Assembly: GCF_018977255.1 (NCBI RefSeq)
Contig: NW_024704742.1
Location: 73,286,001-73,350,000 of the forward strand
Source: Callorhinchus milii
Lineage: Eukaryota
Direction of reading: 5' to 3'
Length of the DNA: 64,000 bases
In this document: positions 1-64,000 of the stretch, in pieces
Layout: each line of letters begins with the position of its first letter
How positions within the stretch are numbered: position 1 is the stretch's first letter
Notes under the pieces: generated by a model
Database searches by the model: none
The model's input: the letters and a program-made list of their open reading frames with translations, nothing else
Told to the model about the DNA's origin: nothing
Position numbers and translations under genes: made by a program

Positions 1-1014
1 GCCAGTGGAGCCGGGCGAGATTGGGGGTGATAGACACATGGAAAGATGAGGAGGAGGCTGAGGGAAGATAGAAAGACGAAGGATGTCAGAGGAAAGTGCT
101 GGAAGGTTTGGGGGGAAATAAGAATTTGATGATGAGAATTTTTAAGGGAGGAACTCGAAAGTGTTTCACAGGAAATGCTGTATAATGGAATGGCTGCAGG
201 TTTTGTGGGAAAACAGATGGCATGACACTTCAAAAAGAAAAGGGTTTTCTCTCCTGGTGTCCTGTCCAACAATCCTGCAAATAAAATTGGTCACTCACTC
301 CATGGCTGTTTGTGGGACACGACTGTGCACACTGGCTCCTGTGTTTTGCCCACAAAATACACAGTACAGTATATCTTGTAAAGATCCTTTGAGACGTCTC
401 ACCGACATGATAAGGCGCTATATCAAATGCAAGACTTAGTTTTACTAAAGAGCGAGGTGTTTAGAAGAGGTGAAAGTTCCAGCGGTGTAAAAGGATTGGC
501 TGAGTAGAACTCTGGAGATGAGAGCCACTCCATCACCAAGAAGGTTGGTCCTAGCAGACTTTTGCCAGTCATCGTTCTGCATAGCTGATGTGACATTGTG
601 CGGATGAGCCCAATCCTGCTCTGCCTTGTGGATTTCCATGCACCAGCAGGTCTAATCGTACGGTCTCCTCCTATTCTTATATTCCTAATAATGATGGGGA
701 TTTACAGGAGTAAGGATGGGGGTTACAGTGGATCACGCCTAGATTCTACATATATTGCTCACTGTTCATTCAATCATTCAACAACAACAGCAACAATTTG
801 CATTTAAAAACCGCCCAAGTGCTCAATCAGTGAAGCACCACTGTTCCCAACTATCCAATGCTCTCAGTAGATCTAGGCGGTCAGGNAAAAAGTTTAAAGT
901 TCTATAAACCTCCTTCGCATTTTCGGTGATTTCAAATAAACAACTGCAGGTTTTTTTTGGTGCCTGACACATTGAAACATCTCAGAGCACTGCTCAAGTG
1001 CATTGATTGCTCCC

Positions 1015-1420
1015 AACCCCCAGAAGATAGAGTTCAAAGTTCTCATCCTCGCCTTCAAGGTCCTCCATGGCCTTGCCCCCTCCTACCTCGGTGCTAACTC
1101 CATATCAACCTGTCCGCTTCCTCCGTTCAGCAGGCTCTGGCCTGCTTCACATCCCCCGCCACCATCGGTGGTCAGGCCTTCAGCCTCTTTGCCCCCACAC
1201 TTTGGAACTCCATCCCACAGTCCCTCCTCCTCGCTCCCTCTCTTGCCTCCTTCAAGGCATGCCTCAAGACCCTCCTCTTTGACCGTGCCTTTGGCCCAGC
1301 CACCTTCTGTCCCTCTCTGCCCTCCACCCTCCCTGATCCCAACACCCCCCGCCCCACTGTCCAGCACCTCGGGACGTCCTCCCGACGTGAAAGGCGCAAT
1401 ACAAAAATATTGTATTATTC
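1015..1420 (+). mobile_element. L2 3' fragment
   Basis: [21 protein letters not shown] plus the L2 tail gggacgtcctcccgacgtgaaaggcgc. Confidence 0.85.
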
Positions 1421-1529
1421 TGACAGAATAACTATACGATAGCAACACAATTATTGTAAATATAGTTATCTGATTTGTCAATAGTAGATGAAAAAAAAAG
1501 AAAAAAACCCTCTGTGCCCCCCCCCCCCA

Positions 1530-4500
1530 GGGCTCACATCAGAGCCCACTATGGTCCTGTTGGGTTGGCTGCCCCAATCTACGGGATAATGCCATCCACC
1601 TGACCGCTCGCTCCCGGTCCCCGCGTGCGCACTATGGCTGCCGCTTTGACCCGAGCCCCCTCACCCCCTCCCTCCCGCCCCCCTCCTCTCTCCCCCAAAC
1701 CCTCCCCCCTCTGCATCTCTCCCGCTCTGTCCTCCTCTCTCTCCGTCCCTCTCGTCTTCTATCCCCACTTGACCCTCCCACAACCTCCCTCTGTTCCAGC
1801 CTGGGAATCCTCCGCCGGGCTCACCGTGGCACTCGGCGTTGGCTGTCCAGCAGCAGCCACACCGACTGCCCCATTCCCCACCACTCTCGCCACCCACCCC
1901 GGACACAGACCCGGGGAGTCAACCTCTCCTCCCTTATCCCCATCCCCCCACCCCTGCCTCACAACCTGGACCCCCCTCCCCTCCCACACACCCTTCTGTC
2001 AACCGCTCCCTCCACATCGGACTGCAAAATGTCCGCTCCCTCTGCAACAAGGCCCTGGTCATCAACGATCTCATCCTTGATGAGAACGTTGATATCATGG
2101 CCTTAACAGAAACCTGGCTCACCCCAGGCGACACCTTCCCCCTCACGGAGGCCACACCACCCGGCTACACCTCCCACCACATCCCCCGCCCCAACCGCCG
2201 TGGCGGTGGTGTTGCCCTTATCTCAAGGACACCACTTGCCCTATCCCCTTACTCCACTGGCTCTTTCCCCTCCTTTGAGCACCTCACCCTCTCCCACCCC
2301 TCATTCCTCTCCCTTAAAATCCTCCTCCTCTACCGGCCCCCTAAAACCTCTCCCACCTTCATCTCTGACATTTCAACACTCCTCACATCTCTTTGCCTCT
2401 GCTCTGATCGCCTCATCATCCTGGGCGACTTTAACCTACACTTCACCCCCTCCTGCTCCATCTCCACAGACTTCTCTTCCCTGCTCTCCTCACTCAACCT
2501 CTCCTTACACATAAACTCCCCCACTCACAGTCACGGCCACCCACTCGATTTGGTGATCACCCGGGGCCTCAGTGTCTCGGATGTCACTATTACCGACAAG
2601 GCCATCTCTGACCACCACTTCATCTCCTTCACCACCTCCACCCCCCTCCCCACCTCCACCAGACCCACCACCATCTTCTACCGCCCTTGGAAGAAGTTAC
2701 CCCCACAATCCCTAACCGATGCCTTGGAGTCCTCTGAACTCCTCTCCCTCTGGCCTTCAACCCTCACCGACCCCTCTTCTCCTCTCTCCCTCCTCCACAA
2801 TACCCTCTCCTCCACACTCGATACTCTTGCCCCCATCACTTCCCGCACTGTCTCCTACTCCCGCTCCTCCCCCTGGTACACCACCCACCTCCGCTCACTG
2901 AAAAGCCAGGTGCGGGCTGCTGAACGCACCTGTGTCAAATCTGGCCTAACGGTCCACCGACAAATCTGGCTGGACCTCCTCAAAATTTACCGCTCCACTC
3001 TAGCCTCGGCCAAGTCGTCCTTCTACTCCAGGATAATCCTGGAGGCGAAGAACAACCCCAGGCTACTGTTTTCCACCACAACCCGACTCCTCCGTCCCCC
3101 CCGCCACCCCGCGCAGGTCATCTCCTCCAACCTTCACTGCGAGGAGATGCTGGATTTCCTTGAATCCAAGATCAAGGGAATCCGCTCCGCGGTCACTTCC
3201 CCTCCAACTTCCACCAACCCCCCACCCCCTCCCTCCCACACTCCGACTCCTACCCATCCTCCCCTACACACCTTCGTACCCGTTTCCCCACCCTCTGTCA
3301 CTGAACTCATCCTATCCCTAAAACCAACCACCTGCTCCCTTGACCCCATCCCCACTCCACTCCTTATCTCCCAGCTCCACTTTCTTGCCCCACATATCAC
3401 TGACATCATCAACCTGTCCCTCTCCTCTGGCTCTGTCCCCATTCCCTTAAAAACTGCCACCATCACGCCCACCCTGAAAAAACCCTCCCTTGATGCGTCG
3501 CAGCTATCAAGCTACCGGCCCATCTCCAACCTCCCCTTTCTCTCCAAGGTCCTGGAAAGAGTTGTCGCCTCCCAACTGCGCTCTTTCCTTTCCACCCATT
3601 CTCTTTTCGAACCCCTTCAGTCAGGTTTCCGTGCTGCCCATAGCACAGAAACTGCCCTGGTCAAGGTCACCAATGATATCCTGACCATCTGTGACCAGGG
3701 CTCCCTCTGCCTCCTCGTCCTCCTCGACCTATCGGCAGCATTCGATACGGTCGACCACGCTATCCTACTCCACCGCTTGTCCTCCCACCTCAACCTTCAA
3801 GGCACTGTCCTTGAATGGTTTAGGTCGTACCTTTCTCACCGTCTTCACTTTGTCTCCACGAATGGCTTCTCCTCCACCCCCCGTACTGTCTCATGTGGTG
3901 TCCCTCAGGGCTCTGTCCTCGGTCCCCTCCTCTTCACCCTCTATATGCTCCCCCTTGGTGACATCATCCGCAGACATGGAGTTAACTTCCACATGTATGC
4001 GGATGACACCCAACTCTACCTTTCCTCCTCTACTCTCAACTCCACGACCACCGATGTCCTGACAGCCTGCCTGTCCGACATCGAGTCCTGGACGAGAGAC
4101 AACTTTCTTCAGCTCAACGTGCGAAAAACCGAGGCCCTCCTGATTGGCTCACGTCAGCGCCTCCGCACCTCAGGCGCTGACACCATCAGCATCCAAGGCT
4201 GCACTCTCCACCTCTCAAAGCCAGTCAGGAACCTCGGCGTTTTGTTCGACCCTGAGCTGTCCTTTCTCCCTCACATCCGCACCACAACTGGCACCGCCTT
4301 CCATCACCTCCGGAACATCGCCAGACTACGGCACTACCTCACCCCTCACGCTGCTGAAACCCTGGTTCACGCCTTTGTCACCTCAAGGCTGGACTATGGG
4401 AACTCTCTCCTCGCCGGCCTTCCCGCCACCTCCCTCCACAAGCTGCAGGTCATTCAGAACTCTGCAGCTCGTGTACTGTCCCGCACCAGGCTTCGGGACC

Positions 4501-5030
4501 ACATCACTCCCACCCTCGCTCGCCTCCACTGGCTCCCCATCCCCCAGAGGATTGATTTCAAGATCCTCATCCTCACCTATAAGGCCATTCACGGCCTTGC
4601 TCCCTCCTACCTCTCCGACCTACTATCCCCCTACCTACCTGCCCGTACCCTCCGTTCCTCCGGCTCCGGTCTGCTCCACGTCCCCCGCCCCAATCGCCCT
4701 ACCATCGGTGGTCGGGCCTTCAGCCTCTCAGCCCCCAGGCTCTGGAACTCCATCCCCCAGTGCCTTCGCCGCCTCCTCCCTTTCCTCCTTCAAGGCCGGT
4801 CTCAAAACCTTTCTCTTTGACCGAGCCTTCAGCTCCCCTCTCGACTCTCTTCCCCCTCGCTCCCTCCTTTCCCTCCCCTCACCCTGACCATTTCCCCCTG
4901 CTCGCTCCCTCCCTTCCTCCCTCACCCTGACCATTTCCCCCTGCTCGGGTCCTGACCCAACTGTGCAGCGCCTTGGGATGTCCTCCTGACGTGAAAGGCG
5001 CTTTATAAATGGAATCTTGTTGTTGTTGTT
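1530..5030 (+). mobile_element. Near full-length L2 (LINE2) retrotransposon with APE endonuclease and reverse transcriptase
   Basis: ORF 1839-4820 has APE motifs (QNVRSL, LTETWL, LYRPP, LGDFN, LDL, SDH) and RT motifs ([37 protein letters not shown]); 3' stem-loop tail and (TTG)n end. Confidence 0.96.
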
Positions 5031-5414
5031 GAATGTCTCACATATCAATGGTGATAAACTAAAGTACACTAACTCTACCAGTTTAACAGTAAGGATCAGT
5101 GAGGATGGCGAGGAGATGGTAAATTGAACAGCATACCTTGTTTCAATTTTCCAATTTTAAATGTCTGAACAGTTTTTTTCAAGAGGATTTGTTGCTTTTC
5201 AGCTAATTCATCACCTGGGAGAGGATGTGCAATGACACAATCTCAGTAGCAGAAATACCTGTTGCAAACCTTCCAAGGGCACAACGACATACAGCAAAAT
5301 GCTACCATGACATGCTCTCTGGTCAGGTTAAGCCTTGGAGTTTTGAATACGGTTGTAGTTGTGTGGCGTAAGGGGGCTGCATAGGCCCTAGAAGCAGTGC
5401 ATACATGAGCAACG

Positions 5415-5710
5415 AGGATGATCCCCAGTGTTAAAGAAATGAGCTGAAAAAGTTGAACCCAGAACAAATCTTTAGGATGCACCAAGACAGTAGAAAAGAG
5501 GACATAGATTTAGATTTTTAAGGGACAATTTCCAAACAGATACCAGAAAGTTTTTCTTTGCCCAGAGGATAATTAACATCTGGACCCGGTTGCCGGGGAG
5601 GGTGGTTGAGGTCAGGACACTAGACTCGTTTAAACAGCTTGTTGCTGTGATGGGAAGATTAAAGGGTGGATATTCTGGAAGGATGAAATCAGATGGTCCA
5701 ATCTTGTGAA
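5415..5710 (+). mobile_element. Degraded CR1 3' fragment
   Basis: RGH...RKFFF..RIINIW-like CR1 ORF2 C-terminal sequence. Confidence 0.6.
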
Positions 5711-5739
5711 CTATGAATGTGTGCTCTTTCCTTGCCGTC

Positions 5740-6390
5740 AGGTTTGACCCACAGCTGTTCTTTCCCCACATCCGGTCCCTGACCAGAACTGTCTTCCTCC
5801 ATCTCCGCTACATTGCCAGCCTCCGACCGTACCTTACCCTGGACGCAGCTGAACCACTCATCCATACGTTCGTCACTTCCTGACTTGACTTCTCAAATGC
5901 TCCCTTTGCCGGTCTCCCTAGCTCCACCATGCACAGGATCCAGCTGATCCAAAATTCTGCCGCCCGCATATTCACCCATACTAAACTCTGTACAATCTCA
6001 CCAGTTCTAGCTAAGCTCCACTGGCTTCCCATCACCGAATGGGTTGAATTGAAGATCCTCAAACCAGTTTTCAATCCCTTCATGCCCTGGCAGCTCCCTA
6101 CCTTTCCAACCTGCTTACCCCCCAACACACAACCCGCTGCCTCTGATCTACTGGCTCCAGCCTTCTGCATGTCCCTCGTGCCCTCCGTTGTGCTTTTAGC
6201 CACTATGCCCTGAAACTCTGGAACACCCTTTATCCCTCAGCCTTGCCCCTTCCTTCCCCATTTTCAGGTTGTGCCTGAAGACTTTCCTACGGTCACCTCC
6301 CCTTCCCCCAGCTCTGCCGCTGTCAAGCACTCTGGGATGCTACCCTGTGTGAGGGGTGCTTTATAAATGCAAGTTGTTGTTTCTTGTTGT
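5740..6390 (+). mobile_element. L2 3' fragment
   Basis: IQLIQNSAARIF...LHWLP and L2 tail. Confidence 0.85.
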
Positions 6391-7218
6391 TCTAATTCCC
6401 TCCTTAAGACCTACCTTTCAGACTATGCTTATGGTCACCTCCCTCTCCCCCCTCTCCCTTACTCAGTGTCCAATCCCGCTATTGTGTAGAACTCTGAGAC
6501 CCTGTCCTGGGTGAAGGGCGCTATATAACTGCAGGTTGTTGTTATTGCTTGAGCTTTCCCAAACAATCACAGGAAGCAGAAGTTTGTGAATATATTTCCA
6601 TGGAAATCACGAAGAATAAAAACAACAAACAGATCAGAGTTTTAAAATCTAAAATTATTCTTAGCAAATTCATATCCATGTGAACAAAGGATGGATTTTA
6701 TGCATATATATGCTGCTATAAAAGCAGGAGGAAATACTATTCAGTATTTTAATAGTAGTCATACAGCATGTACTCTTGTTACCAGATCTGCACCTGCTTC
6801 ATTTATACTCCCTTCCCTCTCCCCACCCTTTCCGTATCTCATCACATTACATTGGGACGTCCTCCTGACATGAAAGGCACTATACAGATGTAATTTTGTT
6901 GTTGTTGTTGGGTTCCAGCAGCACTGTTGTTGACATGACATTGCCCATTGTGTTGGTGAGCCCAATCCTTTGCCTGGTGGATTTCCATGCAGCAGCAGAT
7001 TTAATTGTATGGCCTGCTCCTGTTCCTATGTTTCCATATTAATGGGAGGTTACAGTAGTACAATAAAATACAATTTACATTGTTCAATGGTCAGAGCACT
7101 CGACTCGCAAATGAGAGACCTGGGCTTGATTCCCAGCAGGGCGAAACCTTAGGCAAGTTTCCTTACTCCCCACACCCGATAATAATCCCTCAAGAAATTA
7201 AAAATAAAATAATAATTT

Positions 7219-8200
7219 GGTACATCAACGATCTTGATGAGGATATCGAAGTTAATATATCTAAATTCGCGGATGACACAAAACTAGGAGGAAGTGTCAG
7301 CACAGAGGACCACATTAAAAAAATGCAGCGAGACATAGATAGGTTAGGTGATTGGGCAGGTACGTGGCAGATGAAGTATAACGTAGGGAAGTGCAAAGTC
7401 ATCCACCTAGGCAGCAAAAACAGTAGAGCGGGTTATTTTTTAGAAGGGGAGAGATTCGAATGTGTTAGCGTCCAGAGGGACTTGGGTGTCTTTGTGCACC
7501 AATCACAGAAAGTTAGTCTGCAGGTGCAGCAAACAATTAGGAAGGCGAACGGTATGTGAGCATTCATTATGAAAGGATTAGAGTATAAGAGTAGGGAAGT
7601 CTTGCTGCAACCGTATAGGGCCCTGGTGAGACCACACCTGGAATACTGTGTGCAGCTTTGGTCTCCTCATTTAAGGAAGGATGTACTTGCCTTGGAGGGG
7701 GTGCAGCGTAGATTTACTAGGTCAGTACCTGGGATGAAGGGATTGAGTTACGAGGATAGGCTGACCAATTTGGGCCTATATTCTCTAGAATATAGAAGAA
7801 TTAGAGGGGATCTTATAGAAACCTATAAGATCATCAAAGGGCACAATAGAGTAGATAGTGGGAGATTGTTTCCACTGGTTGGAGAAACTAAAACCAGGGG
7901 TCACAACCTTAAAATCAGAGGCCAACCCTTTCGCACTGAGTTGAGGAAGAACTTCTTCACTCAAAGGGTGGTGAATGTATGGAACTCACTACCCCAAAGG
8001 GCTGTTGATGCTCAGTCCTTGAACATATTCAAGACTGAGATAGATAGATTTCTTATTGCAAAAGGGATTAAGGGATATGGGGATAAGGCAGGGTCAGGTT
8101 ATTAGCTGGAGTTAGATTAGAAGATCAGCCATGATTGAATGGCGGGGCAGGCTCCAAAGGCCGAATGGCCTACTCCTGCTCCTACATGTTATGCTATGTT
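7219..8200 (+). mobile_element. 5'-truncated CR1 LINE inserted into a SINE
   Basis: YINDL...KFADDTKLGG, LVRPHLEYCVQLWSP, RRIRGDLIE, FFTQRVVNVWNSLP; one premature stop at 7557-7559; CR1 3' UTR gaatggcctactcctgctcc. Confidence 0.93.
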
Positions 8201-10079
8201 ATGTTTGTAGGACACTGCTGTGTGCAATTGGCTGCTGAGTTTCACCCACAAATATACAGTCTATTCTGTGAAGCGCTTTGATATGTCTAGAAGATGTGAA
8301 AAGCGCTATATCAATACAAGCATTATTATTAATAGTATTATTATTAGTAGTAGTATTATTTTCTTGTATGCTTTCATTCCTACCTTTCCCATCGTCTACA
8401 ATTTGTTTCTCCTCCTGGCCCACACTGTAACGTACAGTGTTCCCCAGGGCTCTATTCTTCGCCCTCTCCTTTTTAATATTTACATGCTTCCACTCGGTGA
8501 TATCATCCAAACGCATATGGTTAACTTCCACCCTCGACTCCAGGACCACTGCTGTCCTTTGGGACCTCCTCAGCGCTTTGGGACGTCCTCCCGATGTGAA
8601 AGACGCTCTGTAAATGTATTTTTGTTGTTGTTGTTGTCCTGACAGATTACCTGTCAGATATCAAGTCCTGGATGAGGGCTAATTTCCTCCACTTGAATAT
8701 TGACAAAGAGTGAGGCTCTCCTGCTTGGCTCCTGTCAGTGCCTCCTCACCTCAGGCACTGACAACACCACTATTCATGGATGCACTCTCCACCTCACCAA
8801 ATCAGTATGGAATCTTGGTGTGGTGTTCGACCCTCAACTGTCTTTGAAACCCGAGGTCTGTGCCATGACCCGTTCTGTCTTCCTCCTCCTCAGCAACATT
8901 GCCCAGCTCCACCACTACCTCTCCGCTTAGACTCCTGTTGGGTTCTGGACAATGAACAGAATAAAACCTACTTATTCTATTCAGCCCACTTTTAGTAAAG
9001 GACCCAAGAACAGAGGAACCAAAGACACTCAGTAACTTATCTTTGAAAATTTCTTTACGTAATATGAAATCAAGGTTTGTTATTCAAATATCACAATACA
9101 ACAGACAGGTCAACAGCATAGACAAACATCTGTATCAATGTCAGTTGGCAAATTCACAAACAACAGGCAAAAGTCTTGCATCAGATGAAAAGTCTCTTGT
9201 TTCAGACCTGAAACCTCTTGCTATGGTATATTGTTCACTAAGTAAAAGTTGATGATGGACAGCTGAGCTGTGCACTTTAATTGACAGTTGTTATACGTTG
9301 TTATTCTTCTCGTCCCATTACCTTTCAATCAATTTCAGACGTTCTGGAATTTCTGCAGTTTCCTTCTTCTCGAAATTGCTGGATATCACTGAGTGGATGC
9401 ATGTAAATATTAAAAAGGAGAGGGCCAAGGACAGAAACCTGGGGAACACCACAAGAGATGGTGCGAGAGCTGGAGGATTTTTATCCTCGTCTTTAAACCC
9501 CTCCACAGACTTGCTCCGCCTTACCTCTGTGACATCCTACAACCCTACCAACCTGTCCGATCCCTCAGCTCGGCAAGTACTGGCCTGCTTCATGTCCCCC
9601 ACCCTACCCACTCCACTATTGGAGGTTAGGCCTTAAGCCGTTCTGCACCCATCCTCTGAAACTCTATCCCAGAACCCTTCTGCCTCGTCCCTTCCCTTGC
9701 CTCCTTCAAGGCCCATCTCCAGAACTTCCTCTTCAACTGTGACTTTGGTTATCTTTCCACCAACACCTCCCTTGCCCTCCAATGCTCTTGTTTCCAGCCT
9801 GCAGCTTGGGTGCAGACCCTTGACTGGCCAATACATTGGGATATCCTCCTATATAAATGCAATTTGTTGTTATTTGTTCTTATTGTTGTGTCCAGTTTTG
9901 ATCATTCCAATTTAGAAATGATGTTATGATCACCATGAGGGTACAGATATTTACAGGGTGATGCCCAGTTGAGTGGTCTGATTCTGCAAGCCAAAGCCCT
10001 AACAGTTAGGGTGTTCCTAGCTAGACAAGCAGTAAGATGCTTGCCAGACAGTGCCTTCTAAACTTCCTAATCCTCTTCC

Positions 10080-10715
10080 TCAGACTCACCGAACCAGTGC
10101 GCAATTTAGGTATCTGGTTCAACCCCCCAGCTGTCCTTCCTTTCCCACATCTGGGCCCTGACCAGAACCACCTTCCTCCGCCTCCGCCATGTTGCCCGCC
10201 TCCGACTGTACCTTATCCCAAATGCAACCGAAATCCTCGTGCATACGTTTGTCACCTCACGCCTGGATTACTCAAACGCACTCCTTGCCGATCTCCCCAG
10301 CACCACTATTCGAAAAAATCCAGCTCATTCAAAACCTTGCTTCTCACATACTTACCTGGAACAAACTCTGTTCCCACATCTCACCAGTTCTGGCCAGGCT
10401 CCACTGGCTCCCCAAATGGATCGACTTCAAAATCCTCACATTAGTTTTCAAATCCCTTCACTCTCTGGCACCTCCCAACCTCTCCAACCTCCTCACTCTG
10501 CAATCCACCACCCAGCGCCTCCGCTCGACTGGCACCAGCCTCCTGCTTGTCCCTCTGACCCTCTGCTCCACTAATGGAGGTTGAGCATTCAGCCACTATG
10601 CTTTGGAACACTCTTGAACACTCTCCCTCAATCCCTCTGCTTTGCTCCTCTCTCCCCTTTTTCGAGACCCACCTGAAAACCTTCCTTTTCGACCATGTTT
10701 ATGCTCGCCTCCCCA
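10080..10715 (+). mobile_element. L2 3' fragment
   Basis: [27 protein letters not shown]. Confidence 0.85.
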
Positions 10716-11361
10716 TCTGGCTTGGTTTTAGCTGGTTAGACTCCTACAGTACCCCAACGCATACTCTGGGGTTCCCCGACCCTTGGCACTTGCCAATTTG
10801 CACCTTATCTTGGGAATTAAGTAAGCAGGGTGTGTCCCTCCCGGGAGGAAGTGTGCATTCCATTCTAGACACAGGAATTTCCATGTGAAGGTGGCATACA
10901 TGGAACTTGGAGTCTAGTTTGAATACCCTTAAGCATGTCAAAATCCCAGCTGACCAGCTGGTTTTGGAGGGATTATTATTAGGCGTGTGGCGTAAGGAAA
11001 CTTGCCCAAGGTTTCGCCCTGCCTGGAAATAAGGGAAATATGCAGGAAAGCAGTATTGAATGGATTGCTTTTTTAATGAGCCAGCAGAGATAATAATAAT
11101 AATAATAATCCTTGCATTTGATATAGCGCTTTTTCATGTCTTCTAGATGTCTCAATGGACCGAGGGATATATTCTGTGTTGTCAATTTCTTTGATTCTAC
11201 GGTTCTAAAGACTGTTAAAATCTGGCCTCCTTTAATATAGTCACGCAAAAATCAAAGGAATTATTTACAGAAAATTCACTGAAAATCAAAAATGCAAAAA
11301 ATTTGTAAAATCAAAATGAGCAGACAAGGTTTGAATATACAATTGCAGCTGCACACATAGC

Positions 11362-11367
11362 TTTATT
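11362..11367 (-). terminator. NANS: Probable NANS polyadenylation signal
   Basis: AATAAA on the minus strand about 65 nt after the stop codon. Confidence 0.65.
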
Positions 11368-11430
11368 GCCAATGTAAAAGTTTAATTCCTGCAATATCTA
11401 TACAAAAGCCCAAGATGATTTGCAGCAATT

Positions 11431-11613
11431 TTAAAACAATTCCTTAGTAATGGATTCATCTGCATCTATCTTGGTCTTTACTTTCTTCCCCACCAGAGCA
11501 AAGATCTCTTCAGGAGAAATGCCTTTGGGTTCCGCTACTTTCACAGTCAGCATATCCAGTGTCAGCGATGTTCCTGCTGGAATCGCCACCTTTGCCACCA
11601 CAGACTTGCCCAG
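11431..11613 (-). CDS. NANS: NANS coding exon 6 (antifreeze-type-III-like/SAF domain) with stop
   Basis: LGKSVVAKVAIPAGTSLTLDMLTVKVAEPKGISPEEIFALVGKKVKTKIDADESITKELF*; ctag acceptor; TAA at 11433-11431. The joined CDS is 1053 nt = 350 aa with no frameshift. Confidence 0.95.
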   Translation of the reverse strand: MGKSVVAKVAIPAGTSLTLDMLTVKVAEPKGISPEEIFALVGKKVKTKIDADESITKELF

Positions 11614-12105
11614 CTAGAGACAAAGGAAAAAGTATATTTTAATCATTTATAAAAGCCTAGAAGATGCATTGGTTGGGACTGCCCTCAACAGTGAAGTAAA
11701 ATTCTTAAACGTTCATAAAATATCCACAAATCAAAAACAGAAACAAACTCCATTGGAAAAGTGGTAATCTAAGCAGCCTAAAGCTGTACGTACGGTGTTC
11801 TTCACATTCAGAACCTTGGCTACATGGTGGTATCTTTCCAATAAAAAGTAGATTCAGCTCAATTTCCTCAGAAATCATGTTTCCTGGTGGATCTAACTAC
11901 CAAATTATGCCTTTGAAAATTATTTCAGACAATGTAACATTGATCATGATAAATTCCAACTAAAGTTTGCTTCACCATGTTTGTTCAAGAGATGTTGCTC
12001 TGCACATTGAAGGAAACACTTGTCACAGCAGAATATCCCGCCACATTACTTGGGTTCCATTTTATTTTAAATTGCTTTTTAGGTCAATGGTTTAAAATGA
12101 GTTAC

Positions 12106-12372
12106 CTTGCTTAAACAGTTCTCCTCACAAGGCAGCAAACGTTTGACGGAGGTCCCAAAAGCTCTCTCCACGATGCGGATTGAGCGAACCAGTTCTGTTA
12201 GCTCGTTTGGCTCCAGGGATGCTTCGTGATCATTGCCCTTCCAAGTTTTATCCAAGGTTACATGACGTTCCACAACTTTGGCTCCCATAGCTACTGCTGC
12301 TATAGTGATAGCAATTCCAGTTTCATGACCAGAATATCCAATGGGAATGTCTGGAAATTCCTTTTGGTATTC
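12106..12372 (-). CDS. NANS: NANS coding exon 5
   Basis: EYQKEFPDIPIGYSGHETGIA...ERHVTLDKTWKGNDHEASLEP...LLPCEENCLSK; ttcag acceptor, GTAAC donor; 267 nt. Confidence 0.97.
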
Positions 12373-12551
12373 CTGAAAGCAGGAAGTTAAGAATACAAAG
12401 AAAACAAACCTGAATAATATTCTTAATTTTGACCACAAATGCAACTGACAGTTTGGTCCTGGACCTCACAAATGAGACAAGTAAGTTACAATTGCCTGAA
12501 AATGATGTTAGAGAATGCATTTTAGTGATACATGTGCGACTATTTACTGAC

Positions 12552-12706
12552 CGTGATAACACGCAGATTAACATCCTCAGGAGACAGTGGGTATGCACTG
12601 GTGCATTGCAGGATGCAGAAGTTTGGATTAATCCCTTTCACAGTCTTGTAAATCTGTCTCACAATTTCAATGCTCTGCATTCCGCTGGAAATCACCATTG
12701 GATGGC
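12552..12706 (-). CDS. NANS: NANS coding exon 4
   Basis: (G)HPMVISSGMQSIEIVRQIYKTVKGINPNFCILQCTSAYPLSPEDVNLRVIT; tcag acceptor, GTCAGT donor; 155 nt; the upstream intron is only 83 nt. Confidence 0.96.
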
Positions 12707-12789
12707 CTGACATAACAAAATGAGAAGGTCAGCAAACTGAGAACTTCATCTACAGGGCAAAGAACAGAAAGTCTTCAGAAATCATTCAC

Positions 12790-12889
12790 CTTTTTTTGCA
12801 GTGGTTTCCAAATACAGAAAGTTATTTGAGTCTGCAGATGCAATTTTCAAGAAAGGCACATTGAGTTCATGAAGAAATTGGACTGCCAT
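12790..12889 (-). CDS. NANS: NANS coding exon 3
   Basis: MAVQFLHELNVPFLKIASADSNNFLYLETTAKK(G); cacag acceptor, GTGAAT donor; 100 nt. Confidence 0.96.
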
Positions 12890-13974
12890 CTGTGAAACCG
12901 AACAAAGACACTGTACAAACTCAGCGAGACATCACATTCAGATTTTCATTAATGCATTTCCTCTCTTTCAGGCTGAACTATAGGTATTTGCTGCTTCATT
13001 TAGATATCCCACTGAATCTTCTCTTCCTAGCAGGGGCAAAGACTCGATGATAAGTGGTTCTTTTTACTTCATTTCTTTCTTTAATTTGCTTTGATATTTG
13101 TCCTTGTTTAATATTATCTTCCCAACATTTCAGTTGGCAAAAGCACTGCTCTGGCATACTGATGAGGCATGTACAACAACAAATTTGTATAATTTGCATG
13201 TTATACAAAATCCTTCCAATGGGATAGTACTTCCGGTTATCTAAATAACATAGATAAAAAAATTTCCACTGGGGAAATTCCACTTGGTCTAGATCTAGAC
13301 AATTTTTTCTTAGCATTTCTAAGCACAAATTTTGGACAATTTTTAAATTCAGTCTTAATTTTGAAGCCAGTTTTTTGTTGTACTTAAAATAACATAAATA
13401 ATTCTTGCATTTGATAGAATCTTTCAGTCTAGAGGATGTCTCAAAGTTTTTCACGGGTTTTTCTGTATGTTGTAGAGGAAATGAATAATGAATTAAGACC
13501 AAAGTTATAAATTGTTAGAGATTTTAAACTGTGAAATGCTCAGAACAAGTCCAAGACAAAGGCAGATGGAACTTGTCCCAAGTGCCAAAGGTGTAGCTGG
13601 AACTTCTAGCCTCCTTGAATTATCCATATCTATGTGGTTTTAGCTGGTTAGACTGCAACAGTTACCCCAACGCACACTCTGAGGTCCTCAAGCCTTGGCT
13701 CTTGATAACCAGTGCCTTACACTTTCCAGAATCAGGTAACCAGGATGTGTCCCTCCAGGAAGAGAGCTCACATTCCAGTCCAACAACCTGTGTCTGGGAT
13801 TTCCATGTCTAGATGGGATGCAGGGAAATCTCAGCTTGGTTTGGATACACTTAAAGCACGGTGATGGGTTTCCGCATGTGTCAGGTTGACCCCCCCCCCA
13901 AAAAAAAAAAATAGTTGGGGCTTCAACTGGATTCCACAGGTGGGGCAATGGGACCATCTAAAAATATACTGTAC

Positions 13975-14190
13975 CTCATCCATGCCGGATGCTGTGAAGA
14001 AGATTCCAATTTCGTTGGCAAATCTCTGCAGCTCCTTGTACTGTTCGTGGCTGAACTCCAGGTGAAGCTTGTGCCCCCCGTAAGTGGGTTTCCATGCGTG
14101 CTGAGAATTGTATGGTCGACTCAGGGCTCCCTTGTTAAATCTGCACTCCAGCTCACTCTTCTGAAACTTGGCACAGTCAGCCCCACATTC
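13975..14190 (-). CDS. NANS: NANS coding exon 2 (72 aa)
   Basis: ECGADCAKFQKSELE...GIFFTASGMDE; ctgcag acceptor, GTAC donor; 216 nt, phase 0/0. Confidence 0.97.
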
Positions 14191-14619
14191 CTGCAGACAC
14201 ACAACACACGCAGCACCACGCTCACTCCACACTCAAAACGGTAGTTTTACGATGCGAGTATTTTATTCTTCGCGCCTGGTGCAATGTGCATCCATCAGAG
14301 CCGGTGCGAGTTATTCACTTTAATGGCAGTGTGTGTGCAAGCTGTCCCCCCCCCCCCCCCCCCCCCCACCCCCCTCTCTCTGCGGGTCTCGGGGTGTGGA
14401 GAATACACCAGGCACTTGCGGAGGGGCAGTGGTTGCTTTACACTTGACAGATCCCCCTCCCCTCTTCGTTAAACCAAAACCAGAGGAGGAGGGGGAGGAG
14501 GACACTTACCTGAGCTATTGGTCGAAACAAAGCATCTGCAGCCACAGTCAGGTTTATTTAAGCACTTTCACGGCGCGGGGAACATCAGTGGATGTAACTT
14601 CCAACATTTTAATATAAAC

Positions 14620-14900
14620 GCAACGCGAAGTATCTGCAGACGCTGGAAACGTCGGAACAAAAAAAAAACCCCAGAAGTGGTTGGGAACACTCAGCAGGTC
14701 AGGTGTGGGGAGAGGAAAGTGAGTGGCAGTCTTGGGGTCCACGATCCTTCGTCAGAACGGGGTCTGGTCCAGTTCAGGCGAAGGGTCGTGGACCCCAAAC
14801 ACTGACCCACTTTCCTCTCTCCACACCTGACCTGCTGAGTGTCCCCAACCCCTTCTGCTTTTGTTTCCACGTTTCAAATGATGCTTTCAGGATTTTTTAT
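14620..14900. mobile_element. Penelope-derived foldback of two inverted pseudo-LTR copies, in NANS intron 1
   Basis: Arms are reverse complements (aacactcagcaggtcagg...gggtccacga / tcgtggaccc...cctgacctgctgagtgt) and match the termini of the Penelope element at 21512-22664. Confidence 0.8.
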
Positions 14901-15504
14901 ATTTTTTATTGGGTTAACGATTATATGCATTTGCTTTTATGCATAAAACCAACTAAAAAACAAACACACACACACACAGTGCATAAACCCGCGTGTCCGC
15001 GTCGCGCAACTATCAAACTGATAACGTTCTCACGTGGATTTATTTATTCAATTGCGGTGAAACACTTGTAGTGGCAGCACCGGTGACTGACATTGCTGAG
15101 GGGGGGGGAGGTCCAGATCTACACCGAGGTGGGGTTTGCCCACTGGGAAATTGTTTCTCTCTGTTATTCAGATAAACAGAGGTACTGTCCATCCCATGTG
15201 ACGGGTGTTATATAAAATGCTCATTATTGTGGTTGGTGTACGTGCTGTGAATTGCACCTTGTGGTGTGTGTGTGTGGGGGGGGGGGGGGGGGGTCGCTCC
15301 ATGGACGGGAGGGCTTGCGGTCAGATTGCGGATGCAGGACCGCATTGCCTTCTCTGCACCGGTGGGGCTTCAGCAACTGGTGAGGGTGGGCGGGAGGTCC
15401 CCCCGCGGCCGCCGAGCAAAGCGCATCGGCCGTGTGTGGATGGGCAGCTCCGCCGTGTGAGCACTGAGCGGCTGCCAGTCACAGCGGCGCTCAGCTCATC
15501 AGCC

Positions 15505-15965
15505 CAGGCAGGGGCAGGGCAGGGCAAGGCAGGGGCAGGGCAGGGCAGGGGGGCCGGGCCAGGCAGGGCAGGGCAGGGCAGGGGGGCCGGGCCAGGCAGG
15601 GCAGGGCAGGGCAGGGGGGCCGGGCCAGGCAGGGCAGGGCAGGGCAGGGGGCCGGCCAGGCAGGGCAGGCAGGGGGGCCGGGCCAGGCAGGGCAGGGCAG
15701 GGGGGCCGGGCCAGGCAGGGCAGGGCAGGGGGGCCGGGCCAGGCAGGGCAGGGCAGGGCAGGGGGCAGGGCCAGGCAGGGCAGGGGGCAGGGGGGCCGGG
15801 CCAGGCAGGGCAGGGCAGGGCAGGGGGGCAGTGCCAGGCAGGGCAGGGCAGGGCCAGGCAGGCAGGCAGGGGGGCAGTGCCAGGCAGGGCAGGGCAGGGC
15901 CAGGCAGGGCAGGGCAGGGGGGCAGTGCCAGGCAGGGCCAGGCAGGGCCAGGCAGGGCAGGCACA
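15505..15965. repeat. G-rich (GGGCA/GGCCA)n minisatellite
   Basis: Visible tandem CAGGG pentamers with a higher-order unit of about 30 nt. Confidence 0.95.
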
Positions 15966-16328
15966 GCACAGCACGGCCGTGATTCATTTTTCACGGATGA
16001 GGTTGTACTTTGGTCATATTGTCTTCAGAGAGAGGAGAGCAGTCAGAGCGGCATCGGGGGTGAGGACAAGAGATCAAGTTGAAGCTGTTTTTAATTCGAA
16101 GAGAACTGTGAGTCTGATTTTCTCTTTCTACGGACAGATTAACCGTTTGTAAACATATGCTGCGAGTCGTTAGTTGCGGTTTAATTGTGTTCATTCGTTA
16201 ACTTCACCGTAAATACACTGAGATGGGGAGTCCCTAATGCTTCTGGTCGGTGCTGTGATACCCATTAACTTTGTTGGCATCGGGTTATGATATAACCACC
16301 TGAACAGCGGTGCACATCACAAGGAGCG

Positions 16329-16436
16329 ACACACACACAGACACACACACACACAGACACACACACACACAGACACACACACACACAGACACACACACAG
16401 AGACACACACACACAGACACACACACATATATATAT
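16329..16436. repeat. (AC)n/(AT)n microsatellite
   Basis: Visible tandem repeat. Confidence 0.95.
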
Positions 16437-17753
16437 GGAGAGAGACAGTAAAAGCGTTCAGGGGAAACTCGAGACTTTTGCAAAGGGAAATAGTTCTGTC
16501 AAACTGGAAGAGGAAGATCCCGGTTTGTAAAATTTGTACAAAATTGTTTGCAAAATGCAAACCCAACGGGGGCTCTATTTTTCATTCGTCAGGAAAATCT
16601 GAGATGCATTTACCAGGATCATTATTTTCTTGCACGATTACTAATCCAACTTGATTCAAATCCGCTGGACTATTCAGATAATAGATACACAGACAGACCG
16701 TATATATTTTTCAACTAAAAATAACCAGAGTTAGCAGAGATGCCACTCTTCCCGCATGTTACTGGTCAGTATTCTTTGGGGACTTTTTTGTACGTTGTAT
16801 TCAACTTTTTGGGTTCCTTGTTCTAACGCATTTGCCAATCCCTCGCCCCTGAACATCATACAGCACTTACCCAACAGATGACTTTCAAATACTGTCATCA
16901 AATGCATTTATTCCTGATGTAATGGACAAATACTGCATTAGGTTCACCTACACATTACACGATCAATACACATCACTCGAAGCGCTTCGAGATATACCGA
17001 CGCGCCAAAAAGCGTCCTTAAGGATCCGAAAAGAAATGGAAGCACCAAATGGAAGGATCAATCCTGAAATTAAATGGAAGGGTTTCAACGTAAGAGAAAT
17101 TTAAGGATTTTGCTTCTCGTTCTTATGCAATCCGCCAAGAACTCCGACATCTGTTTCAAGAAGAATCCTGAAACATGTCAACGAAATTTTCGGCAAAGGG
17201 GGGTGTGGGGGTATTTGCATTCTCATGTGCAACTCGTTAAAATGGCAATTTTTTTTTTATCCCAACATATGTCATACACCAGGCTGACATAAACCACAGG
17301 GGAATCACATTGAACTATGGTACAAGGAGGGGTAAGACTGAAACGAATTTACTCGGATCATTATTTTCTTGCATGATTACTGATGCAACTTTGCAAAATT
17401 CTCTCTGCTGTTCAGATCACAGAGAGAGAGAGAGATTTTACATAGAAAATAATGTGAGCAGCAGAGATGCCACTCTCTCCAACCGTTACTGGCTGGTATT
17501 CTCTGGTGACTTTTGGAAAGCAGTCGTGGACAGGACTGCGTGTGTGTAAAAAAAAATTGCATTCAAACACGAGGCAATTGCGTTAGGGCGATTGATCTAC
17601 AGTCAAAAAAAAAAGAAGAGCACGTTTGGAAGGAGATTAAACGTCCCTTACAGTTTGGACCTAAAGAGAATAGGTGAAGTGTCTGTTGGAGGCGGGAGCA
17701 CAGGAGGCTCCCCACAACACGGTGGGTGGGTGGGTGGGTGGGTGTGTGGGTAC

Positions 17754-17885
17754 CTTGGCCATCCGGATCATCTTCTTGGCTATCTCCAGGTCTCCCTGGT
17801 GGTTCTGGCCGATCTCGGCGATGATGAAGCAGGGCTGGTCCCCGCCGATGGGGCGCCCCGGGCACAGCTCAAACTCGCGAGGCAT
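17754..17885 (-). CDS. NANS: NANS coding exon 1 (44 aa)
   Basis: MPREFELCPGRPIGGDQPCFIIAEIGQNHQGDLEIAKKMIRMAK matches the vertebrate NANS N-terminus; ATG at 17885; GT donor at 17753; 132 nt. Confidence 0.97.
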
Positions 17886-18534
17886 CTCCTGTCTCTGGTC
17901 CGGGCTGACTGGGTCGATAGCTGGGACTTTGCGCCAGAAAAGTAACCCAAGTCCCCTGTCGTCACCTGAGAGCCACGCCTCGCATGTGCAGCTGTGCAAA
18001 CACACACCTCCCACCCCTCCCTCCCTCCCTCCCTCCCTCCCTCCCTCCCTGCCCAACACGTACAGCAGGTGAAGCCAACATTAGAGCTGGGATCATGGCT
18101 TTGAGATCAGGATGTTTGCTTTGTGTTGGGAGATTATGGGAACCCTCTACTGTGAGGCGAGCAGTTCCTGGAGGAGAGCTGTATCGCTGCAAAAGTCCCC
18201 AGAGAAACCCACCTTAGGCTCATAAAGACATCCTGAGTCAAATATTGGAAACATGTTCCTGTGTCTGACCTTCTCACCACTTGGTTTCATGTGTTTGAAT
18301 TCAAACATTCTCATCTGCAAGTTGGGCACTGGGTCACCTTATGGTCGTCATATGTCAATGAAATACATAAACTTCTCATAAAAAGCCAAGCACCAGACTG
18401 ACTGTCAGGAGATATACTCCCATAATAGCCTGCCCAACATCTCACACCCAGCATGCTGGACACACTGGACACTGTTTGGATTTGACAACGTGTTAATCCG
18501 TACCAAGAGATAGCTGCAGGCCGAGAGCTAAAGA

Positions 18535-18900
18535 TTATAATAATGATACTAATCCTTGCCTTTGATATACCAAGACATTATCATGTCTTCAAGATGTCTC
18601 AAAGCGCTTCACAAAATATACTGTAAAGTGAATTGACCGTATTTTGCGGACAAAAACCCGGCAGCCGATTGCACACAGCAGTGTCCCACAAAGAGTCGTG
18701 GATTTGAGTGACTGATTTTTTTTTGATTGAAGTACTACCCCCGGAAAAGTGATCTGCCAATCGACTAACACCCGGGTTCCTACTTACTGCTAGGAGTAAG
18801 TGGAGTAAGGAAACTTGCCCAAGGTTTTGCCCTGCTGGGAATCAAACCCAGGTCTCACACATGTGTGACGTGTGCTCTCACCACTGAGCTACAGGATTCC
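18535..18900 (-). mobile_element. tRNA-derived SINE, long variant
   Basis: A box TAGCTCAGTGG, Deu-like body, L2-like tail. Confidence 0.85.
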
Positions 18901-19735
18901 ACTAGTTAATCCCAAACAATTCTGCACCAGCTAAATATCAGCAAACTGAGGTGAACATTGTCTCAGCTCGGCGGTGAGTGACAGGGTTCTGGATCTCCCA
19001 AAGTGTGAGTCCTGGAGTTAAAGTGCCACTTCAGCCATGGTGTCCTGTCTTTATAATAATGTTACCAGCTGACTGAGGAGAGGTCTCAGCAGTGAGGAGG
19101 TTGGTGACCATTGGCAGAAAAGTTGTCAGTTACACCTATTGTCTCAAAAGATAGTATGAATGCGTACTAATGTCGTTCCATTTCTACGCTCCCCCCCCCC
19201 TCTCTCTCTTGGTTGCGTCTCCATATCAAACGTTATTTTCAAGAAGATTCTCACTGCCCCCCAGGAAGAGATAACTACTAGTGACAAACAGAGGGGGAGC
19301 TCTGATTGCAGAAATTACAACTGACAAAACCATACTCTACTAATGAGCTCACTTTAGCACTGTCCTTTTCCACGTAGCTAGTCCAAGGCTGAGTCATTTG
19401 GTATAACGACAGACTTGGATCTGCCACGTAGATAAATAGTATGATAGACAGCTTCAATACCTGTGAAGGTTGTTGATGCAGTTGAAATAATTGCCTTTCA
19501 ATTAAAAATACAGTCAATTGACTTTACAGTATATTCTGTGAAGGCTTTGAAACGTCTCAACGACATTTTTAATTGAAAGGCACTATATCAAATGCAAGAA
19601 TTATTATATATTATAAAAATACAGAAGAAAGAGTGCTAACTGTGCAGACTGCCCAACTGTGTATTCCCTGTTCCTGCTTTACATTTAAGGCGCTCTATAA
19701 ATGTAATTTTGTTGTTGTTGTTGTTTTCAGTCAAA

Positions 19736-20078
19736 TATAATAATAATAATAATAATCCTTGTATTTGATATTGGACTTTATCACGTCTTCGAGACTTTTC
19801 AAACTGCTTCACAGAATATACTGTAAAGTCAATTGGCTGTATATTTTGTGGACGAAACACGGCACCTAATTGCATACAGCAGTGCCTCACAAACAGTCGT
19901 GGATTGAAGTGACCAATTTTTTTGAAGAAGAAATTATTACTCCCGAAAAGAGATCTGCCAAATGGGTTCCTACTTATTGCTAGGTAAACAGAGGCGTATG
20001 CAGTAAGGAAACTTGCCCAACATTTCATCCTGCCGGGAATCGAACCCAAGTGCTCTAACCACTGAGCTACAGGACTCC
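19736..20078 (-). mobile_element. tRNA-derived SINE, long variant
   Basis: A and B boxes, same body, (TTA)n tail. Confidence 0.88.
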
Positions 20079-21570
20079 AAATATTCTACTGATCTCAAAG
20101 CATGACAAACAGGGAAACAATTTGAAATAAATGCCTTCTTCAAAACTAGTTTTACAATTGATTCAATTCATCAATATCTTTGTCCCTAAATATTTAAAAC
20201 ATTGGAACTTTTAGAATGAAGCAACCATTTTTATACAACTTAGACAGATTAAATATCTTTTTCCATTATAGAAGTTTTAAGAGGGTGTATTTATGGAACA
20301 GCCAGTTAAATAAGTTAACACCATTAAAATATCACAGAACAAAACAGGATTTGAATATTATCTGTTGTACTCATCAAAATTACTGTCAATCTTTATAACT
20401 CCAACAAAGGTAGCCTTTAAACTTTTGGCCCACTCTGTTTGCAATCTCCTGCAGTTCTCATCTGCTCCCTCTCTCCACTTTGCTGACTCAGACCTGTTTA
20501 TGCCCTCTCCACCCTATTTGTGGGTGAGCATTCTCTCTCTGGAACTGTTTCCCTAAACTCTTCTTCCTTGTTCCCTCCAATTCTGCTTTCAAAACCCTTT
20601 GTTTCAAGACCTATTTAAAATCATATATCTTTGACTGCACCTTTGGTTTGCTTATCCTGCTTATGTTGCTGTGCAAATTGTCTCTCGTGTTTGCCAACAC
20701 AAATAGAGTCACAGAAAAACGGACATCTCAACGACATGATAAGGTGCTATATCAAATGCAAGGATTATTATTATAATTATTATTATTATAAAAAAGAAAT
20801 ACAGTTATGCTATTCCCCAGATTGGTAAAATATTTTTCTGTATCATGCACATTGCTACATAAAGGTGTCTTACACAAAACATCCTGTCTCTGTGAACTTG
20901 ATTATCTCTCTGTCTGAACATATATCGACTTGTAAGTCAACAATTTCATTTAAATTAAATAAAAATAAATATAATCTAAATATTAAGTCAACAATTGGTT
21001 AAGTGCTCTGAGCTGCTAACCTGCCACTATAGCGGTACATTATTATTGGTGGTGGTGTTGGTCCAGGAGGCCTGGCGAGTGGAAAATGTCACTCTGTTAT
21101 TTGAGAAAGATGAATCTCTAAGGAGTTTTTTGGAATGCTGAATGGGTAAACAAAATAATCCGCCCTTGCCTTAAACTGTTTCTATGTTGCTATGAATGAT
21201 TCCAAGCTGATACAACAATGATCCCTGAGACTCACCAAACCTGTGCACAACCAAAGTTTCTGGTTTGATCCCCAATTTTCCTACATTCCCCACAGCTGAT
21301 CCCTGACTGGGACAGCTTTCCTAAAGAATTACAAATTATAGAAACATAATGAAGGATACTTCTGTAGTTGAGAATATTCTTTGATTGATCATCATATGTA
21401 ACAGTTGTATCCGAGACTTGAAATTTCACCTAGTGTTAGCTTTAAGAGCAATTTGTCTCAATTGCTCCAGGACGCCACTCCTTGTGAAGAAGAAATATAA
21501 TCCAAGTTGTTAACAAAAACAGCCAAGAACACTCAGCAGGTCAGGCAGCTTCTATGGAGAAAGGAAAGTA

Positions 21571-21607
21571 AGTCAACGTTTCGGGTCCACGACCCTTCGT
21601 CAGAACT
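21571..21607 (-). ncRNA. Minimal type I hammerhead ribozyme motif in the Penelope pseudo-LTR
   Basis: AGUU-CUGACGA-A-GGGUC-GUG-GACCC-GAA-ACGU-U-GACU: conserved core, stem II, palindromic stem III, GUU site, stem I AGUU/GACU. Confidence 0.8.
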
Positions 21608-22528
21608 GGAGGGGTGGAAGATAGAAGCGAAATTAGTGAATTTTTCCAGCTCACTACGAGAGCAGGAAACAGCCCCAACACAGTTGCCGATGTACCTGAG
21701 GAACAGGTCAGGGAAAGGACCTGAGTAGGCCCGGAACAAAGCATATTCCAGGTGGCCAACAAACAGGCAGGCATAGCTGGAACCCATAGGTTCCCATAGC
21801 GACACCTTTCACTTGGAGGAAGTGATTGGAGTTGAAGGTGAAGTTGTTCAATGTCAGAACAAGTTCAGCCAGACGGAGGAGGGTGGTGGTGGATGGAGAC
21901 TGGTTAGGCTGCTGCTTGAGGTGGAAGTGGAGGGCCTGCAGGCCATCCTTGTGGTGGATGGAGGTGTAGAGGGACTGAACGTCCATTGTGAATAAGAGAC
22001 GGACAGGGCCCGGGAACTGGAAATTGTTGAAGTGGCAGAGGACGTCAGAAGAGTCACGGATGTAGGTTGGTAGGGCGTGGACAAGAGGAGCAAAAATAGA
22101 GTCCAGATGCGAGGAGATCAGTTTGGTGGGGCTGGAACAGGATGAAACAATAGGTCTCCCGGGAAACTCCTGTTTGTGGATCTTGGGGAGGAGGTAGAGG
22201 CGGGCTGTGCATGGCTGGGGTGCTATGTGGTTGGAGGCTGTGGGGGGAAGCTCCCGAGAGGAGATGAGGTCATTGACTGTCGCGGTGATAATGGCTTGGT
22301 GTTCATTTGTGCGGTCATGGTCCAGGGGAAGGTAGGAGGATTCGTCAGAGAGTTGCCGTTCAGCCTGTGCCAGGTAGAGGTCCTTTCGCCAAACGACGAC
22401 AGTGCCTCCTGTCAGTGGGTCTGACAATAATGTCAGGATTGGTCCTGAGAGAGTGGAGTGCAGCACGTTCGGAAGGAGAACGATTTGAGTGGGAGAAGGG
22501 AGTGGAGAAATAGACACGGCTGATGTCA

Positions 22529-22565
22529 CATTCTGACGAAGGGTTGTGGACCCGAAATGTTGACT
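22529..22565 (+). ncRNA. Second, partly decayed hammerhead motif in the inverted pseudo-LTR
   Basis: CTGACGAAGGGTTGTGGACCCGAAATGTTGACT; two CpG-type C>T changes relative to the 21571 copy. Confidence 0.6.
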
Positions 22566-22779
22566 CACTTTCCTTTCTCCATAGATGCTGCCTGACCTGC
22601 TGACTGTTCCCAGCGACTTCTGTTTTTGTTTTCAGATTTCCAGCATCTGCAGCATTTTGCGTTTTAATCCAATTTGTTGATGTTTTCAAATTAAAGATGA
22701 TAAGAATTGTCGGAAATTCTTAAATTCAGTTTTAGTTCTGAAGCAGGTTTTACAGTTCTTAAAAAGAACCAGATTCCAG

Positions 22780-23820
22780 CTCTTGGTGATATCATTTGAG
22801 ACATGGGGTCAACTTCCATCTGCATGCGGATGACACCCAACTCTACCTTTCTGCCTCCACCCTTAACTCCAGGACCACTGCTGTCCTGACAGAATGTCTG
22901 TTAGACATCAAATGCTGGATGAGAGCTAACTTTCTTCAATTGAACATCAACAACAACAACTTGCACTTATATAGCGCCCTCCACTCAGGGCAGTGTCTCA
23001 GACCGAGGCCCTCTTGATTGGCTCCCATCAGCGCCTCCACACCTCAGGCGCTGACAGCATCACGATCCATGGTTGCACACTAACTAAGTCAGTTCGGAAC
23101 CTTGGCGTCTTGTTTGACCCTCAACTATCCTTTCTACCTCACATCCGCGCCATGACCCGCTCTGCCTTCCCCCACCTCCGCAACGTTGCCCGGCTCCGCC
23201 CATCTCACACCGCAAGCCGCCGAAACCCTCATATACGCATTCTTACATCAAGGCCTGACTATGTAAACTCACTGCTTGTCGGCCTCCCCAACACCTCCCT
23301 CCATAGGCTGCAGATCATCCAAAACTCTGCAGCCCATGTCCTCTCCCGCACCAGGCTCCGTGACCCTATCTCACCCATCCTCACCTGACTCCACTGGCTT
23401 CCCATCACACAAAAGATATAGTTCAAGATCCTGGTCCTCACCTTCAAAGCCCTCTATGGACTCGCTCCCCCTACCTCTGCAACCTCTAACGCCCTACCAT
23501 CCTGCCTGCTCCCTCTGCTCAGCGGGCTCCAGCCTGTTTCACATCACCCACCCCACCATTGCCGGGCGGGCCTTCTGCCACTCTGCCCCACCCTCTGGAA
23601 CTCCATCCTGCAGTCCCTCTGCCTCGCCCCCTCCCGTCAAGACCTATTTCAAGACCCTCCTTTTCAACTGTGCTTTCGATCACTGCTTCCCCCCCCCCCC
23701 CCGCCCTCCAGCCTCCCCAATCCTGACCCCCAGCTCGGGTCTAAAACACTGACTGTCCTGAGATGTCCTCCCGACGTGAAAGGTGCTATACAAATGTAAT
23801 TTTGTTGTTGTTGTTGAGAA
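22780..23820 (+). mobile_element. L2 3' fragment
   Basis: [27 protein letters not shown]2 tail. Confidence 0.9.
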
Positions 23821-25454
23821 TGAATAGAAGAATTTTCCATAATTCTTTGTGATCTTAAAAATTAAGACTAATTGGAATTCAGGTTCCATCTGAAGACTTT
23901 CTTCTTCGACTGTGTTTACGGCCACCTCTCCCCTACCCCAGGCTCGGAATCAGGCTCCGCCACTGGTAAGTGCTCTGCGACTCTACCCTCCATAGAGGTG
24001 CTATGTAAATACAAGTTGTTGTTACATGAATCCCTGCTCCCAGTGACTGGTCTCCCCTTCCAGGTCCTGCTGATGAGCCATGCTGGGTGTGGTGTCATCA
24101 GCACTGCCCTGGAATACTTCAGATCTGCCTGGCTCAGGAACTGAGCTATCGAGAACCCCAAAGAGGGCTGGCTCATTTCTGGCATTCTATTGCCAAAAAT
24201 GTCATGTTGGAGCGATCTTGGATAGCTTGCTCCCCAAATCTAAACTGCATGTTAAATCTTGCAGAGATATGCTTTCAAGCAGTAGAAACCCTGTGCTATC
24301 AATACCAAATGTGGGAATTGAATGAGATTCTTGGACTATGGGAGATGGAACTTAATGTTAGATTAAACTCATGAAATTGGGAAAAAGTTGAAGGTATCTT
24401 TTACGCTCAACAACATAAAGCCATTCAATGCTGGTCTCATATATCTGGGTGCTCCTTTGTCATCTCTTTTGACAGGATACAAGATACCGTTTCTGACCTT
24501 TAGTCTGCAGCTCCTTTCTCTTTTTCTTTCTTGGTCATAGCTTTTGTCTATTTTATTAATAATACTGCCTCTGAACTTTTTCCCTATGTTGTTCTATTAA
24601 AATCAAATCTCACTCTTTTCTACTTTTAACTCATTCTTTAACTCATTCTAGATCATCAAAACTTAGAACACTTTACATATATAGGAACAAAATTAGACTA
24701 TTCAGCCACCACTATTTCATTAGTTTGTGACATTTGGTGTCTTTCTGATCCTTTTCTTCTTAATCCTCAAATATGTCTGTATTTCCCTCATAAAATGTCC
24801 TCCTGTTGGGTTGGAAGTTATGGCCAGTAGTGGAATTAACCACTCGGTTGTAGCCTGGGAAAAAAGGTGTGGCCATGAAAGATCAGCTTATCCTGTTTTG
24901 CGGAATTTTAAATTCGGAACTGTAAACAGAAGAACCAAAGTCCTTGTATTTTATATTTTAAAGCTTGTTTACTTAATAAGGCAGAAAGACATATAATTTT
25001 TCATTGATTCAATAATCAATTACAGTAGGTAGGGTTATGAAAGATAGTATTGGCTGTTGACGCTCAAGTATAGCAAAGTCACTGTAATGACTGTATCAAA
25101 AATCACAACTTCTTCATACGCAGTAGGCAAACATTATTTCTCTGAAACTGGAACACTGGTAATAGTGGGTGTTGAATCAAAGGACCAAAGTTGAATCTTT
25201 AGCAGTTACCTTGTTACATTCATCTCGCTTAGATATAAATTCTCCAATTCAGCTCAATTTAATTAGGCTTATAATGTCTACAAATCATTTCAATATTGGC
25301 TAACAAGCACAAGCAACCTTCACCCGATCAAAACAACCAATTTATAATCAAGATTGTCATTCCACAGGTCAACTTGATGCTAGCTAACAAGCATAAGCAT
25401 TTGTAACTGAACTAAAGCAATACATTAAGCGATAATATATTTTTGATCACAACA

Positions 25455-25710
25455 CTCCCGATGCTTCAGATGAGATGTTAAACCAAGATCCTGTTTGTCT
25501 GTTCAGGATGATGTTAAAGATCCCATGGCACTTTTTGAAAACAGGAAGTACTATCTCTTGAGGTCCTGGCCAACAATTATCCAAATAAAATTGGCCATTC
25601 ACTTCATGCTTGTGGGACATTGCTGTGTACACAGTCATTACACTTTACAATATATCCTATGAAGCACTTTGAGTCACTTCAACAATGTGACATGTTGCTA
25701 TATGAAATGC
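25455..25710 (+). mobile_element. Old Deu-domain-type SINE remnant; similar pieces near 43700, 59600, 60480 and 61000
   Basis: gatgagatgttaaacc...taaagatcccatggcac...gcttgtgggacattgctgtg resembles the AmnSINE1/SacSINE1-type body as recalled. Confidence 0.6.
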
Positions 25711-26499
25711 ATATATAAAACAAAATCTGGTTAGGTGTCACTTACAACACATTTACTTGATTTCACATTTTGACCTTTTTATTGTTTTGAACTTTGAAGC
25801 TGTCATCTAGGTTTATCAGTGCCGCACATAGAGATTGTGAAGCATGAATGAGAGGTATCACATGGCAGAAATAAAACACTGAGAGGCATCACGCAGAGAA
25901 GCACATTACAAGTAAAAGAAATAGTGGGAGAAAAAACATATAGGTAAGTTAGCTTTTCTAAGGCGACATGGAGAGTGGGGGAGGGGGAAGTAAATGAAAT
26001 AAATGGTGCTGTTCATAATATTCACACTAATTTGTGTCCTTATTTGAGTTAACAAATTATTATTTTCTTGATAAATTTAGGTCTCTATAGAATTGAATGC
26101 AATTTCTCCAATAAAATCAGAATGGAATGCAACTTTGCCAATAAAATAAAGAATTATGTTATGTAGGCCTCTTGTATTATACTTTGACTAATTGTAGGTT
26201 CATAGAAATGCACCTTAGAAGCGATTATTTGGTCCACTGAGTTTAAAATGGTGCTCTCCTATTCACTAGAAGTCTAATCCCATTCATAATAGTAATCCTT
26301 ACTTCCCTGTTCCTTTTCTCCTATCTCTTTATGTTGGTTTACTTCAAATGATTAAATAATCTCTTCTAAATGTAACAGCAAGTGACTCGAAATTCAGCTG
26401 TGCAAAACATCACCTACCCTTGTTAACAATTTACCAACCAGTAGGAATAATGTTCCACTTTTACAACTTCGCTGTTCCAGTGAAAACCAACCCAATATT

Positions 26500-27355
26500 T
26501 TATCTAACCCTTGTCCCATCCCTTCCCACCTACATCTGCGACTCTTCTGACACCCTCCACCACTTTAACCAATTCCAGTTTCCTGACCCTAACTATCTCC
26601 TTTTTACGATGGACATTCAATCCCTCTACACCTCCAGCCCCCACCAGGCTGGCCTGCAGCCCCTTCACTTCTTCCTGGAACAGTGGCCCAACCAATCTCC
26701 ATCCACCACCAGCCTCCTCCACCTCACTGAACTTGTTCTCATTTTGAACAACTTTTCTTTCAACTCTACTCACTTCCTCTAAATAAGAGGTGTCGCTATA
26801 GGAATCTACATAGATCCTAGCTATGCCTGCCTTTTTGTAGGATACTTTGAGCAATCTTTATTCCAGTCCTTTTCAGGTCTCCTCCCTGACCTATTCTTCT
26901 GGTACATTGTTGATGCTGCTTCCTGCTCTTACCTTCAGTTGGAAAATTTCATTAATTTTACTTCCAACTTTCACCCCTCCCTTACCTTCACATGGTCTAT
27001 CTCTGACTCTTCCCTTCCCTGATGTCTCTATCTCCATCTCAGGGCATTGACTATCCATTGATATTTACTACAAGCCCAGCAACTCCCACATCTACCTCAA
27101 ATACACTTCTTCTCACCTGGCTTCCTGTAAGGACTCCATTCCCTTCTCCCAGTTTCTCCGCCTCCGCCACACACGCTCTGACAATTCCACCTTCCACACC
27201 AGAGTTTCTGAAATATCCTCCTTTTTCCTCAGCCAAGGTTTCCCCTCCCCCGAGGTAGACAGGGCCCTTGACCGTGTCCATCCTATTTCCCGCACCTTTG
27301 TCCTCACCCCTTCCCTTCACCCCCAGAACTGTGATAGGGTGCCCCTAGTCCTCCA
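26500..27355 (+). mobile_element. Penelope-like RT fragment
   Basis: LPTYICDS...FTMDIQSLYTS...NNFSFNSTHFL; downstream YYKP..SH.YL and IPFSQFLRLR. Confidence 0.88.
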
Positions 27356-27409
27356 GCGTGATCCCACCACAAAACACATTTTTCCATCCCCTCTCCTCTT
27401 CACATTCCT

Positions 27410-27665
27410 CCGCCTCAACTATCCTTTCTACCCCACATCTGCGCCATGACATGCTCTGCCTTCCTCCACCTCCGCAACATCGCCTGGCTCCGCCACTGTC
27501 TCACACTGCAGGATGCCGCAAACCTCATACACTCCTTCATTACATCGAGGCTCGACCATGCAAACTCCCTGCTTGTCGGCCTCCCCAACTCCTCCCTCCA
27601 CAGGCTGCAGATCATCCAGAACTCTGCAACCCATGTCCTCTCCTACACTAGGCTCCACGATCCTA
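27410..27665 (+). mobile_element. L2 fragment
   Basis: HLRNIAWLR...SRLDHANSLL...LQIIQNSA. Confidence 0.85.
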
Positions 27666-28149
27666 ACTTTGGCCTCATTAATATCTTGTATATTTTGCAT
27701 CATGTTCTGACTTTTGTATTCAGTGTCCATATATGAACCTAAATTGCAGTTTTTGTGGCATGTTCTATCTGCACTATGTCTTTAAACGTCTTTGTACCTA
27801 CTCCTCTAGAACTGATTTATCCTCAACATCAATGAGCAATAGACTATTTAGAATCTTTGTTCTTTTTCTGAGAATGTACTTCACATTTCTCAACATTAAA
27901 CTGCATCCACTATCTTTCTGCATGCATTGCAAAATGGTCTATGTCAGTATTTCTCAAACCATTGACAGCAATGACCATGGAATCATAGAACCATGGAAAA
28001 TTATAGCACAGAAGAAGGCAATTTGGCCCATCATGTCTGCTGGCACTTTTAAAAAGCAATCTTTCAGTCCCATTTACCTGCCTTTTCTCCATACTTTCCC
28101 AGCTCAGTTTCTTGATAAAACGTATTGGAGCATTACTAATTGAGCTCGC

Positions 28150-28820
28150 CATGAAGTTATAACACGGAACAAGATCAAAGTTATCCTGCTTGGCTCCCAC
28201 CAATGTCTCCTTACTTCTGGCTCTGACCAATTCTACCTTCCCAGTCCCTTTCTCAAACTCAGCCAACCAGTGCACAACCATGGTGTCAAATTCAGTCCTT
28301 AGCTCTCCTTGCTCGCTTACATATGGTTTCTACTTTTTTTAAATCTCTGCTACACCACTCGCTTGCATCCCTACCACACTTTAGATCTCTTCGGAACCCT
28401 TATCTACGCCTTCGTCACCTCCGGGCTGGATTTTTCCAATACATTCCTCACTGGTCTGCCTAACTCCATAGTCCATAAACTTAAATTTATTCAAAACTCC
28501 ACCACCCACGTCCCCATCCACACCAAAGTCCATATGTCTATGACCCCATTTCTTGTCAGGCTCCACTGGTTCTCTGTTTTGCAGCAGATCGATTTCAAGA
28601 TCCTCACCATCACTTACAAATCCTCTTTGCCTCTCCAATCTTTTCCTACCCCAATCCTTTGGTCGTTGACATGGGTTTGACGTGCACCCCTCCCCCTACC
28701 CACATCACTGTTAACTAAGCTTTCCACTTCTACACCCTAACCTTTGGACTCCCTCCCTTGACCCTTCCATCTTGCTCCCTCTCTGTTTTCAAAGTCTCAC
28801 CTGAAACTTACCTTTTTTAC
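28150..28820 (+). mobile_element. Degraded L2 fragment
   Basis: AFVTSGLDFSN...RLHWF...IDFKIL. Confidence 0.75.
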
Positions 28821-29639
28821 CAGTCATGTTACTACAATGGTGCAAGTGGTACAGTCATGTCAGGGCCCACGAGGTGATGGGGGCCCAACCCAGTGGAGAC
28901 GCATGTTCTCTCACACCTGGTTTTGATAGAGCTGAATCGCACATGCACTTCACAGGGCAAACATTTGCGCGCTACCTCGTGTGAAGGGCATTATATAAAT
29001 GCAAGCTGTTGTTGAGAGAGAGAACATGAGGGGGCGGAGAAGGAAACCAAAGTTTTAGATTCTTGCTCCAGGGCCTTGTTAGGCCACTATTTTTGACCCT
29101 ATCTCTAGTGACCACCCCGTTCCCCCCTCCCTCCTGCTTGGTGTCCATCCCACCATTGCCCAGCGCTCGGAGACATTCTCCTATGTGAAAGGCACTATAT
29201 AAATGTAAGCGGTTGTTTTCTTGGATTGACCCTGGTCCTCACACTGAGGGATTGAGATACACTGGTGGATGCCATCTCGCAGAGTCTCCTGCATTCCACA
29301 TCAGGCTGCTGTACCCCGCAATTTGCCACCGTCAGCAATGGTAAGACATTATTTTCCTTATGTAGGTTTCCAAATCATTAAAACGGATGCCTGATTTATT
29401 TAGATCCATCCCTTTAGCCATGCCCCAAGCGGCTCAGACTAATCGATTCCCCCCCCCCCCCCCCACAGCCCTGATGTTGGGTGTGTGCCTGGCTGGGGGG
29501 GGGGGGGGGGGTTCGGGCATCACCACGGACGGATCTCTGCTTCTGGTGAAGGGGTATCGCTGTGCGATGATGAGAAGAGGCAGTGGTGGCCCTGTTAGGA
29601 TGGAGGTGTCCTCGGGCGGGGACCAGTGATGTGGTGGAG

Positions 29640-30560
29640 GCTGAGCAGGGAGGGAGCTGCAGTGAGTGCTGGATGGCGTGTGGGCTCTGTCAGTACTGAC
29701 GTGTTGGGTTGCAAATCCCCCCCTCAGTTTGCCTGCACCTCGCCCTGTGGTTGCCACTGCTCTGCCTGCGTGCGCTGCTCTCTCCCCCCCTCTCTCCCCC
29801 CACCCCCCCCCCCCCCCCACCCCGACAAGACGGGCAGACAGGACCATTGAGGTCAGGGACGGCCACAGGACATGGAGTTCGGGGTCGGGAACGGTGCGGT
29901 CCCTGGAGTCGACGAGGACCCGGCAGCCGCTTTCCTGGCGCAGCATCAGGATCAGATCGAGGGGATCGAGGGCGAGGAGGGTCTGGAGGAGCCCCTCCAC
30001 AGCCTGGGCACCGGAGGTGAGCACCGCTGGCACTGCCCGCCTCCTGCCTCCCTCCATCCCTCCCTCCCTCCCCCTCCATCCCTCCATCCCTCCATCCCTC
30101 GCTGGGGTGGGCAGCATTGTCTGCTCCTCTGATCCCTGATGTGATGGCACCTTCCCTGTGCGGCCCGGGATGATCCGTGTCGCAGTGAGACAGGTGTCCA
30201 GGAGACAGTGCATCGGGGAAATGCATATATATATATATATATTATATATATATATAGAGAGAGAGAGCTCCGAAGCCATGGGTTTCCCCGGGGACAGCCG
30301 GAGCCCTTTGCGCAGTGTGTCCGCGACTCCACAATCTCATCAGCGCGGATTAATGTGGCGATTAATCGCCAGAAGCGATTGCATTCAATGATGACACACA
30401 CAGGAGGGGAAAAAAAACCCTAAGGGACCCCCAATGGCGCACCAATTGTGATGCAAAGATAAACGATCAGCATCCGACACACCGGCATTTTTTCTCGTTG
30501 GTGGTTTTGCAGTACAATTTACATTGATACGGAGAGGAGTGCGACAACCAGATGGCTGCC
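29640..30560. promoter_or_regulatory. CpG/GC-rich promoter region of the clathrin light chain gene
   Basis: Local CpG enrichment around exon 1 against a CpG-poor background; judged by eye. Confidence 0.55.
29872..30016 (+). CDS. CLTA: Clathrin light chain (CLTA-like) coding exon 1
   Basis: MEFGVGNGAVPGVDEDPAAAFLAQHQDQIEGIEGEEGLEEPLHSLGTG contains the EDPAAAFLAQ light-chain motif; GTGAGC donor at 30017, phase 1. Assignment to CLTA rather than another paralogue is less certain than the family call. Confidence 0.88.
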
Positions 30561-31479
30561 CCTGAGCCACATAGTGACAGATGTTCTGGTGAGCTTATCA
30601 CTTGAGTCTGCATCACATGCTGCACAGAAAAGCAGGTCAGATTCCAGGTGATCAGAATGTGCAGCTGTCACCTTCAGGCTCCTGAGGCTGGCGATGGCTT
30701 CCTCTACATTTTTACAAAGATCTTTAAATTTCATCAGATTTTAGGGTTAGGGTTGCAGTACCGGAGATTGTTTTGGCAGTATCGGAGATTGAACCGATCT
30801 GTTCCTTTAGTTTCGATGCTGACGGTTTGGTAAATGTTTGAACTTCTTGCAGCCCTGATCTGTTAAATGTTTCATTTTAATCCTTACGTTTGATATAAGA
30901 GCGTTTTTCACATTTTGGGGGACGTTTCAAAGCCCTTCAAAGGATATACAGTAATGGGCATAGTTTGAAGCCTAGCATAGCAGCCAATTTGCATCCAGAA
31001 AGGCCCCACAAACAGGCATGAAGTGAATGACCAATTTGATGTGAGGAATTGTTGGGCAGTGGATGGGGCAGATGGGGGAGTAATCCAAGCCGAGAGGATG
31101 GCAAGAGAAAGGGTTGGGCAGAAGATCAGAGAAATATGGTTATGGCTTACCATGAGGGCTTGAAATTGATCCATAGGGAGATATGGAGCCAATGGATGAG
31201 GACTGAGGTGATTGGTTGTGTAGAGTTTTGTGTTGGTGAAGATGCTGGTGGTGGAATTGGAATTTATGGATTGTTGTGTTGTTAATTTAGTCTAACATTA
31301 GGACAGAGGTCTTGTTGTATGACCAAGTATTATATTTCCCAAGTGACAGAATTAACTGGGAACTTGTATAGATTATCATAGAGATTTGATAGGACCCAGG
31401 CCCAAAGGAAGGCTGAAACAATAAATGTCCACTTTATATCTCTTTACTTATTGCCTAAATATGCACATTAGTCATTAAT

Positions 31480-31950
31480 GATGTGCATGTTTGGCGCGTA
31501 TATAAAGGTCTTGGCATGCGCGTTTTGTTGCTGACCCTCCCAAAATGCTCCTGCTTCTACTTCCTACCTTTTGCTACCCACACTCAGTTCTTCTCTCCTC
31601 CTCAACCCTCTCCCATCTTCTCTCCCTTCTGGACCCTTCCACAGCTTCGCTCTGCTCCAGCCTGGGAATCCTTCGGGTTGTTCCAGCCCACTGCTGGTTG
31701 TATCAGAGCAGCCACCCTGACTGCCCCAACCCCCACTTTCTCCGCAAGACCTGCCTCCCCCTGCCCCCGACAGGCAATCCTTCCCTCACCCACATCCTTC
31801 CCAACTCCGCCCTCATTCTCGACAGTCATTCTCCCCCCACAATGTACAACCCTCCCAAACCCATCCCCCCTACATCCTCCCTCACCAGCACCCTTATTCA
31901 CATTGCCATCCAAAATAACATTGCCCTCTCTAACAAAACTCTCACTATCT
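31480..31950 (+). mobile_element. 5' portion of an L2 related to the 1530-5030 element
   Basis: [16 protein letters not shown]...IHIAIQN..LSNK aligns with the N-terminus of the full-length copy. Confidence 0.75.
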
Positions 31951-32049
31951 TAAGCACTCTGAGACGCTACTCTGTGCAAAGGGCACTAAATAAATGCAAA
32001 GTGTTGTTATTGTTGTAGTACCCTTCAGCTAAGTTGAAGCTAAAAATAC

Positions 32050-33400
32050 TGGAGAGGTGCCTGGGAACTGAAGAAAAGCAGATGTTACTCCTATTTTAAA
32101 AAATGGTAGCAAAAGGGACCCAGGAAACTACAGACCAGTGAGTTTGACGTCCATTGTGGGTAACGTTTTGAGGACTCTTATTAAAAACTAGCTGTACTTG
32201 TTGCAGCTACATTTGCAACCAAAAGATCCAATATGGAATGTCGATTGACACACGGACAGACATTTTATCTTTATCTATACTCCCGTGGGGGGACTCCTTT
32301 TGGGAGGACTCGGCACTTTAAACATGTAATTTTGTTGTTGCTACGGCTTAGCTTCGTATGTGTTCTTTATTTTGTTCCCATTGCTTAGCTATGTGTGTGC
32401 TCTGTGACGCAAGATGCCACAGCGTCACGGTCAGCTGGCGCAGCCACCAGGTGTAACTGCAGTGTATGCGTACATACGTAGGTGCTCTGTGACGCACGAT
32501 GTTACAGCGTCACTTTGACTTGGCGGCCACCAGGTTTAACTGAAGTGAAAAATGCAAAACTGAAAATAACTCATGAACGATTGGAGATTCCCGAAAACAA
32601 ATATGCCCATGTCACTTCCAGGGCAAGACCGTTCCGATGAGGTATAAATCATGTCACTATGTCAATTGGTTATTGAGATCCTTCTTGAAGCGCAGACAGA
32701 TATTGTCATTTTATTAGTATAGACTAGATAAGATCAAGGAGCATCTGGACAGTAAATCAATGATAAAAGATAGCCAATATTGGATTATGAAGAGAAGATC
32801 CTTCCAAGCTAATTTACTTGTTTTCTTTGATTGTGTGACAAAGGAGCTTGATAAGGGTAAGGCAGTATATTATAAGGGTAAGGCAGTATATGGATCTCAT
32901 TAAGACCTTTGGTACAGTTTCTCTTGAAAGGCTGGTACTGAAAACAAAGAAAGTGGGAATCAGAGGAAGTATCTTACAATGATTTGAACATACTTAGTAA
33001 GCGAGAAGTAAATAATATGGAACAGGCTCCCAAGGCAGATGGTGGAAGCAGAAAATGTTGATTCTTTCAACAGCAAGAACAACTTACATTTATATAGTGC
33101 CCCTCGTGCAGGATAGTGTCTCCGAGTCGGGGGGAGGGGAAAGTGACAGTAGGGATGGTCGAATAGGAAGGTCTTGAGGCGTGACCTGAAAATGGGGAAG
33201 GAAGGGAAAAGGCGGAGAGATAGAAGAAGATTGTTCCATAGTTTTGGGGAGTAGTGACTGGAAGCGCGGCCACTTTCAAGAATAAATTAGATAGATTTCT
33301 GTTAGAAAATAATATCTCGGGATATAATATATAGTTTGGGACATGTCATGCGACTGCCAGGATGATTGAAGGCAAACTGGATGGCCCTGGTCTTCTGTCA
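32050..33400 (+). mobile_element. Degraded CR1 interrupted by a Helitron and an L2 tail
   Basis: DPGNYRPVSLTSIVG...TLIKN/KIKEHLD continues across the Helitron. Confidence 0.75.
32188..32728 (-). mobile_element. Non-autonomous Helitron (541 bp)
   Basis: Minus strand begins TC(TAGTCTATACTAATAAAA), ends CTAG after a GTTGCA...TGCAAC hairpin, and sits between A and T with no TSD; removing it restores the CR1 frame. Confidence 0.85.
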
Positions 33401-34988
33401 TCCAGCAAATTCATACGTTCTTATGAGTTTACTCATCATATAAAATGCATATGACCTGCCTCTTCCTTTCCTCTGTGTCCACTCGCAGGTGAGATGACGG
33501 GCACTCAGCTTCACTGTATAGCACCCACTATCTCCCACTCCCATCCATCCTCCCAATGCAACCCATCTCCACCCCACATCTATCAATCAACTCCCAACAC
33601 TCTGCAACTCCCATGCACAATGGGAAATGTTTTTTACTTTTCTCCTTCATTGTCTCATCTGTCTGACCATTTATATTCCTCACCTTTGTCCCAGAGAAGC
33701 AATATACAGCATTATATATCTACAAACTTAATGTAGATACTCACGTATCTACAAACTCAATGTCCTTCTGCACACACAATTTTCAAAACTAGTCATTAAA
33801 ATTAATTATTAATGAGCATTCTTTCCACACTAATACAGGGAGAAACCATTATCTTAGGCTACTTCGCCTTTCTGCTCAATAACAGGAAATTTTCTTTACA
33901 TTTCTCTTTCATTATCTCATCCATCTGTACATTTATATTCCTCACCTTTGTCCAGGTGAAGCAATATACAGCATTATTCATGCTGTTCTCGTTATAGAGT
34001 TTACACATTTCATTCAAATCTCTCTTGCGATCTTTTATGTTCCAGTCAAAATGTACTATTACTGAATGTGCAAGTGGGTTGTATAACTGCATCAGAACCT
34101 TAGAGTTAGGTAGGAGGTACACAAAATTCTCATAGATCACCTCTAGCTCACACACAGCTTTCTTTGCTTGCCATAAGAAATGGCTCTGCACGACTTGTTT
34201 TGCTAACTGCTGGCCTACAACAATAAAATGGCTCAGAGCACTTTTTAGTACTTACTGTTAAATGTCATGATTTATTTAAGCATTTTAAAGCAAATGAAGA
34301 AGCAGCTTTGTATAAACAATATGGTCAAAACCTCCACAAATTTATCTGTGTGATTGTTGGGGAGGACACCAGGAGAAACTCCCTTCTCTTTTTGAATAGT
34401 GTCATGGGGTCTTTAGCTGAGCAGCCTGATAGGGTATGTATATAAAGTCATAGTATATATGAATGAATTAATTCTGAGAGAAAAGTAAAGCGGTTATTTT
34501 CTGATTTGGTGTGGGAAGCTGGATTGGATAGGAGGGTTTTAGGCAGTGTTGATTGTCATTATATCTGCTCCAAATTGTTAATAGTGGAGCAGTAATTATT
34601 TCCTCTTTAGGGTAAAGTTGTGATTTATGACTGCAGGAACAATTATAGCATCTGTTCATTAGACTATGTGGTGCATTGTGGAGTGAATTTTGTTCTAAAC
34701 TTGTGGATTTGCTGGTCTGAATTCTATCCTTTGCTCTTCTTCCTAAGTAAAATTAATAACAATCCTTGCATTCAATATAATGCTTTTTATGTCAGGAGGA
34801 CGTCTCAAAGTGCTTCACAGGATTTACTGTAAAGTTCAGTGTTGATGTATGTTGTACGTGAATGTAACAGCTAATTTGCTCACAGCAATGTCCCACAAAC
34901 AACAGGAACAACAACCTACATTTATGTAGCACTCCACATGGGGCAGCGTCCCGGAGCAAACAGCAATGAAGTGAATGATCAAGTTCAT

Positions 34989-35300
34989 GGAGTCCTTTAG
35001 CTCAGTGGTTAGAGCACTCGCTTTGCAAGCAAGAGACCTGGGTTCGATTCCCGGCAGGGTGAAACCTTGGGCAAGTTTCCTTACTCCACACGCCTGATAA
35101 TAATCCCTCAAAAAAATAATAAATTGGTCATTTCAATCCACGACTGTTTGTGATACACCGCTGTGCGCAACTGGCTGCCACATTTCACCCACAAATATAC
35201 AGTCAATTCACTTTACAGTCTATTCTGTGAAGCGCTTTGAGATGTCTAGAACATGTGAAAAGTGCTATACCAAATGCAATGATTATTATTATTATTATTA
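34989..35300 (+). mobile_element. Full-length tRNA-Ala-headed SINE
   Basis: A box TAGCTCAGTGG, TTTGCA anticodon-like loop, B box GGTTCGATTCC, L2-like tail, (TTA)n. Confidence 0.92.
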
Positions 35301-35419
35301 AGTTTATCTAGGGCTGACCAGGACACCAGGAGAAAGTCCTTTCTCTTCGGAATAGTGTCATAGGATCTTTAATGTCCACATTAACAGCAGCATTCAGGAT
35401 TTGGCTTAACATTTCATCT

Positions 35420-36330
35420 GAATGATGGCATTTCTTCACTTTTCTAATCCTCTTCAGTTCCAATCATCTATAATTGGCTTATTTTTGCTGCCAAAGTAAA
35501 TTACTTTGTCAAATTTCATCTGCCATCTATCTGCCCATTCTGCTACTCTATTTATGTCTTCCTGCATTCTTTTGCATTCCTTTTCACCATTTACTGCCCA
35601 CCTCCAGTTTGGTAACATCTCCAAATTTTGACACCACACCTCCGATATCTGAATCCAAATCATTTAGGTATATGGTGAACAGTAGCAGTCCTAACATGGA
35701 TTCCTGTAGCCCACCGCTTCCTACCTTTTGCCAACTTAAGAAAATGCTCTTAACTCCTCACCTTTGCTTTTGGTTTTCTAACCATTCTTTAATCCATTCT
35801 GCTACCTGTCTCATGACTCCACATGCCTCAATTTTAATCATGAATCTCTTGTGTGACACTATATCAAAGGCTTTCTGGGAATTCAAATATTCACTCTCAC
35901 TATAGGATGGTGGAGTTAGGAAGACCAGCCAAAAATGCATCGGAAAAGCCTCGGTAGGAGGTAACAAAGTCGTGGATGAACCAACCTGAGAAAATGCTCT
36001 TAACTCCTGCCTTTTGGTTTTCTAACCATTCTTTAATCCATTCTTCTACCTGTTCCACGCCTCCACATGCCTCAATTTTAGACATGAGTTTCTCGTGTGG
36101 CACTATATCAAAGACTTTCTAGGAATTCAAATATTGGTTAATATGAAAGAATTCAATGAGGTTGGTCAAGAATGACTTTCTTTAATAAATCCATGTCAGC
36201 TGTCCATGCTTAATAATATTTTTCTTCAATGACTAGCTACTCCATCTTTTATTATAGATTCTAATATCCTGCCCAAAAATGATGTTAAGCAACTAGTCTG
36301 TAGTTACCCGGATTAGCTCTATCATCCTTT
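35420..36330 (-). mobile_element. Degraded CR1 fragments with a local duplication
   Basis: QKAFDIVSH...WIKEWL...KQR, MQEDINRVAEWADRWQMKF. Confidence 0.8.
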
Positions 36331-36964
36331 TTACATATTACACAGGTGACATTCCAATGCTCTGGCATGATTCCTTTCTACACAGAGTTGTTAAATATAT
36401 GTATTTTATATATGTAGGGCTTCTGATTTTTGGTTTTAACCAAAACTCCCCAATAGACATACACAAAAAATCGCTGTTTATTGAATAAACACTGCAAAAC
36501 CTGTCCTGACACATGCTATCTTTCACAAACATGAGAGGAGGGAGTCACTGTGTGAAGGCACCACCACCTCACCTTTCCTCAGCACACAATATGTGCAAGC
36601 AGCTCTGATGCTGCCATTAAAAAAAAAACAATTTTTCGAGCTCAAACAAATAATAAACCCTGAAAAATGAATTTGTTAAACCCTGACAAACAGAAGCCCG
36701 ATAAAAACACAACTACAAGTTTATTTTTACAAACACACATTACAAACACACAAAAAAAAAGCCATCTCCTCCCTTGTTTCCTTAAGGCTCATTGCGTGCA
36801 ATCCATCTTGCCAAGGTCACATATTCTCCAAGTTTGTTTAATTTATCTGGTGTTTTACTTCCCATTAATCTTGTTGCACTCTGCTTATCTATTCTTATCA
36901 ATTTTTCTTATCAATTTCCTTGTTGAAAAGTGAACCAAAATATTTCTATCATTTCCTGTATTCA

Positions 36965-37272
36965 TAATAATAATAATAATCCTTGCATTTGTTATAGCGC
37001 TTTTCACGTCTTCTAGACGTCTCAAAGCGCTTCACAGAATAGACTGTAAAGTGAATTGACTGTATATTTGTGGGCGAAATGCGGCAGCCAATTGCGCAAA
37101 GCAGCACAAATAGTTGTGGATTTAATAACCAATTTATTGCTGTTTTTATGAGGGATTGTTATTATCAGGAGTGTGGAGTAAGGAAACTTTCCCAAGGTTT
37201 CGCCCTGCTGGGAATCAAACCCAAGTCTCTCGCTTGCAAAGCGATTGCTCTAACCACTGAGCTACAGACTCC
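36965..37272 (-). mobile_element. Full-length tRNA-derived SINE
   Basis: Same family as 34989. Confidence 0.92.
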
Positions 37273-38189
37273 AATGTAAATGTAAAAGAATGAGTTTTAA
37301 ATTTTTAACAAAATAAGCACCTTTCGATGAGAAAATATATTTGGAATAAATCTAAGTGTTATTCTCCACAGGTGATAATCAATATCTAAACAAAACCAGC
37401 CACATATAGATTTTTAAAAAAATCTAAATGGATTTACACAGCTACCAAATGGAAAAGCAGACCACAAGCAATACAATCCAGATTGTGTCACAAAATGTGG
37501 GAAGAGCTAGCGATACAATCAGCAGATCGTTGTCAGAGGAGTTTGATCGCAACAAGTAACTAAAATCACTCAGGACAGGTTGAAGGTGACAGGAAAGAGA
37601 AACAGTTTGATAGAATCACACTGAAGATAGAGGCATACAGCAAAATGCTAACTACATCTGTGAGCAGATATCACTGTAAGTTCTACATTTATCACCAACA
37701 ATTACAAGAATTGAATATAAAACAATGAAACCACCCTGCAAATATCAGACTTATTAGACCATATAAATCATAATTTAGCTTATTTATGGTGCTGTACCTA
37801 CTTTAAACATTTATTTTGTTGCTAATATGCCTATACAACATCTTACTATTTCTTTTTATATTGTTTTGTAATATTCTCTTTCTGTTTCCTCTTTGTTTTG
37901 CTCAATCCAAAACACAGGTATGTTAGTAAGTTTCTTTATTATCTTTGGGAAAATGGTAGAAAATGCATAAAACAACCCCCACATCTATATTTCTGTGTGT
38001 GGGTGTTTTGGATACTCTTAAGCATGGTGATGGTTTTCCGCGTATGTCATACACCCGGCTAACCAAAACAAAAAACAGAATTACGACTTATATTATACGT
38101 CGTCTCTATATTAGCCTAACTTCAAACAAAACCCTGGTACACTCCACGCTGCACTTAACAATTACCGCCCCATCTCCAACCTTTCCTTT

Positions 38190-38875
38190 CCAAGGTGCTG
38201 GAATGAGTTGTTGCTTCCCAGCTACGTTCATTTTTGATCTTGCCTGGGTTCCCATAGATATGTCAGCTAAAATAATGGTTAAGGTAGGAATAGTACCATT
38301 AAGGGAAAATGGGATAATCTCACAGCAGATAATCAGGAAATGGCGCAAATACTAAATGAATACTATATTTTGCCTCAGTTTTCACAAAGGAAACTGATAA
38401 TGAAAATTTAGTAAGTACAAAAGGGACTGGGTGTAAAATCACAACGGATAAGACAGAGAAGGGACATATTAAATAACTACACAAGCTTAAAGAGGACAAG
38501 TTACCTTGCCCAGATGGACTGCACTCAACAATCCTCAGGGAAACTAGAGAGGAGATAGCTGAGGCTCTAGTATACATATATATATATATATATTAACTGC
38601 AGAGAAAGGAATCATGCCAGAGGACTGGAGAAAAGCCAATATAATACCAATTTTTAAAAAAGGGTGATGAAGTTACAGGCCAGTCAGGTTAATGTTGGTT
38701 ATGGACAAGATATTAGACTCTAGAATAAAAGATGGAGCCACCTGGAGATGCAGAATATAATTAAGAGCAGCCAGCATGGATTTAAGAAAGGGAGGTCATG
38801 TTTGACTAACTTTATTGAATTCTTTCATGATATAACCAATCAAGTAGACAAGGGAAATGCAGTGGATATAGTGTA
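38190..38875 (+). mobile_element. Degraded CR1 ORF2 fragment
   Basis: FASVFTKE, PDGLH, SQHGFKKGRSCLTN. Confidence 0.85.
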
Positions 38876-41430
38876 TTGTAAAAGTATTATTATTATATTG
38901 GAATGTTTTCTGATGATTTATTTTTCTGTCTAATTTGTGGCTTTTCAAAATCTCTACTGTCCCAGTTGAGTCCTCACAATTCCATGTTGTATATACCTGC
39001 TCCTCACTTTACAGTATATTCTGTGCAGCGCTTTGAGATGTTTTGAAGACATGATAAGGTACTATGTCAAATGCAAGGATTATTATTATTACCTGATGTA
39101 CACCTTGAACGCACAACTGTCTGAGACCAGAGATGAGATTTCTTCCAAATGAGCCAGCAACATTCTTTTTATTTTAAGATCTCTATGTAAAGAAAGCTGA
39201 GAGTTGGGAATATTAGTACAGCATTAATAACGGTGAACTGACCAAACAGGTTATCTGTAGGAAGATGATATTTGTATCTTTACATTTGTTTATAATGTAC
39301 TTGGAGATGAGTTTCAAGCCACTTGTAAATCTTAATGGGTATGTAATTTGAATCAGTTAGATACAGCTCATTCAAGACAATCCATAGTGCTTTTTTAACT
39401 AATAAACTCCCCAGCTTTCCTTTCTCCCTCACATCTGGTCCCTCACCAAGACCACTTTCCTTTACCTCTGCCACACCGCCCGCTTCTGTCCTGTTCTCAT
39501 ACCAAATGCTGCTGAAACACTCATTCGCACCTTTATCACATATTGCTTAGACTTTTCCAACATACTCCTTGCTGAAGTCTTATTCAAAGGATGGCACATC
39601 TGACATTGCACACAGCAGCCCCCCACATTACATTGGAGTGTCACCTTAGACTGTATGATTTTCAAGGCCTGACACAGGGCTTGAATCCATAACTTCCTTT
39701 ATTACTTACTCTGACAATTCACATCTATTGTATGCTGCTCGGAATCATTCCTTGGCTCCATTTTGAAGATGCAACATTTTGGTGCCGTGTTGCTGAAATT
39801 GTCACTTTTCCTTGCTGCCAAGACTCTCCTGACCAATGTTTGATGCAGACATTTCTTTCTCTTTGCATTTGTCACAGTTAGCACAGTCTCCAGAAGTTTA
39901 AACCACAGCTTATAAATTGCAGGTTGAAACGATTAGACATCTCCACATCTTACTATAACTTCAACATAGTTCCCATCAATTCACGGGGTACAATATCCAG
40001 GATATTGTACTTGGACTTCCAACTTGATTAAATAGGATCCAACCTGTAGTCCTAAATAAAATAAGAATGCGAAAAAGAGAAGCTTTGATTAATACTTTGA
40101 AAAAGTTCACAACAAGGAGGCTACACAGGATAACTAATATTATAATGATATCCAAATAATAAATTATTGTAATGTCAGTAGCGGGAAACACCATTACTGT
40201 TCCATGGGATGTTATTAATGTTTATCAAATTATTAATAAACATTAAAAGGCAAAAAATATATACAGTGCAGTATAACCCTGTTAAAACTACTTAATTATA
40301 ACTTTGGTTCGAAGTGTGGACTTTGATATTTCCTTATCAATAATTTGAAAGTGAATGCAGAAATCCAGCTTCAAAAGCATTTATTATCATAATATTAATA
40401 ATCCATTAATTTGGTATAACAACAATACCAACTTGCATTTATATAGTGCTTTTCATGCAGGATAGTGTCTTGGAGTGCTTCACAATGGCAGGATTGGATG
40501 CTGAGCAAGGGAGAATAAGGATATGGAGTTGACCATAAAGCCTGTCAACATGTCTTAAAATGCTTCACAGCATTTACTGTGAAAGTAGTGACAGCATATT
40601 TGTAGCTAATGCATGTACAGTGAATGTGGGAGGACTGAGCACCTATCTCATCTTGTTATAACCCTGGTTTTGAAGGTTGGATTTCCATAGAGTAGAATGG
40701 CTGAAAATTCACCTGCCAATGGTGGATCAGGTACGGTGAGAACATAAAGCAGTCTACAGTGTTTGCTGAACGAAAGGAGTGGGCCAAACGGTAGGGTTGT
40801 AGGAGGCTGCAGAGATCGGGCGGGGTCCGAGGCTATGGGGGGATTTAAAGGTGACAACGAGGAACTAGAACTCAATCCACTGGGAGATAGGGAGCCAATG
40901 GAGCAGGGAGAAGTGAAGATACTGGAACAGGTAGGAATGAAATCAGGAAAGGACTGAACAATGAAGCTAGGAGCCACGATTCATTCTAGCCCCTTGGAGA
41001 CGAAGCGCAGGTTGTTAGTTGTATGTTGTTGGTTCAATCCAAATTCAGGATTTTGAACTCACTCCAATATAGTGTTGGGGGGAGTGCGGCATATTCGGAG
41101 ACACCATGCTTTAGATCAAATACTAATCCTGTCTGCTTGTTCAGGTGGACATTCAAGTTCCAAGGCACTGTTCGAAAAGAGAAGAGAATTTCTCCTAGGA
41201 AACAGATGAAATTGAACAAATTCACTGGGAAGAGTCCATAACCCTGAATTAATGCAAAAAATTGCTTGATGTTGTAATGGATAAAAAGTGAGGAGGTCAT
41301 TACGGAGGAATGAGGACAAAGGTTGTGGGGCCTTCTTTATCAGCATTCATCCCATATCTGCATTGATAAAGTGGTGTAAGATTGTTGAAATTTACTGCTA
41401 TTGATCATACAATCTCATTGTTCTTTTCAG

Positions 41431-41474
41431 AGTTAAATGAGGAAGTGGCTGCTGTCAATGGGGAACCAAGTCAG
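41431..41474 (+). CDS. CLTA: Clathrin light chain coding exon 2
   Basis: ttcttttcag acceptor, GTAAGC donor; 44 nt restores phase; (E)LNEEVAAVNGEPSQ resembles the short ...NGE..Q exon of CLTA/CLTB. Confidence 0.82.
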
Positions 41475-42599
41475 GTAAGCTACACATTGATGTGCCTCTA
41501 CTGTATTTTTTCCTGAAATCATAACCAATAAAACTACAATAAGAATAATATCCTTGAATTCGTATAATGCCTTATGCCATGGAGTCCTGTTGACAAGATG
41601 GGGAGACTGGCAAGGAGTGCATTGTAGAAATCAAGGCTGGAGGTGACAAAAACATGAAAGCATGAATGAGAACTTCAGCTGAAGTAAGAAGACAGGCAAT
41701 GTAGTGGAGGTGGAGTGAGACAGTTAAGGTCAGGGACCAGATGTGAGATAGTAAGGCTAACTGGGGATTGAACCTAACCCCAAGATTGTTTACGGGTTTG
41801 GTGAGGTTTAGGGATAGGCAGGTAAAGGTAAGGAGTTAAGAACGATAAAAAATGTAAATGATAAGATTTAGCGTTTAATATTTAGAAATGTAAGGAAACA
41901 TTCAATGAAGAAATGCCCTTCAAAACTATGTCTTGCAAAGCTTGTAAATGTAGTGCATGAGTGCTTCCTGACTCAGTGTGTCAGGGAGCCCAGACCTTTC
42001 CTTTCTTGACTTTGTTTCAGTCAATGACCAAGGCACAGTTCAGAGACAAGGATTGGTTGATCCACCAGGTGGCAGGGACCACAGCTCAATAACATTCAGT
42101 TTGACTTTGGAGCAGAAGCACGTAACCAAACTCATGCACAACTTTAGGTGGGCAAACCTCAGGGATATGAGACCTGAGCTAATGTAGACTGGGCTCGTTT
42201 ACTACACGTAAAATGGATCAATAGGAAATTATAAAGCGAGATAAAGAAAAAAAAGGAACATTTATAAAGTTTGTAGGGAGAAAAGAGAGGGTCATCTGAA
42301 TACAAGACTTTAGAGAAAGAGGTCCATGCTAATCCATGCCTTCATTATGTCTAGGCTTGCTTGACAGGGCCAACTCTCTGCTCGATGCTGCCAGAGAGGC
42401 GATACGGTCACCTGACTTTCTCAGGTGGTTGTGAAGACTGGTTCAGATCCAGAATGTCCCTTGACAATTCGGGGCCTAGAAGAGTTTGGGGCTATTCTGC
42501 GGGGACAGCCCGCATTCCCGAAGAGGAAAATTTGGGTCAATTTGGTTAATGGGGGTGAACAGGCCTAACCTCGCTCACCAAGAAAGAAAAAACTGCTCA

Positions 42600-43130
42600 A
42601 CGGACTTCCCAAACTTTCCCTCCACAACCTGCAGATTATTCAGAACTCTGCAGCTCATGTCCTCTCCCATGCCAAGCTCCATGAGCCTATTACCTCTATA
42701 CTTGCCGGGCTTTACTGGCTCCTCCATTCCTCAGAGAATTGAATTCAAGATCCTCGTCCTCACTTTTAAATCCCTCCACAGTCTTGCCTCACCCACCATC
42801 TGTGACCTCCTCAAACCATATCAACCCGACTGCAACCTTTACGCAGCAGGCACTGGCTTGAATCATGTTCCCCACCCTGCTTGTCCCATAATCGGTGGTG
42901 GGGCTTTTAGCATTTTTGCCCTCACTCTCTGGAACTCCATCCTAGAGTCCCTCTGACCTGTCCCCTCCCTCACCTTTTTTAAGGTCATTCTCAAGATCTT
43001 CCTCTTTGGCCATGCCTTTGGTCATCTTCCCGCTCCCCTCTTGGCTCCCAACCCCAGCTAGTCTGCCAAGCCAGGACTGTCAAGAGCCTTGGGACATCCG
43101 CCTGATTTGAAAGGTGGAAAAATGTAAATT
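42600..43130 (+). mobile_element. L2 3' fragment
   Basis: IPQRIEFKILVLTFKSLH and L2 tail. Confidence 0.85.
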
Positions 43131-44024
43131 TATGGTGTATTGGGGGTCATTCCACATTTCAACAACTCTCTATCTGAAAAAGTAATCTCTGAAGCTCTTC
43201 TTGTGAGTATCTTTTATCTACGACCCCAATTACTAGCCTCCCGACCATCACCTGCTAATGAGCGAATGCACGGATGCCCTCAATGAACAGTTTGAGGTTA
43301 AAAGGATGAGCAGAGATGGTCAAATGAAGCAAAAACTTTCTTAAGCATTGAATTTCCTCATTCTCCAGACTTTAGCTTCAAACATAAAAATTGAAAAAAC
43401 TTTAATGAAAGTGAGAGAAACTTTTAGAGGATAAATAGTGAAGATTCCACACACATACTCCATTGTGAACAACCACAAGAATGATCCAATCACAAGAGTC
43501 TAAAATGTGCCCATAAATAAATTCGCATTCGTGGAAGTTATGTGAAAAGTAATAGGCATTTCATAAGAGATGCAAATGCACTCCAAACCCACAGCAGTCA
43601 TCAAAATCACACAGAAAATTGATGCTTTTATTTAGTGCCCTTATAACCATGTGGAAGAGTTCATGTAAGGATTTCAAACTCATGTAGTCTTTGCTGACCA
43701 TGCCAATGCGGCACTGGGGGAGTGCTGCAACGCCGGTAGTGCCATCCTTCGTACAAGACATTTAACCGAGGCTCCATATTCCTGCTTAGGTAGGTGCTAA
43801 AAATCCCATGTCAACATTCGAAAAGAGAAGGGTGTCTCATCTGGCGCCTGGCCAAAGACCCCAAGCAAATCATTGTTTTCTCACTTCTTAGTTGTCTTCC
43901 TGGCCCTGCACGCAAACTGGTCGCATTGTTTCCATTCAAATAGAGTTATTAAAATCACATGAAGTAACAACAGCTTGCATTTATATAGTGCCCTCCACGC
44001 TGGGCGGCGTCCCAGAGCATTTAT

Positions 44025-44520
44025 AATAATAATAATCCTTGCATTTGATATAGCGCTTTTCACGTCGGGAGGATGACCCAAAGCGCTTCACAGAACACAC
44101 TGCAAAGTGAATTGACTGTATATTTGTGGGCGAACGCGGCAGCCAATTGCGCACAGCAATGTCCCACAAACAGTCGTAGATTGAAAATGACAAATTTAAT
44201 TATTGTTTTTGGTTTTGTTTTACCAATGGTGGAGCCCAATGCCGAACAGGGGGAGGGGGAAGATGACCATAGGCATGGTTGAAAAGGAAGGTCTTCAGGC
44301 ACAACCTGAAAGTGGAGAAAGAGGGGGCAAGGTGAATCAATTGAGGGAGGGAGTTCCATAGCTTCGGGGCATATTGGCTAAAGGCATGGCGGTGCATGGT
44401 GGAGCAGAGGATTCGAGGGACAAGGAGGAGGCCGGAGCCAGTAGAGTCGAGGCAGCAGGTAGTGCTGTGAGGACAGAGGAGTTTGGAGAGATAGGGGGGT
44501 GCCAAGATGTGGAGGGATTT
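44025..44520 (-). mobile_element. SINE 3' half plus an adjacent L2 3' fragment
   Basis: SINE body and tail at 44025-44220; APPYLS...AFSQYAPKLWNSLP at 44250-44520. Confidence 0.8.
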
Positions 44521-46049
44521 ACTGCCGAAAATCTTATTTTCTCACTCTCATTAAAGTTACTAACTTTGTTCATAGGAGTCAAAATGGCAGGAACAACCAG
44601 TCAGTGTAATGTCGGAGTGAGATAGCAGATAGCTTTGAGAGGAGAGTAGGCTGTCAAACGCTGATAACACCAAGGTAGTCATACATCCCTTTCACAAAAC
44701 TAAGAACGACAACTCTATCCTCCTGTAAACATCTACCAATCCTACTAATTGTTTTCCCCAATCAGAGACATGCACTGGCCGTGGGAGGAAAAGAGTTGCC
44801 AGGCACTGAGGATCAATACGAAAGCTGCTCTGTATCAGAAGCACTGTTATCTTCAAATGAAGAGAAGTCTGGTGCCAGACAAGATAATTCACAATTGATC
44901 AAATGAGCAACATGTGCAAAGCCTGAGTACGTGGCGGGCCTCATTGGGGGATCTAGGGGGAAGAACCCTTAGGCTGTATGGTTTAACTAACCTAGCATTA
45001 AGCAAGGTAGGTAGCAGATCCAGCCAAGTGAAGACGTGCAAGGGCTAATAAAGCTGACTGCTCCAAAACCGGTAGTATAAGTTTGTTACTTTTTAATCTA
45101 TCTGTTTTGTATGTATTACCCTGATCAATAAATCTCTATTACACCTTCACTGGATTGTCGGGTCATGATTCGAACCTGGGGATCGGAAATCCCAACAAAT
45201 TTCTCTCTATCCTTGTCTGCTGGCTTTAAGCATTACTAAAATACTGGAATAGACAAAGTAAATGTTACATAAAATAAATCAGAACAATGAATTCTTAATA
45301 CTATCACTTCTCCTTCTTGAACTGTCACAATGTTTACCTATCGATCCCGTAACCGCATGCTCTACCACACCCGATGCATACAAAACCCGTGCAGTTGCAA
45401 ATGTAGACGCTGTCCTCTGTGCAGGTATTGGCCGCTGTTGTGAAGTAGACGAGTGATTGGGTTGTACTTGTCCACTTATTCCCCCCCGAGCTGAAATTGA
45501 ATGTGAAGACCGGCTTTGTGGGTGGGAGAGTAAGCGAAGTATAAGTCGTCCCAGAAGAAGTCGCTGGAGGGAAAGCGACCTCCGTAGGGTGTAACAAGCC
45601 ATTGTCAGCATCTTAAGGAACTAAATCACAAAGTGAAAATCTCCCGTTTCTTTAGATACTTTAGTTGGTTAATATGATTGCAGTAAAGTTGGTGACCATC
45701 ATGTGAAGTGAGAATAGAAATTTGATCTATTTGTGCGACTGCCTCAAACTACTTGCACTACTAGCTTTACCAGGGATTCAATTGTAGTTTGGACATGATC
45801 ATTAGCTGCAAAAACAGTTTCACTTTATTTGGAAACCAAAGGGTAAGCTCTCTGAGCAGCCTTTGCTGATCAGCATGAAGCAGTGAGTGTCCGTTTGTTT
45901 ACCCAAACCAGAGTGCGAGCAGTCAGTGAATTGAAACTGCGGCTACAGTAAGTGATGTTTAAAGTTGCTGTGCTGTATAAATTTATTTTCTCATGTTTTT
46001 TTTCAATTAACCCATCCTACTCTCTCTCTCTTGACTTTTGTTAGTCTCT

Positions 46050-46797
46050 TTATTTAAGAGAACAACGTTTTGACCTTCCTGACTCCTCACAAGTATCAAG
46101 CAGACTAAACTGTTTGAGGGCTTTCAGATTAGCCATTAAGTCATCTCCCTGTTTGGTCTGGAGGCATATCAGTGAGGCACAAGGATCTATATGTTGCTCA
46201 ATCAATTGTCTCGTTGCCTTTAATTCCTTCTGTAATCTTTCAAATTCAGAAGTAACCATTTGTCCCAATATTTCTTCCAAATTTGACTCTTTATTATCTT
46301 TCTTAGTTTCACCTTTACAATCCTTCGTTATTGGTAGTTTTGTCATTGGATTTGAGTTCATCCCTTTACCTTCTTTTACCTGCAGAATTAATTTGTCCTG
46401 TTTTGTCTTTTAAACCTTGTGGTGAACCCTTGTTCTCCTGCACTTTTTCATTTTTTTTTGCCACTAAGACTGCTAGTTGTGCTTTAAGTCTGTCCACTTC
46501 TTCATCTTTCTCATGTTTAATTCTATCAATTTCTTTTCTTGCTTCATCTCGTTCTGAGTTAAACTTCTCAGATTTGTGTTTAGCTCGTTCTAACATCTCT
46601 CTTATACATTTAAGTTGTTCCTCCAACTGCAGTACCTTTTTGTGACACTGTATATGTGACACAGGCTCACCCTGTCTAGATTCCCTGGCCATAGCTGCCT
46701 GTGGTTTTACAGTAGCTTTTAAGGGTAAGGAACTGGAGGTTTTACTGATTTGAGGACTGCTTCCAGTCGCCTGCTGGAGAGTTACTAATGCAATCAA
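46050..46797 (-). pseudogene. Coiled-coil-rich ORF of unknown function inside the LTR element (two ORFs joinable by one frameshift near 46365)
   Basis: E/K-rich heptads LQLEEQLKCIREMLERAK...EVDRLKAQLAVL and FERLQKELKATRQLIE. Confidence 0.45.
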
Positions 46798-46884
46798 TCC
46801 AATTTTTGGTCCGTGGGTGAAGGTTTAGAGGTAACATAAGGGAAATTTTCAATTTGATTTAGATCCTGGTTGTGGCTCGCTCAG

Positions 46885-47600
46885 ACAATCACAAGCAAAG
46901 TGCCCTCTACCCTACATTCATAGAATTCGCTAGAGGCATTACTCCAATTACTACCCCTCCTCCTTGTCCTCCGTAAGGTCTGCCTCTTCCCCTAATAGTC
47001 CACTAATTTGGGAAGGGTCCCTCGACCTCACAGACTTCTTTCTTTACCTTACTCAGTCCGGGATCAGCCTGCACGAGCTGAGACTGCCTCCACGCCTGCA
47101 TGACTTTATCTATTATTTTCCCCCATGGAGTGTCTCCGTTCACAGCTACTCCTAAAGCTGTCTTAACCCAGGGTTGTAATTTTAATTTTTGTAGTTGGCA
47201 ATATCCCAGAATACGGTCGTGACAGGAGTAGTGGCCTGAGAAAGCTCATGTAAACTATTTTACCTCTGTTCGCCAATCTTTGGATTTTCTCTCTTCTGCT
47301 GCTCGCACTTCCCAATTTGAGCATGTACATCAAAACTTGCTACCCCGAGTATCGCCTTAATGGCATCAACCGTTCTTTGTGCTGTTGTAGCTGCACCAAA
47401 TATCGGCGCTCCCATTGTCCCTTAACCTTTAAAACTGTTGCCATCAAAACCACTCTTTTCGTATCCTGATCACTCAACTCAGGATGGCTTTGTACAAAAA
47501 TGTTCTAAGTCGTACTGAGTTTGAATGACTCCCAGTTCCTGGGCTACAGCCTCACACTCGGGGTCAGTAAGCGGGCAATTCTCCTCATAACTAGCAGTTA
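46885..47600 (-). pseudogene. Frameshifted gag remnant (capsid, RG-rich region, CCHC zinc knuckle)
   Basis: Manual translation across frameshifts gives MHR-like CEQQKRENP..LANR, then LQPWVKTALG, RGRGRPYGGQGGG and a decayed knuckle FYECRVEG/HFACDC at 46885-46925. Confidence 0.7.
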
Positions 47601-48545
47601 CCCCCCTCGAGGGTTAGTACGCGTAGTTCGATAAACCACCTCTACCAGTCCCATTGCACCACTCAGGGATCCTTAATCAATTTGTTGGGATTTCCGAGCC
47701 CCAGGTTCAAATCATGACCCGACAATCCAATAAAGGTGTAATAGAGATTTATTGATCAGAGTAATACATACAAAAAAGATAGATTAAAAAGTATCAAACT
47801 TATACTACCGGTTTTGGAGCAGTCAGCTTTATCAGCCCCTGCACGTCTTCACTTGGCTGGATCTGCTACTTACCTTGCTTAATGCTAGGTTAGTTAAACC
47901 ATACAGCCTAAGGGTTCTTCCCCTTAGTTCCGCCAATCAGAGGCCGGCCACGTACTCAGGCATTGCACACGTTGCTCATTTGATCAATTGTGAATTATCA
48001 TGTTTGCGCTGTATGGCTGGCACCAGACTTCTTCTATTTCGAATACCCATAGTATAAGTTTGTTACCTTTTAATCCATCTGTTTTGTAATTATTATCCTG
48101 ATCAATAAATCTCTATTACACCTTTTTTGGATTGTCGGGTCATTATTCAAACCTGTGGATCGGAAATCCCAACAGTACCATCACTATAAATGATTATGAT
48201 AAGGTACATATCATTTGCAAGGACCATAATTATTATTATTACAACAACTCTTGAAATGTGTTTAAATTGTCTTGATTTTTTTACATTAAATTTCACAACT
48301 AATTTCATGATTAAAACCAACTCTATTTTTAAAAATAATCCTTGATTTTGATACAGTGACCTTCAAAGGATTCATGTAAAGTGACTGTGGCTATGCACCT
48401 TATGGGGCAGGGAACCGGTGCACAGCAACACCCAAAAAATAGCCATGAAATATCTTGTACTTGCTCTCATGTTTCCATTGTTTTGGGTGTAGTTGTTGTG
48501 AGACAGAAAGGATTACCTTTTGAAAACAATTGTGTATGTATGGTT

Positions 48546-49354
48546 TGTTGGGATTTCCGATCCCGTAGTTCGATATATGACCCGACAATCCAAATATGGT
48601 GTAGCAAGGTTTATTATGAACAGAGTGAACATAACATGCATTAACAAGTTACTACAAATGTCTAACAAATTATACTACCAGTCTTTGAAGACAGTCACAC
48701 AACGTCATGGAACACCTTCCTTGTGATTCTTAGATTTCACCACACTGGTCTCTCTCTCTCTCTGGAGCCTTCCTGTTCTTCTAACCGTTCTCACCTAGAG
48801 TGCCATATTATACCCTTTCTCCAAGTGTCCTTCCTAAGGCCCCTCTACCCACTTCTGATACAGTCACGTACTCAGGTTAATCTGAGTCTCCACGAGGTCT
48901 TCCCTTTGTCCTATATGAGATAGGAGATCGATCAGTTTAGGGCTATATCTGGTGCTTGTTATTTTGTTGTGTGGGATCATTAGTATATTCCTTTTAAGTG
49001 ACTGGTTATTTCTTATCAGTATCCTGGGATGGTACCGAGGTCCTCTGGTTTAAACAACTTGCTCGTTAGCTGCTATTCTTGAGGGTTGCCTTCTGTCGGT
49101 TGGCCCTGTCAGAATCTAGCAACTTATTGCTCAGTCAAGATCCTGTGTCGACCGGTACCTTGGACCGTTACCTCTGTGGGCTTCTTGTTATTTATGATAA
49201 GAGGTGACCTTCTGCCCTTTTCCAAAGCTGTCTTGTTATTCTTTCAGAAACAGAGAAAACCAGATGTGTCCTATCCCATGACTGTCAGTACTTTCTCCAT
49301 TCTACATTTGTTTAATGTTCATTATTATTAGACTACAACTTCTATAATCTAACA
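48546..49354 (-). mobile_element. Solo LTR (809 bp), related at its U5 end to the 44852-48174 repeats
   Basis: TGTT...AACA termini, TSD GGTT on both sides, AATAAA on the minus strand near 48612. Confidence 0.88.
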
Positions 49355-50669
49355 GGTTGAACTAAATTAACCATTCATGAAATTAAGCAAAGGGTTGATT
49401 GCAGCATCTGATTTGTACATTTGTATCTCCAGGATAAGTTCCAATCTGTGGTTACAATTTTTCATTGCTATCCCTCGAGTCCAATGTGTGAGTTCACAAA
49501 CCCAGATTTGCTGGATTAATTGGAATTTTCAATTTGCAGTTACTGTTTTTGAAAAATTCAAGAATACAAAATTGTAAATCTTAAAAAAGGATCGGAAACT
49601 CCTGGTCATTTTACCCATTGGCTTTTTATTAGATATCTTCACCCAATAGTTAATTCACTCTAATTCCCTCTTGAGTTTATTTACCAATTTGGCTCCACTG
49701 ACTCCATGGGTCATCTTTCTAAATATTTCCCATTAAATGTAAACCTGAGCTGTCTGTTTGCCTCCCGTCTTCTGAGCTTGATCCTTTGTCCCCATGTTCT
49801 AAATTGTCCATGTTGAACATTAAATAAATTGGATCGCCTTCACCAACTAGTTCAACCATCTACTAAAAGAATTCCAGGAGATTTGTGATTCATGGCTTCT
49901 GAAACCTCTCAGAATTCTGGTGTCCCAATCCTTCAAGCAACTTCTTCAACTTTCAGTCACAAGATGAGTTTGGATAAAGAAGGCCCTATTGTTCTGAGTT
50001 TACTTTTTCAGTAATTTAATTTAATTTTTTATATGCCTTGAGGAGGTCCCCTCTAAGTTGGCATCTCTCAAAACTAAGAACTCTAGCTTGTCTAGTCATT
50101 GCTCATAACTCATTCCTCAGACACTGGAGATCATACCTACAATCCATCTGCCCCAATCTTCTCGTCTTCTCAACAACAATTTTACACTAGAGCACCTTTC
50201 ACATTTGAGGATGTCTCAACCTATTTCACAGAGCAAATGAAAGCCATTGGTAGGGGAGGGTGGGGAGAGCTGGGGAAAGTAGGGAAGAAAGGGGATCAAA
50301 TGCATAGTCAAAAACAAATTTCTTAAGGTAGCCTCTAAAGGGAGGCTGGAAGGTGGTGATATGGAGGGAGGGACTCCAGGATGGAATTTCTAAGAACAGG
50401 AGCTACATTGCTGTAAGATCACTGACCAATATTTGGTTGGGTCAGGTAGGGGGCATGAAGCAGGCAGATGTTTGTTGGGTGGAGAGAATTACCAAGGTGA
50501 TAGGGTTTCACAAGGTTCAGCGAGGAGCTGGGGAGTCTGGCGTGTAGGGTGTTGAAAAAATCTTGCTTAGATGTGATGAAGACATGAATAAGGGCATTGG
50601 CAGCTTGGAGGGAGAAGTAGAGGTAGAGGAGGTGGCTGATGATGCTTAGGTGAGGGAGAGCCTTTTGTG

Positions 50670-50931
50670 GCCAAAACATGGCAGCCAGTTACGAATAGCA
50701 GTATCCCACAAACAGTCGTGGACTGAGTGACCAATTATTATTTTTTTAAGGAATGATTATCCTCAGAAAAGTAATCCACCAATCAACTGACAACCAGTTT
50801 CCTACTTACTACTAGGTAAATAGAGGCATGCGGAGTAAGGAAACTTACCCAACATTTTGCCCTGCTGGGAATCAAACCCAGGCCCTCTAGCTTGCGAGGT
50901 GAGTCCTCTAACCACCGAGCTACAGGACTCC
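50670..50931 (-). mobile_element. tRNA-derived SINE, long variant, tail missing
   Basis: Head and body match the family. Confidence 0.85.
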
Positions 50932-52911
50932 ATATTCAGCTGGAGAAAGCTGGAACCCATTATAAGATTATATTTGTGGTCTTTAATGTTTTTTTAAGGC
51001 TTTTAATTAATCTGTACATGCATTTAGAATGTAACCTACCCATAATTCTTTAATAAGGTTTGTTTGATAGAATGATTAGCTTAGCAGGGGTTAAATGTAG
51101 CTCTGATGGAGCGGTTGAGGTTAGCTTCTGATTACATTTCATATTTCCCTGAGAAGATGTTGACTCCTCTGAGATAATGAGTAATCGAGTCCTTGAGCAG
51201 AAATGTAAGAACAATGGACCAGAGAAAGAAAAGGCTACAGACAGACACCTGCCTATCTCAAGCAGAGAATCAGGCAGGCTCAAAAGTTGCCCATATCTTT
51301 CTCCTTATCAGATATTTTCCAATGCGAAAAGAGCCTGCTCAAAGATCGCTAGCAGCCTGCGAAGGGTGGGGGCTGTCTGTCTCTGTGACAAGGGGAGGTG
51401 AAGTTAGAAACGCATAAAAGAAAGATGTAACTTTGACATAGTTGGAGTTGTGTAGAGGGTCAGCACACTTCCCAGTGGAATCAATATCGATTCTACTGTA
51501 TCTATGTATAGTATACAGGGGTGAGGGAATTTACCTCCAGTAAGAAAGTGACTATTGAAAGTAAAAGAGGAGGAGTAGTGACTGGGTATCATGTTTTCGG
51601 TTCTGTCTGCTAGGTAGAGAAGTAGTAGCAATAGTAGTGGTTGGCCTGTTTGAAACACAGAAGTCAGGTTAGACAGTACAAGTGAGGTGTGGGCTAAGGG
51701 CTGAGTGTTTATGTTGGGTTTCCAGGAATCACTCTGTGATTCTGTGTGATAGTTCTGTGATCTCTCCAATGTATGTCAAGGTGTGATCCCAGGTCTACTG
51801 TCTGGTCTGGAGTACAAAACAGTACCTGGATACGTGTTGTTGTTCCTGTATTGTCAGTACTACTGTTGTTATCTAAAGGTAGAGCAGAAGAGAGCAACTA
51901 TGAGTTAGACAGGGTAGGACTCTAGAAAAGATGACTCTGGGAGACCTTATAAAATTTTAATTGGGATTGACAAAGGAAACAACATCAACAACACATTACA
52001 TTTGGATAGCGCCTTTCACATCCCAAGGCATTGGACCATCAAGGATTTTGACCTGGGAGGTAGCGGCGGAATAGGTTAATCCCCAAACAATACTTTAAAA
52101 TACATCAAGACAAGAGAACAGAGGTTTAGAGTTGTGAAAGGCAATTTCAAGACAGACATCAGGCAGGTTTTCTTTACTTAGAAGGTAATTATTGTTCCAA
52201 AGTCTGAATGTGAAAGTTGCTATATGAAAGGGTTGGATTATCTTTACAGTCACAAAATCAGGAAGCTTATCTTTGGATTGTTTTATTTGCATATGGTTAT
52301 TATAGGTAATTCCTTCGAACCTCCCTTACTTACCTAATTACTTGTCCAGCTGTTCCCTTGAAATGCTAAGCCTATAGAAGTTGCCATTTGAGTGAACACC
52401 TTCTGGAAATCTGCCTCGATGGCATATACTGCCCTGCCCCTCTTGCCTCCATCTACCACCTTGAGATTACATCAAATAATTGAAGTATGTGAGTCAACAA
52501 CTTGCACTTATTGCACCTTTCATATAGGATAACCTCCCAGAGCTCTGGCAGACATGACCCGTCCTTTGCAAACCCACATGACTCCCAATTGATCAGCTTC
52601 TTAAAAGAATGCAGTGTCCTAGTCTCAAATACCTTCCTGGTAAAGTTTCAGCTGTTAGTTACCATCTGTGTACAGAAATATCTCATGGTGTTTGTCCTAA
52701 AATTGCATTGCTTTGCTCAGGCATGCTCTCTTGTATTGTTACCTTGGGGTATCTGAAAGCATCAGTGAGTTGAAGAAAGTACTTTTTGCAGCTTTTATAA
52801 TACCATAGGATGTGAGCAGACATAATTAACAATAAGGATTAACATAGAGTTTGTAGAGCCCTTGTTGTCAGAACAAATACAATGATACATTTTCCAAATT
52901 TGTTTCCATAG

Positions 52912-53023
52912 GAGAATGACGCTGATGCCTATGCAGCCATTTCACAGGTAGATCAGCAGAACCAGGAGCCAGACATTATTCGCAAATGGAGAGAGGAACA
53001 AATAAAGCATTTGGAGGAGTTAG
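52912..53023 (+). CDS. CLTA: Clathrin light chain coding exon 3
   Basis: ENDADAYAAISQVDQQNQEPDIIRKWREEQIKHLEEL(D); catag acceptor, GTGAGT donor; 112 nt. Confidence 0.93.
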
Positions 53024-53214
53024 GTGAGTGTTCCAGTCATGAATCCAGTTTAAAAATTCTGTGAACATTCATTTTAGGAACATAGGAACAGGAGTAAGCC
53101 ATTCAGCCCCTTGAGCCTGTTCCGCCATTCTATCATGCCTGATCTGTAACTCCAATTACCCGCCTTTGTGGGTCTATATCTATATATCAGATAGACCCCA
53201 TGTCTGCGGATGAT

Positions 53215-54150
53215 GTCAGATCTATATGCTCCCTCTTAGTGACATCATCCGCAGACATGGGGGCAATTTACACACGTTCACGTTCAACTGAAGAAAGTTG
53301 GCTCTCTGTCAGACATCAACTTTCTTCAGTTGAATGTCAACAAGACCGAGGCTCTCCTGATTGGCTCTTATCAGACTTTCCACACCTCAGGCGCTGACAG
53401 CATCACCATCCATGGCTGCACACTCCACCTCACTGAGCCAGTCCGGAACCGTGGGGTCTTGTTTGACCCTCAACTATCCTTTCTATCCTACATCTGCCCA
53501 TGACCTGCTCTGTCTTCCCTACTTCCGCAACAAGACCTGTCTCTGACACTGTCTCACACCACAGGCCGCTGAGAACCTCATACATACTTTCATTACAACG
53601 AGGCTCGACTATGCAAACTCATTGCTTGTCGGCCTCCCCAACTCCTCCCTCCATAGGCTGCAGGTCATCCAGAACTCTGCAGCCCATGTCCTCTCCCGCA
53701 CTAGGCTCCGTGACCCTATCACCCCCATCCTCACCCGACTCCACTGGCTTCCCATCACACAGAGGATACAGTTCAAGTTCCTGGCCCTCACTTTCAAAGA
53801 CCTCCGTGGTCTTGCTCCCCCCTACCCCTGTAACCTCCTAAACTCCTACCATCCTGTTTGCTCCCTCCGTTCAGTGGGCTCCGGTCTGCTTCACGTTCCC
53901 CGCCTTGCTCACCCTACTATTGGCGGGCAGGCCTTCTGCAACTCTGCCTCCACCCTCTGGAACTCCATCGCGCAGTCCCTCTGCCTTGCCACCTTCAAGA
54001 CCCATCTCAAGACGCTCTTCTTTGACCGTGCTTTTGATTTCCCTGTTTCCCCCAGGTCAGGTCCGTAACTCAGTCTGTCCAGCGCCTTGGGACATCCTCC
54101 CGACATGAAAGGCGCTTTACAAGTGTAATTTTGTTGTAGTTGTTGTTGTT
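53215..54150 (+). mobile_element. L2 3' fragment
   Basis: [32 protein letters not shown] and tail. Confidence 0.9.
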
Positions 54151-55469
54151 TGCCCCATATCCCTTGATCCCTGACCAAACAAGTAAAAATCTATCCACCT
54201 CAGTCTTTGAAAATTTGAATGGATCTAACATTCACAGTCGTTTAGGGGAGAGAGTTCCAGATTTGTGGAGTCCTGTGGCTCAGTGGTTAAAATTTATTTC
54301 CCCTACCCTTTGGATGAAAATCTGCCTCCTGATTTCACTCCTAAATGGCCTAGCTCTTATTTTAAGATTATGCCCCATTGTTCTGGATTCTGCCACCAGG
54401 GAAATAGTTTCTCTGTATTTTGTGAGATCACCTATATATTCATCATTGAACTTATCTGGAATTCTGCTTATTTGGTAACATCAAGAGCAGGAGCGCAGGG
54501 CAGTTCAGCTCCAAGGAGTATTGTGCCTTTCACGTCAGGAGGCACACTATACCTAGTCCACCTCACTGAGCCAGTAAGGAACCTTGGTGTCTGATCCTCA
54601 ATCATCTTTTAAACCCCACATCTGTGCCAGTACCTGTTCTGCCTTCTCCAACCTCTGCAACTTGCTCCCACCCTCCGCCGCTAGCTCTTCCCTCAGGACG
54701 CAGAGATACTCACCAATGCTTTCATCACATCTAAGCTTGACTGTGCTAACTCCCTGCTCTTCCCTCCACAAGCTGCAGATTATTGAGAACTCTGCTACTC
54801 ATGTCCTCTCCCGCACCAAGCTCCGTGAGGTGATTGCCCCCAACCTCACCTGGTTCCCTGGCTCCCCACCCCCAGAGGATCGAGTTCAAGATCCTCACCC
54901 CCCTCACTTTTAAAGCCATCCATGGTTTTGCTCCCCCTACCTAAAATGTTGCCTTAATTGACTATCAACTTCATAAAACTGACATTTACTTTTTTTGTCA
55001 TTGATGTGGATATACTTTTTAGACACACACTATATGAAGTTTGTCGGGAAGTTTAGGCTCAACAATATAACAACAACAACTTGGATTTATATAGCGCCCT
55101 CCACGCTGGACAGTGTCTCAGAGGGCTTCACAGTAACGGATCCCGGGTACTGTTTTGAGGAGAGAGGACGTCAGAGAGGTAGGGGGGTGCAGAGGAGTGG
55201 AGGGATTTGAATATGTCAGCAATATAATGCGGTAACAGAACCTCATTGTTACACATACTTTGGAATCAAAGGGTAGAACTCTGAAATATCAGTAGATATA
55301 ACATTCATGGTTTGAAAAATATTTTATTCTTGTAAATAAAGTAATTATCTCAAATTGATAAACATGCAAAATATGAGTACACTGCACTGAGCCTAAAACA
55401 AGCACAGCACTCTATGCAGCACTGCATTATAAGTTGAAAAACGCAGTCCTTTTTACACAAAATTGTAGA

Positions 55470-55822
55470 GACCTATAGCATAGTCGTTGTCGTGTTCTCC
55501 TCGCAATCAAGATGACCCGGGTTTGATTCCCGGGCGGGACGAAGCCTTAGGCAAGTTTCCTTATCTATGTTTACCTAGCAGTAAGTAAGAACTAGATTGT
55601 TAGTCAAATGGTGGATCACTTTCCGGGTGTAATAATCCTTCCCTTACCCCAAAAATGTGGTCACTCAATCCACGACTGTTTGTGGGACACTGCTGTGCAC
55701 AATTGGCTGTTGTAATTCAACCATAAAGTACCAGCCAATTCACTTTACAATATATTCTGTGAAGCGCTTTGACATGTCTCTAGTTTCTATCAAATATCAA
55801 ATGCAATTATTATTATTATTAT
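55470..55822 (+). mobile_element. tRNA-derived SINE, long variant, diverged
   Basis: B box GGTTTGATTCC, body and tail. Confidence 0.8.
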
Positions 55823-56076
55823 CATCATGACCTTTGTGACCTGCTAAAATGTTACCTGTCTGCTCCCTTCGCTTGGCGAGCAGTGGTCTGGTCCATGTCC
55901 CCTACCCTGCCCACCTCACCATCGGGGTCTAGCCTTCAGCCTTTCTGCCCTGACCTTCTCCATCTTGGAGCCCCTCCTTTGACTCCTTCAGGGCCTGTCT
56001 CAAGATCTTCCTCTTTGCCTGTGCCTTCGGTCAGTCTCCCTCCTCACCCTCATTCCCTCCACCCCTCTCGACCTGT

Positions 56077-56638
56077 TGTTAAGGAAAAACCTTTTCGAGT
56101 TCCAATTAAACACAACCACTGTTTGCAACCAGAGTGGTGTTTATTAAACTCCAGGATCCGTCCAAGTTCCCGATGGGCGTGGACAAGTAAGCACAATCAA
56201 TAGATTCACTAACAGAATAGTACCGCGTAATCCCTCCTTGTGGTCGTCTACTTCTGCCTTCTAGCTCTCAGTCTTCCATCCACGGTAGGTACTGTCCTGG
56301 GCGCGCCCCGATCTTGGTCTGGCACGGTGTCTTAAGCTTGTGTCCATCCAATCATGGTGCGGACATTAGGTCACCTGGCCAAAATCATGCTGGGTTCAAG
56401 TGAACATCTCATGGAGTGTACGTGCCTCACACACACAAACACATTGTCCTTGAGACAGTCTGTTATCTTGTGTACTTGCACGGCGGTAGTACACATCTTA
56501 TCCTTGAGACACTCGCGTGATCCTGGGAAACTCATGAGTTTCAGTCCAGTTGCCCCCCCACACACTTAACTTAAAAGTTAACCCGTTCGCAACATCTATT
56601 ATGATTCTAACATTATACAAAAAGTGTAAATTCTAACA
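56077..56638 (-). mobile_element. Solo LTR (562 bp) inserted in an L2 tail
   Basis: TGTT...AACA termini, TSD CTGT, AATAAA on the minus strand at 56140-56145. Confidence 0.87.
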
Positions 56639-56974
56639 CTGTGAGAAGCTTATTGAGCTTGGATGAATGTACCTTCTGTTAATCTTTTATGTTTGATTAG
56701 TGTCAAACATTATTACCTTGAGGAACTTCTAATCAAACACGTAATTGTATGCTGCACCAACTGATATGTCTTATTATCGATAACAACTTGCACAATTTGA
56801 ATTGACAGAACATGACTCACTGTTTCAGATAACTTTATAGGCCTTTGTTGTTAATATTTTACCCAAGCTAATCCTTGTAGAGTTTAAATTGAGCTACTCC
56901 ATTCTATTCTTGGTTCTGAGTTTCCATGTTCCTTTGTTTCTGTTTCCATTTTACTTTTAACATTTTATTGTTGT

Positions 56975-57290
56975 CAGCTGGGAATCTGACACATGCAGAA
57001 ACTAAGCTGAGATTTCCATACATCCCACCAAAACATGGAAATCCCAGATAGATTGTTAGAACGGAATCCGTACTCTCTCCCTGGAGGACCGCATCCTGCT
57101 TACCTTATTCCGGAAAGTTTTAGGCACAGGTTGGTAAGAGCCAAGGCTTGAGGATTCTAGAGTGTGAGTTAGCTCTTAACCAGCTAAAACTGCATAGCTT
57201 GCCATTGATATTACTGTCAAGCAAGCTTTCCTGCTGCTTTTCCAATGACGACCACCCTACCTGTTAAGGCTTTGGCTTGCAGGGTTAACA
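56975..57290 (-). repeat. Unclassified interspersed repeat of about 320 bp; other copies at 9985-10058 plus 10720-10955, 13630-13890, 60690-60890 and 62680-62845
   Basis: Shared motifs gcaagccaaagcc.taacag, ttttagctggttag, ctccaggga, gatttccatgt, cttaagcatg. Confidence 0.7.
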
Positions 57291-57390
57291 TGAGCTGAGT
57301 GGGATGACTCCCTGCCCCCAGTGACTGGTCTGCCCTTCCTGCCAAGTCCTGCCAATGAGTGATCTGCTGTCATCAGAGGTCACTAGAATA

Positions 57391-58411
57391 ACCTGGGCAC
57401 CACACTACAGGAAGGATGTTGTTGGATATCAAGAAAGGTCACCCAGCATTCCGTTTAGGCAAAATCTGTTAAGCCAAACTTTACTAGTTCCATAAAGTTA
57501 CACCATGGAGGGATTACAATAAAGCAATACCACCGCGGGTCGGGACGTTCAGCAGCCGAGGTTCCAATCTGTCTTGTTTGGGTATTCAAGCTTTTTGATC
57601 TTCCATCAAGTCTTCCCTCGTGCTCCTCCGATCTTTTCCTTCTGTTTTTCCTTCTTTGTTCTTTATACTCTTTATACTTTATACTCTCATCCCAATCCCT
57701 CTATACCTTCCTCCAATCTCTTATCAGTCGTTTACAACCGGTTATTAACAACTGATAAGAGATTGGAGGACGGTATAGAGGGATTGGGATGAGAGTATAA
57801 CATCTCCAATCACGTTTCCTTCAAACCTCTTTCCTTGTGCTGACTCCATATGTTCCATGACCTCTCATCCCTTTTGACCCATTGTTAGTATGTTAATTCT
57901 GCACCCTTATGCTAACAATGTTACGGCATTGGAAAGGATGTAGAGGAGATTTATGAGGATGGTACCAGGAATGAGGGACCTTGATTATGGGGAAAGGCAC
58001 GAGAGACTGGGATTATTCTCATTGGAGCAGAGAAGGTTACGAGGAGACCTAACAGAGGTCTTCAAAATCATGAGGGAATTTGATAGGTTAGAAAGGGAAA
58101 AACTGTTTCCACTGGTGGGTGTGTCGGTGACTCAGGTCACAGATTCAAAATAGTCTCTAAAAGAAGCAGAGGGGAGAAGAAATGTTTTCATGCAGCGAGT
58201 TGTTCGAATCTGGAACGCATTGCCTGAAAGGGTGGTCGAGGCCGATTCGATAACTATTTTAAAAATGCGGTGGACGGGTATTTGAGGAGTACGGGTTTGC
58301 AGGGTTATGGGGAAGGCGCTGGGGAGTGGGATTGACATTAATTGCTCTATTGAAAAAGCCGGCACAAACTCGATGGGCCGAATGGCCTCTTTTTGTACTG
58401 TACGGTTCTAT
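57391..58411 (+). mobile_element. CR1 3' fragment interrupted by the LTR
   Basis: LGLFSLEQRRLRGDL, RIWNALPE, 3' UTR gggccgaatggcct; flanking GAATA duplication. Confidence 0.88.
57420..57917. mobile_element. Solo LTR (498 bp) inserted in a CR1, containing a 122-bp palindrome
   Basis: TGTT...AACA termini, TSD ATGT; CR1 reading WAPHYRKDV/TALER resumes across it. Confidence 0.87.
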
Positions 58412-58564
58412 GAATACTGCAGACCTGCCTGGCTCAGGAACCAGATTACCGAGACCGCCATAGAGAGCTGGCTCGATTCTGAAATTCTGTTGCCAGACAT
58501 GACACCTTGGAGCCAGTTCAGCTCCAAGTAGACCCTGAATAATATTTTATTTTAGAAGCATTTT

Positions 58565-58894
58565 ATAATAATAATAATAATAATAATAATCCTTGCATTT
58601 GATATAGCGGTTTTCATGTCGGGAGGACATCCCAAAGCGCTTCACAGAACACACTGTAAAGTCAATTGACTGTATATTTGTGGGTGAACGCGTCAGCCAA
58701 TTGCGCACAGCAATGTCCCACAAACAGTCGTAGATTGAAAATGACCAATTTATTATTGTCTTTGGTTTTTTTGGAGGGATTATTATTAGGCGTGTGGAGT
58801 AAGGAAACTTGCCCAAGGTTTCTCCCTGCCTGGAATTGAACTTGAGTCTCTCACTTGCAAAGCGAGTGCTCTAACCACTGAGCTACAGGACTCC
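58565..58894 (-). mobile_element. Full-length tRNA-derived SINE
   Basis: Near-identical to the 62856 copy. Confidence 0.93.
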
Positions 58895-60179
58895 ACATTT
58901 TAGAAATTTTAGAAAATTTTCAGAACAATAACTTAGCACTCTTCTCATAGGGAGGTATCTTAGAGCCTGATCAAATATCCAGTTCAGAAACATAAACGCT
59001 TATGAAACATTTCCATTATTACGTAGAGAAAGTGCCAATCACACAGGTCATTGTATCCTACACCAAATGTTATGTCCCATATTCAAGTGAGAATGAGGAT
59101 CTTGAAATTGATGCGTTCTGCACAGGCAGCTAGTGGAGGCTGGAAGGAAGTGGGATGATGGGGGTGAGGAACCTGGTACTGGTGAGGACACGAGTGGCAG
59201 AGTTTTTTTTGATAATTTGGACCTTTTTTGATCATTTGTTTTTATTGTTTGTTGTTGAACTGAGGAGTACATTGCCAAAATTCAGGCGGGTGGTAAAGAA
59301 AGCATGAATTTAATAGTGTTTGAAGTAAAATGGGGTGAAGGCGGGCAATGTGGCAGAAATGGAGGAAGGCAGTCCTGTTCAGGGACCGCATTTGGGGTCG
59401 GAAGAATAGCAGGGGTTTGAACCGGATGCCAAAGTTCGTACAGTTTCAGTGAGTTTGAGATTAGGGAGGGAAGGTTAATGTGTATGAAAAATATATTAAA
59501 ACTTTCTGCCTGACACAGTGGTAGCACTCTCATCTCAGACAAGCCCCACATTGGGAATTGGAATTACGTAGACCAATCTGACACTCCAATGCAGTGCTGA
59601 GGTTGTGTTACATTGATGCAGATGTTGCCTTTTCGGGTGGATATTAAAGATGCCGTGGCTCTATTCAAAAAGAGAAGGGAGTCCTTGCCAACAACCCACA
59701 AATAAAATTTGTCACTCACACCATGGCTATTTGTGCGACATTGCTGTGCCCAACTGGCTGCCACATTTCCCCCACAAAATACACAGTCAATCCACTTTAC
59801 AGTATACCCAGTGAAGCGAGATGATAAGGTGTATATCAAATGCAAGGATTATTATTTTTTTAACATCATCAAATTGTTTAATTTTTCATAAATTTTAGAA
59901 AAGATCAGGTATATAACCTATCACCATAGTACCTAATCTAGATGGATTTTGGGGTCTGTGTTCCTGTGTGTTTATGTTCCCATGTTTCTATGTTCCTCAG
60001 TTTCTATGGTATGCGTTTGCATGTATCTATGTCCATTATTTTTATATTACTTGATTTCTACTTTTCCATGTGCCTGTGTTTCTATTTTTCCACAATTCTA
60101 TACTTCCAGGTTTCAGAAAATATTGCTCAATAAACTCCTGTCTAATAGAAGTATTTATTTGCCTCTTTCAAATCCTCAG

Positions 60180-60291
60180 ATGCCAACTCTTGTAAAGCAG
60201 AAATTGAGTGGAGAGAGAAGGCTAAGAAAGAGCTGGAAGACTGGTATACACAACAGGAAGAACAGATCGAAGAAACAAAAACCAACAACAG
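60180..60291 (+). CDS. CLTA: Clathrin light chain coding exon 4
   Basis: (D)ANSCKAEIEWREKAKKELEDWYTQQEEQIEETKTNN(R); cctcag acceptor, GTAC donor; 112 nt. Remaining exons lie beyond the window. Confidence 0.93.
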
Positions 60292-62855
60292 GTACTCATA
60301 CATGTTTCAGAAACTTGGAATAGTTGCCCTACCTGATGTCTTAGCTCATAATCAGTGTCAGTTTGGCTCAGTTGGCATAGCTCAAGGTTTGGAGATTTGA
60401 GTCCCATGCCAGATTTATATTCTAAGACCTATGGCCTGTGCTCTCTTGATGGAGGCACATCCTCTGGGGATGAGAGATGTTAAAATGAGGCCTCACCTTC
60501 CTATTGTAACAGTTCATGTGGATGTCAAAGATCCCATAATAGTATTTTGCACACAAGAGGGCTATACCCCAGTGTCTGGCTGATACATGTCCCTCTTCCA
60601 AAAAATGGATTCATTGTTCAGCTCATTGCTGCTTGTGGAAACCCATAGCGGTTGGTTCTCGCAATCGAGGGGACTGGGGTTCGCTTCCCGGGTGGGTTGT
60701 AGCTGGTTAAACTCAAGCAATACCCCATTCCTATGTACTCTAGGATCCCCAAGCCTTTGTTCTTGCCAACGTGTGACAAACACTTAATGAAATTAGTAAG
60801 GTACGATGCTGGGGAGTCTTTCTGGGGAGAATGTCTTGACTACGTTCCAGGCACAGGGAAATTTCCATGCCTAGTGGCCTAGATTTCCCAGCCTTCTCTC
60901 TGTGCTCCTTAATTTCCTTATTTCTGAACTATATGTCCATCTTCTGTTGAAATCTGCTTCTGCCTCTACAGCTTTCTGGGCAATGCACATTTAAGGACAT
61001 TAAAGATCCCATGGAACTATTTATGCTTCTGGCACTCTATCCTGTTCCTGGCCAACAATCCTCCAGTTAAATTGGTGATCCACATCCTGGATGTTCGTGG
61101 GTCACTGCTGAGTGCCAATTGGCTGCCGGATTCACCTACAAAATACATAGTCACTACACTTAACAGTAATAATAATAATAATTCTTGCATTTGATATAGC
61201 ACCTTATCATGTCTTCGAGACATCTCAAAGTGCTTCACAGAATTTACTGTAAAGTGAATTGACTATATTTTGTGGACGAAACTATGGAGGGCAAAAATAA
61301 TTACTTTGAAGTGTGTTTCAACTTGATAAGGTGCTATATCAAATGCAAGTATTATCATTATAATACAATCCTCCATGATCTTAAATTTTAAGACAATTGA
61401 CTAAAGGCTAAAAATGTGAAGCATTTTTATTCTTTGGAAAGTAACAGCATTACAAAGGAGTCTCAACAGAAATAGCAAGAAAACTCGCTGAACAAATAAA
61501 TGCAACACCAATTTTTCTAAATTCAACTTACTTTAGAAAAATCAAAGAACAGTTTCATCTCTGGGTGATTTATATAACTTCAAATCTTCACCAAGACAAT
61601 GCTTGCCAAACAGCTTTAGAACAAAATGTGCAGCCAATGGTGTCAGTGGACTCAGATTGTTTTTAACCGCAGTATCCATGCCAACCTCAGCAACAATAAA
61701 CCTCGTAGGACAGGCAACAAGTGTGACAATTACAACAGACAATTTAATGCTGATTTGGCTTAAAGCAATCCATGTAATTGGGGAGACAAAAGAAAGGGAG
61801 GGTCTGACTCCAGCGCCTTGGAACGTCCTCCAGACGTGAAAGGTGTTCTATAAATGTAATTTTGTTGTTGTTGTATGGATCGATTCCCTGGATGTCACCC
61901 CGAAATGTATGAGAAACAGGCTGCCAGGAGGCAACACTTGAGTAGTTTGTTGATGGAGTGTAACCAACTAAAATGACCCAGCTTGTTATTGGCAGCCTTG
62001 TCTGGCAAGTTTCCTACCTCTTGTCCAGTTAGGATCACCCTTAGAGCCACCTTCAACATAGTCGACTATGCCATCCTCCGATTGCCTTTCCTCCCTCATC
62101 TACCTCAGTGGGACTTTTGTCTTTCTCTTTTATTTTGAGTCCTACCTGACTCACTACCATCACTTTGTCTCCACAAATGATTTCTCCTCCTGTCTCCGAC
62201 GAATCACCTGCTACATACCCCAAGGCTCTGTCCTTGTCCTCCTCCTTTTTCTCATTTACATGCTCCTCTCAGTGGTGTCATCCACAGACATGGTGTCAAT
62301 TTCCAAATGTTTGCTGATGACACCCAAATCTACATTTCCTTCTCCACCTTGACCCTGGGTCCACTGATGTTCTGGCCACTTGCAGACATGAAGAATAGAC
62401 GAGTGCCATCCTTCTGCAATTGAATGTAAAGAAGACAGAAACCATATTTCTTGGCACCTGTGAAAGTGAAAGTTGCTGTAGGACTTTAGCTTGCAGGGAT
62501 AACACAAGCCAAATGGGAAGAATCTCTGCCTCCAGTAATGTTTGTTTTAAGAACTTACATCTGTTCACCTGACATTATAGATGCTATATGAAACTTATTG
62601 ATTTTGTTTATCTATGACTTTCAACTACCCAGCCTTTACAATCTTTACAATCACTTGGGTGCTTTACAATCACTTAACTGATACAAACCCAGTGTTTGTA
62701 CTTAAGGGTAACCATGCTTAAGAGTATCCATACCAAACAGAGTTCCATGCATCTCACCTACACGTGGAACTCCCAGAGATATTTATTGGACTGGAATGTG
62801 CATTCTCTCCCTGGAGAGAAACATCCTGTTTACCTAATTCCATAAATTCCATATC

Positions 62856-63180
62856 GAGTCTTGTAGCTCAGTGGTTAGAGCACTCGCTTTGCAAGCGAGA
62901 GACCTGAGTTCAATTCCAGGCAGGGCGAAACCTTGGGCAAGTTTCCTTACTCCACACGCCTAATAATAATCCCTCCAAAACCAAAACAATAATTAAATTG
63001 GTCATTTTCAATCTACGACTGTTGTGGGACATTGCTGTGCACAATTGGCTGCCACGTTCGCCCACAAATATACAGTCGGTTCACTTTACAATGTGTTCTG
63101 TGAAGCGCTTTGGGACGTCCTCCCGACGTGAAAAGCGCTATATCAAATGCAAGGATTATTATTATTATTATTATTATTAT
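62856..63180 (+). mobile_element. Full-length young tRNA-Ala-headed SINE
   Basis: A box, CTCGCT-TTGCA-AGCGAG stem-loop, B box, Deu-like body, L2 tail, (TTA)n. Confidence 0.93.
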
Positions 63181-64000
63181 ATAAGTATTAGATTTGATTG
63201 CCAAACATGTCACCTTGGAGCCAGTTCAGCTCTGAGGAGACCCCACTTACCTCCCACCCAAGAAGGATAATCACTAGTTGATCATTTGACATCTGAAAAC
63301 CGCGGGTTTGAGCCTTCACTAGGTGAATGGCAGGTACTAGGAACTCCCTGCGAGCTTCCTGGTGGACAACACATCTCAGCATGAGTGTGAGAGCATTGCC
63401 ACCGTCTTCCTGTCTGCAGCTTGGGCACACATCCCTTCCCATGCTTTGATGAATGATTTGCCCCAATTTATGGAAAACAAAAGTTTGTTGATGTGAATCA
63501 TCAGTGGATGTTTGCACTAAGTTACTGAAGCTCACAGAGACAATAGTAAAGGTAACAATTATATATGGTAACAAGTAATAATTCCTTCAAATAAAATAAT
63601 AATGATTTGGTCACTTCAATCCACAACTGTTTGTGGATACTGCTGTGTGCAATTGGCTGCCGTGTTTCACCACAAAATATACAATTAATTCACTTTATAG
63701 TATCTTCTGTGAAACTCTTTGAGACGTATCGAAGACGTGATAAGGCGCAATATCAAATCCAAGGATTATTTTTATTATTATTATGGCAGAATGTTACAGA
63801 AAGGTATATAGTAATTAATAATCAGAGACCAGAATACAAGCGAATAGCAGTGACTTTTTCTTTTTGTGGTACCATCTTGTCTTCTAGCTTTTCCAGGTCT
63901 GTTAGTACCCGATATTTATACACAATGATAAACAAGATTTTGTGTGTTGTGTTCAACTTTCCTTTCCTCAATCTGGCAGATACCACCTGATCAAACCATT

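Follow-up and report, generated by a model that had tools for sequence, protein, structure and literature searches.

Inverted LTR arms in a clathrin light chain intron of Callorhinchus milii: likely a one-off dead fossil, probably of end-joined retroviral cDNA

Do long terminal repeats (LTRs) that face each other across a gag-bearing interior represent an architecture of mobile elements, or the remains of an accident that befell an ordinary one? The question is raised by a locus in a window (the whole stretch of DNA analysed, 64,000 nt) of Callorhinchus milii contig NW_024704742.1, 73,286,001 to 73,350,000, forward strand (GCF_018977255.1). The window contains a + strand gene that we take, from its exon motifs, to be that of clathrin light chain, with the exon 1 motif at 29917 (+ strand), a 44-bp candidate exon 2 with the right phases, predicted from sequence alone, at 41431-41474, and the WREEQ exon beginning at 52912. 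A preliminary description had placed the element inside intron 2, and this fits the exon motifs and phases. The features are as follows, in window coordinates.

41475..52911, + strand: clathrin light chain intron 2 (exon motifs and splice phases)
44527..44550, + strand: 24-base end of the internal region that precedes the polypurine tract (24/24 bases match the family motif)
44548..45197, + strand: left LTR, U3-R-U5, 3'-type, 650 bp (full-length alignment with solo and 5' LTRs of other loci)
45198..45201, + strand: AATT extension past the CA of the left LTR (found likewise between 5' LTRs and the primer site)
45202..47678, - strand: truncated internal piece of a gag-only element, broken off at either end and facing the opposite way to the left LTR (65 genomic matches)
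46994..47666, - strand: decayed gag with cut N-terminus, stops and frameshifts (tblastn with a natural 368-aa frame from another copy)
47679..47682, - strand: AATT(G) after the CA of the inverted LTR (comparison with other copies)
47683..48043, - strand: mate LTR, its 3' 361 bases, 5'-type, inverted relative to the left LTR (95.0% gap-free identity to it)
48046..48174, + strand: U5 end of a third LTR, same subtype, more diverged (89-91% to both arms)
48546..49354, - strand: solo LTR of a different subtype, standing apart (flanked by AACC as a perfect 4-bp target duplication)

The inverted, self-complementary arms are real: 44940-45201 and 47679-47940 match over 262 nt at 95%, the pairing reaches about 44852 and 48043 once indels are allowed, and gap-free identity between left and right arm is 322/339 (95.0%). 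AATT is present at both inner junctions (45198-45201 and 47679-47682), as had been reported. The R/U5-like end does occur three times, but the identity of 91-95% originally given is somewhat too high for the third copy (114/125, 91.2%, and 111/125, 88.8%, gap-free against the two arms); its stretch 48039-48174 repeats 45062-45197 directly at 89% and 47683-47818 in inverted orientation over 136 nt at 87%. What had been described as a left unit of about 350 bp is a 650-bp LTR beginning at 44548, which carries AATAAA 71 bases ahead of its CA end and has lost its first ~57 bp and a further ~46 bp at 44599; the missing start had no match elsewhere in the window. A candidate LTR end at 44845, with GCAC/GTAC as its duplication, was accordingly rejected, as the LTR runs on to 44548. 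The 125-bp terminal inverted repeats attributed to 47683-48174 proved to be two separate LTR ends abutting at a unique joint, and a MITE or Ginger-like unit was discarded at the same place because it lacks both a target duplication (AATT versus GTAC) and a second copy. The third end meets host DNA (GTAC) with a clean CA, the left outer end of the structure adjoins a LINE fragment, and neither outer end of the arc is a natural cDNA end. TATA-like and CCAAT-like motifs lie within the arm, 120-260 bases away from the CA end, and speak by their position only against the arm's far end being a transcription start (strong-stop DNA). The solo LTR at 48546-49354 is a neighbour outside the inverted structure.

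Related elements in the same genome have direct TG..CA LTRs with short inverted ends and a poly(A) signal, a 4-bp target duplication and a tRNA-Arg primer site. In the loci examined, perfect 4-bp duplications flank 9 solo LTRs among 49 U5 ends; the primer site, complementary to genomic tRNA-Arg(TCG), is exact at 8 loci and is deleted at the 44527-48174 locus. The motif that precedes the polypurine tract has 18 distinct occurrences in the loci examined, and the other 17 all lead into a 10-base purine-rich tract and an LTR-like start (17/17), the tract being deleted here. About a dozen copies of the LTR subtype were found in 1 Gb. The internal fragment is 88.7-90.7% identical (45201-46500, gap-free) to 11 other copies, and its homologues run on past both of its ends. 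A purine tract before 45197 had been read as a polypurine tract, yet 21 of 21 other copies reaching 45201 run into shared internal sequence; likewise gag does not begin about 80 bp past the CA as supposed, the homologous frame elsewhere having at least 125 further upstream residues.

A degenerate zinc knuckle follows gag at about 46885-46935, the homologous place in another locus (L033) matches zf-CCHC at E 1e-7, and zf-CCHC lies above cut-off in homologous copies. The 368-aa gag frame of another copy is 28% identical (E 1e-8) to gag of a pol-bearing relative. No capsid family was found for gag in Pfam, with Atlas leads at 0.85 only, and protein searches with the 80-aa window frame and the 368-aa frame matched nothing. 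No reverse transcriptase (RT) or integrase match was found inside the element, in agreement with the first reading. Judged from its sequence, the window element is a non-autonomous gag-only copy of a retrovirus-like LTR family. Pol-bearing relatives share its U5 end and primer site and encode RT, a gypsy-like tether, a second RNase H, an rve integrase (DDE) and a further open frame; the dual RNase H (tether plus new RNase H) was seen in relatives L112 and L116 only, and a 131-aa env-like piece after the integrase of L112 had no Pfam match, the Env expected in the lokiretrovirus group being related to Mononegavirales fusion proteins. Among solved structures, the best match to the RT of the relatives was foamy Pol (E 3e-31), ahead of MLV (3e-22) and Ty3 (4e-17).

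How, then, did one member of a direct-LTR family come to have inverted arms? The left LTR is a 3' LTR, because the family motif that precedes the polypurine tract stands directly before it (44527-44550), fused into the LTR over a deletion that removed the polypurine tract together with the ~57 bp at the start of the LTR, with 3 bases of microhomology. Where host DNA would normally begin after a 3' LTR, this one continues into AAT, and its end abuts an internal breakpoint in inverted orientation. The AATT at 45198-45201 would represent an unprocessed cDNA terminus, with three spacer bases and one base matching the tRNA 3' end. On the sense strand, 21 other internal copies have mostly CAT rather than ATT at this position, so that, starting from a processed integrase joint, two neighbouring bases would have had to mutate to restore the spacer. 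Behind 47679-47682 the primer site, leader and gag start are absent. The terminal extension past the CA of a 3' LTR is what end-joined cDNA should leave, although a chance AATT target could produce it too, and the 95.0% identity of the arms is within the range of five ordinary LTR pairs (93.2-96.8%; L117 and the C33 copy have one 5' LTR in common and do not count as independent, and the 200-bp 'LTR pair' of L144 was dropped as a SINE).

We therefore consider the locus to be, probably, the fossil of a broken cDNA whose uncut U5 end was ligated head-on to the gag region of the same cDNA, the product being captured without integrase. The cDNA would have broken ~2.5 kb into an already gag-only internal region, and the downstream piece (ending in the pre-polypurine-tract motif, the 3' LTR and AATT) would have been ligated head-on to the upstream piece (5' LTR and gag). 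Both outer ends would then have been trimmed, the left being joined to the LINE fragment and the right to the U5 end of a same-subtype LTR, which may stem from an earlier insertion or from a third piece of cDNA; the primer site and leader and the polypurine tract would have been lost during or after joining, and host repair rather than integrase would likely have captured the product in the chromosome. Autointegration (as inversion circles) likewise joins a 3' LTR end to an inverted internal region followed by an inverted 5' LTR, the topology seen in the window, and in it integrase joins the processed CA straight to the target. An integrase-made product was rejected because the AAT spacer is kept, both joints are U5 ends and no U3 joint is present. 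Of the three alternatives offered initially, autointegration or inversion thus came closest: an inversion product joined at an LTR terminus is upheld, but at both joints AATT belongs to the LTR as its extension and is not a duplicated target, and there is no processed integrase joint.

Uncut ends were also sought elsewhere. At C3:19.56 Mb (L133) the sequence CA-AATT-AC-TG is followed by a copy of the element's own U3 start, and this can be read as both uncut cDNA ends joined, because AC precedes the LTR start at 15 of 17 3' ends; its layout is LTR-AATT-spacer-AATT-inverted LTR piece, and every breakpoint differs from those of the window locus. At C1:53.89 Mb (L135), CA-AAT-AATT is followed by an inverted U5 end. 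Searching the genome with a permissive pattern for CA-AAT..TG joints yielded 46 matches, the control 14; among the 24 of 46 examined, just L133 and L135 have a real U5 end, and a perfect-looking joint on C9 was attributed to chance. Convergent U5-end pairs were restricted to the window locus and L133 among the first 100 of 174 matches. It is plausible, if somewhat less likely than not, that this foamy/loki-like family of endogenous retroviruses (ERVs) repeatedly entered the germline as end-joined unprocessed cDNA, with at least three loci (window, L133, L135) keeping uncut AAT(T)/AC. If so, the three loci would record in fossil form how the cDNA of an extinct retrovirus ended and where its RNase H cut, preserving the base left by the tRNA primer, and would be evidence of integrase-independent germline entry.

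Several observations run against the cDNA reading. The mate LTR is 94.4% identical to the left LTR and 88.9% to its next best copy, a gap of 5.5 points compared with 2.2-3.0 in ordinary pairs (n=5), and both arms show the same decay at 5/10 family CpG sites; the gap and the common decay both fit a later chromosomal duplication or conversion. In two solo LTRs (L137, L142) AATT is a genuine target duplication, which shows that host DNA can supply these bases behind a 3' LTR, although none of 7 perfect duplications found without AAT selection is AATT. Plain 5' LTRs (L141, L143) too have lesions directly behind AATT, and the site may therefore be fragile in DNA. That the product landed beside an LTR end of the same rare subtype has to be put down to homology or chance, and several further deletions are required.

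The main rival account, which we judge rather unlikely, is chromosomal rearrangement after a normal insertion, in which a staggered break or template switch inverted an internal piece and duplicated the 3' half of the LTR in inverted form, or in which the 3' LTR flipped with a chance AATT target. In the staggered-break variant the left LTR is the shared LTR of a tandem pair and the third end the old 3' LTR. Common to the arms are 6 letters (13 if the cut-off is relaxed) found neither in 10 other copies nor in the third end, so that the mate half-LTR has these 6 in common with the left LTR alone, and the third end lacks both arm-specific letters lying in its span; several of the shared letters are of CpG-decay type. 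The outer ends look like one + strand element, a 10-bp U5-leader stem encloses the primer site, where lesions cluster, and inverted duplications at inversion breakpoints are well known, as the text available of PMC1885836 illustrates. This account needs either a polypurine tract-LTR-primer site layout or a chance AATT target with a break exactly at its edge. Upstream of 19 LTR ends with AATT[AG]G-type sequence no real copy of the pre-polypurine-tract motif was found, the single loose match being due to chance, so the shared layout was not seen elsewhere (0/19). Moreover, the arms are as alike as ordinary LTR pairs, the divergence of the third end is greater than that of most pairs, and L133 independently shows AATT as an uncut cDNA end. 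Our first model, with the left LTR as 5' LTR, the third end as its 3' LTR and a later duplication, was demoted on account of the pre-polypurine-tract motif left of the LTR and is kept as the main rival.

Improbable, in our estimation, are two or three independent same-subtype insertions that lay in opposite orientation and were later altered by deletions and by gene conversion between the arms. The intron is a landing site for the family (48546-49354 being a fourth LTR), the third end looks independent, and an inverted gag pair at C1:117.55 Mb offers a parallel, with arms just 85-90% alike. Such insertions are opposed by the full-length sisterhood of the arms, which demands conversion across all 360 bp, and by a subtype of only about a dozen copies, and they leave the AAT after the 3' LTR unexplained. 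The nested insertions with rearrangement proposed earlier are accordingly a minor rival that may explain the third LTR end. An assembly error folding one LTR copy into an inverted pair is very improbable: among the short-read contigs of four runs from one study, those bridging the 48045 joint came from 4/4 runs and those bridging the right AATT joint from 2/4, no bridging contig for the left AATT and 44548 joints being among the matches listed, yet the arms differ by 5% with both versions in the runs, and three joints are bridged by contigs at single-copy depth.

Least credible is a mobile family with inverted LTRs (DIRS-like) or with a core flipping between long terminal inverted repeats, for although this locus has inverted arms and three copies of one end, and L133 is a second locus with an inverted LTR piece, the 492-bp unit and inner joint recurred at no second locus (40 of 144 candidates scored; 14/14 in a second search), relatives have direct LTRs, 4-bp duplications, a tRNA primer site and a DDE integrase, 45202-47678 has no internal complementary region matching either end (word size 7, E<=1), and Pfam searches of six frames with X at stops, a weak test on decayed DNA, yielded no tyrosine recombinase or methyltransferase family. 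An invertible LTR core was thereby refuted on the preliminary description's own terms; its non-autonomous gag-bearing family stands without the inverted architecture, for which the genome-wide check returned no other locus among the scored candidates.

The structure is thus likely a one-off dead fossil and not a new mobile-element architecture, and it is without function as an element. Its arms would, as a predicted stem, add one more long stem to the intron RNA; the suggestion of double-stranded RNA in the host pre-mRNA holds to that extent but is not special here, long stems (e.g. SINE pairs) being common within introns of this gene. If the cDNA reading holds, a vertebrate germline can fix the kind of by-product, uncut end-joined cDNA, that is known from infected cells and from the repair of breaks in yeast, and the simple signature of a 3' LTR plus primer-side spacer allows such events to be counted in any genome. 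Rearranged LTR elements can also mimic DIRS- or MITE-like termini, which calls for caution.

Literature searches found no paper combining inverted LTR, provirus, inversion and endogenous retrovirus, and for integrase-independent germline ERV joints nothing relevant was among the matches listed. The closest counterparts are HIV-1 2-LTR circle junctions: in the portion of PMC5618025 available, the final ribonucleotide of the tRNA escapes RNase H, and junctions between unprocessed U5 ends and gag/nef pieces occur, so that, as in the window, an uncut U5 terminus including the tRNA-primer base meets a cDNA end or internal fragment. Relative to the junctions covered there, L133 has the textbook U5-to-U3 form, whereas the window joint runs head-on into gag-region DNA in a germline chromosome and is old, and the family's extensions are U5 AAT(T) and U3 AC. 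Ty1 3' LTR insertions at breaks carry cDNA-only extra bases in 40/56 cases and, in the text seen of PMC11372161, likewise involve 3' LTR pieces without integrase, ragged ends and no target duplication; they are short inserts in yeast, whereas the window locus is a 3.5-kb multi-piece vertebrate fossil for which break capture is inferred. The staggered-break inversions of Ranz et al., as the accessible part of PMC1885836 describes them, share an inverted segment flanked by an inverted duplication of breakpoint sequence, but are large host inversions, while here the breakpoint is a cDNA terminus and the arms resemble an LTR pair. DIRS1-like retrotransposons, in the excerpt of PMC3266345 at hand, are similar in appearance, with inverted terminal repeats around a gag-bearing interior; the window family differs in its direct LTRs, tRNA priming, perfect 4-bp target duplications and lack of a tyrosine recombinase, and inverted repeats occur at the window locus alone rather than as its regular layout. 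With foamy-related and lokiretrovirus-like ERVs the pol-bearing relatives share the dual RNase H, as far as the passages available from PMC9040795, PMC8922424 and PMC10699275 go, and the window element, which has no pol, is linked to them by its U5 end and primer site and by 28% gag identity.

The window matches G000:C1:73286001-73350000 (C1 being a sequence of the C. milii genome), and self-comparison bears out the inverted arms and the three CCCAACA ends of the preliminary description: 44940-45201 and 47679-47940 are inverted arms of 95% identity, 47683-47818 and 48039-48174 form an inverted match of 87%, and AATT is present at both inner joints. The left LTR meets the gag region head-on, and the outer ends of the structure are ragged:

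44548-45197, plus strand, left LTR
45198-45201, left AATT
45202-47678, minus strand, internal gag fragment
47679-47682, right AATT
47683-48043, minus strand, inverted half-LTR
48046-48174, plus strand, third LTR end (U5)

On its left is a 44-bp exon candidate (41431-41474) and on its right the WREEQ exon, which begins at 52912; placement in intron 2 of a plus-strand clathrin light chain gene therefore fits. We take WREEQ and the other exon motifs to be those of this gene. At 48546-49354, 370 bp from the structure, is a solo LTR that belongs to a different subtype of this family and has an AACC target duplication.

At least 84 genomic matches to the 492-bp unit 47683-48174 were found (40 of 144 candidates scored); outside the window locus, none of those scored covers it beyond its first 361 bases, and its inner joint is spanned nowhere else (14 of 14 candidates scored). 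In other copies the real LTR is about 700–750 bp long, starting TGTTGG and ending CCCAACA in the direction of 44548-45197, and copies that share the element's internal region carry their LTRs as direct repeats. Solo LTRs carry 4-bp target duplications (9 perfect among the 49 U5 ends in the loci compared). After 5' LTRs come AAT and then a primer site, exact at 8 loci, that is complementary to genomic tRNA-Arg(TCG). Relatives that share this U5 end and bear pol encode RT, tether, RNase H and integrase, and their RT is best matched by foamy virus Pol. No recombinase was matched in the element by protein family search, and comparison of its internal part with the termini revealed no internal complementary region. 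We see here an ordinary retrovirus-like family, some of whose members are gag-only derivatives; the structure is real, unique and dead, and no new element class.

Two broken relatives, L112:1400-6900 (C2:34.05 Mb) and L116:1340-7100 (C21:0.24 Mb), hold gag, RT (foamy virus closest among solved structures), tether, integrase and a second RNase H, as well as one more frame that starts hydrophobic and includes a basic motif. L071-L072 (C22:8.4535-8.4640 Mb) comprises three tandem 3,462-bp units of 99.6% identity, each with an LTR of the window's subtype and its leader; after the last of them comes the internal region, normally oriented. At L069:5622-8279 (C1:117.55 Mb), inverted gag pieces are 85–90% alike and one arm is 98% identical to a copy at C1:118.19 Mb, which suggests a duplication breakpoint. 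L078-L079 (C33:0.17 Mb) and L117 (C3:37.63 Mb) share an identical 5' LTR stretch with differing 3' LTRs, reflecting duplication or redundant assembly.

The left unit is, by its context, a 3' LTR lacking the polypurine tract (PPT) and its first 57 bp, because 44527-44550 is the 24-base motif that precedes the family's PPT; at each of the other 17 of its 18 occurrences a purine tract and an LTR start come next, and in 15 the start is preceded by AC. Host DNA is expected after a 3' LTR; here AAT(T) stands instead, succeeded by the internal region in inverted orientation. The sense strand at the 45201 joint mostly reads CAT in other copies, and AAT therefore derives from the LTR side. An uncut linear cDNA end, unprocessed by integrase, consists of spacer plus last tRNA base (passage in PMC5618025), and AAT(T) appears to be precisely that end. 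One of the first alternatives took AATT for a duplicated target, yet it is what comes after every 5' LTR: in the genome, each of the 20 U5 ends that AAT follows has AATT. A primer site is present in 12 of them and damaged in 2; another 2 are solo LTRs whose target duplication is truly AATT (L137:6515, L142:7468), and 4 are odd joints, including the window's. Two further claims fell: a PPT is not what stands at 45201, as all 21 copies reaching that purine tract (of 29 loci compared) continue into shared sequence, and gag does not start beside the right LTR but is cut there, the L053 open frame having 125 residues upstream of its first match.

Behind the gag region, the inverted half-LTR is, judging from shared letters, the mate of the left LTR. 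Their gap-free identity is 95.0%, five ordinary LTR pairs giving 93.2–96.8% (a sixth, 88.0%, is non-independent, and one supposed pair, a SINE, was dropped). Six letters are common to the two arms alone, and the third LTR end is 89–91% identical to both without their private letters. The 5% between arms would represent about 50 million years, uncorrected and at a rate borrowed from sharks (passage in PMC10699275).

Comparable joints occur elsewhere. At L133:4227-5166 (C3:19.558-19.559 Mb) an LTR leads into AATT-AC plus a duplicate of its own U3 start (93%); next come AATT and a piece of LTR that is inverted and internally deleted (96%). The whole is apparently a 2-LTR-circle-type joint plus inversion, and its CA-AATT-AC-TG and U3 copy independently confirm the putative uncut end. 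At L135:2953 (C1:53.886 Mb) the primer site has given way to an inverted U5 end of 44 bp from a different subtype (hand count, about two thirds alike). The join reads CA-AAT-AATT, and the inverted piece continues into the leader at a 10-bp stem. In the 5' LTRs of L105, L110, L141, L143 and L007 a 10-bp U5-leader inverted repeat encloses the primer site, and within that enclosure deletions and replacements are concentrated. At least three primer-site types exist among related LTRs. The interest of the window structure is that it, with L133 and L135, is likely a fossil of unprocessed, end-joined cDNA, of which a limited literature search gave no description in endogenous retroviruses.

In pre-mRNA the arms could pair (predicted duplex, -585 kcal/mol). 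Inverted pairs of comparable length and identity exist elsewhere in the gene: a 334-bp SINE-like pair (58561-58893 / 62856-63184, 92.8%) that flanks the clathrin exon near 60200 and might serve as a substrate for circularising or skipping that exon, and a pair of the same repeat in intron 1 (34988-35301 / 36961-37273, 87.5%). Self-comparison also revealed short palindromes at 14672-14857 (85%) and 57679-57800 (93%) and a tandem array at 15504-15963.

A later duplication or conversion in the chromosome, through staggered breaks or template switching, for which a passage in PMC1885836 gives an inverted-duplication precedent, is a tentative alternative that we consider rather unlikely. It suits the wider distance of the arms from other copies (5.5 points vs 2.2–3.0 for ordinary pairs) and the CpG decay common to both arms at 5 of 10 sites, and the L137 and L142 duplications mean that AATT can be a true target, which counts against a cDNA origin. 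This alternative needs either a shared PPT-LTR-primer-site layout, of which 19 cases gave none, or a target that happened to be AATT and a break right at the edge of it. Nested insertions plus conversion seem improbable. Misassembly is very doubtful: in four runs of one study, contigs bridge the 48045 joint (4/4), the right AATT (2/4) and the right host joint (4/4), although none among the matches listed bridges the left AATT or 44548 joints. A family with an LTR core invertible between long TIRs, as first suggested, is scarcely credible given the unique unit and the direct LTRs of same-interior copies.

We lean towards an origin in which one cDNA would have broken, its U5 terminus would have been end-joined to the upstream piece, with primer site, leader and PPT lost, and host repair would have captured the product. 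The likeness we propose is to Ty1, for which a passage in PMC11372161 describes such capture of cDNA by host repair.
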